A stretch of 64,000 nt of DNA from Haliotis cracherodii. Its lineage: Eukaryota. The stretch is from the NCBI RefSeq assembly GCF_022045235.1, contig NW_027266276.1, forward strand, positions 15,500,001-15,564,000, in the 5' to 3' direction. Positions 1 through 64,000 of the stretch are shown in pieces. Under the pieces are notes generated by a model. That model did no database searches. It saw only the letters and a list, made by a program, of their open reading frames with translations, and was not told the DNA's origin. Made by a program: the position numbers and the translations under genes. Each line of letters begins with the position of its first letter. The stretch's first letter is position 1.

Positions 1-90
1 TGACCACCTGATCCCGTTAATCGCCTTTTACGACAAGCATAGTCGCCTTTTACGGCAATCATGGGTTGCTGAAGACCTATTCTACCCCGG
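1..90 (-). mobile_element. SINE family A (non-tRNA head), partial, runs off window start
   Basis: Reverse complement matches the head of the copy at 47248 (GGTCTTCAGCAACCCATG...GTCGTAAAAGGCGA.TAACGGGATC). Confidence 0.85.
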
Positions 91-3000
91 TATGCAAACA
101 AGTGTAAAAAGAAATATATGTATATATTCCAAGAAGCACTTCCACACACTGTGCCGGACATTAATGAGAAACAAGTTGATAGAGATGCATGCAGTAAAAG
201 TGTGTAAGGTTACCGTGCACAAGAGCTCGTAATTGACCCAGCTGTTGGTCATAAACATAGATATGCTAGGTTGTGTTCTGGTGAATGTTTTTGTTTTAGA
301 TGCTGGAAACATGGTTCAAGCATGTTTCCACGCGTGTTGTGGCATGTGGTCCTGTGCACAGTGCACAGCGCACAGGTAACAAAATCAGGTGAAGCTAAGC
401 AACATCACGGAGTGTCCTTCGATGTGTGGCCGCATTTCAGAAGCTTGGCTCCTGAGAGTTTCTAGAGCTTCAGTCCTACCCCACACTGTAGCACATGTAA
501 AATGTGATGTATCCTTGGCAAGTGACTTTGTTTGAAATGTGCCTCTGTTTACCCAACAGTGAATGGGTACCCGATAGGATGAGATGGCATTGATGGGAGC
601 TGAGAATGATTCCTGAATGCACATTGATCCACAAGCTCCTTCCCAGCGCGTGACACCTTCGTTACACTCTCGGTAACATCGCTGCCACCAGTGTGGGCGC
701 GGCCATTTCAAGAATCTTGAAATTTGCCCTCCAACCCCATATGTAGTAACGTTTATACTTTTGTTTATGTCTTTGGGAATGCCATCATATTTCAATTTGA
801 AAAGGTTTACGACTGACCATGTTTTCCAGACAAATTTACTTTGTTGTTTTGATAATCAGATTGGTTCGAGATTGCAGACTAACGGAAAATCAACCAACTT
901 CTTCCTTACATTCTTATTATATCAATAACACGATAGTTTTAATGAAACAGAAATTCAAACTGACAAACGAAGAAAGTAATTTAGCAGCGATAAGTGTATT
1001 CGGCGCACGACAGTCGACACTTGTTTGTAAACACAACGGTCATTCGGTTGCGAGTTCAACTCCAAGCATGGTTGTGGCCACCTATTCACAGTGGGGAGTT
1101 TTGACTGGTGGCAGCGATAGTATAGAGAGCTCCGGGAACGTACTATCGCTGTGAGGAGCTTGATTGATCCAGTGATATATATATAGCCTATTATAATTAG
1201 TATTTTTGAAGAAGTGCATAATGTGAAAAAAGGATAAGTTTAAATATTTGTCATTTCATTGCATCCTATCAACATGATCAACTAAAAATAACAATAATCG
1301 TTATCAGGGCCCCCAAAATAGTGATGCATCATTATTTTCATGGCACTATAGCCAAAAGCAATTGCTGAAGTATTGAGAGTGAGTATTAGGTCTACCATTG
1401 CTTTGATCAGACTTCAACTGCATGTGTGAGTTATCTTAGTTGTACGCCGCCTTTGACAGTATTCTAGTTATATCATGGCGTGTTAGTTTGATGTGTTGAT
1501 ATGAGAGGAAAACCTGAAGTAATCCACATCTCAGACGTTTAACACTTTGGTGAAACCACAAGCATGAGTATGGTCCTGACAAATCTAAAAACATAATGGG
1601 GCAAACTGGGATAGGAAACCCATGATCCTCTGTTTCTGGTGTGCCCTAAGGGCACAACTCGGCACACTGTATTGCCTTGCCTGGGACAAATGGGCCACCT
1701 TGAAGGCACAAAAGTCAAAAGGGAAATCGTCATTAACCACTTGATGAAACATATAAGCAGGTGGAGTAAGGGTTATATATTTTTTTTCTCAAATTGATTG
1801 TTAATGATCCATTGAGGATAGACAGATTTCCTTCATCTACAATTAAAGTCTATGTACCTGATAGTTGACATCTTCCTTTTTGTATAACAGGGCTCGGACT
1901 TCATCTGGGTCCCCATGGAAAATAGCCTGCACCAGAGGAGACTGCAACAAGAGGACCAGGATTATCTACTCCACTGACGACATCAACATATCACATGTCC
2001 ATCATTAGGGGTAACCATGAAGCAACAATGGGTCATGTGTCCTGTAAGACCTCAAACTATAAGTTGATATTCAGAGAAACTAGGTCACCATCATTTCGCA
2101 TCAATCCCATGTATGACTTTTCTAATATTTCAGAATATAACTTATCACGCCAAACGGTCTTGTTGATTCAGTTCTGCATGTCAGATGCTCAACATGATTA
2201 CAACAGATTCATCTTCATTGGCACTGGGTATCACTGAATGAATACAAGCCTCAACATGTATTTTTTCCAGCATATTTTAGTCTAAGTATATGGTCACACT
2301 TTTCTCCACATTTGCAAGGACTTACAGAAGTCTTCATGTGTAGGCTTGGAGAAATACACAAATACTTCTACAAGGAGTTTACATGGTTTATGTGACTTTG
2401 TGGGATTAAACCATGTTTACCAAACAAACAAAACTCTAAATTCAAGCAGTATCATGGACATGATCACAACATGTTCATGATATTGCTTGAATTTAGATTT
2501 TAGATAAATAATAAAGACAAAGCAATACAATTCAGTTCACATTCCTAGTAGTCTAGCACAGATACATTTGCACAGGGACATATCTTGGTTATCTCAGTTT
2601 TCTAGCTCAAGATCTGCAGCAAATGTTTGCTATCATTCCCAAATTGAAATCGAACATGTTTAGGTTATGATACATTTGCACATGTGACCAGTTTGATATC
2701 ATCATGATCATATTGCATTGAATTAAATGTTAGAACATGAGAACCTTGCATTCAAAACATTTGACCAAAAGATGTTTACCCAAATTTGCCCACCATTGGC
2801 ACGTAGTTGAAAATCTAATCTGCGTTGTCACTACCAGACATAATGCACAAAACTGTGCTTGGTATTTATGTCCCCACCTGTAATGATCCCTACCACTGCG
2901 AGGAACAACCACAACAATGCCTAACAACAGTGGTTCACTGGATACAGGAAAACATTTGAATATGTTCAATGAGGAAGTTGTCATTGGTTCTGTAGATGTA

Positions 3001-3337
3001 TAAGCTACATGTATCCACACTCTGTGAGGCAAGGTTCATTGATTCATCTATATTTTTTTAGGGGAAATGAAAACAATTAAACATACAAAAATCACATGAA
3101 TTAGTTTTCTTAGAAAATGTCAGTGGAATGTGATTGTTAACATGCGATCTAATATTACATCTATTACATGTAGGCATTTATATTCACATCTTGCTTAAAT
3201 AAATGACAAAGGTTCAGAAACCTTTCCTTAAAGATGGCAATCTCAGGCATTATTCATTTTATAAATATCACCATAACTGTCATATATTCATTATTCTATT
3301 CTGTAGACCCCTAATATCTTTCAAATGTGTGCTTGTA

Positions 3338-3492
3338 AATCATCAATCCATGCAACTGGGATACGATGACATGCATGTCAGCAAGTCTAACCATCAACCA
3401 ATCCTGTTAGGTGCCTCTTACGACTAGAGTCCCTCTCCTCTTACGACAAACATGGGTTGCTGAAGACATATTCTAACCCGGATCTTCACGGG
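3338..3492 (-). mobile_element. SINE family A, 5' half
   Basis: Reverse complement begins CCCGTGAAGATCCGGGTTAGAATATGTCTTCAGCAACCCATG. Confidence 0.85.
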
Positions 3493-6433
3493 TTCAAACA
3501 CTTGCATAGAATAAGGTTGACATTGTCCCCAGGTTTCAATGTTTTGGCAGAATACCCTAATCGAACTTTATGTTACCAGTCACCATACAAAGTACTTTTG
3601 ACATCAGATTTGACAAGTATCATAGTTGTTGTCAAGAGTTTAATCTTCAAAATACACTCACTTCTCACAGGTTATCAGTAATTACTAACAATTACTTATT
3701 TAACCATGGACAACATTTTCTGCACTCCAGGCATTTCCACTTCTCAGTAGCTACTCATCTAGTTTTACCTGATGGAATTAAATTACCCATCTAAATTGCT
3801 CAATCTTCTCTAAATTACATACACCGTACTTTCAGCTTAGTTGCTTTAGATGTTGTTTTACACTGCTATCAATAATATCCCATCTATATCACGGTACCTG
3901 TCAATACTTAAGTCTGGACCAGATACATGTATTAGGAGCAACATGCCAACTGTTTGGGTACGATGACACACAACCAACAAAGAAACCAAACTTGAACATC
4001 TGATCAAATAAGATGAATAATAGTGAACAGTTTTACAGTTATATCAATGTGTGTCAGCTTAATGTAATAGGAAAGCCTTAAGTAGGTCTTCGACATTTAC
4101 CACTTAGAAGAAACACGCAAGCACGGGTATGGTGCAGACAAAGCTAAGAAACATGATGAATTATAGAGCATGTAGGACTCTCCTTAGCCAGGTCACCACA
4201 CTTCTAAAGAAATACTGTAAAAGTATTTGTTATTATTAAATCCTTATCACATTCATTAACTTATGACTCAACCTTATTTTTCTGAACAGCAATTGAACAT
4301 AAAGTTCACTAAGTCTTTACTTGATGGGTGGGGCTGTTATTACCTATCACATAGAGCTAAAATATTGACATGAATTTTGTTTATAACAAAACGAAATCTT
4401 TCACATACAGCATAAAAATAAGCACTTAATGGTAAAATAACGACCCATACGATTTGGATGAACACAAGGCCAGATATGTTCTACATTCAGTGTAAGATAC
4501 ACAATGCTACGAAACTGTCAAAAGAGTCGAAAGAGTCAAATGACAGTTGTAATAAACATGGTTTCAATAATTTCATATGTTTATAAATATGGGAAATAAC
4601 TATCTACACAAATAACATTTACATCGGAAGTGCCACGAGTCACCGTTCCGGCATGTGGCATAAGGTTAGAGCAATAAAGTCGACCTACAAGTTGAAGCAG
4701 ACAGCTTAGTCACGGCGATATGCGTATCGAACTGCATCATGGCCTCAAAAGTTTCAATCCTAGCACACAGAGTGTTGCAAACAAACCTCTTCCTCCAGTT
4801 GCTGGACAACTAGACTGCCCAGTTTCATGACAGTTCAAAAAGTGTCAATTAATCCCTACAATACATGAAGAACCTCTACAGGAGTTGCATTTTACAGGAA
4901 GCAGTACACCACTTTGCCGCCATGACAGAACTTCTCCAACATTTTGATTGGTTACTTTTGACATGTGACCACATTCTACTTCCGCCACTACAAGTCGTGT
5001 GAAGGCATGTTTGGGATGGTATTTAAATGCCTTTAACAGTAAACCCATCCTCTCCAAATTTAGATCGGCGTTTTCAGTTTGTTTTCCTTTCATACAACCA
5101 CAGCAGCGGGGTTTTCTTATGATCATTATTATTTTTGGACTGGTTCTATACAGGAAGACCTCTCTAATTACTGTCCAACCCAGGCTTCAACTAAAATATA
5201 TTTTATGCACTTCCCTGAATTGTCTGCTCAGATTTACAAACCTGTAATTTAATATTTACGGTTTACTGTCTTCTCCCGTGAAATCTGAAAACAAATAATG
5301 CTTTGTGTAACAAAGTAGATACAATAATTTACCAAACTGGGTCTTCTGGAAAAAATGAAGGAGGAAAACACAGTTGCGATCTCCCTGTGATTTTTGCAAC
5401 ATTGCCGCAAAGGTAAATAAATGACACCGGGTTACCCGCTAAACAAATACATCATGTCGGCTGATACATGGTAGCCTCATGTCTGCTCCGGTAACAAAGA
5501 AGTGCAAACAAGTCGCATCAGCGTTAAGCGAATTAGTAAACTTTGCTGACATGCTCAGTGGGCAGCATAATATGTAACTTGCAATTGCCATAATAAAGTG
5601 TGGAAAAATACATAATAAAGTGTATTTACACCAAGGACCACACACACAATTAAAAACGTTTTCTTTGACTTTTATGTTGGTACGACGAATACGCTGAACC
5701 GGATTTTTCGGACGGTGCCGTTCCTAACGAAATATACACATGGGAATGGACGTTCCCAAAGGTAACATATTCGCAAAACCACAATATCAGTGCTGCAAGA
5801 CATCCACGCCACAGACACGCACGTTTTCCGTAGATTACTTATGATTTAATTTATACTTTTGGTTGCTTATAGATACCAAGTGTAAACGTACTACAACACA
5901 ATTCAATTCACAACAAACTCATTTGGTGATGTTCAACTAAATGTAAACGACCGCCAACTATACAAATAACCTCCGGTATACTGTTCGTGTATAACGCTTG
6001 GAAACAAAACAAATGTTGTTTATGTTTAGTAACCATAACGTTATTGTGTTAACTACGTAAAGCCCAAAGCTATATTTTAAACAGCCTTAGGGCAATATTT
6101 AGGCAGTGGCAAATAAGTAAACAAATTTACTATTGAATGAAGGATTTACCAGAAAACTCGGCTCAGAGTTTGGGTGATACAAATGACGTCTTGCACTGCC
6201 ACTTTTTATACAAGTAGATGTAGCTAGGTTACCTTGAATATGAATGTACCATAAATCCTTGATAAAATGTCTGAATTTGAAAAAGCGCATGTGGAAGCAC
6301 TTAAATGGAAGAACATGATTACATAACATTAAAGGTATATTATTTCACGAAAAATATATTATCAACATATTCACAAATATACACATTTTAAGGAAGCAGT
6401 ATGACTGACAGGAATAAGGTTTTTAACGCTATA

Positions 6434-7350
6434 TTGACATCACTACAACGAGGAGCATCATCGGCAAGCTATGACAATGCGACGTCACTACAACGAGGAG
6501 CATCATCGACAGGGTATGACATTGCGACGTCACTACAGCAAGGAGCATCATCGACAGGGTATGACATTGCGACGTCACTACAGCAAGGACCATCATCGAC
6601 AGGGTATGACATTGCGACGTCACTATAGCAAGGAGCATCATCGGCAAGCTATGACAATGCGACGTCACTACAACGAGGAGCATCATCGACAGGGTATGAC
6701 ATTGCGACATCACTACAGCAAGGAGCATCATCGACAGGATATGACATTGCGACGTCACTACAACGAGGAGCATCACCGACAGGGTATGACATTGCGGCGT
6801 CACTACAGCAAGGAGCATCATCGACAGGGTATGACAATGCGACGTCACTACAACGAGGAGCATCACCGACAGGGTATGACATTGCGGCGTCACTACAGCA
6901 AGGAGCATCATCGACAGGGTATGACATTGCGACGTCACCACGAGAAGCATCACCGACAGGGTATGACACTGCGGCGTCACTACAGCAAGGAGCATCATCG
7001 ACAGGGTATGACATTGCGACGTCACTACAGCAAGGAGCATCATCGACAGGATATAGACATTGCGACGTCACTACAACGAGGAGCATCATCGACAGGACAT
7101 AGACATTGCGACGTCACTACAACGAGGAGCATCACCGACAGGATATGACATTGCAACGTCACTACAACGAGAAGCATCACTGACAGGGTATGACATTGCG
7201 ACGTCACTACAGCAAGGAGCATCATCGACAGGGTGAGACATTAATGCGACGTCACTACAACGAGAAGCATCACCGACAGGGTATGACATTGTGACGTCAC
7301 TACAACGAGGAGCATCATCGACAGCATATGACATTACGATCTCATCACAA
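6434..7350. repeat. 45-bp minisatellite, ~21 copies
   Basis: Unit GACATTGCGACGTCACTACAGCAAGGAGCATCATCGACAGGGTAT; explains the 15-aa periodic ORFs. Confidence 0.95.
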
Positions 7351-7900
7351 AGTGCGGCACCATGGACAGTGTATGACATAACGACTTCAGCATAGTATAG
7401 TGCAGGTGGACAGGATATGACATTATGACAATATCATTAGCGCGGAAATGATGGACATACAGGTTCTGATATTTTCACACATTATGGAGTTGTATGACAT
7501 AATTAATACATTATATATACGTGAGACTTGTGTGACATGATATGGCTTGTATATAAGGAACTTGCATATCTGAAAATAATGAAATCAGGGCCACACAAGA
7601 GCCTTTAAGGAATAGAGTCATGCTGCTAAAACATGATATGATTAAACAAATACATTCAGTAACTGTTTTTCGTTATATGGTCCCAAAACAGTAATGAAGT
7701 TAATTTTATGAGGACTGTCATTGGTTGATTTAAGATTACACGTAGTCATATGAGCTTTTTGGAAGAAAAAAAAAAGTCAAATATATACTTATTTCCTATC
7801 GGATTCAAATAAATCCATGCTTTCGATTACCTCCCTTGGAAACATGTGCTCACCTTGCATTCGGCCTTGATCAAGGTGAAGGTCGATATACAGCGCCAAA

Positions 7901-7970
7901 ATGGCCGAAGGAGCAGCAGCAGTGACTTGGTCGATTTCTAAAGACGATTATGAGCTCTTGGACGTAATAG
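7901..7970 (+). CDS. OXSR1: OSR1/SPAK exon 1 ([24 protein letters not shown])
   Basis: ATG in CAAAATGG context; WSIxxDDYEL motif; donor GTAAAG. Confidence 0.9.
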
Positions 7971-10900
7971 GTAAAGTGTGGATTAAGCATGTGTCATGTC
8001 AGAATCAAAACACAATCATACTGTCTGAGATTTGGTTTAAGGCAGCATCTATGCCACATACTGACAGCAGGATTCTGTGACATGCTAATGATGTCACTCG
8101 GGTTGTTTTTAATTGCCTGTCATTCAAACTCAGTGTTTGTCATGTAATTTGCTAACATGTCCTCCGGACAAGTCTTTAACTATGTTGGAATGCGTAAATA
8201 CCATGTCTGTCACTTACGAAGTTGATTTCTTTTGTAAGCACGAATGTTTGGCACATGTTTTTGATTCAAATTGTGTAGTTCTTGTATCACTTCCTGTCCC
8301 CGTGTTCACACCGACCTCGCCAGCTAAACCCATGGCATGAAGTCAAGGTTACGCACGTCTTGTGAACGAGAGCTCTACAGAGTGGCACATATGGCAATGT
8401 TGTAGCATTTGTCTGAGATATTTGTCCTCAAATCTACATATATAGTTATAGTGACCTTGACAAAACATGTAACACGTACCCAGATAATTTAAGTGAAATG
8501 AAAATGATGAATTGTTATGTACATGGCAAATGGAATATTTTATTCTGAAATATATAGATTGATGGCATATGGGTACTTGGAGATTCAAAAGGACTACTCT
8601 CTCTCATAAATATGCTACATGATACTCAGGTACTTGTGGTACAATTCTTTAATGATCATTTGGGATATACAACAATCTTGCAAAAGTTCTTTTGTTCATG
8701 TTGTTCCAGAAAAACTTAGCTAATAATACTCCATGTTTTTAAGTACTGCAAGAAGGAAAACTGCAGTTTACTGGGTGCAGCTTATAACACAATTTGGCTC
8801 CGACTGCTAAATAAATCTCTCGCTTCACTGATCTTGTGTGCTTTTGACCCATGCCCTAAAAGGGTTAGTTGTGTTAAGGTTAGGGTAGGTTTTCCCCCAA
8901 ATCTATCCTCAGCCCAAGATCCCCTTACAAATCATTAGGATTAGATAACCCTTTCTAATCAAACACCACTTTATGATCCTTGTTAAGGTACCCCTTTACA
9001 ATCCTTAGGGATATTTGTGAGTTGGATTGCTATCTCATCTTTTTCACAAATGTTCCTACATGTTGAGGAAAATCTGTACAATTTTCAACATGAAAAGTAT
9101 TTACCTAGTAGTTTCAGAGCCAAAACAATACAAATGTCACAAGTAACTTATTTATTAAATCTGTTAATATTTTTCACATTTACCGAGAGTTCTATTTCTA
9201 TAATAAAAACACCATGGCTTTTGTCTCTTGCAATTTGACGTCACTGGTGCCAAGTGATAAAGGAATTATGTCATGAGACTTTATTAGACCCGTTTCACAT
9301 GGTGTAGGTACAGGTGTGTGCTTCTAGCTTATCAGATGCGCAGACTACAATTTTGTTTGGTGCCCCGCTGTTCAAAATACAACGCTAAGCTCAATGACTC
9401 TAAATACAATTATTTCGTTTTCCAAAAGCGTGACTGAGATGACAATAAACTGGTACTTGTTATCTTTTGCGTTGTGACTAGACAGTTAACATGGTTAAAT
9501 TGGCACCAATTTACTTCATAATCTAAGGGGGATAACTCAGGCCTTTTTTGCTTGGAAAACGAAGGCCTCATAACATCATAACATTTTCACACTTATTGTT
9601 AGCTTCCTCCTGTCACTGTGAGAAAAATGAGTGTATATTTTCAAACAGAACTCTGCTTAGAGAATATATATAATAAATTTCTCAGCTATCGCTCATTGTA
9701 ACTTATATATGTATTTGTGATATAAATGGCCTTTGTCACATTTCTGTTGTTGACAGACAAATTTTGACCTTAAAATTTGGTCCTGAGTCTCCAGGCCTCG
9801 GAAAAAGATAGACCCAGGTAAATGCCCCATCACTGAAGGACCAGGGACAGAAACCTCAGCAAAGCTTTAAATAGGGCAATGATGTTAGCCTCATCCTTAG
9901 ATTCAACAGATCAATAACTACCTGTATCATGTGGATGTGATGATCTTAGACAGGTTGAGTGACTCTTCTTCCAGGTGCTGGAGCCACAGCAGTTGTGCAG
10001 GCTGCCATGTGTAAACCAAGACAGGAGAAGGTGGCCATCAAGAGAATCAACCTCGAAAAATGCAACACAACAGTAGAAGAACTTCTGGTAAAAGTTTGCT
10101 CTTCTCTTGAGTGATAAACATTAAGGCTGTGTACCATGTGTACCAGCAAACAAATTGTTTTGCAATGTATTCTGATACATTTATCTGTACTGTGATGTGT
10201 ATTGTGATATATTGGGAACTGAAGTGTTTGATGGTGATAGACACTGATTGTGCATGCAGATCCTATTCTCTACATCATGTACATACTGAAGTAAATAAGA
10301 CTCAGAATGGTCATTCATCGCTCGCATCATATAACTGGAATATTGCTGAGTGCTGCGTTAAACAACAATGAAACAAACTTTCATCGCTAATTTGTAGTCA
10401 TGGACACGGGATACATGAGAGCGAACACTTCCACCTTTCCACCATTTTTCAATCAATTTCATTTGTGTTGTCACTAACATCGGGTAAAACCACCTCTGTT
10501 AGCCAGACATGCACGAATCCCTCGAATCGTTGACCTGTGACTCTGCCATAGACAATATCGAGTCCAGTTTGGTTAGTCATTGTGATACCAAAATGGACCC
10601 ATGCTGTAAGATGTTAGATGTCCATAAAACACTCGTTAGAATGGCTCCAAACTCAATTCATTTGGTCATTGAAGTCGAGAGTGAACTTCATTTGTCTGAG
10701 TGGTTGTTTGCAACCTATTTCTTAATTTCATCGTTCTGACTAATCTGTCCTGGGCTGGAGTTATTGCCCTTTGGCATCCGGAGTGGGTCATCCATCAACA
10801 TCATGTGTTTGACCCAGATTGAGAAGCATGCAGCTTTTGGGCAACCATATTTTGACTTAAGTTGACCTGCAACATATATTATGCACTCATTGGTAGTCCA

Positions 10901-13900
10901 ACGATAGTCAAGTACTGTATTCATGTACTTTAGTCATCAAGGAATACATTTATGTAGGTGGGTCATTTCCCAGGTTGATTGTACACAGCTGTTTGTTTTT
11001 AGTTTACTTGTTTAAACAAACAAACAAAAAACAACACCCACTCGCACTATATTTTCAAAAGCCTTTGCCTGAGAACCAATTCTTTTTCTTCTTCTTTTTG
11101 GCGTAATAGGGTTTTAATATGTGATTGTCATGATGCAACTTCATGATATGTGGTGACCGCAAAACCTAGAATTTGGTAAAAATGACAACTTGATCACTTC
11201 TGGACATGAAAGAGAGCTGTAGGTGTTGACTGACATGAGGATCTTATGGTTGTGATCTGACTGATTATATGTCACTGCCTCCTGAGGATTGTTGCTCATA
11301 CTAGCAACATTTTCTCTGTTGTGAATAGCTGTTGTTTGATGGTTGACTGTTAGGGAGTAGTGTGCTTTACTGGGTGCACTTTTTCAGAACCAATTAGCGC
11401 TGTGGGGGCTCGAACGCCCTTCACCGGCTCACCGGCTTGGCTAATTAGTGTGTTAATTGGCTGACGTTCTACCACTGGACCACAAGCGCTATCACATGTA
11501 ATCAGTGCTCGTTCAACACACACGTGCGCAATTAAGTAAAAAATGACTTGTGCATGCGTGTGATGTCACGGTCAGCCCTCCCATTAATCTTTTATTGAAA
11601 CCACACCTGCCATTGTTCATGTTAACATGACCGACCAATCAGATTAACCGGATTAATGCTTGAAAAGGTAAGAATTTATGGCCTACCCTTGCCCTAAGCA
11701 AGCTAACCCTAAGGACCGAAAAGGGATGTTAGATTGTAAAGATCTGTAAGTCTCCCTATGACCGAAAAGGGGGGTTGGGTCATAACGACGTGTAAGTGTT
11801 CCCATGACGGAAAAGGGGGTTGGATCGTAAAGATGTGTAAGTGTCCCTATGACTGCAAAGGGGGGTTGGATCGTAAAGACGTGTAAGTTTCCCTATGACT
11901 GAAAAGGGGGGTTGGGTCGTAACGACTTGTAAGTGAACCCATGACGGAAAAGGGGGTTGGATCGTAAATATGTGTAAGTGTCCCTATGACTGAAAAGTGG
12001 GGTTTGATCGTAAAGACGTGTAAGTTTCCCTATGACCGAAAAGGGGGGTTGGATCGTGAAGCGAGAGTCACTGTAGCGTGAGCCACGGTAACGGTATAGC
12101 GATACAAAGGTCGCGCGATAGCGCAGTAATTGAGCAAGATGGTACAGCTCGGCCTGAGTCCAGTAAACGGCATTGTGCCGACTGTTAAAAAACAACATTC
12201 ATTCATTTACAGAAAATATCCCGACAACAGTCTGTTCAAACATTAAAAAGTTTTCTGAAACATCAACTAAATCCCACTGCATGCTGAGTGTCAAGATTTG
12301 ATCACACCAAGAAAATATGGACTGCTTGCAGGGTTAGAACTAGTGACAATTTCTACTGCTGTTTAACATTACAAGGACATTTCATCTTTCCCTGGGCTAG
12401 TACAGCTTTTGAGTTTAGAACGAACCCTGGCTTGCCTACAAAACGTCTGAAAAATTGGTGTCATATCAGTTGTTTCTTGTCCGCCTTTTTTAGGCATTTA
12501 ATGTGATTTGTTGGTTGTTTGCAGAAGGAGATTCGGGCCATGAGCCAGTGCAAGCACGAGAACGTGGTGGGATACTACACATCGTTCGTTGTCAAGGAGG
12601 AGCTGTGGGTCGTCATGAAGCTGTGCAGTGGAGGTCAGTTTGTAGTGTTGAGAATTTCTTATATACAGTATACCATGTATACTATGGTTATAAGAAACTG
12701 AAATTGTAGTCCGTTATAACTGTAGTTTGTTATAAACATATATGAACCAGGAGATACAGGAAATGGCCGGGACACCAAAACCAGTTCGTTATATCCCCGT
12801 TTATTGTAAGCATGTTCATTATAAATGTTCTTTATTGTAATTCAGCGACCCAAGCTTGCCATAAGAGGCAACTATGCTTGTCGTAAGAGGCGACTAACAG
12901 GATAGGGTGGTCAGGCTCGCGGACTTGGTTGATGCATGTCATCAATCCTAATTGCATTGATCGATGCTCATGATATTAAGCACTTGATTGTCTGATCCAG
13001 ACTCGATTATTTACAGACCGCCGTCATAAAGCTTGAATATTGCTGAGTGCGTCATTAAACAACAAACAAACCAACCAACTTTATTGTAATTCAAAGTAAA
13101 CCCTTTTGAAACATTTTGTGCCCACTACCTCTTTAAAAATTTGTTTGATTTATTTGAAAATTGAATATTTTTGGTGTCAGGGTCTTGTGTGTGTTTTCTG
13201 TTAGTCTGAGGAGAGTTTCATAACATTTTCCTTTCTCTGCAGACCAATTGTTTCATTTTAAAGTATTGGTTCCTGCTGTATTGAGTTATTGTTGTAGCTG
13301 TGTACATTATCTAACTGTTTAATTATCATGTTCATATGTAACATGTGAGAGAACTACCAACACCTCAGCTAGTCTGTTCATGAGTAGGGGTGGTCGGGTA
13401 GCCTAGCGGTTAAAGCGTTCGCTTGTCACGCCGCAGACCCGGGTTCGATTCTCCAAATGGGTACAACGTGTGAAGCCCATTTCCAGTGTCCCCCGCCGTG
13501 ATATTGCTGGAATATTGCTAAAAGCGTTGTAAAACCATACCCACTCACTATTCATGAGTATCTTCATACCGCTGCAGGCTCTATGCTGGATGTGATCAAG
13601 GCCCGAATGAGGACTGGGCAGTTCAAGAATGGTGTCCTTGACGAGGGCGTCATAGCAACAGTTCTAAAAGAGGTCCTGAAGGGCTTGGAGTATTTCCACA
13701 ACAATGGGCAGATACACAGGTACCAGATGTGGCTGCCAGTGATGGTATTGTCATCAGCGCAAGCTTCTGTAATGTCTAAGACACTAACATGGGCATGCTG
13801 TAACTCCAGGGGCGTGCTGACCAACTGTAACATGTGCAATATGAAGTAACATGTGTTTGCCCCCTTCCATGATTTTGGGGGGATCTATCCAATTCTTTGT

Positions 13901-16900
13901 AGTCTTACTAAATGCATAATTTGGAACATTGAAACAAAACAAAAAAATTTTAACATCAAAAAGATTTGCTAATTCCTCTCCATTTTACCATGGTATGATT
14001 AGCTGTTAATTGCTGATACAGCATTTTGAGATATTTGTTCATTTCCTCATTCCGTGGTGTGTAATTCCTTGTATGAATTAATGTGCCAGTGGTGAAGGTC
14101 ATAGTGGCGCAGGTAGTGTAAGGCGGAGTATCCTGCAGCATGCGTGAAAACCAACATTATTACCCTGCATTCCCCCATTCACTCACTCTCCATGCTCCCC
14201 ATTCTGTGCAGAGACATCAAGGCTGGGAACATCCTGCTGGGAAGTGATGGAGCTGTGTACATTGCAGGTGGGTGCTCCGTCACATTGTACTGTCTGGCAG
14301 TGTTTTAGGGTGGAAACCAAATTGGTTCACAATGCCCAGTGGTTGTGAGATATGACTGAATTTGGCTGCTGCTGAGTATTTACAAAAGGAGTAGGTCCTT
14401 AGCAACCAATTCTTGGCGTAAAAGGTGACTATGCTTGTCGTAAGAGACTTGGTTGATGCATGTCATCGATCCGAACTGCGTGGATCGATGCTCAAGATAT
14501 CAATCACTGGATTGTGTGGTCCAGGCTCGATTATTTTCAGACTGCCGTCATATAGCTTGAATATTGCTGTGTGCGGCGTAAAGCAACAAACCAAACCAAA
14601 AAACCACAAGGAGTTATTGGCTGGTGACCAGCAACGTCAATGCCAGTCATATCAGGCTAGTACACATGTAACCAATGTTACCATGGATATGATACCATGT
14701 TTGACACACTTATATCAAAAGGAGGCAGCTCATGTTCAGTCCTATTTAGTATAGTGATAAGATATGGTTTATAGGAAGGGTATTAGAAGAGGGGTCTGTT
14801 GAAATCTGACAATAAGATTTTTGCTTCTGTTCCTGTTACTGTAAATTGATGTGTCTCCAAATTAATACAACTGCTGACCCCTAGCCAATAATGCGACTTG
14901 ACTGGCATTAAGAAAGACAATAAAATAATTGAACCAACAACTGTTCACTGTTCAGCGGTAGAAACTAACAGTTTCAGTCCACTAGTCCTTATAATGATAA
15001 CAAATAGCAAAACCCCTAAAAAGGGCAAATTTCTACTAGTACTTATGATACCTTTACTATTGGGCGGTTTGGCAAGGACTAAAGGACTAGTGCCAATTTC
15101 TAACGCTGCTGTTTGGAGTGGTCAAAGATGCCTAGTTGGACACAAATGGGTAGAACTCTTGACCCCAGCAGTGACAAACTCACAGGATGCCTATTGTGCA
15201 ATTCCAATTCTTTAATTGACATTGTTATGTACTTGTTACAACAGCTGCTCAATAAACCGTGTATGTGTTTATTTTCAAGTTGGTATTTCCGCCATCCAAA
15301 GTGGGCAGTGAGGCCGTCGTATTGTTGATAGTCATTTCGGAGAGATAAATTAGAAGTCTCATTAATGCGTACAAAGACAACTCGCATTTTTCACATTTAA
15401 TTCACACTTGTGTTAATATTAAGATTTACAGTATCTGTCTGTTCATATGTCTGGTACTGTTGTCTGTCTGTTCTTATGTCTCATTCTGTTGTCTGTCTGT
15501 TCTTATGTCTGGTGCTGTCACTAGGTGGTTTATATTGACCTATGTTTTGTGAGTGCAGATTTTGGCGTGAGTGCGTGGCTGGCTACAGGCAAGGACATGA
15601 CCAGGGATGCTGTGCGGCACACGTTTGTTGGGACGCCTTGCTGGATGGCACCCGAAGTTATGGAGCAGGTGAGCTTTCTCTCTCATTGGGGCCAGGTTTT
15701 TGGTGGCTATCTAGGACAAAACGACTGGTTTGACAGAATCAAGTATTTCCAGGCTGACATGATACAGGTGAAGTTGTGCTGACTGCAGAGTAGAACATGA
15801 TTCACTCACTCACTCACTCACTCACTCACTCACTCACTCACTCACTGTGGACTGGCTGTGCTAACTGTGGGATGTATTTCACAGGTCACAGGCTATGACT
15901 TCAAGGCAGATATCTGGAGTTTTGGTGTCACAGCAATAGAACTGGCCACGGGAACGGCTCCATACCACAAATATCCACCGATGAAGGTAAATATTGACAC
16001 AGGGTATTCTATTTTCAAGAATTATAAGCACGGCTCGATTTCCCTGTGTACTTCAACTTTCTATTATTACCAGTAACTTGGACCTGTCCAGCAAGTCACC
16101 TCCATAGCATTGTCTGCAGTCCAGTTTTTAAATGAGACGACACTTACAGGAGCCGATGAGTGAAATATCAGTTAGTGGAGATGTAATATGCTGATTAACT
16201 TACAGCTGATCTAGGATGCGTAAAACAACATTCATTCCATCATTCACTGCAGACTTCTCCATTGGAGCTTGGTTGTGTTGAGCAGGCTGAAATATGGTCA
16301 TGTCCTTTTAATCCAACATGGTTGGTTGCATATGATTATGTCGGATTAACGAGTATGTCGGATGAACGAAATTAAGTAGTATCAACGTTCGTGATAGAAA
16401 ATCTGACAACTACACGATAGATAACAATACAAACACGTTACAAAAAAAATAGAAATGAAATATTCATATTGTTATGTTACATTGATAGCAGAATATGTTT
16501 TCTAATCATGCAACTTCTAAAGCTTAACACAAAACAACTGTTACGGACTGTATGACTGTATGACGCGAGCTGTGTACTCGCAGGCAGATGACCATGGAGT
16601 ATGCTGATCACTGTGTTGGATTATCGAGACTGATTAATGAGTGATTTCAGTAATTTGTTGCAAATTAGGTGTGTCGGAGTCTAAGTGCTTGACTGATGGA
16701 TTAAAGGGTCTAAATAGCACTGATTTAATCGGTTCCTATTATTAGTGTCGGATGAAGCCGATCGTCGGATTAACAAGTGTCGGACTAACGAGACTTGACT
16801 GTATTGCTAGCTGTCTATTTATTGGCTATCTTTTTACTGCCTCCATCCCTCACCCCTCCCTCCCTCCCTCCACCCAGGTGCTGATGCTGACCCTGCAGAA

Positions 16901-19900
16901 TGACCCCCCGAGTCTGGACACCGGGGCCGATGACAAGGAGCAGTACAAGGGCTACAGTAAGGTGTTCCGGAAGATGATAAGCGACTGCCTCAAGCGAGAG
17001 CCAGAAAAAAGGTTGGTAGCCAGTTGCGAAAGCATTATAAAAGTGAAAACACTTGTAGAATATGGTTCTTTTTTCATTTAGATGCCCATCTTTACCATTG
17101 CTCTGATTCAAATCCTGTTATTTGACTTTTAGAAATCAGTTGTCACTTTAGTTGAGGCAGTATCACCAGAGGTACATTTTAAGTTGTAACGCATAAAACC
17201 CAATGTACCCCTCATGATCCTTCTACAATGAATTTAACTTACTGACATGATATAATGTGACATTGTAAAAGAAGGAACAGAAATTCAAAATTGTTAGAAA
17301 ACAACTGTTTGATTGAGCTGAGGTTGTGCTGTATCACACGACTCGGAAAAAGCGTGCTTTGAAGCGGGGTGTGAGGGATTTATTTTCTCTCAGAAATGCA
17401 TGAGCAGCCTGTACTGCTCATGGTGGGGTATAAGAGATTTGTTCCCCCGTTGAAGAATTTATTACCATCTAAGGCAGGCTTCACAGTAATTTATCACCAT
17501 CATGTGGACCAATCAGATCTCATCATTCTGACATGGAGGTATGATAAGTGGTTTTATGTGTCCCACGATAGGATTTATACCACAAGCCACAGGCTCGCCT
17601 AAAACGAAGGACGCATTAAACCACATGCACCCCGAGTGATCTGCTACAACAATTTTCGTTATCTTATCCAGCATTACTACCTTCACAATGTTTAGTGCTT
17701 CTACTGCTGTTTTTTTACTTTGGAGACGTAGCTGTGAGAGGTCTGGTCTACAGAAGTTGTTGTACCCACTAGTTGTGTATCTCCCTTCCTCCCACAGCGA
17801 CCACGTGACCAGAATAGGCCAGGTTATGTATACTCACATCACTGTTAGTCATCGGACTGAACAGAGAATAATGCTCCCCAGATAGCATCCTTTGCAAAGG
17901 ATTCATACCCTGTTGCATCAATTGTTTTGCCGCAATCTCTCCTCCATTGGCTTCGCTGTATATATCAGGGTTTTGAGAAAGCGACACACCCAACATGGCT
18001 GCAGGCATCCCCAGATTGCTGACCACAGGGACACTGTTCCGACTTCCTTCGGAGATAGCTGATCATGTTGACACCAGCCACAGAGCCAACTACAATGCAT
18101 TCATCACTATTGGAGCATGGCTCTTGCCCCACTGTCGTCTATAGCACACTCACTGCTTACGCCTCTCATGCCTCCAGGTTTGGGCTCGTTCCATACACCG
18201 TATTTGGATGCAATCCATGTACCAATCATACATGACCCAGATGGCTTCTCCGGCACCTCCAGTTTTCACAATACCTATGTTGGCACCTCCAGGTACTGGG
18301 ACTCCATTGATTTACCCCGCACCTCTGGTTTTTTAACCATCAATCAGTATACCTCCGGCCTCCAGTTACACTGCATATGCACAGGCCTTATAAACATGAC
18401 TACCTCTCATCCGTCTTTGGGACCGCCTCTGTGGTCTAGTGGTAGAGAGTCTGCCCAGAGAACGGAAGGTCCGGGGTTCGATCCCCGGCCGAGTCATACC
18501 AAAAGACATTAAAAGATGGTACTTGTTGTTACCCTGTCTGACACTCGACACTAAGGGGCTAAAACAAGGAGTGGTTGGCTTGAAGTCCGTATACTGTGTC
18601 TGAGTGGGGTATTCATGTTAAACTGGGGCTTGGAGTCTCAGTGGGCTGGCACTTTAAAATCAGCATCAGTCCGGACAAGTACAAGCAGACACGCATGCAC
18701 GCGCGCGCGCGCACGCACACACACACACACACACAATCTTGGACGCGACATTAAACCCCATTTCATCTCGCCTTACATCCGTGTCTTTGGCTCCTTCAGA
18801 GGGCGCCACTACACCTCGTCGGTCTCATACACGTGGCTCTACCTCTCCCAGGTCTTTGCATCATACTTCCGGTCTTCCCCTACATCCATTCCACTGGATC
18901 CCACGCTCACAGATTTAATGTGCGCGCTGGATGATGTGGATATTTATCCTGCATTACTACATCTAAAGTGACCTGTCATCCCTTTGCTTCCTCCCTGTGA
19001 AGTTCTTTCAGTTGTCCGTTACTAGCAGTGATGTGGTGGTGCGTGACCTGGCCACTTCCTGTCTCCAGGAAGGGAGATACACAACCAGTGGGTACAACAA
19101 CTTCTGTACCCAGACCTCTCACAGCTCTGCTCCTAAGTAAACAAAACAGCAGTAGGAGCTTTAGGTAGTAAAACAGGATAAGGATCCCAATATGAAAAAA
19201 TAATTAGATTTTACCAAATTTATCTTACCGACAGAAAAGAATTAAAACAAAGTCAAACTTGATAGAAAACACCTGTTTAATTGAGCATTTGTATGTTGGT
19301 TATAATATAAGTTGTAGAAATATCTGAAGCTGTTCGCAGCTTTTTGCTTCAAAGCAGGCTCTCCCCCAGAAATCCATATGCGGCCCGTGTTTGGTGGGTC
19401 AGGGGGTGGGGGTGGAGGGGTATTAAGGGGGATATCTTATCCTGCTGAGAATTTTTTATCTCTCCGAGGCGATATACATAGTATTTTATCAAGATCATGT
19501 GAACCAATCAGATGTCATCATTCTTACATGGAGGCATGATAAGGACTTTTCACTGAGATGGAGAATATTTATCTTGGATATGAGCAATGCCAAGTATGGC
19601 AAAAGCATGTCTGAATAGAAGTATTTTGTCCTTCAATTGTCACAGCAAAATATTTTGATGTTTACGTTTACTTTTCAGGCCCACTGCAAAGCAGTTGTTG
19701 AAACATGATTTCTTCAAGAAGGCAAAGGTAAGCTATGTGATTTGATGTTGATTCTCCATTATACCAGCCCACAGTCAAGGGCCCTAGAGTAATACAAGTC
19801 CTATGACTACACTTCGTCTATGTTAATACATCAGTAAAAAATACACAGATAGACAGGTTTTGGTTTTCAAATGTACCAAAGAGCACTTGGAAAGTGGTTC

Positions 19901-22900
19901 CTTTTGAATTTGAGACCGCCTCCATGGTCTAGCGGTAGAGCATCCGCCCGGAAACAGAAGGTGCGGGGTTCAATCCCCAGCCGCGTCATATCAAAAGACG
20001 TTTAAAGATGGTACTTGTTGTTACCCTGTCTGGCGCTCAGCATTAAGGGGCTAAAACAAGGACTGGTCGGCTCGGAGTCAGTATACTGTGTCTGAGTGGG
20101 ATATTCATATTAAACTGCAGCATGGTATCTCAGTGAGCTAGCACTATAAATCGGCATCAGTCTGGACTACAAGCAGCCATACACACACATGCATGCACGT
20201 CGCTATATAAGTGCAATAATCTTGGACCCGACGTTAAACTCAATTTCACCTCACCTCACCTTTGGAAATTGAGCATGCCAACAAGAACAACCTTTGAATT
20301 ATCTTTTTACTTGGGGATGTCATCTCACCGTGAGCAACATAGCTGATGGAATCCAGGAAGACTGTCTCCTTCCTCATCATCAACAACCTTTCCAAGTTCC
20401 CATTATAAATCAAATATGAATGTTTGTATATTCATTCTAAATGAGTGCACTGCTTACTTTTGCTAAAGTACATTTATCACTGGCTTTGTGCCCCTGAAGA
20501 TCTGAGTTAGAATTTGTCTTCAGCAACCCATGCTTGTTGTAAGAGGCGAGTATACTTTTCCTAAGAGGTAACTAACAGGATCGGGTGGTCAGGCTCGCTG
20601 ACTTGGTTGATGCATGTCATCACATCCCAGTTAGGTGGATCGATGATTATGATGTCATTTACTGGATTATCTGATCCAGACTTGATTTTTTAAAAACCAT
20701 AGTCATATTGCTTGAATATTGCTAAACTGCATACAAATAAACACTAGCTTCGTTTCATATACATTATCACAACAGACATGCTATCTGATACTGCCCTTCT
20801 GGAACCAGGAACCTTTCTTAACTGTGCATCCACGACTTTATCCATGCAATTTGCACTATAATACAAGGAATTTTGACCCCTGCAATAAAACAATTATCCA
20901 GAAAGAGATTAAACATGGGTAATTTGAGTTACCCAGTTGGGTAAAAGGAGTGGTTACCTTGGACATAGTTTTGACAATGTAGCACACTTATTAGTTGTGT
21001 CGTACATGTGACTTTTAACTTTGTGGTTACAGTGTCTTCCCTTCCAGGATATTGAGTCAGTCCTACCCGGTAGGCTCCCATGTAGGTCTGTTGAAGAAGC
21101 TTTACACATCTGTACAGACTAAAGTGACTGAGTGTGTTTCAGGACAAGGGTTACATCACAAGGGTCCTGCTGTCTGATGGGACAAATGTAAAGCCCCAGA
21201 AGGTACGTGCATGGCGAGACACGGCTTCATCTAATAGAAGTAAATAAATAGATTCATGCAATTCAGATGATAAAGACTGGAGTTTGGAATTGTCATGGGC
21301 TGGTTCTGGCTGGGAGTAACCTTAACATCATTTGAATCAAGATATCTGACCAACCCAACACTTTTGTACATGTGACATTGTGTTAAAGATATAGAATGTC
21401 TACTGTTTAGTTCAGGTTTCTACCATGTCTAATGTGTTGGTAGAACCTCTTAAGAAAGTGGATATGGCTTGTGGACTGAGTGAGTTACTTTCATAACTCC
21501 CGTGGATCAGGTGTCCGGCATGCCGCTGCAATGGTGTTATGATAGCTCATAAGTTCTTTACTGTCCTACTAGTTTCCTGTGCATTACATGAGACTATACC
21601 TAACACGACCTTATGGTACTTGTCAAGCTGACTCAGTTCTATGACAGTTATTAAACTGTCCTTGATAGTAATCCCTATGCGTGTGTAGACAGGCTGGCAG
21701 ATTGTTGTCATACTGTTGTGATAGGCAGCAAACATTATTCACTCACTCACCTTGTAGTACCGGTAATTTGTGTGTATTTTAACAGGTGAAGAGGGTGCCA
21801 GGTTCCAGTGGTCGGCTTCACCGGACACAGGATGGTCAGTGGGAGTGGTCTGACGAGGAGATGGACCAGTTGTCGGAAGAGGGACAAGCAGCTATCTCCT
21901 GTGAAAGGGTGCGTGGGTGGTACTTATGATAGATGGACTGATTATAGACTCTTCACCCTTGGCCAACCCAATGTTGTTCCTCAGCAGTTACATTATAGTT
22001 GACATCAGTATAAATTCTAGATATAGGAAATAATGCTTAAATACAGTCGAATTTGTAGAGTTTTTCCAGAGAAGCTGCTGCAAGTTGATGTTACCTTCTG
22101 ATTTGTTTCAGTCTCCCAGGATACGCAATGCTCCTGTTGAGGTAAGCAGTACCATCATCGTCCATGTAGCGTGAGGCAAAACACATACCAGTTTTAATTC
22201 CATGACGGAAATGTTCTTATGATGTGTTGACTAAATGTTTCCGGAAACTTCTCAAGGGGATTCTACAGGAGTATGTCCCTGATTGCAACATACTTGCTAA
22301 TGTCTGTCAGCTTTCTGGTGAAGAATTGGTTTTCCTGGTCTAAACTGGCTTATTTGTCGGGTGCCCTGTATGTTTGTGAGGGACATCCAACATGGGGTTA
22401 GTTGGCTACTGTGACTTCATCCTCACACTGGCAGACATACACGTATCCCGGGATCCATTCCTGTGGTTCTTGCAACATCAAATTACCTGATATTAATTAA
22501 GATTTTACCTACCAATCAAACAGCGAGATACGGAAATGGGTAGGGGAGGTAACCTGTGAAAACATCCTATCCATGAAAAACATTGTTTTAGGGTTTTCTT
22601 TTGCATGTCAAGTCAGTTTTTCAATTTTTGAATTCTTGCAAACTCTTGTTATCAATTGGACAGGCTGCCATGTTGTTATCGCCAACCCAACATTGAGCCT
22701 GGTTTGTAACTCGCATTGTGATTGGACCGTTAGACTGAGAGTCATGGCAAATCAAAATTGCCTTATGAAAATGAAAGGTGGGTAATTTGAGATTGCCCTG
22801 GAGACAGGATGCTGTGTTCTTGGAAATCTATGATCCATGATCGCAGACTCTGACCCCATCAACCCCCAGGTAACACTGTTTTTTTCTGCAGTAGTTGTCA

Positions 22901-25900
22901 TATATACTTACCATACCAGCTTCCCCGCTACATGTGTTGTTTGTTTGTGATCCCAGCCAGCCCAGTCATTCACTCCTTCACCAATGTCTTTCCCAGCTTG
23001 ATGCAGCCAACAATGTTGGAGGGACGGCGCCGGCCCAGACACCCAACTCCCTGGCCCCAGGGGGTCCAGCGTCAGAGACTGCCACATCCCCCACCCCCGG
23101 GGAGACCTCCACCACCTCGCTGCCCAGTCAGGCAGAGGCCCAAGAGCAGAAGGTGGGTAGCAGCACCATGCACATAATGGGCACTGCTTGGCGTCAGAGT
23201 TCTGCTGTAGGATTCTGTAATGCTCCCTGGGCTGTTAACGATATGAAAAGGTCCCAAGACAAATGTGTTCACACTGAACAAGAATGCAGCTTGATTATCT
23301 GAAAAGCAGAAGCTTTTTGTACTCATGGTCATGCATTGCATCCATCAACAGAAGTGTTTTTTGTTCCAGCAGGCTGTCCTGTCTCAATCTATCAACCTTG
23401 TTCTGCGGCTCAGGTAGGGAGTCATTTTGTCATCTCATTACAAGTTTCATTCAATCCTTTGTGTCATCAAGGTCTGGAGCCGCTTTTAGTTTTGGCAGGG
23501 AATGGACTTCACACATTGTATCCTGCATCGTCGGTAATCTGACTTGAGCAGTAGCTGAAGTGTTCACTTTCTTCAGCTGACAGTCGCTACTTGGTGTTCA
23601 CTTGTATGAAAATTGCTCTAATCTGAGTGATAGATTCGCATGAATAAGTACAGAAGACATTCAATAATTGACTGAATGTGGTCTTGTTTAAATGTGAATA
23701 TGATTCAGCCTTAGGAAAGTAATTTATGGATGTCAACTTCTTCATTATGAGGAACATGTTTTGAAGTATATACTTACTCCATCATCTGGTGAAAATATTT
23801 CAGCCCATTTCTCAATTTATGGGTTTGATTAACAACAATCTTTCAAATTCCATGAAGTCCATCTGAAAATATGTTACATCCTCTGCCACCTCAGCCTTCT
23901 CACTACTTTCCTTTAGCGATACTTTGAGCATGTGAGAAGCTTCTCCAGATCATCATCATGGGCTGGGGAGGCATTGGATTTGTTTCTTGTGGCTTCCAAC
24001 AAAGGGCTAAACATCTTGGATCTGCATAGTTTGACATACTGTTCAAAGCGGTATTAACCATCACGTCTCACATACCCCTATATTCCTAACCAAAGACTCT
24101 GTAACAGTATTGTTGACCACACGGACCAAAGACTTTGTAACAGTATTGTTGACCACACTGACCAAAGACTTTGTAACAGTATTGTTGACCACACTGACCA
24201 AAGACTTTGTAACAGTATTGTTGACCACACTGACCAAAGACTTTGTAACAGTATTGTTGTCCAGACTGACCAAAGACTTTGTAACAGTATTGTTGACCAC
24301 ACTGACCAAAGACTTTGTAACAGTATTGTTGACCACACTGACAAAAGACTTTGTAACAGTATTGTTGTCCAGACTGACCAAAGACTTTGTAACAGTATTG
24401 TTGTCCAGACTGACCAAAGACTTTGTAACAGTATTGTTGACCACACTGACCAAAGACTTTGTAACAGTATTGTTGTCCAGACTGACCAAAGACTTTGTAA
24501 CAGTATTGTTGTCCATACTGACCAAAGACTTTGTAACAGTATTGTTGACCACACTGACCAAAGACTTTGTAACAGTATTGTTGTCCATACTGACCAAAGA
24601 CTTTGTAACAGTATTGTTGACCACACTGACCAAAGACTTTGTAACAGTATTGTTGTCCAGACTGACCAAAGACTTTGTAACAGTATTGTTGACCACACTG
24701 ACCAAAGACTTTGTAACAGTATTGTTGACCACACTGACCAAAGACTTTGTAACAGTATTGTTGACCACACTGACCAAAGACTTTGTAACAGTATTGTTGA
24801 CCACACTGACCAAAGACTTTGTAACAGTATTGTTGTCCAGACTGACCAAAGACTTTGTAACAGTATTGTTGACCACACTGACCAAAGACTTTGTAACAGT
24901 ATTGTTGACCACACTGACCAAAGACTTTGTAACAGTATTGTTGTCCAGACTGACCAATTTTTGATTCCTCCTTCTCCACCAGGAATGACAAGAAGGAGCT
25001 GAATGACATCAAGTTTGACTTCACCCCAGGCCAAGGTAGGTTCACAGCTTCACACAAGCCATACATTAGTGTTAGTTTGTGGATATAAATATTACCTTCA
25101 GCTTTTGCAATAAGAGGGATATGCAATATCATGATTTGAAACCTCTGATTGACCGAAAAGAATATTTTCCAAATTTATAGTAGAACACTTTTCATGTTAT
25201 GTTCATGGATTATGATTTGAATATTTTGCATAGTAATTATGCCAGATACCATGTAGCAGGTTCAACCAAATACATGCTTATTGTTTAGCACTAACCCCAG
25301 TTTCTACATGCATGCAGAGGGTAAAAGAATGTTTCCATGTCAAGGTTCCTTGAAGTTCCTTTGCAGATACCTGTATTTCCCTTATCTTGACTACAGATGA
25401 GGACAAGTTGGCCCGTTTCTGCAACTTCATGTACATGCTCAGTTGTAAAACTTTTGGTTTACAGACACCTCAGACAGTGTTTCAAGGGAACTGGTTGAGG
25501 CAGGACTTGTGAATGGCAAGGACATGATAGTGGGTGAGTGTCTACAGCATGTTAGTAACGCTGCTCTTTACTTATCCTTTGTACCCGGTGGGCTGGTCAG
25601 ACAGGTCCCAACCAGGATTTCTGAGTGGTCAGACAGGTCCTAGCCAGGATTACTGAGTGGTCAGACAGGTCCAAGCCAGGATCACTGAGTGATCAGACAG
25701 GTCCCAACCAGGATTACTGAGTGGTCAGACAGGTCCCAACCAGGATTACTGAGTGGTCAGACAGGTCCAAGCCAGGATCACTGAGTGATCAGACAGGTCC
25801 CAACCAGGATTACTGAGTGGTCAGACAGGTCCCAACCAGGATTACTGAGTGGTCAGACAGGTCCCAACCAGGATTACTGAGTGGTCAGACAGGTCCCATC

Positions 25901-28382
25901 CAGGATCAATGAGTGGTCAGACAGGTCCCAGCAAGGATCACTGAGTGGTCAGACAGGTCCCAACCAGGATTACTGAGTGGTCAGACAGGTCCCAACCAGG
26001 ATCACTGTGTGGTCAGACAGGTCCCAACCAGGATTACTGAGTTTTTCCAAGAGTTCCCAGCCAGGATCACTGAGTTGTCCAAGAGGTTGACATTGTGTAA
26101 CCAGACTGACATTGTGTAACGTGGCTGACACAGTGTAACCAGGCTGACAGTGGGTAACCAGGTTGACATTGTGTAACCAGACTGACATTGTGTAACCAGA
26201 CTGACATTGTGTAACGTGGCTGACACAGTGTAACCAGGCTGACAGTGGGTAACCAGGTTGACATTGTGTAACCAGACTGACATTTTGTAACCTGGCTGAC
26301 ACTGTGTAACCAGGCTGACATTGTGTAACCAGACTGACATTGTGTAACCTGGCTGACACTGTAACCTGGCTGACACTGTGTAACCTGGCTGACACTGTGT
26401 AACCTGGCTGACACTGTGTAACCAGACATTGTGTAACCTGGCTGACACTGTAACCTGGCTGACACTGTGTAACGTGGCTGACACTGTAACCTGGCTGACA
26501 CTCTGTAACCTGGCTGACACTGTAACCTGGCTGACACTGTGTAACCTGGCTGACACTGTGTAACCTGGCTGACACTGTGTAACCTGGCTGACACTGTGTA
26601 ACCTGGCTGACACTGTAACCTGGCTGACACTGTGTAACCTGGCTGACACTGTGTAACCTGGCTGACACTGTGTAACCTGGCTGACACTGTGTAACCTGGC
26701 TGACACTGTGTAACCTGGCTGACATTGTGTAACCTGGCTGACACTGTGTAACCTGGCTGACACTGTGTAACCTGGCTGACACTGTGTCTCATGCTCCAAC
26801 ACTACTGGATTACCTTGCCCAGATATGACATTGTTCAGTCCACTTTGAGTAGCCATTTGGAAAAGAATGGCTAAATGTGGACAATGTCAGATGTGTGTTT
26901 ATGTCAGACATTTCTTGGGGAAACAAAATCTGTGAATTATTAAGAAAGACAAAATGATTTTAGCAATGACTGTCATAACTCCTTCACATGTACTCATGGT
27001 ACTGGGCAAGGCCAGTCAGTAGGAATAAGTGTTGACTGACTGTTTCAGTGGCAGCAAATCTTCAGAAGATCTTGGACAACAAGGATCAGAAGAACTTGAC
27101 GTTTGCATTGGTGAGTAGTGCCAGTTGGTCACGGGGCTTCTCCCAGTCGGCACTTGGGGTGATGGTGGCCCCAGCTTCCCTACTTCATGGGGAAAGGGTG
27201 GTCCTGGCTTCTCTACTACATTGGGGTGATGGTGGTCCCGGCTTCTCCACTACTTGGGGAAAGGGTGGTCCCGGCTTCCCTTCTACATGGGGAAAGGATG
27301 GTCCCGGCTTCCCAACTATATGGGACTGATGGTGGACCTGGTTTCTCCACTACATGGGGAAAGTGTGGTCCCGGCTTCTTTACTACATTGGGAAAGGGTG
27401 GTCCCGGCTTCTTTACTACATTGGGAAAGGGTGGTCCCGACTTCCCTACTAGATGGGGAAAGGGTGGTCCCGGCTTCTCCACTACATGGGGAAAGGGTGG
27501 TCCCTGCTTCTCCACTACATGGGGAAAGGGTGGTCCCGTTTTCTCTACTTTATGGGGGTGATGGTGGTCCCGGTTTCTCTACTACATGGGGGTGATGGTC
27601 GTCCCGGCTTCTCTACTACCTGGGGAAAGGGTGGTTCCGGCTTCTCTACTACATGGGGAAAGGGTGGTCCCGGCTTCCCTACTACATGGGGAAAGAGTGG
27701 TCCCAGCTTCCCTACTACATGGGGATAGAGTGGTCCCGGCTCCTCTACTACATGGCGATAGTGGTCCCAGCTTCTTTACTACATGGGGATAGGCTGGTTA
27801 CAGTACCATAACGGTTTGGGTAGCCATTGTATCTAGATAAGATTGGGACTGAATGCTCACATTATCTGGTTAAAATTGATTGATCTCAATGCTGGTAGCT
27901 TATACTAAAAGGGACATTGAGTGATCTCAATGCTGGTAGTTTATACTAAAAGGGACATTGAGTGATCTGAATGCTGGTAGCTTATACTAAAAGGGACATT
28001 GAGTGATCTCAGTATTGGTAGCTTAATCTAAATGGACATTGAGTGATCTCAGTACTGGTAGCTTGTACTTAAAGGGACATTGAGTGATCTCAATACTGGT
28101 AGCTTGTACTTAAAGGGACATTGAGTGATCTCAATACTGGTAGCTTATACTTAAAGGGCCTGAACAGGGGATTGCTGTGAGCTCTGGTGAGCCAGGCTTG
28201 GACGACCTTAGCTGGAGTATTTCTATTTGCAGCGTTAACACCAAGAATGAGTAATATCGTTGACTTTGGATTGAAATCACAACTCTCCCTTTCAGAACTC
28301 TGGTTGTGGTCAGAACGAGGCTCCGTGTGACAAGGCTCTGATCGGCTTTGCCCAGCTTACCATCAACGATGCAGCAAGTTAA
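7901..28382 (+). CDS. OXSR1: Serine/threonine kinase OSR1/SPAK family (GCK-VI STE20 kinase, fray-like), 18 coding exons, ~522 aa
   Basis: Exons 7901-7970, 9975-10087, 12525-12633, 13578-13719, 14212-14267, 15559-15668, 15885-15986, 16878-17011, 19679-19727, 21143-21202, 21786-21908, 22112-22141, 22997-23152, 23370-23413, 24983-25035, 25465-25533, 27049-27110, 28296-28382. All introns GT-AG, phases consistent, total 1569 nt. Motifs: [36 protein letters not shown]-motif [14 protein letters not shown] motif, C-terminal CCT/PF2 domain ([21 protein letters not shown]...LIGFAQLTI). Likely the single invertebrate co-ortholog of OXSR1/STK39. Confidence 0.95.
9975..10087 (+). CDS. OXSR1: OSR1/SPAK exon 2 (Gly loop, VAIK)
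   Basis: [37 protein letters not shown]; ttccag/gtaaaa. Confidence 0.95.
11395..11490 (-). repeat. tRNA-derived segment (A and B boxes with an expanded middle)
   Basis: Reverse complement has AGCGCTTG, TGGTCCAGTGGTAG (A box), GTTCGAGCC (B box) and CCACAGCGCT; not a canonical cloverleaf. Confidence 0.45.
11712..12060. repeat. ~45-46-bp minisatellite, ~7-8 copies
   Basis: Unit CCCTATGACCGAAAAGGGGGGTTGGATCGTAAAGACGTGTAAGTGT. Confidence 0.9.
12525..12633 (+). CDS. OXSR1: OSR1/SPAK exon 3
   Basis: [36 protein letters not shown]; ttgcag/gtcagt. Confidence 0.95.
12845..13078 (+). mobile_element. SINE family A, 5'-truncated, with 15-bp TSD
   Basis: TSD CTTTATTGTAATTCA at 12830-12844 and 13079-13093; tail GAATATTGCTGAGTGCG..TTAAACAACAAACAAAC. 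Confidence 0.92.
13387..13550 (+). mobile_element. tRNA-headed SINE (family B) with 10-bp TSD
   Basis: A box TAGCCTAGCGG, B box GGTTCGATTC, tail GCTGGAATATTGCT...GTAAAAC..CACTCACT; TSD TTCATGAGTA at 13377-13386 and 13551-13560. Confidence 0.9.
13578..13719 (+). CDS. OXSR1: OSR1/SPAK exon 4
   Basis: SMLDVIK...[29 protein letters not shown]; ctgcag/gtacca. Confidence 0.95.
14212..14267 (+). CDS. OXSR1: OSR1/SPAK exon 5 (catalytic loop)
   Basis: [18 protein letters not shown]; gtgcag/gtgggt. Confidence 0.95.
14391..14605 (+). mobile_element. SINE family A copy (internally deleted)
   Basis: Shares body and (CAAAC)n tail with the 12845 and 47248 copies. Confidence 0.85.
15559..15668 (+). CDS. 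OXSR1: OSR1/SPAK exon 6 (DFG, activation loop)
   Basis: [37 protein letters not shown]. Confidence 0.95.
15802..15846. repeat. (ACTC)n microsatellite, probably a decayed SINE tail
   Basis: About 11 ACTC units. Confidence 0.9.
15885..15986 (+). CDS. OXSR1: OSR1/SPAK exon 7
   Basis: [34 protein letters not shown]. Confidence 0.95.
16335..16803. mobile_element. Tc1/pogo-type non-autonomous DNA element remnant
   Basis: Repeated subterminal GTCGGA(T/C)(T/G)AA motifs and a right end ...GAGACTTGACTGTA typical of TA-CAGT-terminated MITEs; left end not resolved. Confidence 0.5.
16878..17011 (+). CDS. OXSR1: OSR1/SPAK exon 8
   Basis: [16 protein letters not shown]...[16 protein letters not shown]. 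Confidence 0.95.
17660..19185. mobile_element. ~1.5-kb element with ~130-bp imperfect terminal inverted repeats (possibly DIRS-like relic or foldback element)
   Basis: 17730-17790 is the near-perfect reverse complement of 19067-19126; similarity extends to ~17663/19182. Confidence 0.75.
18421..18772 (+). mobile_element. tRNA-headed V-domain-type SINE (family C), nested in the TIR element
   Basis: A box TGGTCTAGTGG, B box GGTTCGATCC, V-SINE-like core GTCATACCAAAAGAC...ATGGTAC...CTAAGGGG, internal (CA)n; imperfect TSD CATCCG(TG)TCTTTGG. Confidence 0.85.
19679..19727 (+). CDS. OXSR1: OSR1/SPAK exon 9
   Basis: [16 protein letters not shown]; tttcag/gtaagc. Confidence 0.93.
19914..20259 (+). mobile_element. 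tRNA-headed V-domain-type SINE (family C), second copy
   Basis: Colinear with the 18421 copy; imperfect 15-bp TSD CCTTTTGAATTTGAG / CCTTTGGAAATTGAG. Confidence 0.85.
20491..20742 (+). mobile_element. SINE family A, near full length, diverged
   Basis: CCCCTGAAGATCTGAGTTAGAATTTGTCTTCAGCAACCCATG...GAATATTGCT. Confidence 0.85.
21143..21202 (+). CDS. OXSR1: OSR1/SPAK exon 10
   Basis: [20 protein letters not shown]; tttcag/gtacgt; phase 0-0. Confidence 0.85.
21786..21908 (+). CDS. OXSR1: OSR1/SPAK exon 11 (S-motif, WEW)
   Basis: [41 protein letters not shown]. Confidence 0.95.
22112..22141 (+). CDS. OXSR1: OSR1/SPAK exon 12 (30 nt)
   Basis: [10 protein letters not shown], continuing the RSPR motif of OSR1; tttcag/gtaagc. 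Confidence 0.85.
22997..23152 (+). CDS. OXSR1: OSR1/SPAK exon 13 (low-complexity linker)
   Basis: LDAANNVGG...AEAQEQK; tcccag/gtgggt; phase 0-0. Confidence 0.8.
23370..23413 (+). CDS. OXSR1: OSR1/SPAK exon 14 (start of CCT domain)
   Basis: [15 protein letters not shown]; NAGNAG acceptor (23370 or 23373); donor gtaggg. Confidence 0.88.
24089..24957. repeat. 36-bp minisatellite, ~24 copies
   Basis: Unit ACCAAAGACTTTGTAACAGTATTGTTG(ACCAC/TCCAG/TCCAT)ACTG. Confidence 0.97.
24983..25035 (+). CDS. OXSR1: OSR1/SPAK exon 15
   Basis: [17 protein letters not shown]. Confidence 0.93.
25465..25533 (+). CDS. OXSR1: OSR1/SPAK exon 16
   Basis: [23 protein letters not shown]. Confidence 0.93.
25594..26075. 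repeat. 32-bp minisatellite, ~14 copies
   Basis: Unit GTGGTCAGACAGGTCCCAACCAGGATTACTGA. Confidence 0.95.
26085..26786. repeat. 19-bp minisatellite with 17-bp variants, ~38 copies
   Basis: Unit CTGACACTGTGTAACCTGG. Confidence 0.95.
27049..27110 (+). CDS. OXSR1: OSR1/SPAK exon 17
   Basis: [21 protein letters not shown]. Confidence 0.93.
27125..27790. repeat. 33-bp G-rich minisatellite, ~20 copies
   Basis: Unit GGGGAAAGGGTGGTCCCGGCTTCTCCACTACAT. Confidence 0.93.
27875..28158. repeat. ~41-bp minisatellite with internal hairpin, ~7 copies
   Basis: Unit GACATTGAGTGATCTCAATGCTGGTAGCTTATACTAAAAGG. Confidence 0.92.
28296..28382 (+). CDS. OXSR1: OSR1/SPAK exon 18 (terminal coding exon)
   Basis: [28 protein letters not shown]; TAA 28380-28382. 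Confidence 0.93.
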   Translation, partial: NSGCGQNEAPCDKALIGFAQLTINDAAS

Positions 28383-30280
28383 CCTTGGCAAGCATCAGGG
28401 GAGACAGTAGCCAACTGTGATATCGAGGTTACAGCAGGGCCGCACAGCAAGGAGGCGGTCCGGGTACTGGTTGGTTCGGGTATCAGCTCAGTCCGACATT
28501 GCCTAGAGCCAGAGGGGTTGAAGTGATTGTCTTTCCAACCAACTTAATCATGTCAAGGCTGCAATTATTAAACAATAGCTTTGCAGATTTGGAGTAACTG
28601 TCGAAATAAGGCAGTTGTTATCATGCTGGAATATTTGCATTGAATAATTTGAATGTTTCAATTTGGTTTTCATTATTCTAAGATCATAGCAAAATGGGTG
28701 GGTTGTATTTTTTTCTCAGTTAGATCATCAGACTGATTATCTTGTGGCATTTTTTAACCTACCCTAACAAAAGTTAATGAAAAAATTTGAATGCTTCGGT
28801 TGGTTGAAATAGGATCTCTATAAGCATAATTTTGTTTGTGTGTTTTGTAACTTTTATTTCAAACATGTTTCTTTGGAGGAATTAAACTCAAATAAAAAGT
28901 TCCTTCCTTAATTTGTAATAGTAGAAATATGTTTGACCATGATATCACAAGAGTATGGTCATTCTTTGACAGCAGACAATCAGGTTATTTTAAAAGTTCA
29001 TAGATAGATGTCTTTGTACCAGCATACATCCGGCAATATGGAAATGCTCAGCCTCTAGTTGAAGTCTGGAAGTATGGTATCTGATGAACTCAGAGATGTA
29101 ATAATCAAGTGATATTTTCAGTTCATGAAATGGAAGCTGCTGATTGCGAAAGATGCATAGAGAATGTATCCTTGCATTGTCTTGAAAGTATTACAACTGT
29201 ATTCAACCTTATTACTGCATGATTTGGTGAAATGTCATCTGGGTGTGTGCCGGTTATTACCTCACATGTAACATATTCCAAGCATATTTTGCCAAGAAAT
29301 TGTGACAGATTCTGTCCAGTTCTCTATATTAGATATATTGCTAAGATTCTGCAATCAATTTTGCAAAGTAAAAGGTTTGAATTTTCATCTCAATTAAATG
29401 TGTTATTGTTTAACTTAGACATCATTGTCCAAACAAGACATTGCAACTTCTTCATCATTTGTGTATGACCAGGTAATGTTATTGTCCGACAATGTGGGCA
29501 TCTATATCATGTTACATTGCAGATTAGGAGTGATGTTCAGATTGTACATTTATATTTTAAATGAAATCAGCTGTGATGTAGTTTTGATTACACAGTAAGA
29601 GACCCACAGCAATGTATATCCAGTAATTCAGCTGACAGAGGATGTTGTGCTGCTGACCACAGGTTGGATACCTATGTTGTGACTGCCTGAAAAGGAAATA
29701 TGCTGTCATGAAATGGGACTGGTATTGCTTGAACACTTTCTGTATGGCCTCCGTCACAGACCTTCAGTGAAGCATTGGTGAATAAGGTTGGATTCAGTGT
29801 TCACTTCGGCTACTTGTAATGTGACTGCCACACAACACCTCCCTGCTTGACGGGAGATTTAATCTTGGGTAGTTTTGTAGAATCTCTTCACAGATTCTTA
29901 GAAAATAACCTTGTCTGTTACGTAGAAAAATGTTTGTCACTGACATTAAGTCTACTTTAGAAGAGCTTTTTACTTACTTGAAGATCAGAGTGATTGTTTT
30001 GGGTGTTGTTTGAGGAAGGACTGACACAACTAGATGACCTCGGTGTAATCACGTCCTCAGGTAGTTGGCTAGTATTAGCCTATGAATTCCTTGCTTTAAG
30101 ATGAAGCTTCAAACATGTTTTATGAAATTCTCCTTCAACAACCAGGAACTACACACTGGAGATTTCAGACAATTATCTTGGAAGCTGAAACACTTTTGTA
30201 CATATCAAGTACACATCAAGTACACTTCTAACATACCACTAGGTCTGCAGGTATTTGAAACAAAAGATCTACTTTGGGAT

Positions 30281-30728
30281 AAAAAGAAAATAATAGTCTT
30301 GGTTCTCAGGCACCGCCCGCATCATTATAAAGTCTGCCACACATTTCATTTTTATTTCATTTTTCCAAAAAATTAAATCCTAAAATATTCCGCATCTCGG
30401 AACATTGCACCCCGGCAGTGCAATGCTACAATACATGAAAACAATCCAATCAAATAAAGAGTGCAGTGACATCCCCCTACATGCGCACCTCGTTTTATGG
30501 TCGTGGCGGCAATAAGAGTTTGTGTGCTTGTTTTGCCGTTTGCAAATTTGGTCAATGAAAACATTTACGATAAAACATCACTGGACATGATGAGATACAA
30601 ATTCAGTGGTATTTGTGTTCTGTATGGCAGACAATGTTTTATATTCAGAGATTACGTGTGTATTTGTCTCTTAAAATAATTAGATTTTTAAAAGCCGTTG
30701 CCTGAGAACCAATTCTTATTATTTTTTT
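30281..30728. mobile_element. MITE-like element with terminal inverted repeats
   Basis: TTGGTTCTCAGGCA (30299-30312) and TGCCTGAGAACCAA (30699-30712) form a perfect 14-bp IR with A/T-rich extensions; the same right end recurs at 11066-11084. Confidence 0.75.
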
Positions 30729-31384
30729 AAACTTGTTTTCAAGGTTTTTATTTGTTCTAAGGATTTGTCAGCCTTGGAGATGTTTCAAGTCAAGAATACT
30801 GAAACTTTGTGACTTGAATAAAACTTGAGAATAACTTAATGTCGAGGCCATCTCTTGTTTGGGATATTAAAGACTAAAACTGCTTGACAGGGTTGTCTGC
30901 CACCAATGTAGGTAGGGAATTGTTACTTGTCTGTTGTGTAGATCTGTCACAGGTCACCAGTGCACTAGTTGTTACAGGGGAGATGTTATGGACCCACCAG
31001 AACCAAGACTGGACAGTGCTCAGAGGATGTGTACAGAAATCGGTGCAAATCACAGTGTTATCATGGTTATATAGAATTTGTTGGTCTCTGAATTCAGTTC
31101 AGTTTTCAAATTTTGTGATTTTTGTCGTTATTAGCTCTTCCATATAAACGGACAAGCTTGAAGTGGGCGAAAGTTTGGACCAAGAAAGACAGAGTTTTAT
31201 TGAGAATCTGTCAGGTTGATGAAACCCAGTCTGTTGTTCTTATTTCCATTGGTATGACTTACAACACTGTACATCAGGTTTGGGTTCCATATTTTAGTAC
31301 ATGGCAAGGGCATGTAACTCTACATGTTCACTGCAGTTAGGACATGTTGGGACATTAAATGACTTTAGTTGAATTCTTTATGAC

Positions 31385-31646
31385 ACACTTAAACATCCTT
31401 CTCGTCAAAAATTAATTGAACTAATGTCCTCTACAACACATTCAACAATCAAAGGTCTTACTTTGTACCTAAAGAGAAATTTGAAAAACACAAGAAACAA
31501 ACAAACATAATTATGTAGTATGTATTACGTCACATATTATGGAAACATTGTAAATCAACTGTGTGAGATCCACAAATAAGTTAGATATAAATGTATTGTA
31601 CTCTGGGCCACGAGGCCTCCAATACTGAAATAAAGAATCTTATCTA
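31385..31646 (+). mobile_element. Decayed 3' end of a LINE
   Basis: KHPSRQKLIELMSS...IKGLTLYLK resembles a LINE ORF2 C-terminus, followed by a GGGCC..GGCC hairpin, AATAAA and an ATCT tail. Confidence 0.5.
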
Positions 31647-32736
31647 AAGGAATTTTGGAAAAATATTTGTATCAATATAAAAATCTTTTAACATACACAA
31701 TATGTTTGGGATAGAAATGGATCGTTGATACTCACTTTCATTATTTTGTAAGCTGCACAATGTTCCTGGTACCACGTGATAGGTGACAATAGACTCTTAT
31801 ACATGTCAGTCACAATCTTTTGACATACAAGTAACACGCAGCCCAGGGTTGCCATGGAGTAGCCTGCTTCTTGTCGCTATTCTCTTTTATGTTGTTACTG
31901 ACATATGCAAGTGGACATATAGGTTGTGGTCTTGAAGGCCAATACATTGTTCACAGAGGACTCTTCTGTCCACATTCCAAATCAGAGATGACACTGGACA
32001 ATGGAAAGATTTTATATGTTAAAGAGCTCATTTTCAGCCAGGTGTTTACAAATAGGTATTGCCATGACACATGTACATCCTTGTAAAAGTGGATTTCAGC
32101 ACTGTTACCAGTCTAGGCAAGAAGTCATAATCACTAGACTGGTGAGACAGGATGTTTGGGACTGCAGGGTCATTTGTGTTGTTACTAATAGATGTGATTG
32201 GCCATACAAAACAATTCGGAGAAGTCTATGACCTTCAAGACCAGTGATCATAAGTTGATTTATGCCGCTTACGTCCTTAGTTGCCGCAAGTGTGTGTTTC
32301 ATGTCCTGGAGCCCCTCACATCTGTATACTGTTTGTTGCTGTATTTTGTTCCTTTTTATATTTCACTGTTTATTTGTTATTGTTTTACTGCTATGTGACC
32401 ACACTTATTTTGTTCATGCATAGCTATGAGATTAATGCATCGGTGTAAGGTGATGTCATACCAGTACTTGACTTGTCTCCGTAATCTTCACATTTGTTAA
32501 GTCCAAGAATAATTGTTGGCTTCCTGTGACTGCTGAAACTGATAGGAGAGGCTGGTGGGGAACTAATTCAAACCAACATTTTTAAACCTTGTACGGCTTT
32601 TTAAAATGCGGGTGAATGTATGAAAAATAAGTTTGAAGGCTATTTTGTCTGATGCTTGAATGGGTCATCACGGTAGACTGGGGTTGATGGTTCCATTGCC
32701 AATATTAGTTCAGTGCATGATGTCAAACACTGAAGG

Positions 32737-33140
32737 CTAGCAGAAGTCACATCGGGGGAGCATTGTAGAATCTATGTTCCTCCATATTCCATATTGGACA
32801 TAAGTTAGATGTAATTCCAATAGTGAATGCATGGTACCTGTTTTACCATCAGTTGAAGATAAACATTTAGAAATATTGTTTGTGATGAATGTTACTAAAG
32901 GAAACGACATATTTGTCATATATTTATTCATAATTTTGAGATTGACCTTGGTTCTGATGTTTTTAAACCATATAAGAGATGTTTCAGTGAAAGTGAATTT
33001 ATTGTAGTCTCCCATATTGAATGCCAAGATTTGTTACTTTTAGAATTATTTAATTTTTTTTGTCTAACATGTCTCTCTCTCTCCACTTGTTGAAACAAAT
33101 AGAGATTGAATTTATGAAATGAGCAGTCTACCATCTTCTC
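32737..33140 (-). mobile_element. Possible decayed LINE ORF2 C-terminal fragment
   Basis: GIWRNIDSTMLPRCDFC resembles the GRWxNIxxxxRxCxxC motif; heavily degraded. Confidence 0.35.
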
Positions 33141-34776
33141 ACTGAAGACAATGACAAATGATCAAAGGTTTCAGTTGTAACATACCGTAATTCAGTTTTT
33201 AAGGTATAGTAGAGATGATACACTTTGGGTAATATCTACCAAACACCACTTGAATTTTAGTCCAGGCATGAAACTTGCTCTCACATCGTCCACCATGTTG
33301 TATTGTAAGGATGGAATCTACAGTGGAGTGTAACAAGGGCATCATGCTATGTGAGTAAACCATGGGTGGCTATTACATGCATGATGCCACCATTGTTTCA
33401 AAGGTGTCCTGTACATTGACGGTGTACACAAGGTAACTTGTAAAATATCTGTGGCTAATATGTTCCCACGTTACATGTGGGAATCATAGGAAATCAATAC
33501 ATATCAAACCTGTATCTTGTGCCAAATCTGACCAGGTCAAAAGATAGTTGTGCCCTCTTCATTACCCTGATATTAATCTTGATATAGGCCTGATCTGTTA
33601 AACTTGCTGGTATTGGGGACTTTTGTTGGTTTGTTGTAAACCAGTAATGGATGTAACATATCCCAGTGGTGAGTCACAATATCCTCCAAAGGAGTCTTGA
33701 AAACTCAACTCTTGCCATTTTACGTAGTCCATCCTCAGTGGGAATAACTGGAAACAAAGAAAACAATTATGTAATCAAGTCCATTTTGCTACCAAGGACT
33801 GTTTCACAGACCACCAGGAAGGTGTATGTTGTCATGCCAGATGTCTCGTATTGCTACACATGACAATATTGCCAGCCAGAGAAATGAGCTGTAAAATACT
33901 GTTCCCAGTCACATGGTGCTGATTCACAAATTCCAGATTGATAATTCATGGGTATTTAGTGATGTTCCTTCGAATATATATAAGTGTTCTCAACAGTGAG
34001 GGACGCTGGGTCTAGTATAACAAGCTTCTTTGTACTGGAGAATATTTTCTTGTCTACTGGTCTCCATATTTTTTTGGCATGAACACATTTCAGCACTGTT
34101 CAGACAGTTTGTGTTGATGTTTTACAATGAGTATAAAGGAAATGTGTTATAGTTTGTATCAGGATATTGTTTTTAGCCAAGCAAGGTGGAGGACTTTGAG
34201 GAAGTGTTTCAGGTCAACTGATCATATAGAGTTGTTCATGTAGCATTATGTGATGGGGAACTCAAGGCCCTGGGGGGCTCATTACAGTTCTCCAGTACAG
34301 GGATCTGTAGGTGGGCACAGTGGACATCAAGTACAAACTAGGCCCATCATTTGATGCACACCATGTCATAGGTTTAATCCCAGGACTGATTCCGTGGAAA
34401 AAAGAGGGTCGCACCATGTTGAAGCAACATGACAATTTAACAAACCAGAATGTTATTACCTGTTTTTGCAAAACTGATTTGTCTTTTTGACCATAAATGT
34501 TGCTATCTAACCCAACTTGTTGTTACAAAGGGTAGAATGTCTTTGTTTCTGTTTCTACACATGTCACCATGAGACTTCTTTGCCTGGGTTTAGGGCTGTC
34601 AAAAGCTTTGTTGAACCAAAGGATGCGAGTTTGAGGCTGGTTTGTAGATTATTGTGATCCAGGCAAGATGTTAGCCTAGCCTTGATGCGTCACTAGTTAC
34701 ACTGCAAGGACAGAAGTTTTCCTTGAGAACTCCACACATACATGTATATTGTTGGTTACCTTGACTACAGCACTGT

Positions 34777-34820
34777 AATAAAGGCAGTGTTATTACAGAA
34801 TCTGTGTTTTGTCTTTATTA
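34777..34820 (+). terminator. Candidate distal polyadenylation signal of the kinase gene
   Basis: AATAAA 34777-34782 followed ~20 nt later by a GT/T-rich tract (TGTGTTTTGTCTTT). More proximal AATAAA hexamers also exist. Confidence 0.4.
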
Positions 34821-35229
34821 TGAACCCATGGGGGCTTGGGGACATGTCCCGTGTGAGCTGTCTTAACCTCTGAGCAGGGACTTCCCTCAGAATATCCCTC
34901 TGTCCCAGAGATTTATTTGCAATTTGAAATCAACCCCAATAACACACAATACAATTATAATTTATGGCAATGTGCCAAATGATGTAAAATCAAATGACAA
35001 ATTTACTTATATTTCAGAGAACGAAACTGTAACTTTCTTATCTGTTGCCTAGTGAGTTTATCAAAGGAGCTGATAAACAATGCTTTCAAGAATCTCTTTT
35101 TCAAGTACACGTTCTCCAGCAGATTTTTTTCGTCCCTTTGCTAAGGTTCATGGAAAGTTTTGGAAACAAAATTGCTAAAAAATGTTTGTTTCAGATAAGC
35201 CATTAATATATTCGTTGAAGAGTATCAGT

Positions 35230-35329
35230 GCGTGGAAGGAGTGTCTGACAATCAGTTGATAATGGTCAGAATTTCGACCACCGTCATATAGCTGAATATT
35301 GCAAAGGCGGTGTTAAACAACAAACAAAC
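35230..35329 (+). mobile_element. SINE family A 3' tail fragment
   Basis: GACCACCGTCATATAGCTGAATATTGCAAAGGCGGTGTTAAACAACAAACAAAC. Confidence 0.75.
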
Positions 35330-35556
35330 ATGGATCAAAAGCCAAGCTCGTATTCACAGACACAGGCCCTCTATGGTACTCTATTAAGACCAAGAACAGT
35401 TATGAAGATGTGATGAACGACACATCTGACAATCCCACTGAACATCCACACAAGAATCTATCGGATTGAAGTACAAGATGTACTCTCGTCTACGAAGAGC
35501 ATGGGACAGTGGTAGAGAAGAAAACGGCTAAGGGCGTCAAGAAGAACATGATCACG

Positions 35557-35612
<56 letters not shown>

Positions 35613-35762
35613 GTGTTTGATAAACAAATACACATGACGACCAAGATGTTCCAAATTAGAACCTATGACCAACAGGTCTACAACATCCAGCTTAAGTCAG
35701 GGCTGTCACCTTTCGATAACAAGCGATATCTGCTAGAAGTTGGCACGACATATCCGCATAAA
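35326..35762 (+). pseudogene. Relic of a Polinton/Maverick-type family B DNA polymerase C-terminus
   Basis: Across frameshifts: KHGSKAKLVFTDTGPLWYSIKT...DTSDNPTEHP / IGLKYKMYS / EKKTAKGVKK / IRTYDQQVYNIQLKSGLSPFDNKRYLL. These match the DTDS, GLxxKxY, KGV and LSPFDDKRY motifs in the expected order. Confidence 0.8.
35558..35609. repeat. (CA)n microsatellite
   Basis: About 26 CA units inside the PolB relic. Confidence 0.97.
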
Positions 35763-35919
35763 ACATTCAGAAGAAGACCACAAGGTACAAATGATGCAGA
35801 TGCAGAGGCAGCAGCCGACGAAGGCATAGGCGCAGCAGCAGATGCAACCGCTAAAGAATCTATTGCAATTAGACACCTGTAGACACCTTGATTCCCCAAT
35901 GACGACATCATCCTACTTG

Positions 35920-36975
35920 GTGGCTATTCCCGTTGGTCATATTTTCCATTGGATTAACATGGAGGAGGGTGCTCCAGAAACGGTAGTTTGCCTACTACGT
36001 AAAAGGGACCGACGCCTCCCAAATTATTTCAAATGTGTACCAATCTGTACCCATTGTGCTGTGTGTACCCTTCGCCTTCCGCTTGGAGTTAGGCAGCAAA
36101 CCTATGTTACTACTTGGAAAACTATGCCGATCCAGTTACAGCTGTGTCTTTAAAGGGGTATTCATTACTCGCCTTGGGCAGTTTAGATACGAAATAGCGT
36201 TGGATAACCTCAAAAAACGATGTGCTTTGTCACCTGTATATAACATGCTCAGACTTGTCAAAAAATACAATCTTAATGCAGAAATAGAAGATTATCTAAT
36301 TAAATGTAGCTTCCCAAGTAAAAAGGCATGGTCTGATATTGTTAAGGAAAGGATTATTTTTGCAGACCAGGAAGCTGTATGCTCTAAGCTGCTATCTAGA
36401 CTTAACTTAAATAGATATGTTTCGCTACGTAATGATAAAGAACACAGACTCTGGCTACTTGCACTTGAACGTCCTGAACAGTTCCCAAACCTGTCTCATC
36501 TTGTACGGCTGGGATGCATAAATATAGAATCCAGGGAATGTCGATGTGGAATTGTAGCTCATGATATTATTAAGCATGTCTTTTTGTATTGTACATTGAA
36601 TATGAATGACAGAAATGAACTATTTGAAATCATTTGTGATGTGATAGATGTCTCTACATTTGCAAGACTATGTAGTGAGGACGATGATATAATCCTGTCT
36701 GTACTACTAGGCGGTATGCCTGAGTGTGTTAGCTCTTTATCTCAAAGTCTATGGGGTGACCTTATGGTTATTGTGTCAAGACATTGTAGGAAATGGCTGT
36801 ATCTGTTACAAAACAGTTATAAGAATGCTTGATTGTCATGCATTTTGTAGTTATCATTTCTAATAATATTGTTCAATTGTACTACTGTACAGCTCTGTAA
36901 TTATACATAATATCATGTATGATATGTATCTTCAATATCTGGAGGAAATAAAGAATATGTATCTATCTATCTATC
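35920..36975 (+). mobile_element. 5'-truncated non-LTR retrotransposon (ORF2 C-terminus and tail)
   Basis: ORF 36035-36832 has LLLGKLCR...FITRL, FPSKKAWSDIVK and a CCHC finger (CRCG..DIIKHVFLYC); it is followed by GGAGGAAATAAAG and a (TATC)n tail. Confidence 0.8.
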
Positions 36976-37070
36976 AGCTCACGATCAAGCTTATAACTCT
37001 TATCAAACACGATCATGAGCTTATAACACTTATCAACCAACCATACAGATATACTTCAGTTGAGGAGGAG

Positions 37071-37712
37071 TGTTCTGAAGACATGTCTGTTCATTAAAAA
37101 TGTGCTCCAAAACGCACCCGGAGCCTATAGATCGCGCTTCACGTGCACTCGTGTTAGTTTTAAATAAAGAATATGTTCTTCAAAACACACCCGATGCATA
37201 ACGATCGCATCGCCTGAACACACCAACGTATGGCTGTGACTGCACGTGAAATGTGAGGATGTGAGCAAATATAAGGCGGTAGCGCGCATCAGTTAGACAG
37301 TTGGTCATAGTTCGCTAGAGAGTTGGTCAGAGCTGGTTAGAGAGTTCGCTAGATGGTTAGTAAGATGGTTAGAGAGTTAGAGAGTTGGGGAGAGTTCGTT
37401 AGAATGTTCGTTAGAGAGCGGATGAGTTAGATGGTGTTAGACATGGCGTTAGACAGTGTTTGACAGTGTTAAGACTTCCTTAGGAGTAGCTGTTAAGAAT
37501 AAGCATTTAGTTTCTATCATTTGAGGTTTATTCATCTTTTCTTCATATAATAACAGGTAATCACGTTTAGTTCCTTATAGATCTTCATAGTTTTATAACA
37601 GGTTATCACGTTTAGTTCCTGGATTCATACAAAAAAGGTAAGTCATACAAATTTTACATTAGTTTTCATTTAAGTTAAACCACGCTCAAATATTCAGTTC
37701 CACTGCGCAACA
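37071..37712 (+). repeat. 5' LTR
   Basis: TGTTCTGAAG...GCGCAACA; TATAA at 37270; GTTAG-rich internal repeats. Confidence 0.97.
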
Positions 37713-37714
37713 TT

Positions 37715-37734
37715 TGGTAGCAGAGCGTGGTTTC
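37715..37734 (+). promoter_or_regulatory. Primer binding site complementary to the 3' end of initiator tRNA-Met
   Basis: TGGTAGCAGAGCGTGGTTTC, 2 nt after the LTR; TGGTAGCAGAG matches the animal tRNA-iMet acceptor end. Confidence 0.88.
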
Positions 37735-37814
37735 TCTGGTTAGAATATTTTAGTTTTGTATTAGGCTTTCGTTAGTTTAGCATTAGGTATAGCTGACTGT
37801 TACATGCAAGCATT

Positions 37815-40800
37815 ATGTCGCAGTTAGGGTCTGCGAGTAAGGCGGAAATAGAAAAGGATACTTCTTCAGACGTAGCGCTGAAACAGTACACTTCTTCAGA
37901 CGTTGGACTAAAACAGAACACTTCTGAGCTTGAGCTAAAAATAGCTAAACTTAAGCATCAGAAAACTATTTCAAAGTCAGCTTTGACAAAATCAAAGAAC
38001 AAATTGTTGAATTTAGTTGAACTTGAGACACCAGATTGTAAGACAATTAGGAGTCTAATTGATCAGGTAAGTTTTCTGCAAAGCAAGGCTATAGGTCTCA
38101 TAGTGGAATTACTAGAAGCCTACAACTGGGTTGGTGACCTAGAGAAAGTTCAGAAAACTAGTAAGGAGATAGAAACTGTTGAAGATGAAATTGAACTTGC
38201 CCTTGATAAGGCTGAAACATTTCTTAAGAATAGATCACATGTTAGTTCGGACGCAAAAAGCATTCAGTCAGAAATGTTAAGGTCTCGCCAATTCGATGCG
38301 AATCGGTCGCATGACTTGGACAGTGGTGGCACTGGACAAATCAGTAACCAAGGTTACAAACATGCTGCGTTCAATTTAGGCCATTTTCAACAAAGGTCAA
38401 ATATGGATATGAAACGGACACCAGTCCCAGATAACACAAAAGGGTGTTATACAACTTCAGGTAAGTCATCTAGGCAACACAATTTAGGTGAAGACATGTG
38501 GAAACAATTGAGGAGAGTTTCCATTCCAGTATTTTCTGGCGATGTCAGAGAATATGAAGGCTGGAAGTCTGCTTTTATGGCATGTGTTGATAAAGCTCCA
38601 GCCACCAATGAATATAAACTTCTGCAATTGAAGCAGTACCTTTCTGGAGAAGCAGCACACATAGTTGCAAGGCTAGGTCACAGTGCTTCGGTCTATGATG
38701 TAGCCTTGGAGAGATTGGACAGAAAATATGGCGGCAGGAGACGCCAGGTAGCATTGCAATTGGAAGAAATATACAATTTCAAGCCAATACGATTAGGGAA
38801 TGCTAAGGATATGGACAGATTTGCAGACATGCTTGATGTAGCTGTAGTCAGTCTGAGGGAATCTGATAAAATAGAGGAACTTGGTAGTGGATGTTTGTAT
38901 TCACTACTGGTTAAGAAAATGAATGAGCCTATGATTACTCAGTTCCACAGATGGTTATTTGAGCACCAAAGACAAGAGTCTGTTGAGACGCTTAGGGAAT
39001 GGATTCTGCAAGAAGCAGAGTTCCAAACGATAGCTTCAGAGGTAAAACATGGAATAGCTGATAGGTCAAAGACAACAGACAAGAGAGATAGTTCTAAGAA
39101 AGGAACATATGCAACCACACACAATAAAACTAGGGCAAGGCAATGTCATGTGTGTCATGAAGCAGATCATGACACTTCAGATTGCACAGAGTTTAAATCT
39201 ATGGGCTTGCCTAAACGCTGGGAAAGGGCAAAACAGTTAGGTTTATGCTTTCGTTGCCTTGATATCGGTCATCTGGGAAGATCGTGTAGCAGAGTTTTGA
39301 AGTGTGGGATTGATGGTTGTAAAGCAAATCATAACAGGTTACTTCATGATCAAACCAAAGTTACAAGCAGTGCTAGGGCCGTCAGTGGTAATGTAGAGAT
39401 GAAACATACCACAACAAGAACACCACAAGCAGGTAGGTCAGAAACAATCACCATGGCAACTTCTAAGCAGGAAGGTCATTACCTTTCACTCAGGACAGTT
39501 CCTGTTATCCTGAAAAATGGTCAGCACAGAATGATGGTTAATGCCTTGCTGGATGATGCCAGCACGCATACTTACATCAACGAGGATGTAGCAGCAGAAC
39601 TTGGTGTTCAAGGTCAGACACAGCAAGTGTCAGTCAATGTCCTCAATGACAAACAGGAAATATTTGATAGTATGCTGATTGATATTGGCTTAGAAAGTAC
39701 TGATGGTTCCGTTGACATGAACATCACAGCTTTGACAACTACCAAAGTAACAGGTAGAATGGAAGTCATTGATTGGCGAAAACATGCCAAGGAATGGCCA
39801 CATTTGATGAAAATAAAATTTCCAAAGGTAAGTTCTCGTCCAAGAGTTGACATCCTGTTAGGTATGGATTATTTAGAGCTGCATTCCTCTCTTAAAGAGG
39901 TCCGTGGAGCTCAAGGAGAGCCTGTGGCTCGGTTGACACCCTTAGGTTGGACCTGTGTTGGTGCTGTATCAGGTTCAGACAAAACACATGTAGCAGGTTC
40001 CTTCTTCATCAGAAATACAGAAATAGAAGCAATCGCAGATACAGATATTGAATCTTTGATTCACTCATTTTGGGAGTCTGAAAGCATTTCAGGTTTGACA
40101 TCGATTAGAAGCATTGATGAGAATGATGCAGTTAAGGCTGTAGAACAGTCCCTTGTTTACAAAGCAGACAAATATCAGGTTGGCATTCCATGGAAGGAGG
40201 GTCATGAGAATCTGAAAAACAACTATGACATGGCATACAATCGTCTTCTTAATTTAGAAAGGAAGTTGTCAAAGGATCAAACGATTTCGGGAGCCTACAA
40301 TGAAGTCATAGAACAATACCTGAAAAAAGGTTACATCAGAAAGGTACCTGAAACAGAAATAGATCAAAGTAAATGGTACTTACCACATTTTCCAGTCATT
40401 AAACCAGACAGAAGTACAACAAAGGTAAGAATCGTATTTGACGCATCTGCAAAGAATAAAGGCATATCTTTAAATGATGTCATTCATCAAGGACCAAAAC
40501 TCCAGAATGATCTATTTGAGATCTTGCTTCGTTTTCGCAAACATCCTGTTGCAATCATTTGCGATATTGCTGAAATGTACCTTCAAATTGAAGTCGCTCA
40601 GGATGACCGTCCATATCTAAGGTTTCTTTGGAGGTCTATGGATCTGAACAAAAAGCCAGATGTGTTTGAGTTCTCAAAGGTTGTGTTTGGACTAAATTGT
40701 TCCCCCTTTTTAGCTCAGCATGTTCTTGAGTGATATACTAAGTCCATGGAGAAAGAACTTCCATTGGCTGCAGCAACCGTGGAAAAGTCAACATATATGG

Positions 40801-43361
40801 ATGACAATATGGATTCCGTTGACACAAATAGCAAAGCTATAGAGCTTTACAAACAGCTGCAACAGCTGTGGAGTACAGCAGGTATGCACGCTCGTAAGTG
40901 GGTTTCCAATTCCGTGCAAGTTCTCCAAGAAATACCAGAAGAGGATAGATTGAAAGAGATTAATATTCAAATGAGTGAATTGCCATCTGTAAAAGCACTG
41001 GGCTTACTGTGGAATGCAGAATCAGATGAGTTTAGATTTTCTTTCATGTCCTTAAAGCAGGATATCAAGATGACTAAGAGGAATTTCTTGAAAGAAACTG
41101 CTAAGCTGTTTGATCCTCTTGGGTTCTTAGGTCCATTCATCATTAGGGCAAGGGTTCTTCTGCAAGAGATGTGGATATCAGGTGTTAACTGGGATGAAAC
41201 CCTCAGTCCAGATCTGGAACAAAAAGCATGGTCATGGTACCTTGAAATTGAAAAGTTGTGTTCTGTTAAAATTCCAAGGGGGCTTGAGGTTAGCTTAGAT
41301 ACTTCAAAGATGAAGTTGCACACATTTGTAGATGCTTCAGAGGCAGCATTTGGAGCTGTGGTATATTTAGTAACCACTCGTGAAGATGACACAAAGTCGA
41401 GTTATCTAGTTGCTTCCAAGTGCCATGTTGCTCCCCTCAAGGCAGTTAGTATGCCTCGATTGGAGCTGCTTGCGGCAGTTCTGGGTGTACGACTGTTACT
41501 GGCTATAACAAAGGCATTAGAATTACCTTTGCAGCGTGCAACGCTATGGTCAGACAGCCAGAACGTACTGTGGTGGATCAAAAGACAGAGTCGGTGTTTT
41601 AAGCCATTTGTAGCAAATAGGATTGGATATATACAGGAGCATACAAACATCAGTCAGTGGAAATACGTACCATCCAAACTGAATGCTGCAGACATTCTTA
41701 GTAGAGGTGTAGACGCTGAAGCACTTTTGACAGAGAAATGGCTGAATGGACCTGAATTTATGACACATGATGAAACTGAATGGCCGAAGCAAACCATTCT
41801 CATGGACAATACTGAGACATCAGAACTGAAGAAGCCTTCTTCTCAAGTAAACATCGCCATGTTTACTAAGTCTGATCCAATCTCTTGGAGATTAGCGCCA
41901 GCTAGATTTTCTAGTTGGAAGAGATTGTGTAGAGTGTCGGCATGGATCTTTCGATTTCTGAACAACGCTAGGGTTCCATATTCACTAAGGAAAAAGGGTG
42001 AACTTGATCCTGAAGAAATTGAGGACGCCGAAACTACAATTATGGTCAGGACTCAAAGAGAAGAATTTTCTGATGACTACTCGTCACTGATGAGGAAATC
42101 AAACTTGCCTTCAAACAGCAAGTTGTTTGGCTTACAGCCTTACGTTGATAAAAATGGGTTGATGAGGACAGGAGGGAGACTCAGATTTGCTGACGTATTG
42201 TCATTCAGTGCCAGATTTCCAATTATACTCCCTAGACATAGTTGGGTCACCAAACTGATTGTCAAGTTTTACCATGAGCAGGTCAATCACACAGGTACGA
42301 ACAGTACGTTATCAGCAGTTTCATCTAGGTTTTGGATTATTTCAGCTAGAGAGGAAATTCGTCAGTGGGAAAGAGAATGTTCTTGGTGTAGACGACAAAA
42401 AGCCAAACCAGCGCATCAGATAATGGCAGACCTACCGAAGATCAGAGTGAGGTGTACAATGAAAGCATTTGTGACAACAGGTGTGGACTATGCAGGTCCC
42501 TTTTTCACTGTACAGGGTCGAGGCAAGAGTCGACAGAAACGTTATCTCTGCCTTTTCACATGTTTGTCAACCCGAGCGGTTCATTTAGAAATGGCATTCG
42601 GTTTAGACACGGATTCCTTTCTGAATGCCCTGTTTCGTATGGCCCACAGACGAGGTATGCCAAAGGAGGTAATCTCGGATAATGGAACCAACTTTGTTGG
42701 TGCTGCAAAGGAGCTGAAGCAGCTCATTTCTGGACTAAACTCGGATGTGATTAAGTCAACCTTGGCAAACAAAAGTGTGAAGTGGTTGTTTAATCCTCCA
42801 CACGCACCATATTTTGGAGGTGTTTTCGAGTCTTTAGTGAAGTCAGCAAAACGGGCTATCTATGCTATACTGAGTTCAGGTGACGTCAGTGATGAAGAGC
42901 TGATGACAGCCTTTACAGGAGCTGAAGCTCTTCTGAATTCTAGGCCTTTGACCTATCAAAGTGCACATCCACAGGATGATGTGCCTCTTACGCCCAACCA
43001 TTTCCTACATGGTCAGGTGGGTGGAGATTTCGCACCAGAGTTAGACTCTACCTCGTTCAGCCCAAAGAAGCGATGGAGGAGAGTTCAAGAACTCATCAGA
43101 CATGTGTGGAAACGATGGATGAGGGAGTGGCTCCCGACTCTCAACATTAGAAAGAAATGGTTTACACCATCCAGAGACATACAGGTTGATGACGTTGTCA
43201 TTGTGGTATCTCCAGATACTCCTCGTGGAGTTTGGCCTCTTGGCAGAGTTCTCAAAACGTATCCTGGAAAGGATGATCACGTGCGCGTCCTTGATGTTCA
43301 AGTTGGCAAAACAGTCTTGAAAAGACCTATCACGAAGGTCTGCCCTCTTGAATGGAGTTGA
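37815..43361 (+). CDS. BEL/Pao Gag-Pol polyprotein, interrupted by one in-frame TGA at 40731-40733
   Basis: ORFs 37815-40733 and 40746-43361 are in the same frame. Zinc knuckles CHVCHEADHDTSDC and CFRCLDIGHLGRSC; protease ALLDDAS; RT DIAEMYLQI, FGLNCSPF, YMDD; RNase H FVDASEAAFG; integrase H-H-C-C, GVDYAGP, SDNGTNF, GGVFE. Confidence 0.93.
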
Positions 43362-43478
43362 GTTCTGAAATTGTCAAATTGGATAACAGCAACAATTGTA
43401 CATACTCATAGATTCATATTCCTTTTTTCAGTTTCTTCTAAGTTTAGTCGGTTTTCATGATAGACATGGATCTATCAT

Positions 43479-43489
43479 GGAGGGGGGCA
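43479..43489 (+). promoter_or_regulatory. Polypurine tract
   Basis: GGAGGGGGGCA immediately before the 3' LTR. Confidence 0.9.
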
Positions 43490-44131
43490 TGTTCTGAAGA
43501 CATGTCTGTTCATTAAAAATGTGCTCCAAAACGCACCCGGAGCCTATAGATCGCGCTTCACGTGCACTCGTGTTAGTTTTAAATAAAGAATATGTTCTTC
43601 AAAACACACCCGATGCATAACGATCGCATCGCCTGAACACACCAACGTATGGCTGTGACTGCACGTGAAATGTGAGGATGTGAGCAAATATAAGGCGGTA
43701 GCGCGCATCAGTTAGACAGTTGGTCATAGTTCGCTAGAGAGTTGGTCAGAGCTGGTTAGAGAGTTCGCTAGATGGTTAGTAAGATGGTTAGAGAGTTAGA
43801 GAGTTGGGGAGAGTTCGTTAGAATGTTCGTTAGAGAGCGGATGAGTTAGATGGTGTTAGACATGGCGTTAGACAGTGTTTGACAGTGTTAAGACTTCCTT
43901 AGGAGTAGCTGTTAAGAATAAGCATTTAGTTTCTATCATTTGAGGTTTATTCATCTTTTCTTCATATAATAACAGGTAATCACGTTTAGTTCCTTATAGA
44001 TCTTCATAGTTTTATAACAGGTTATCACGTTTAGTTCCTGGATTCATACAAAAAAGGTAAGTCATACAAATTTTACATTAGTTTTCATTTAAGTTAAACC
44101 ACGCTCAAATATTCAGTTCCACTGCGCAACA
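43490..44131 (+). repeat. 3' LTR
   Basis: Same length as the 5' LTR; no difference seen by eye. Confidence 0.97.
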
Positions 44132-44404
44132 AGGAGAGACAGCCAAACAACACTTCTTCTCAAATCCAAGTTATTAGAGGTTCAATTTTCAACCACGCTG
44201 ACAGACGTGAGCAATTTCAATCAACCTGTCGCACTTCATGACGCTCTTCAAATTAATGACCATTTACTTCTTCCTCGCTGTTACTATGAAAGGCCGTGTT
44301 GAGTCTTTCCTTCCGTCGTCCCTCATGGTGTCCCAGTCCATCAGTTACCAATGGGGTTGTAGCGTCATAACTTCATTTCCATCACCAATGTTAAAGGAAT
44401 TTAA

Positions 44405-44547
44405 AGACTGTCCAGTGGTTGACATTATGATCATCGATCCACGCAATCTAGGATACGATGACATGCATCAACCAAGTCAGCGAGTTTGTCGCCTCTTACG
44501 AGAAGCATGGGTTGCTGAAGATGTATTCTAATCCGGATCTACATGGG
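44405..44547 (-). mobile_element. SINE family A copy (deleted)
   Basis: Reverse complement CCCATGTAGATCCGGATTAGAATACATCTTCAGCAACCCATG... Confidence 0.8.
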
Positions 44548-45071
44548 TAGGATTTAAGTGAAAAACTAAATGGTTTAATAACTTTGGTGTTGTAGATAAT
44601 TGTTTTCGATAGGACATGCGCTATGCACCTTAGTGTTTATTTTGTAAAAACGAACACTCTCGTTTTGCCGACCAGGGATCAACAATGTTGCGCTCTCCGC
44701 CATTGTCATCTGATGCCAGATTGAACTGCATTAATCCAGTGAAATAACCAGTTTTCTTTATCTTTTTGGGATATAAAGATACCATCATGTTTCTATTTTT
44801 GTTAATTTAATAAAATTAATAAATGCATATCAGATAGTGAAATTTCTGAACATTTTGTGCCAATTCTGTACCTGATTTGAATGGTTTTAAGACGAATGGA
44901 CGATGTTTTTCTAAGATATAATGTATTTTCGGACTTGTTAAAACAACTACACATCAATGTAAAAAGAGGCACAGTTTGTCGGTATAATTCAAATTATTAA
45001 ATTCATATAGTTTTATACAGAAACATCTAAAAACTTTAAAAATATTCAACAAAACTTGAGAAGAGAACAAT

Positions 45072-45216
45072 ATTTCAATGACTTCCATTAATGAGGAGAG
45101 AACTCATTTCAATGACTTCCATTAATGAGGAGAGAACTCTATTTTAATGACTTCCATTAATGAGGAGAGAACTATTTCAACGACTTCCATTAATGAGGAG
45201 AAAACTATTTCAATGA
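45072..45216. repeat. ~34-bp tandem repeat, 4 copies
   Basis: Unit ATTTCAATGACTTCCATTAATGAGGAGAGAACT(C). Confidence 0.9.
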
Positions 45217-46207
45217 ATTGTTGTATTTAACTTCATGACGCTCTTCAAATTAATTCAGCTGTCTAAGAGTGAGGTAGTTATGTGGATCGCCATTCTGATG
45301 TGAAGTCAGTGATGCGCTTTTATAGCTACTATAATATTGGTCCGAACAAGTAATTATTGTAAATTTCGATTGTATCGTTCAATGATCTCTGCATATCGAT
45401 TGTAGCTAAATCCTAAGCTCGCGAACGTAGGAATGTAATAACTGTGGTGCTAAAAATACTTTGTGCAAACGGGCCCGGATCCATTCCGTCGACTGCGTGT
45501 CATCGTACCTCGACTGCGTGGGTCTTTGCTCATAATATCGATCACTGGGTGGGATGGTCCAGACTCGATTATTGATAGGCCCCTGAATGCATATTTGCTT
45601 TACAACAACGTTGTAAAACTGAAGGCATATTCTAAATTCAAGTAATAAATTGTTAGTGGACATGTATTTGTTATTCATGTATGGTAACACACATGATTCG
45701 TGATCCCACAAGGACACTACTGCCTTGCCCGCGGAAGACATTTTCTAGAAAAACTGGATAGAATTATATCAATACATGCCGTTGTGCAAAACAACCTTAG
45801 CACTACGATTGTCGTAGTGTGTGTTAAGGTATGGGAGATCACATTAGCGCTAAGATCGCTTTGTACAACGGCACCCTGCATGATCCCCGCTTCATATTTA
45901 ATACAGAAAGGATGCTTACAACACAATATAGCACGGAGATTCGTGAAACCTCGAGGCAGGGCTGCACGAAGGAACGAGAGCTCAGGGGCTTACTTAAGAT
46001 GTCCTCAGTCACGATTATACCGACAGGTCGGGTGTCATGACCCATCTCTCACCTTCGCTATATTCTTCTAATCCTTATTCCGGGCCTATGTGCTAGACTA
46101 AGTGGCGAGGTGAGGCATAATGTATCAAGAGCAGCTGTAGAGATAAGATAATTATGTTTGTCTGACACAACTGTTCCACACAAGCAGTGCACATGTTACG
46201 GTCAGCA

Positions 46208-46289
46208 ATGGCGGGTCTCCTGTGTTTGTTGTTATGGCTCGGGGTTTGTGCTGCAGCTGATCTCACAAAGCTGGAATGGTCTGACTGTG
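46208..46289 (+). CDS. GM2A: GM2AP-like exon 1
   Basis: MAGLLCLLLWLGVCAAADLTKLEWSDC; donor gtatgt. Confidence 0.88.
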
Positions 46290-49200
46290 GTATGTGTATT
46301 TCATAATTACCATGACAGTATTTTAGGCGTTAAGGAATTAGCCGATGTTTGATCTCAGCGAAATAAACGTTGAACTTGAGCAACGTGGCTTATCTGGTCA
46401 TGTTATCTTGAGATGTTAATGCCCTATCTACAAAGGTACCGTCTGTAGATTTAGTGACAATGGTTCTGAAATCTTCAGAGTAAATTTGTGCTGGAAGTAT
46501 ACGTTTGGGACTGGGAACTAAATTTCGACACATCCGATTCGACACATCGGAAGTTAAATAATGATGAATAAAGAAGGAATACGCAGGGACCAAGTTTTTA
46601 CTTCGAGACAACCGTCACAGTTCTACACAACGGTTGGCCGATATTTGAAGGACTGTATTCATTGGTCCATATCATCAAATTCCAACAGAGATAGAGGATG
46701 ATACAGTGACATTGATAGAAAGTTATAACCTGTTCTGCTTCGATATAGGCATATCTTAGAACAAAGTATATTTATAAAGTGGTCAAGTTAGTTAATCTAC
46801 CCATGTATGGACTTTACCATGTCTACCGAAACTAAATATAACGATAGCGGCATTAACTATTGATATTTTAACTTGTCATCGCGTATCGATACATTGCCAT
46901 TAGCGAGGGGCAAGTACAGCTCACCGATACGCTCCTCCAAACACTCCTCCTTACCATCAATACGATAAGTGTCGCCCTACTCTTGACTCCAGGATCTGAT
47001 TCCGGCCTCACCATCCACCAAATCGACATCTCACCAATGCCTGTCGTTGTCCCCGGCGACTTGCACCTCACCATCAACGCGTCGTCGACGAGGAAGCAGC
47101 TGAACCAGATGAAGTTGTCGGTGCACGTGAAGAGGGATACTTTCCTCCTCAACATCCCCATTCCCTGCCTCTTCCATGTCGGATCATGGTGAGGAACATC
47201 GGCCTACATGTACATCTAGCATCCTGTTCATACTGTCAGAGCGTGATCCGTGAAGATCCGGTTTAGAATAGGTCTTCAGAAACCCATGCTTGCAGTAAAA
47301 GGCGACTATGCCTGTCGTAAAAGGCGACTAACGGGATCGGGTGGTCAGACTCACTGACTTGGTTGATGCATGTCATCGAATCCAAATTGCGTAGATCGAT
47401 GCTCATGATGTCAATCACTGGATTGTCCGGTCCAGATTCGATCTTTTATAGACCACCGTCATACAGCTGGAATATTGCTGAGTGCGGCGTTAAACAACAA
47501 ACTGTCGTAAGGTAATCGTCCTCGATTATTTAATGCGTTAAATCTCCATTCTATTGGATTAAATCCCATTGAGCCATTAGAATTAGAATGGCATGGCTCT
47601 TGAACACACTGTCCAATAAAATAACACTCGTGTGCGAGAGAAAGTCTGTGTTAAGTTACTAATTATCAGATGAAGATAGTAACGTCAATGGTCAATCGAA
47701 GATATGGGACGGGTAAAATTATGATGGAATGAAGAAAGACGATAATATGTAATAATCTCATGCATTGCTTGACATCGTGAAATAAAACGTTCATATACCA
47801 AGATACCAAGTCCAGTGACATGACACTGCCTTATGTATACATGTACATGTATGGTTGTGTAAGTGAATTCAGCTTAAACCTTGAGCATTATGCAGTTTCA
47901 TTACAATCAAACTAACCGTATGTTGTACCGGAAGCCTGAAGATACACAGAGTAACATGTCAGTCTGTAGGGCAGGACTAACATGTATGCCGATTAAAGAT
48001 ATATGGCATTATGTTTTACATATTTAGACTGATATTTGATATATTATTATGTCAAATCTTAGTCAAATATATAATTATACATAAATATATAACATTTGAC
48101 ATAATCATAGATCTAAATATGTAAAAACATAATGCCACGACACTGTAGCTAACCTGGACATGCAATGAATTGAAAGACCGCCACGTAATTTATGTTAAAA
48201 ACTTTCAGTCAGGTGAGCTTAAGAGTGAAAATTGATGCTTTTTTAATATTCACTCTACATGAAATTAAAATCACATTTATCAAAAATTCAATGACATTTT
48301 GTTCTTAATGGAAATTTAAATGTAAAGGAAAGATCAAATCCCATGACTACCCCCCTTCTGTGTTCTTCCTTCTAGCACCTATGACGACACATGCACACTC
48401 CTGGCGACGATGCAGAAGGAGAATTGGGCCGGCATCATGGGCGACATCGGGCGCCAGATCCAGCAGATGCTGGCTTCTGTGGGGATCACGACCTATTGTC
48501 CCGCGGTAGTCCAGAGCATCGACCTCCAGGACTATGTACTGAAGATGCCGGCCGTTCCCTCCATATTGTCCTGGTTCGCGGAAGTGAGTTGAGAATCTGT
48601 GTCCCCCTTGTGTATCGCGTTGGGACTTCCACAACGTGTTTGCATCTTGAAAGCCTCCCTGATCCATCGAGCTGTCCCGAACATTCTGGACCTTATATGA
48701 TGATTGTTTTCTATCATCAAACTCAAGTAGTATCTTTGAAACCCTTCCCTGTTGGTGATTTACACAGACCCCCACAATGACCCCAAGAATGTAGGACATC
48801 TGTTAGGAGGTGGAGGGGAAGGGGGCTGGGATATTATCGATATTGTCCTATAAATCTTCAGACGGTTGAGAAAAATGAAATTGCCTGCCACCAAAATGTA
48901 AAAATCTACCTCGTGGTTTTTAAATAAAAAATGGTTTATTAGCTGTAGCTGAAATATATGTAATCTCGATAAAAAAATCCCAGATCCCTGGTTAATTAGG
49001 GGGTCAATTGCCAATTTGAACTTCATTGAAACCTTTTTACACCAACTTCGTCTGAAGCGACATATCCAGTTGACGATGTAACTTGATGGTCATTGCAGAA
49101 CCCACGTTGGTAGGTATCAGTGTTCTGTTGCTGGTCACCTCTTGTCTAGAAAATGGCGACATTATATTTCTGATGGTCCCCACGACTTCTTCATACTGCT

Positions 49201-50283
49201 TGTAAAAAGGTGTGTCTGGCACTTGTCTTCTAGGGACAGATCAATCAGGCTCGCTAAATCACTCCCCCTTTATCTTTTACTGGAGGATGCCAATGAAACA
49301 CGGTTAAAGTAGTTTGCCAAGGTATCCTCGAGGTCAGCAAATAGTCCCCAGCAACCCACTATTGTCGTACGGGGCGATTCAGAGGATTGGGCGGTCAGGC
49401 CTGGTCACCTGGTTAATTGCATGTCATCGTGACCCGACAGCGTGCATATTGCTCAGTATATCATCACTGGTGTCTCTGGTCTAGCGTCGACTACTTACAG
49501 CCTGCCGTCATGTAACTGGAACACTGCTGTGTGTTAAACAACGAACAAACCAGTCTGGCCTTCCCTCTCGGCGGAATCACACCTCTTCCTTGTGGAGGGA
49601 CTCGGCCGAGATAATGTCTCGGCTATGTGTGAAGCTGACATTGTCTCTGGGTAGTTAGGGCACCCTTGAACGTCTAGATTCATATACATAGTCAAATTGG
49701 CAAGCAACACAAGAGTTAGCAGGCAAAAAATGTTTGAATGTTATTTGTTAGTCTCAACAAAGTCAGTAAATGTCACTGGATTTTCTGTTTCATCGATCAC
49801 TTGACTGTCTGGTTTCTTTACAGACAGCCGTCGCATGGCAGGAGTACTCCTGTGCGGCATCAGGCGATAGATACCTTCTTGTATGTGCAAATTGTGTGAG
49901 TGGTGGGCAGGGCACGCTTACCCTTGTCGCGAACACCTGGTGTCATCACTGATATTCAGCGGTTCATTCATAGAACTTTCACAGCTATTGTGCCCTTTAC
50001 GCCACATGGAATCTGTTTCGGTGGCTAATCTAGACTGGCTGTTTATTCTCTTGCATTGACAATGTATTTTTGAATGACTTGAATCGAATTTGTAGTCCTG
50101 TCAATTTGCTTGTCGTCCATCTTGTCCTCTTCTCTGCAGGGCAACTACGAAGCTACTGCGACGGCCGTGGACACAGCGACGGGGGAACAGATGCTGTGCC
50201 TCAACCTGAAGCTGACGGTGAAGGAGAAGAAAGAGCCGTGCACGGGGTGGCTGTGTGGACGTCGGCGCCGCAGCCAGCACTAG
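46208..50283 (+). CDS. GM2A: Ganglioside GM2 activator-like secreted lipid-binding protein (ML domain), 4 exons, 209 aa
   Basis: Exons 46208-46289, 46993-47188, 48376-48583, 50140-50283 (630 nt, phases consistent). Signal peptide MAGLLCLLLWLGVCAA; motifs WSDC, SPMPVVVPG, IPCLFHVGSCTYDDTC, CP, PSILSWFAEGNY, LCL. GM2A-like; orthology not proven. Confidence 0.88.
46993..47188 (+). CDS. GM2A: GM2AP-like exon 2
   Basis: SDSGLTIHQIDISPMPVVVPG...IPIPCLFHVGS; ctccag/gtgagg. Confidence 0.9.
47248..47502 (+). mobile_element. SINE family A, full length (reference copy)
   Basis: CCGTGAAGATCCGGTTTAGAATAGGTCTTCAG...GCTGGAATATTGCTGAGTGCGGCGTTAAACAACAAAC. Confidence 0.92.
48376..48583 (+). CDS. GM2A: GM2AP-like exon 3
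   Basis: CTYDDTCTLL...YCPAVVQ...MPAVPSILSWFAE; ttctag/gtgagt. Confidence 0.9.
49349..49551 (+). mobile_element. SINE family A, old diverged copy
   Basis: CAGCAACCCA...GTCGTACGGGGCGA...GTTAAACAACGAACAAACC. Confidence 0.7.
50140..50283 (+). CDS. GM2A: GM2AP-like exon 4
   Basis: GNYEATATAVDTATGEQMLCLNLKLTVKEKKEPCTGWLCGRRRRSQH*; ATTAAA at ~50513. Confidence 0.9.
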   Translation, partial: GNYEATATAVDTATGEQMLCLNLKLTVKEKKEPCTGWLCGRRRRSQH

Positions 50284-51574
50284 CTGAACTAAGTCGCACA
50301 TTCGTCATCAGTCGCACATTCGTCATCAGTCGCCCCTTTCCGTAACAGGTGGCCACATATGGAAGCAACTTTGGTACTTCGTCGAAGCCTTTAACGCCTT
50401 TATAAATTTATGTAAAACGGGAATTTCTAATTACATACTTTATGATATAACTGTATTTATCAAATCAGCTTTGTAAATTCCTTTTGTATTAATTAGTGTA
50501 TTCACTGTTTACATTAAAGGAGATTACTTTAGCAAATAGTTCTATTTTGCCATTGGATTTTTGCAATATTTATTAAACATGATTACCTTTAGAATCATGT
50601 TCCTTCGGTATTGGGAGCATGCTTGTGAACACATGACAACGCCGCTGGTCTTCATTTATAACCATTGTTTGCCCTGACAGTAACACTCGTACTTTCCAAA
50701 CATTTGCATTCATGTTTAACACTCACAAATAGATTGTGCATTCCTATATCCCATGACATGAACATTCCCATGGATGTTAGCCTGGTAGAGCATAACGTTA
50801 CAATCCGAGACACTTGGCCACGTGTACACCCGAGCACACGGCCACGTCAAGTCCAGGGGATATTCACGTATATAAGTAAGACTGTTCCACAGCATACTCA
50901 GTATTCAGCGCAACTGTATGGTGACTGCACCAACTGATCCAGCTCACTGTTTTATTAAAGCGGACAACATTGACTGACAGGATTTATATTATTCGATTAA
51001 AGCATAGGTCTTTCAAAATGGTGCTTTCTGACTTTTTTGCGAATGATTTCTATCCGATCGCCAAAACAGCCTGTTTGTTCCACAAATATGAAATCCTTAC
51101 AGGCCTGTCTACCTCTGCTTTTACCAACACAAAATGCTTGTCAATTAGTAAAATATATTTAAAGCAGAAGAGTATGGAGTTTAAAGATGACAACGTCAAT
51201 ATATGATGATTTGGTAGCATCAAACTTAATATTAAAGAACCGATTAACTTTAACTGGATCTAAAGAGAGATCCAGTCTCTCTCTGGAGTCTCTGATACCT
51301 CTGATGTTTAATAAACTGATACAGAAAAAAGAAGAAAAAAACCACACACTAACATATATTCAAGGTTATTTGCTAGAACAAGGAAACGCCTAACAAACTA
51401 ACTGTCTTCAACTGAATTGTCTAGTAAATAAGGGATTGCTCTATCTTAAATTATGTGTAATTTCTGTTTCTGCCTTAGAAGAAAAATGACCGCGATACAC
51501 TTTATTGCTTTATTGTTAACATTGCGCTAACCATGTACATCTACACTATGCCGACGTTGGAAGAGAACAGTGAG

Positions 51575-52221
51575 TTAGACGGGCACTATGAACATGTAGA
51601 TACCTTTGCAATCTTCAGTGCTAACGCTATCAGCAAGAACCCAGGCAATTTCATATCTGTGGTGAGGATTCGTCTGACAGTCATCCAACATGCTCCACCA
51701 GGCTCCTCTATGCCACTCGGCACACGGGTAGGCTGAATTGTTGCAGTGGTCCTTGGCACAGAAGTGACTCCCATCCAGGGTTCTAGCTGGGTCCCCGAGG
51801 TTGAAGCGGTCTCCGAAAACGCCATCCCCAGTGAACCCTGACACCGACAGCTGATACTCAGAGGCCTCGTCACCGACAGAGAAGGCGCTGTAAGACACTT
51901 GACCGTGAGTGGTATCAAATTTCTTCAAGGACACGTAAAGGTCATAAGATCGGACACTGGTCAGAGCGTGTATCTTCTCTAGGCCCAGCCACATGTAGCA
52001 GTCGGAGTTGTTGAACCCAGACTTGTAGTCGGCCCAGGGGACATCGAGGTACGTCACGGGTGTCGCCTCGCAGCCACTGATGGTTTTGTCCCTGAACATC
52101 ATCATGATAGTAAAGGTAACAAAATCCGAGCACTCTATGTCAAACGGCGCCTCGGAGGTGTCCGGCCAGACTGAGTACGTGCCGGGGGTTGTTGATATGT
52201 ACTGACCAATGTCCTGACACT
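51575..52221 (-). CDS. Mucin-FReD exon 3 (fibrinogen-related domain)
   Basis: ECQDI...GTYSVWP...WLGLEKIHALT...MFIVPV*; acceptor TTTCAG. Confidence 0.9.
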
Positions 52222-55200
52222 CTGAAACCCGAATCACGTGACAATATAACAACATAGCAGGATGGGTACTGTTCCGTTTTCAGAGAGGTGGCAAATCATA
52301 CAATTTAAATATGCCTGTGTTATAGTATAGTATGAATATTTACGGTCAGGCTGTGTGAAATACACACATTATATGGAGTGAGGGTTTGTACTATTACTAT
52401 TAGCAATACTCCTGCAATTTGACTGTGAGGACAGCCAGAATGTGGTTAACTTTATAATCATGTTGGGAATCGATCCCGGGCGACGTTTTAAACCACGTTT
52501 ATCTTGTATATTAATAAGACTTATTACCTTCAATCCGAGTTTCACAGCGTGTTCCGGTAGTGGAGGAGACACAACTACAGGTTGCACCGTCTGACGTTCC
52601 GCCATTTTCACAAACTATCATAGCTGCTTTAGTGGAGGATGTCATGACTTCCGTTGTGGATGATGTGATGGCTTCCGTTGTGAATGATGTGATGGCTTCC
52701 GTTGTGAAGGATGTGATGGCTTCCGTTGTGGATGATGTGATGGCTTCCGTTGTTGATGACGTGCTGGCTTCCGTTGTGAAGGATGTCATGGCTTCCGTTG
52801 TGGATGATGTCATGGCTTCCGTTGTGGAGGATGTGATGGCTTCCGTTGTGGATGATGTGCTGGCTTCCGTTGTTGGGGATGTGATAGCTTCCGTTGTGAA
52901 GGATGTCATGACTTCCGTTGTTGATGACGTGCTGGCTTCCGTTGTGAAGGATGTCATGGCTTCCGTTGTGGATGATGTCATGGCTTCCGTTGTGGAGGAT
53001 GTGATGGCTTCCGTTGTGGATGATGTGCTGGCTTCCGTTGTTGGGGATGTGATAGCTTCCGTTGTGAAGGATGTCATGACTTCCGTTGTCGAGGGTGTCA
53101 TGGCGACTGTTGTGGATGACGTGATGGCTTCTGGTGTGGTCGATGTCATGGCTTCCGTTGTGTAGGATGTGATGGCCTCCGTTGTTGAGGATGCGCTGGC
53201 TTCCGTTGTGGACGATGTGATGGCTTCCGTTGTGGAAGATGTGATGGTTTCTGTTGTGGACGATGTGCTGGCTTCCGTTGTGGACGATGTGCTGGCTTCC
53301 GTTGTGGATGATGTGCTGGCTTCCGTTTTGGTCGATGTCATGGCTTCTGTTGTGGACGATGTGCAGGCTTCCGTTGTTGAGGATGTGAAGGCTTCCGTTA
53401 TGGACGATGTGCTGGCTTCCGTTGTGGAGGATGTGATGGCTTCTGTTGTGGAGGATGTGATGGCTTCCTTTTTGGAGGATGAAATGGCTTTCGTTGTTGA
53501 GGATGTCATGGCTTCCGTTGTGGAGGACGTGATGGCTTCCGTTCTGGAGGATTTGCTGGCTTCCGTTGTGGATGATGTGATTGCTTCCGTTGTGGAGGGT
53601 GTGATGGCTTCCGTTGTTGGGGATGTGATAGCTTCCGTTGTGAAGGATGTCATGACTTCCGTTGTCGAGGGTGTCATGGCGACTGTTGTGGATGACGTGA
53701 TGGCTTCTGGTGTGGTCGATGTCATGGCTTCCGTTGTGTAGGATGTGATGGCCTCCGTTGTTGAGGATGCGCTGGCTTCCGTTGTGGACGATGTGATGGC
53801 TTCCGTTGTGGAAGATGTGATGGTTTCTGTTGTGGACGATGTGCTGGCTTCCGTTGTGGACGATGTGCTGGCTTCCGTTGTGGATGATGTGCTGGCTTCC
53901 GTTTTGGTCGATGTCATGGCTTCTGTTGTGGACGATGTGCAGGCTTCCGTTGTTGAGGATGTGAAGGCTTCCGTTATGGACGATGTGCTGGCTTCCGTTG
54001 TGGAGGATGTGATGGCTTCTGTTGTGGAGGATGTGATGGCTTCCTTTTTGGAGGATGAAATGGCTTTCGTTGTTGAGGATGTCATGGCTTCCGTTGTGGA
54101 GGACGTGATGGCTTCCGTTCTGGAGGATTTGCTGGCTTCCGTTGTGGATGATGTGATTGCTTCCGTTGTGGAGGGTGTGATGGCTTCCGTTGTGGATGAT
54201 GTGATGGCTTCTGTTGTGGAGGGTGTCATGGCTTCTGTTGTGAAGGATGTCATGACTTCCGTTGTCAAGAGTGTCATGGCGACTGTTGTGGATGACGTGA
54301 TGGCTTCTGGTGTGGTCGATGTCATGACTTCCGTTGTGTAGGATGTGCTGGCTTCCCTTGTTGAGGTTGTCATGGCTTCCGTTGTGAACGATGTGCTAAC
54401 TTCCGTTGTGGACGATGTGATGGCTTCCGTTGTGGAGGATGTCATGACTTCCGTTGTTGATGATGTGATGGCTTCAGTTGTGGACGATGTGCTGGCTTCT
54501 GTTGTGGAGGATGTGCTGGCTTCCGTTGTGGTCGATGTCATGGCTTCTGTTGTGGACGATGTGCTGGCTTCCGTTGTTGAGGATGTGATGGCTTCCGTTG
54601 TGGACGATGTGCTGGCTTCCGTTGTGGATGATGTGATGGCTTCCGTTGTGGAGGATGTGCTGGCTTCCGTTGTGGTCGATGTCATGGCTTCCGTTGTGGA
54701 CGATGTGCTGGCTTCCGTTGTGGACGATGTGATGGCTTCCGTTGTGGTCGATGTCATGGATTCTGTTGTGTAGGATGTGATTGCCTCGGTTGTTGAGGAT
54801 GTGCTGGCTTCCGTTGTGGACGATGTGCTGGCTTCCGTTGTGGACGATGTGATGGCTTCTGTTGTGGTCGATGTCATGGCTTCCGTTGTGTAGGATGTGA
54901 TGGCCTCCGTTGTTGAGGATGTGCTGGCTTCCGTTGTTGAGGTTGTCATGGCTTCTGTTGTGGAAGATGTGCTGGCTTCAGTTGTGGACGTTGTGCTGGC
55001 TTCCGGTGTTGAGGATGTGATGGCATCCGGTGTTGAGGACGTGATGGCTTCCGTTGTGGATGACGTGATGGCTTCCGTTCTGGAGGATGTGCTGGCTTCC
55101 GTTCTGGAGGATGTGCTGGCTTCCGTTGTGGAGGGTGTGATGGCTTCCGTTGTGGATGATGTGATGGCTTCTGTTGTGGAGGATGTGATAGCTTCCGTCG

Positions 55201-57450
55201 TGGAGGATGTGCTGGCTTCCGTTGTGGACGATGTGCTGGCTACCGTTGTGGAAGATGTCATGACTTCCGTTGTGAAGGATGTGATGGCTTCTGTTGTGGA
55301 GGATGTGATGGCTTCTGGTGTGGAGGATGTGATGGCTTCCGTTGTGGAGGATGTGATGGCTTCCGTTGTTGAGGATGTCATGGTTTCCGTTGTGGAGGAC
55401 GTGCTGGCTGCCGTTGTGGACGATGTGATGACTTCCAGTGTTGAGGATGTGATGGCATCCGTTGTTGAGGATGTGCTGGCTTCCGTTGTGGACGATGTGA
55501 TGGCTTCCGTTGTGGAGGATGTCATGGCTTCCGTTGTGGAGGATGTGCTGGCTTCCGTTGTAGACGATGTGCTGGCTTCCGTTGTGGAGGATGTGATGGC
55601 TTCCGTTGTAGACGATGTGCTGGCTTCCGTTGTGAAGGGTGTGATGGCTTCCGTTGTGGAGGATGTGATGGCTTCCGTTGTGGAGGATGTGCTCGCTTCC
55701 GTTGTGGAGGATGTGATGGCTTCCGTTGTTGAGGATGTGATTGCTTCCGGGTTGGGGGATGTGATGGCTTCCGTTGTGGAGGATGTCATGACTTCCGTTG
55801 TGGAGGATGTGATGGCTTCTGTTGTTGAGGATGTGATTGCTTCTGGTGTGGGGGATGTGATGGCTTCCGTTGTTGAGGATGTGATTGCTTCTGGTGTGGA
55901 GAATGTGATGGCTTCCGTTGTTGTGGATGTGATGGCTTCCGTTGTGGAGGATGTCATGACTTCCGTTGTGGAGGATGTGCTGGCTTCTGTTGTTGAGGAT
56001 GTGATTGCTTCTGGTGTGGAGGATGTGATGGCTTCCGTTGTTGAGGATGTGATGGCTTCCGTTGTGGAGGATGTCATGACTTCCGTTGTGGAGGATGTGA
56101 TGGCTTCCGTTGTGGATGATGTGATGGCTTCAGTTGTGGACGATGTGCTGGCTTCCGTTGTTGAGGATGTGATTGCTTCTGGTGTGGAGGATGTGATGGC
56201 TTCCGTTGTGGACGATGTGCTGGCTTCCGTTGTTGAGGATGTGATTGCTTCTGGTGTGGAGAATGTGATGGCTTCCGTTGTTGTGGATGTGATGGCTTCC
56301 GTTGTGGAGGATGTCATGACTTCCGTTGTTGATGATGTGATGGCTTCCGTTGTGGTCGATGTCATGGCTTCTGTTGTGAAGGATGTCATGGCGTCTGTTT
56401 GGGATTCTTCCAAATATTCAGACGTTGCGGACGAAGTGAGAACATCAGTCGTTCCCTGCATTAGATGATGCCCAGTTAAGATGGTCCAAAATATTCCCTT
56501 TACCTTCTGTTTGTTTGTTTGTTGTATAACTTCGCACTCAGCAATATTCCAGCTAAATGACGGCAGTCTGTAAATAATCGGGTCTGGACCAGACAATCCA
56601 GTGACTGATTGGTGATCCAGTCACACACGCAATTGGGATACGACGACGAATTGGGATATGCCTACTTGGATCTCATATCATATTGTGATAGGATTTTATA
56701 TACGTTTACATATAAAAAATGTCAGTCTTCCTCAGTCAGTTACGCTTTTCTCTCCTTAAAACATCATTCATTCTAAAGAACACATTTGTCTCTTTCTGTC
56801 ATATAACACTGCAACTTGTGGTTGAAATCAACTGCCAATCCCAACTAACCGCTGTCATATTAAGAAAAGACCCTTCAAAACCTCCTCCATGTTGGAATAA
56901 TAAATCACCGAGTCTGGGCGAGACAAGTCACCAAGCCTGACGCCATATCCACTGAGTCGCCACTCAGACAATAGAATGTAGGGAACTATTCTAACTCGGT
57001 TACTTCGGGTTTGTGTTCAAAGAATGTTTAATATGGCGACAAGAATGGCAAACAATGGACCGGAAACCTGCCAGCATCACAACTCTGTGTTATCAGTTGC
57101 TGTGGTAATGAAAAGCGTAATTATCTCACCTGCATCCAAGCATCCTCCTCCACAAACACCTGACACGTGACGCGGGGGACGCTGCCTGGTTCAGATGTCG
57201 TAGCCATCAGGTAACAGACGTCGTCGTCGGGGCAGTAGACTACGCCGGTGCAGGGGTTGACGCCGACACACCGGACAAGACATTCAGCACGGGTCGATGT
57301 TGTCACAGATTGGATGCCCGAGAAGTTGTCTGCTGTGACAGAGTTGACCAGTCTGTATGCAGAATTCAGACAGAGCTTCTCGGAAACAATAGCAGCTTGT
57401 ACTCTCCCAGAGTGAAGGAACATCACCCCCAACATGTAAAATAAGACCAT
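51575..57450 (-). CDS. Secreted mucin-like protein: signal peptide, PAN/apple, Thr/Ser/Glu repeat, EGF-like, fibrinogen C-terminal (FReD); 3 exons, ~1631 aa
   Basis: Exons 57450-57130, 56455-52528, 52221-51575 (4896 nt; intron phases 0 and 1 consistent). PAN: ECLVRC...CTGVVY...CYL. EGF: CENGG...CSC...GTRCE. FReD: WADYKSGF, WLGLEKIHALT, FSVGDEASEYQL, CAEWHRGAWW. AATAAA on the - strand at 51501-51514. Confidence 0.88.
52528..56455 (-). CDS. Mucin-FReD exon 2 (3.9-kb repeat exon and EGF)
   Basis: Uninterrupted frame; acceptor ATGCAG/GGA, donor GAAG/GTAATA. Confidence 0.85.
52630..56395 (-). repeat. Coding 24-bp VNTR, TTEA(I/M/S)TSS x ~157
   Basis: 8-aa periodicity with higher-order block duplications. 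Confidence 0.97.
56509..56645 (-). mobile_element. SINE family A, 3' half
   Basis: Reverse complement ...TCTGGTCCAGACCCGATTATTTACAGACTGCCGTCATTTAGCTGGAATATTGCTGAGTGCG...CAACAAACAAACAAAC. Confidence 0.85.
57130..57450 (-). CDS. Mucin-FReD exon 1 (signal peptide and PAN/apple)
   Basis: MVLFYMLGVMFLHSGRVQA...; donor CAG/GTGAGA; choice of start Met uncertain. Confidence 0.8.
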
Positions 57451-59256
57451 TGTGAAATAAGCGATAAGTTTCAGACTTGCAGCGCACACAGATTTTGTGA
57501 TCAACTGCATGTAGAATGATCGGCTGAGCGTATTTCTAAGACCTTGAAGTTGCAAGTGTTAGCTAAACAAATGTTATCGAATACCAAAGTTTTGATTCTA
57601 TACTCAAGAAATACAAAAGACTTCGCTATGGGATAGACATGTTTACTTTTAATTTAGTGTGTAAATGTTTCACCTTTATTTGAATTACTTTGTTTACGAC
57701 GTTGTCCATAGCAACAGAAGTATTGAAGTGGACTGCCTTATTGTGTATTTTTTTATGGAAACTGTTTTCAAATTGGTTGTTTTAAAAACCATTCCAGTTT
57801 ACCAGTGTGAAGGGGGAGATTTATGTTCCAAGTTCGACAGCCCTTGAACTAGCATACAACATCAGATAATGTTTTCGCCCTTGCTTCCCAGTGTATTATG
57901 TATTTGGCCCAAAACTCACAGTGTTCTCCATGTTAAGTATTAATTTTATGAATAGAGTCACATATGTTATATGTTATTTTTTTTAAAGCAAAATATTTAA
58001 AAAGCGTCACCTTTCCACATTTCTTCAGCGATCCTGACCATCTTATCCACTTAGTCACCTCTTATGACAAGCCTAGGTTCTTCTCGAAATCCCTAAGGGG
58101 AGACAATATTCCTATTCTCAATAGAAAACAAGGAAACAAAACGTAAACCATTGCAGTTGTATGGTCACAGTATATTTTGTAAGCAATCTTGAAGTTTTGT
58201 TATTTAAGAATACAGCCGTTCTTTGAAACATTTTTTTAAGTCATTGAGTGTCAACTATACAAATTGTTTGACACTACACCAATATCAACCAGTGGTAGAC
58301 CTCCTTGATGCTTCTGCAGTATTCACGTCTTTATATCCTTTAGAGTCCAGGTAGAAAAGCAATGTCCGCATACCATGTATGTGTATACCCCACTAGTGTA
58401 CTGGAGTCATTGATGCCTACTTATCTTTTCCAGGGTATGCACTTAAGTTTTATGTACATAACACACTTTGTTTATCAAAACAGGTATTTATTCCACATAA
58501 GTAAGAATAAGATATATGGACGAACAACTTCTTTATTACAATTGGGAGTGACGCTTCGGTGTTTCTGATGTTTGTCTTTGAAACAGGATGTTACTAAGAG
58601 TGAAGTATTTACATTGAGATATAAATCAATACCAGAAACTCTTGTTGGGACGTTACATACATCAATAGACACGTTTGTGGAACGTTTTAATTCACCACGT
58701 TATTGATTCGGGAAGTTGGAGGGTGAGGTATTGAAATAAGTGGAGGTCTTCACTTATGCATATACTCACTCGGGCCCTTCAGAAAGTTGGATCTAGAAAT
58801 ATATCATTTGGCCTTTAATCATTTAGTAATACACGCTTTAACCATATATTATGATACGTATCCTAGCTCTTATCTGCGATTAGGTAGCAATTTGTGATAA
58901 ATTATCTAAGCTTTCACATGTGTCTGTTCATCAAGTACTAACAGCTTTTGCAACATTGGCATTTAATATTGTGCCATGGTATATTTGAAGTCAGTAGGTG
59001 GGACACAATCTCCATACCTACAAAAACATGAGCAAAAACCAATTTCAGCAGTCTTACACGTGGGCACTATAGGTTTGATGACATGTCATTTGGGTTATTC
59101 AATGAATGATGTTTCAAGTTTTTTAGACAGTTTCAGCTGAGCTTCATTGATCTTTTATTATTCCTTAACCCTCACTAAGTATTTCCTTCTCTATTGTTAG
59201 TTCGGTGGCAGTGCCTGTTGCCCATCCATGGTTGGGGCGGTTGTGATATGGCTGTG

Positions 59257-60641
59257 ATAGACACACAGTCATGTAACTTGTAAAATGTCGTGTAATATAG
59301 ACACACAGTCATGTAGCTTGTAAAATGTCGTGTAATATAGACACACAGTCATGTAACTTGTAAAATGCCGTGTAATATAGACACACAGTCATGTAACTTG
59401 TAAAATGTCGTGTATTATAGACACATAGTCATGTAACTTGTAAAATGTCGTGTAATATAGACACACAGTCATGTAACTTGTAAAATGTCGTGTAATATAC
59501 ACACACAGACTTGTAACTTGTAAAATGCCGTGTAATATAGACACACAGTCATGTAACCTGTAAAATGCCGTGTAATATAGACACACAGTCATGTAACCTG
59601 TAAAATGCCGTGTAATATAGACACACAGTCATGTAACTTGTAAAATGCCGTGTAATATAGACACACAGTCATGTAACTTGTAAAATGCCGTGTAATATAG
59701 ACACACAGTCATGTAACTTGTAAAATGTCGTGTAATATAGACACACAGTCATGTAACTTGTAAAATGCCGTGTAATATAGACACACAGTCATGTAACTTG
59801 TAAAATGCTGTGTAATATAGACACACAGTCATGTAACCTGTAAAATGCCGTGTAATATAGACACACAGTCATGTAACCTGTAAAATGCCGTGTAATATAG
59901 ACACACAGTCATGTAACCTGTAAAATGTCGTGTAATATAGACACACAGTCATGTAACTTGTAAAATGCCGTGTAATATAGACACACAGTCATGTAACTTG
60001 TAAAATGCCGTGTAATATAGACACACAGTCATGTAACCTGTAAAATGCCGTGTAATATAGACACACAGTCATGTAACTTGTAAAATGCCGTGTAATATAG
60101 ACACACAGTCATGTAACCTGTAAAATGCCGTGTACTATAGACACACAGTCATGTAACTTGTAAAATGCTGTGTAATATAGACACACAGTCATGTAACCTG
60201 TAAAATGTCGTGTAATATAGACACACAGTCATGTAACTTGTAAAATGCCGTGTAATATAGACACACAGTCATGTAACTTGTAAAATGCCGTGTAATATAG
60301 ACACACAGTCATGTAACCTGTAAAATGTCGTGTAATATAGACACACAGTCATGTAACTTGTAAAATGCCGTGTAATATAGACACACAGTCATGTAACTTG
60401 TAAAATGCCGTGTAATATAGACACACAGTCATGTAACCTGTAAAATGCCGTGTAATATAGACACACAGTCATGTAACTTGTAAAATGCCGTGTAATATAG
60501 ACACACAGTCATGTAACCTGTAAAATGCCGTGTAATATAGACACACAGTCATGTAACTTGTAAAATGCCGTGTAATATAGACACACAGTCATGTAACCTG
60601 TAAAATGCCGTGTAATATAGACACACAATCATGTAACCTGT
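59257..60641. repeat. 40-bp minisatellite, ~34-35 highly homogeneous copies
   Basis: Unit ACACACAGTCATGTAAC(T/C)TGTAAAATG(C/T)CGTGTAATATAG. Confidence 0.98.
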
Positions 60642-61547
60642 ACATGGTGTAATGTGTAATGTAACTGATGTCAGCCTATGTCAGTCCAGCACATCCGCTC
60701 TGGCAGGGTAGGTGATGATGGTTGAAGACCGCCACCTGTTTGGGGCTCAGTGCAGCACGCTTCCTCCCTTGGCTGATTCCAGTCAACAGAATGACGAACG
60801 ATTTCCCGATCTGTCTTTACCTTGAAAATAATCAATTTTTATATTATCATAATGGGATATTGTATACACTGTAAAACAGATCAAGAAATTCCACTTAATA
60901 AATTTGTAAATTGAATTTATATTTGATAAGCTAATTGTGATTTTAATTCGGATTCATCGACGACTCCAAACTAAGTACCTCTGGTGGGTTCTTGTTGTCC
61001 AAGGTATTCTAACTCTGCATTCCAGGCAACTACGACTTCGACCAAGCCATTACATTGGTCGTAACTACGTTACCAATTATTGGAGAGATTTGCTGCTGCC
61101 GGCCTCTAGAGGTCTACATAAATGCCTGTTATGGTTGCTAATTTACAGAAGAAGGCACGTTGGGGTTGTGATACATTATTTTATCAGTACTATAGACATT
61201 ATTGCAGTAACAAAAGCATAGGTAGCCAATCTGCCTATGACGCCATCATCCCTATGCACTGATATATTACATATGGATCAGCAGGGTGCATACAATCATC
61301 TGTATTTGATTATGCCTTCAAACAAATATACATGAAACGTCTTTGCAACAGTTATTAATAGCATTATTTTAGCAAATAACATTACCATTTCCATATCTGT
61401 GAATGTAAACAATTGTTGGATTATGATATTGCTATAAGTTTTTGTCATGCATATGTTAAATCTTTTTCTGTAAATTTTATACATTTCATATTAGTAGAAT
61501 TATTGTAAGCTGAAATGTCACCAATCATGAATTGCCATAGTCCTGCT

Positions 61548-61750
61548 GTTTGTTTTATGTTTAACGCCGCACTAGGCAATGTTTCAGCTACATGACGGCA
61601 GTCTGTAAATAACCACGTTTGGACCAGACAATAAAGTGATCATAGATAGCACAAGGAGGCCATGGAATTGGAGTCACCTGGCATGGCTACCAGATCCATG
61701 TAGTTTCCCGACAAGCATGGGTTGCTTTGGACTAATATTGTTACCCAGAC
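61548..61750 (-). mobile_element. SINE family A, diverged copy
   Basis: TTTAACGCCGCACT...GACGGCAGTCTGTAAATA...CGACAAGCATGGGTTGCT on the + strand. Confidence 0.75.
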
Positions 61751-62595
61751 TCCCCACAGCTGAAACATTATGCTCATATGCTCTCAATTTCAGGTGTTAA
61801 TTGATTAATCTTTTTCCGGACTTTCATTCATAACTTGTTATATTATTGTTAAATCAGACCACATTTGAGCATTTTTAGGTTTGTATTGTTATTTGTTAAT
61901 TCAAGCAAAACCAATTTAATAACGATGCATTTATTTGAGACAGTGATAAAATCCCACTCGAAAAGGGCAGACGATTTGATATGCTGGGGTGAGATGTGTC
62001 TAAAACAATCATGTAATCAATTGTAGTTTTCTTTGGGTATTTGAAATAGGTTTACCTCCTACGAGCAGTCTTTTTCGGTATTTACAAACAAAAACAAAGA
62101 ACTACATTTTTTAAATATAATTCTGTCACTCATGCTGTTTAATGTGACTCCAAAAATGCATCTGAATTCATGCACTGCCCCAAGTGTGTCAGATATAGTG
62201 TGAGCTCATAGCATCGAAATACGTCTATGTGACAATAAACGCTTGTAGCGCTTGTCTGCATGTACGAGGGGTGGCTGAAACATTCGGAGTGTGATTAGGA
62301 AGGCTGTACAGTACACCCCTGACAGTTAGCATGTATTGAGTACAACACGTCCCAAGCTTACAGGCTGCAGTAGAACCTAAGACACAACCAGGCCGCATAT
62401 CTCTGCAGGCACCAAAGTGAATACAGTCCGTTTGCTGCAAACTTGTAACAATGAAAGGCAACCATTCGTCTTAAATTGCATGAAAGTTACATGTTAATTT
62501 GTCCATACCAACCCGTCAACATAATTTCAGACACTGTCATGAAATAGTTGTTTAAAAAACTATTATGTAATTGTTGGTGTTTTAATGTCTGTCGT

Positions 62596-63230
62596 TACAA
62601 GGGGGCATGTGAAATAAACATAAGGTTTAGAAGCAGACCCAACTGATTATTGCAGCCTATTGTGTAGTCTTGGTGAGTAATGGGTTTACCACTATCAGCC
62701 AGAGACTAAGCTACAGTCAAGCAGTGGAAACATCCAACTGATCTTGTTCCATCATCTGGCAAGGTGATGGATTCGGCTTCGGATGACTCCAAATGAATCC
62801 TACTGGTGGACTGCCTCCCGAAAGGTCAGAGCATTAATGGCCAATAGTATGAAAATCTGCTTAGCCAACTGCGTGAGGCTACACGTGGTGGAAAACATCT
62901 CCAAAGTATCTGTGTAACAGTGTATTTACTTGTGTCTTTACGCGGGTACGTATATGCAGCTTATCTTGAATGCTGACTACTTTCTTCTGAAAGTCGTGAC
63001 CTGAGGATGATGGCGTCTATGTCAATATGTTGACACTTCCTGGAACACAATAAAGTAACATTTTTATTTCTGTAACTTTATCGACTTCTCCCTTGCTGAG
63101 TTTAAATAATCTTCTTAAAACATGTGAAATGAAAAACTAGAGGTACACAGGTAGATAACTTCCTGTGTTATTTCATTGAACAACTTAGATTTGCCTGAGG
63201 CTTATGGCTTTCTTAGCGTTACCTAATGTT
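62596..63230 (+). mobile_element. Decayed mariner (Tc1/mariner) transposon
   Basis: GE*WVYHYQPETKLQS/KQWKHP and PSSGKVM...ILLVDCLPKGQSINGQ*YENLLSQLREA match mariner GDETWVxHYxPE and SAGKVM..G.TING.YY motifs; stops and frameshifts present; ends approximate. Confidence 0.8.
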
Positions 63231-63642
63231 CTATTTGTTTACCTGTTCCGGTGGATATAACACAAGTGAAGAAACTATTGAGTTCCGATGAGACAATAGC
63301 TCTACTCTTCACAAACAACTGGTTGACAGTCGACTATAGTTAACATTTACCCAAGTCTCACATGACAAGGGTGTCGACGCTACACAATGGATGCCATTGG
63401 CCTATTCTGTGCACCTCATCGTAAATGTACTTGTAATGGACAAGTGTAGATGTGTTTTTTTTATTGCTGTTAGGTTTCAGTTATTATCATGAACATATTT
63501 GCTTAGCTGTAATATATATTGTAACAGCATCAATGAGTTTATTTGATGTGAGGGGTAGGGATGGTGAAGCCTCGTGTTGAGATGAGCCCTTCCCTACATG
63601 GGAAGCAAATACTTCCTGTAGCCACGACTTCGTACCCTGTAC

Positions 63643-64000
63643 TGTTCCGCCTTTACTGTCCGGTGTTTTCTGCACTTCAACGTGAATTATTGACCGGTCA
63701 TTGTTGGGCAGTCAAAGTTATTAGTGACCAGTCAAAGTTGGATAGTAACTTATTAAAAGTTATTTGCGACCAGTAGCAGTCGTCTAAGGCGAAGCGATTC
63801 GCTGAGGCGTCCCTTGGAGACGCCAGAAACCTATGATTGTGGGTTCGAATCCCGGTTCGCCCCGATTATGTTCCGCCTTTACTGTCCGGTGTTTTCTGCA
63901 CTTCAACGTGAATTATTGACCGGTCATTGTTGGGCAGTCAAAGTTATTAGTGACCAGTCAAAGTTGGATAGTAACTTATTAAAAGTTATTTGCGACCAGT
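63643..64000. repeat. 226-bp tandem repeat containing a tRNA-Leu-like module (array runs off the window)
   Basis: The sequence from 63643 recurs at 63869; the unit contains GTCTAAGGCG and GTGGGTTCGAATCCC. Confidence 0.85.

What the first reader, a model, noticed from the sequence alone, without database searches (positions are those of the whole stretch)
47248..47340. Abundant SINE whose head is a predicted pseudoknot rather than a tRNA: candidate ribozyme or structured-RNA retroelement
Seen: family A has about 12 copies or fragments in this window (1, 3338, 10322, 12845, 14391, 20491, 35230, 44405, 47248, 49349, 56509, 61548). The 15-bp TSD at 12830/13079 and the simple-repeat tail indicate retroposition, yet the head lacks Pol III A/B boxes. 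Intact heads begin at the same CC(C)GTGAAG and fold by eye: an outer stem CCCGT/ACGGG; a hairpin TGAAGA.C...G.TCTTCA whose loop GGGTT can pair with the downstream AACCC; then one or two GTCG-TAAGA-GGCGAC hairpins and a CTAA linker into the closing strand. The 47248 copy reads GGTTT/AAACC, which keeps the pairing. Established: several non-LTR elements use 5' HDV-like ribozymes to release themselves from host transcripts. Inference: the order (P2, P3, loop pseudoknot, P4, CTAA, P2') recalls an HDV-like core, but no conserved P1 is visible. It could be a different self-cleaving class, a LINE-derived internal promoter, or an RNA-stabilising fold.
Basis: partly seen in the sequence, partly recalled or inferred. 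Interest (0 to 1): 0.72.

Follow-up and report, generated by a model that had tools for sequence, protein, structure and literature searches.

The report
Double-knot RNA in retroposons and viruses
The front end of an abundant abalone jumping element is a short module, predicted from compensating base changes to fold as a double-knotted RNA, that also starts other animal jumping elements and sits in the tail ends of unrelated RNA viruses, where it most likely acts as an untested roadblock to RNA-chewing enzymes rather than as the self-cutting RNA first proposed.

Summary
The SINE is real: 17 pieces in the window and 34,630 exact copies of its 17-nt core in the genome. It fits the published LP-SINE group (PMC4758252), whose head was read as a LINE promoter. 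A different fold, two tandem pseudoknots around a conserved hairpin, is supported (89% paired, 0/500 shuffles; swap tests). No Rfam family matches. A model built without viruses finds the module in the 3' UTR of 6 RNA viruses (tandem in 2) and in a large DNA virus, so it works at least there as RNA. A LINE in the same genome carries it directly behind an HDV-like ribozyme, kept in 30 of 30 copies, which argues against the module cutting its own 5' end. Best reading (0.4): a new class of exonuclease-resistant RNA that fixes retroposon 5' ends. Rivals are a new ribozyme and a host-factor or translation element. Function is untested.

The parts
47245..47502 (+). Full-length SINE copy (258 bp; published Haliotis LP-SINE consensus is 255 bp)
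   Evidence: 91.9% identical to copy L016; length from PMC4758252 supplement
47245..47246 (+). Element start (G)A, 1-2 nt before helix S1
47247..47250 (+). S1 5' strand (family CCCG; T47247 in this copy), pairs with 47259-47262
47251..47251 (+). Loop 1, single conserved U
   Evidence: nearly invariant
47252..47257 (+). S2 5' strand GAAGAT, pairs with 47272-47277
   Evidence: (5 of 7 S2 pairs change on both sides)
47259..47262 (+). S1 3' strand (family CGGG; T47262 in this copy)
47263..47271 (+). Loop 3 of pseudoknot 1 with conserved AGAAUA; expands to over 60 nt in another family
47272..47277 (+). S2 3' strand GTCTTC
47278..47281 (+). Helix Y 5' strand (family AGCA; C>A here), pairs with 47287-47290
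47283..47285 (+). Helix Z 5' strand CCC, pairs with 47333-47335
   Evidence: swap test only; short in this family
47287..47290 (+). Helix Y 3' strand TGCT
47287..47308 (+). First, degenerate unit of the 22-nt duplication (Y' plus hairpin)
47313..47331 (+). Conserved core U-GUCGU-AA(A/G)AG-GCGAC-UAA; loop fits a T-loop spacing (inference)
47333..47335 (+). Helix Z 3' strand GGG
47461..47502 (+). Tail with weak similarity to the 3' end of an I/Nimb-type LINE of the same genome, then (CAAA/CAAC)n
   Evidence: 16 of 18 and 18 of 21 identical, E=0.27
12830..13093 (+). 5'-truncated copy with exact 15-bp target-site duplication
20489..20723 (+). Copy with full head
3341..3494 (-). Copy with full head, tail missing
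44405..44549 (-). Single-unit head with internal deletion behind it
1..102 (-). Head fragment at window edge
58025..58136 (-).

Best explanation
The SINE head is a 75-nt mobile module, predicted from covariation to fold as two tandem pseudoknots around a conserved hairpin, that most likely works as an exonuclease-resistant RNA (xrRNA-like barrier). Shown: the module, its covarying helices, its place one purine from the 5' end of four retroposon families, its place after the last stop codon of six RNA viruses, and its place behind an HDV-like ribozyme in a LINE. Inferred: copies are transcribed passively from host promoters (introns, read-through past poly(A) sites). XRN2/XRN1 would chew the uncapped host RNA 5' to 3' and stall at the base of helix S1. 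The surviving RNA would begin exactly at the element and be reverse-transcribed from its tail by an I/Nimb-type LINE. The fold would thus do by stalling what HDV-like ribozymes do by cutting. In viruses it would give a short 3' subgenomic RNA or protect the 3' end.
For: FOLD: on a sequence-only alignment of 16 non-viral heads, S1, S2, Y and the core pair in 89.1% of 303 cells, covariation 0.432 against 0.182, 0 of 500 shuffles, slid controls 33-49%. Partner swaps on 22 heads give permutation p<5e-5 for S2, Y and Z and 2.5e-4 for S1. RNA LEVEL: model R1, built without viruses, scores 43-69 bits on 8 viral contigs from 7 viruses. In all 7 RNA-virus contigs (6 viruses) the motif is in sense, 5-122 nt after the last long ORF and starts 91-185 nt from the contig end; it is tandem in 2 viruses (RdRp or capsid Pfam hits). 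Known xrRNAs lie in 3' UTRs, often in tandem (PMC8632102, passages). 5' END: one conserved purine before S1 in 4 families (70/80, 18/27, 10/12, 9/10), also in copies whose loop 3 has grown by about 55 nt, so the start follows the fold and not a fixed distance from the core. Plant-virus xrRNAs stop Xrn1 at the base of their first helix and use a T-loop (PMC12397905). LINE: 30 of 30 copies keep the upstream HDV-like ribozyme and 0 of 30 start at the module. A passive barrier allows this because HDV cleavage leaves a 5'-OH that XRN enzymes do not attack (established knowledge, recalled). A stable 5' fold improves R2 template function (PMC11331408, abstract).
Against: No assay was run. Plain frameshift pseudoknots do not stall Xrn1 (PMC10321173, abstract), and no ring around the 5' end was modelled. 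The topology matches none of xrRNA classes 1-3. Known xrRNAs vary greatly in sequence, whereas this core is nearly invariant, which looks more like a catalytic or binding site; part of that invariance is ascertainment, because the core was the search key. The core lies in the 3' half, away from the 5' end. The viral product would be only 91-185 nt long. A purine start, with G one base earlier in 54 of 80 abalone heads, also fits a capped transcript whose cap is copied as G; the other three families show no such G excess. Several heads in the tests are related, so the p-values are optimistic. On a wider alignment with viruses S2 pairs in only 57% of cells, partly from misalignment.
Confidence: 0.4

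Rival explanations
1. The module is a new class of self-cleaving ribozyme that cuts just 5' of helix S1 and frees the retroposon RNA.
For: Near-invariant core and AGAAUA across retroposons and viruses. Sharp 5' boundary. Size and double pseudoknot are typical of small ribozymes. Known ribozymes occur in UTRs of linear RNA viruses, including toti- and tombus-like ones, with partial cleavage tolerated (10.1101/2024.05.16.594327, parts 1-2). In the LINE the cut site would lie inside the HDV P2 helix and could be blocked, and the LINE core drifts between subfamilies.
Against: The LINE inherits an upstream HDV-like ribozyme in 30 of 30 copies; active cutting would remove it. Its core variants keep or extend the hairpin pairing (GU, GC at the U-U position). 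A cut in a viral 3' UTR would remove 3' replication signals, and the published viral ribozymes are mostly in 5' UTRs. The base before S1 is not conserved in viruses. No Rfam ribozyme match.
Confidence: 0.25
2. The module binds a host factor or the ribosome. It would act as a cap- or poly(A)-independent translation or stability enhancer in viral 3' UTRs and uncapped LINE RNA, and would bring SINE RNA to the LINE protein; the 5' end is set by something else.
For: Invariant loop sequence suggests a binding site. The viral contigs end without poly(A). In the LINE it follows a ribozyme that yields uncapped RNA needing translation. In the large DNA virus it lies between a stop codon and a downstream hairpin.
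Against: Does not explain why four unrelated retroposon families begin exactly one purine before S1 regardless of loop length. The SINE has no ORF. No known 3' translation-enhancer family matched in Rfam.
Confidence: 0.22
3. The head is only a LINE-derived internal DNA promoter, as proposed in PMC4758252.
For: Position at the 5' end; purine start and frequent extra G in abalone. L1Tc Pr77 is both promoter and ribozyme (as cited in PMC4758252), so promoter activity could coexist with any RNA function.
Against: Helices covary. The module is in RNA viruses with no DNA stage. Start-to-core distance varies about twofold. LINE copies start 58 nt upstream at the ribozyme.
Confidence: 0.05
4. The viral occurrences are assembly chimeras with host retroposon RNA and carry no functional information.
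For: Several records are metatranscriptome contigs and the motif lies near contig ends.
Against: Each viral version has its own compensated helices. Two independent contigs share the same 3' end (L186, L191). Sequence behind the motif matches no fetched retroposon body; the only hit is a second motif copy. One copy lies inside a 212,482-bp viral genome.
Confidence: 0.04

Closest known systems
[quoted passage not shown] 2016, PMC4758252; section 10, passages and supplements 3 and 4 part 1 read)
   Same: About 255 bp, non-tRNA head of about 70 bp shared with LINE 5' ends, target-site duplications, simple-repeat tail. The scallop 'Nimb-17 homology' region in supplementary figure S2 contains the same 17-nt core and, by eye, the same helices.
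   Different: The paper reads the head as a promoter, reports no fold (0 occurrences of 'pseudoknot') and no viral copies. The Hdi_LP sequence itself is in a figure that could not be seen.
Class 3 plant-virus xrRNAs (ST9a, SCNMV, PLRV; PMC12397905, part of Results and passages read)
   Same: Compact pseudoknot in a viral 3' UTR, stop at the base of the first helix, a T-loop-type hairpin.
   Different: Class 3 is one stem-loop with a loop-to-3' pseudoknot and the T-loop inside the apical loop. Here there are two tandem pseudoknots with the hairpin in loop 3 of the second. Resistance is untested, and I found no paper with an xrRNA at a retroposon 5' end.
Class 1 and 2 Flaviviridae xrRNAs (PMC8632102, passages read)
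   Same: Double pseudoknot, 3' UTR, tandem copies.
   Different: They need a three-way junction and a base triple; the supported fold has no three-way junction.
HDV-like ribozymes of R2, RTE and L1Tc/ingi elements (PMC6765202, passages read)
   Same: Modular 60-80 nt pseudoknotted 5' element shared by unrelated retroposons; CUAA before a closing strand.
   Different: No P3/L3, no P1.1, no nested double pseudoknot; the C of CUAA is paired in the hairpin. A true HDV-like ribozyme occurs separately, upstream of the module, in a LINE of this genome.

Membership tests
LP-SINE | Head of about 70 bp homologous to the Nimb-17_LMi-type LINE 5' end | tested here: met
   Same core as the scallop Nimb-17 homology region (compared by eye); same module at the 5' end of an APE-RT-RNase H LINE in G000
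LP-SINE | Short non-coding element with variable target-site duplications and tandem-repeat tail | tested here: met
   Exact duplications of 7 bp or more in 19 of 47 full-length matches, 10 bp or more in 12 of 47
LP-SINE | Identity with the published Hdi_LP consensus | not testable with these tools
   Sequence is in a figure; only the length (255 bp) could be compared
tRNA-derived SINE (SINE2) | tRNA-like head with A and B boxes | tested here: not met
   ARAGORN 0; Rfam 0; no B box at up to 1 mismatch
HDV-like ribozyme | Nested double pseudoknot P1-P2-P3/L3-P1'-G-P4-CNA-P2' | tested here: not met
   Descriptor hit 1 of 269 motif regions on either strand, positive control found; no Rfam HDV match on the module
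HDV-like ribozyme | Self-cleavage giving a 5'-OH | not testable with these tools
   Needs an in vitro assay
Hammerhead, twister, twister-sister, pistol, hatchet ribozymes | Family core and helix order | tested here: not met
   No Rfam match at E<=10 (window) or E<=5 (18 loci); CUGANGA..GAAA order in 0 of 269 regions
xrRNA class 1/2 | Three-way junction plus double pseudoknot | tested here: not met
   Supported helices form two tandem pseudoknots; no Rfam match
xrRNA class 3 | P1-P2 stem-loop with L2B T-loop in the apical loop and one 3' pseudoknot | tested here: not met
   Different helix order (against PMC12397905)
xrRNA (functional definition) | Protein-independent stalling of Xrn1 with a ring around the 5' end | not testable with these tools
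   No assay or RNA 3D modelling available; small-RNA reads too few
xrRNA (functional definition) | Location in viral 3' UTR, often tandem | tested here: met
   7 of 7 RNA-virus contigs, tandem in 2 of 6 viruses

The most novel reading that the evidence does not exclude
An undescribed class of structured RNA moves as a cassette between animal LINEs and SINEs, unrelated RNA viruses and a large DNA virus. In retroposons it replaces both promoter and ribozyme by letting host 5'-3' exonucleases trim host transcripts to the element's exact start (a cellular xrRNA), or it is a new class of self-cleaving ribozyme.
Probability: 0.6. Interest if true: 0.92.

Novelty: new variant of a known kind. Interest (0 to 1): 0.8.

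Why it matters
LP-SINEs break the rule that SINE heads come from Pol III RNAs, and how they are expressed was left open in 2016. A covarying fold shared with RNA viruses makes that question directly testable with a 75-nt RNA. If it stalls exonucleases, it would be an xrRNA used by cellular retroposons and a third route, besides promoters and ribozymes, to define a retroelement 5' end. If it cuts, it is a new ribozyme class. Either way it is a small, high-copy module matching no Rfam 15 family, exchanged between retroposons and viruses. It may also serve as a stabilising 5' module for RNA-templated gene insertion.

Tried and rejected
Rfam scans of the window and of 18 related loci: no family. 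ARAGORN: none. Single-sequence folding: not significant. Identity with the known Chilo iridescent virus HDV-like ribozyme: the ribozyme-derived sequence printed in PMC8266583 (one passage) differs by eye from the module in L187; the original papers were not held. Twister, pistol and hatchet mappings by eye from recalled consensus: no fit. tRNA-like structure cut by RNase P: the helix distance from hairpin to 5' end (about 20 bp) does not fit (inference). Run search: no RNA holder listed on record. miRNA-seq lays gave 46 reads on the SINE and 27 on the LINE head, too few for end mapping. Annotated phage records: no match. Pattern hits in large IMG/VR contigs other than L187 scored 27.9 bits or less and lack the upstream helices; treated as chance or palindromic repeats. 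The 7 hits in prokaryotic genome contigs are read as eukaryotic contamination (short contigs, contig ends, one animal-symbiont assembly); this was not proven. My first HDV descriptor was insensitive (4 of 282) and was replaced. R1 search of the whole L187 record was not possible. Literature: 10 searches found no description of this fold; the core sequence occurs in 0 papers. Subscription papers, figures, Repbase/Dfam notes and bioRxiv supplements were not visible, and large screens of candidate viral RNA structures (recalled) may list it unnamed.

Full report
Observation. The repeat family is real. BLAST with a near-typical copy gives 19 matches at 17 places in the window, covering all 12 places named. 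The 15-bp duplication at 12830/13079 is exact. The genome G000 (1.18 Gb) holds 34,630 exact matches of the 17-nt core against 0 for the reversed control. Of 47 full-length matches in fetched loci (a few are duplicates), 19 have exact flanking duplications of 7 bp or more and 12 of 10 bp or more. There is no tRNA, no Rfam family and no B box. Elements begin at (G)A just before CCCG.

Prior description. PMC4758252 (section 10, passages, supplements 3 and 4 part 1) describes LP-SINEs in Haliotis, Littorina and oysters. Their roughly 70-bp head is shared with the 5' ends of Nimb-17_LMi, I-3_DR and RTE-9_CPB and was interpreted as a promoter. The Haliotis consensus is 255 bp, like this element, and the scallop version printed in the supplement has the same core. 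So the element group is known, and the host is most likely an abalone; earlier notes on this genome say so too. The paper gives no fold.

Related heads. The core found at least 122 stretches in metagenome assemblies (scan stopped at its limit). With 7 from genome contigs these formed 32 clusters from 130 rows. They look like animal retroposon families with different bodies; I did not determine the hosts. I chose by eye representatives with an intact 5' part.

Fold. On a MAFFT alignment of 16 non-viral heads, four helices pair in 89.1% of 303 cells with covariation 0.432 against 0.182 in shuffles (0 of 500), and slid controls pair in 33-49%. The helices are S1 (5' C-run with the G-run in the hairpin loop), S2 (the hairpin), Y (directly after S2, with the strand before the core) and the core hairpin. 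Helix Z (mid C-run with the strand after CUAA) shifts register in the alignment, so it was tested by partner swapping on 22 heads: 25 were parsed, and I dropped a degenerate abalone copy, a degenerate contig and a phage control. About six heads are related families, so these p-values are optimistic. With viruses added (20 rows) covariation stays above all 500 shuffles, but S2 falls to 57% paired, partly from misalignment. The result is two tandem H-type pseudoknots, S1/S2 and Y/Z, with AGAAUA in the first long loop and the conserved hairpin plus UAA in the second. The hairpin loop has the spacing of a tRNA T-loop (inference from recalled consensus). The core was the search key, so its invariance is partly built in; AGAAUA was not required. 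The claimed compensation in the 47248 copy occurs in 1 of 5 GGTTT heads.

Viruses. Pattern scans of IMG/VR followed by model R1, built from non-viral rows only, gave 8 contigs at 43-69 bits; all other hits scored 27.9 bits or less. Seven contigs come from six RNA viruses: a toti-like genome, tombus- or noda-like genomes and a tetravirus-type capsid segment, by Pfam. In all seven the module is in sense, 5-122 nt after the last long ORF and starts 91-185 nt from the contig end; two viruses have tandem copies. The eighth is intergenic in a 212,482-bp DNA virus (an iridovirus by recall). Sequence behind the viral motifs matches no fetched retroposon body. A DNA promoter cannot explain these copies.

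A LINE in the same genome. A second family (218 and 538 exact hits of two patterns) is a 6.1-kb element with endonuclease, reverse transcriptase and RNase H domains, 12-13 bp target duplications and a tail weakly similar to the SINE tail. An I/Nimb-type assignment is inferred from that domain set. It starts with a minimal HDV-like ribozyme: all helices are visible and the Rfam HDV-F-prausnitzii score is 27.5-29 bits, below the gathering score of 44. The module follows with no spacer. All 30 copies fetched by a module-internal pattern keep the ribozyme region (56-62 of 62 bases; 26 classed full, 4 with changes at the first bases) and none starts at the module. The HDV descriptor hits upstream of 51 of 68 LINE cores and of 0 of 117 other G000, 0 of 120 metagenome, 0 of 7 genome-contig and 0 of 29 viral cores; background was 0 of 300.

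Mechanism. Four families start one purine before S1 (70/80, 18/27, 10/12, 9/10), and copies with about 55 extra bases in loop 3 start at the same place. The fold therefore seems to set the 5' end. Active self-cleavage there would strip the LINE of its ribozyme; a passive barrier would not. 3' UTR position, tandem copies and a stop at the first helix are features of xrRNAs (PMC8632102 and PMC12397905, passages). I rank an xrRNA-like barrier first (0.40). Against it: plain pseudoknots do not stall Xrn1 (PMC10321173, abstract), the topology is new, the core is unusually invariant, the viral products would be short, and the abalone G at -2 (54 of 80) could be a copied cap. A new ribozyme (0.25) survives if its cut site is blocked inside the HDV P2 helix, and ribozymes do occur in linear RNA viruses, mostly in 5' UTRs (10.1101/2024.05.16.594327, parts 1-2 of 6). 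A host-factor or translation element (0.22) fits the invariant loop but not the fixed start. Reads could not decide.

Verdict. A known SINE group, with a corrected and well-supported fold that matches no Rfam family and was not found in 10 literature searches, shared by retroposons and viruses. Function is inferred, not shown, and two simple assays would settle it.

Noticed in passing
L285 (G000:C1:42250600-42260500, minus), L286, L288-L327: I/Nimb-type LINE family (at least 538 copies by one pattern) beginning with a 58-nt minimal HDV-like ribozyme with almost no P4. The review passages read list R2, RTE, baggins and L1Tc as carriers; I did not check specifically for I/Nimb. Many copies cluster at C2:20.9-21.7 Mb and C6:4.2-5.6 Mb.
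   Followed up: partly
L308:1439-1498: In one contig set the HDV-like ribozyme has over ten times the depth of the module behind it, and some contigs leave the stretch at 1496-1498, suggesting other elements use the same ribozyme without the module.
   Followed up: no
window 46872-47189 (+): Open frame with a weak ML-domain match (E=0.0065, below cut-off) ending at a GTGAGG donor-like site. The 47245 SINE would lie in sense about 55 nt into the intron.
   Followed up: partly
L187:10025-10060: In the large DNA virus the module is followed by a hairpin containing CATTA, resembling the iridovirus mRNA 3'-end hairpins (recalled), which would place the module in a 3' UTR.
   Followed up: no
L099 (metagenome) and L287 (G000:C1:5946700-5946850): Tandem or partly duplicated modules also occur in non-viral elements.
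   Followed up: no
L071, L091, L112, L129, L156, L143: Families whose loop 3 has expanded by simple repeats to 60-130 nt while S1/S2 and the start are kept.
   Followed up: partly
L194-L200: Prokaryotic genome assemblies that contain the full module, probably eukaryotic contamination. L199 is 85% identical over 87 nt to the abalone LINE 5' UTR but lacks the HDV-like ribozyme.
   Followed up: partly
G000:C1:3567445-3579810: SINE core repeats at about 2.4-kb spacing, suggesting a tandem array that contains a copy.
   Followed up: no
L308:1501-1531 (minus), run X22: 21 antisense small-RNA reads begin at one place over the LINE module (piRNA-like length); they may be copies of one molecule.
   Followed up: no
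L288:2551-2622 (minus): A separate tRNA-headed repeat (Rfam tRNA, 30.1 bits), probably another SINE family.
   Followed up: no
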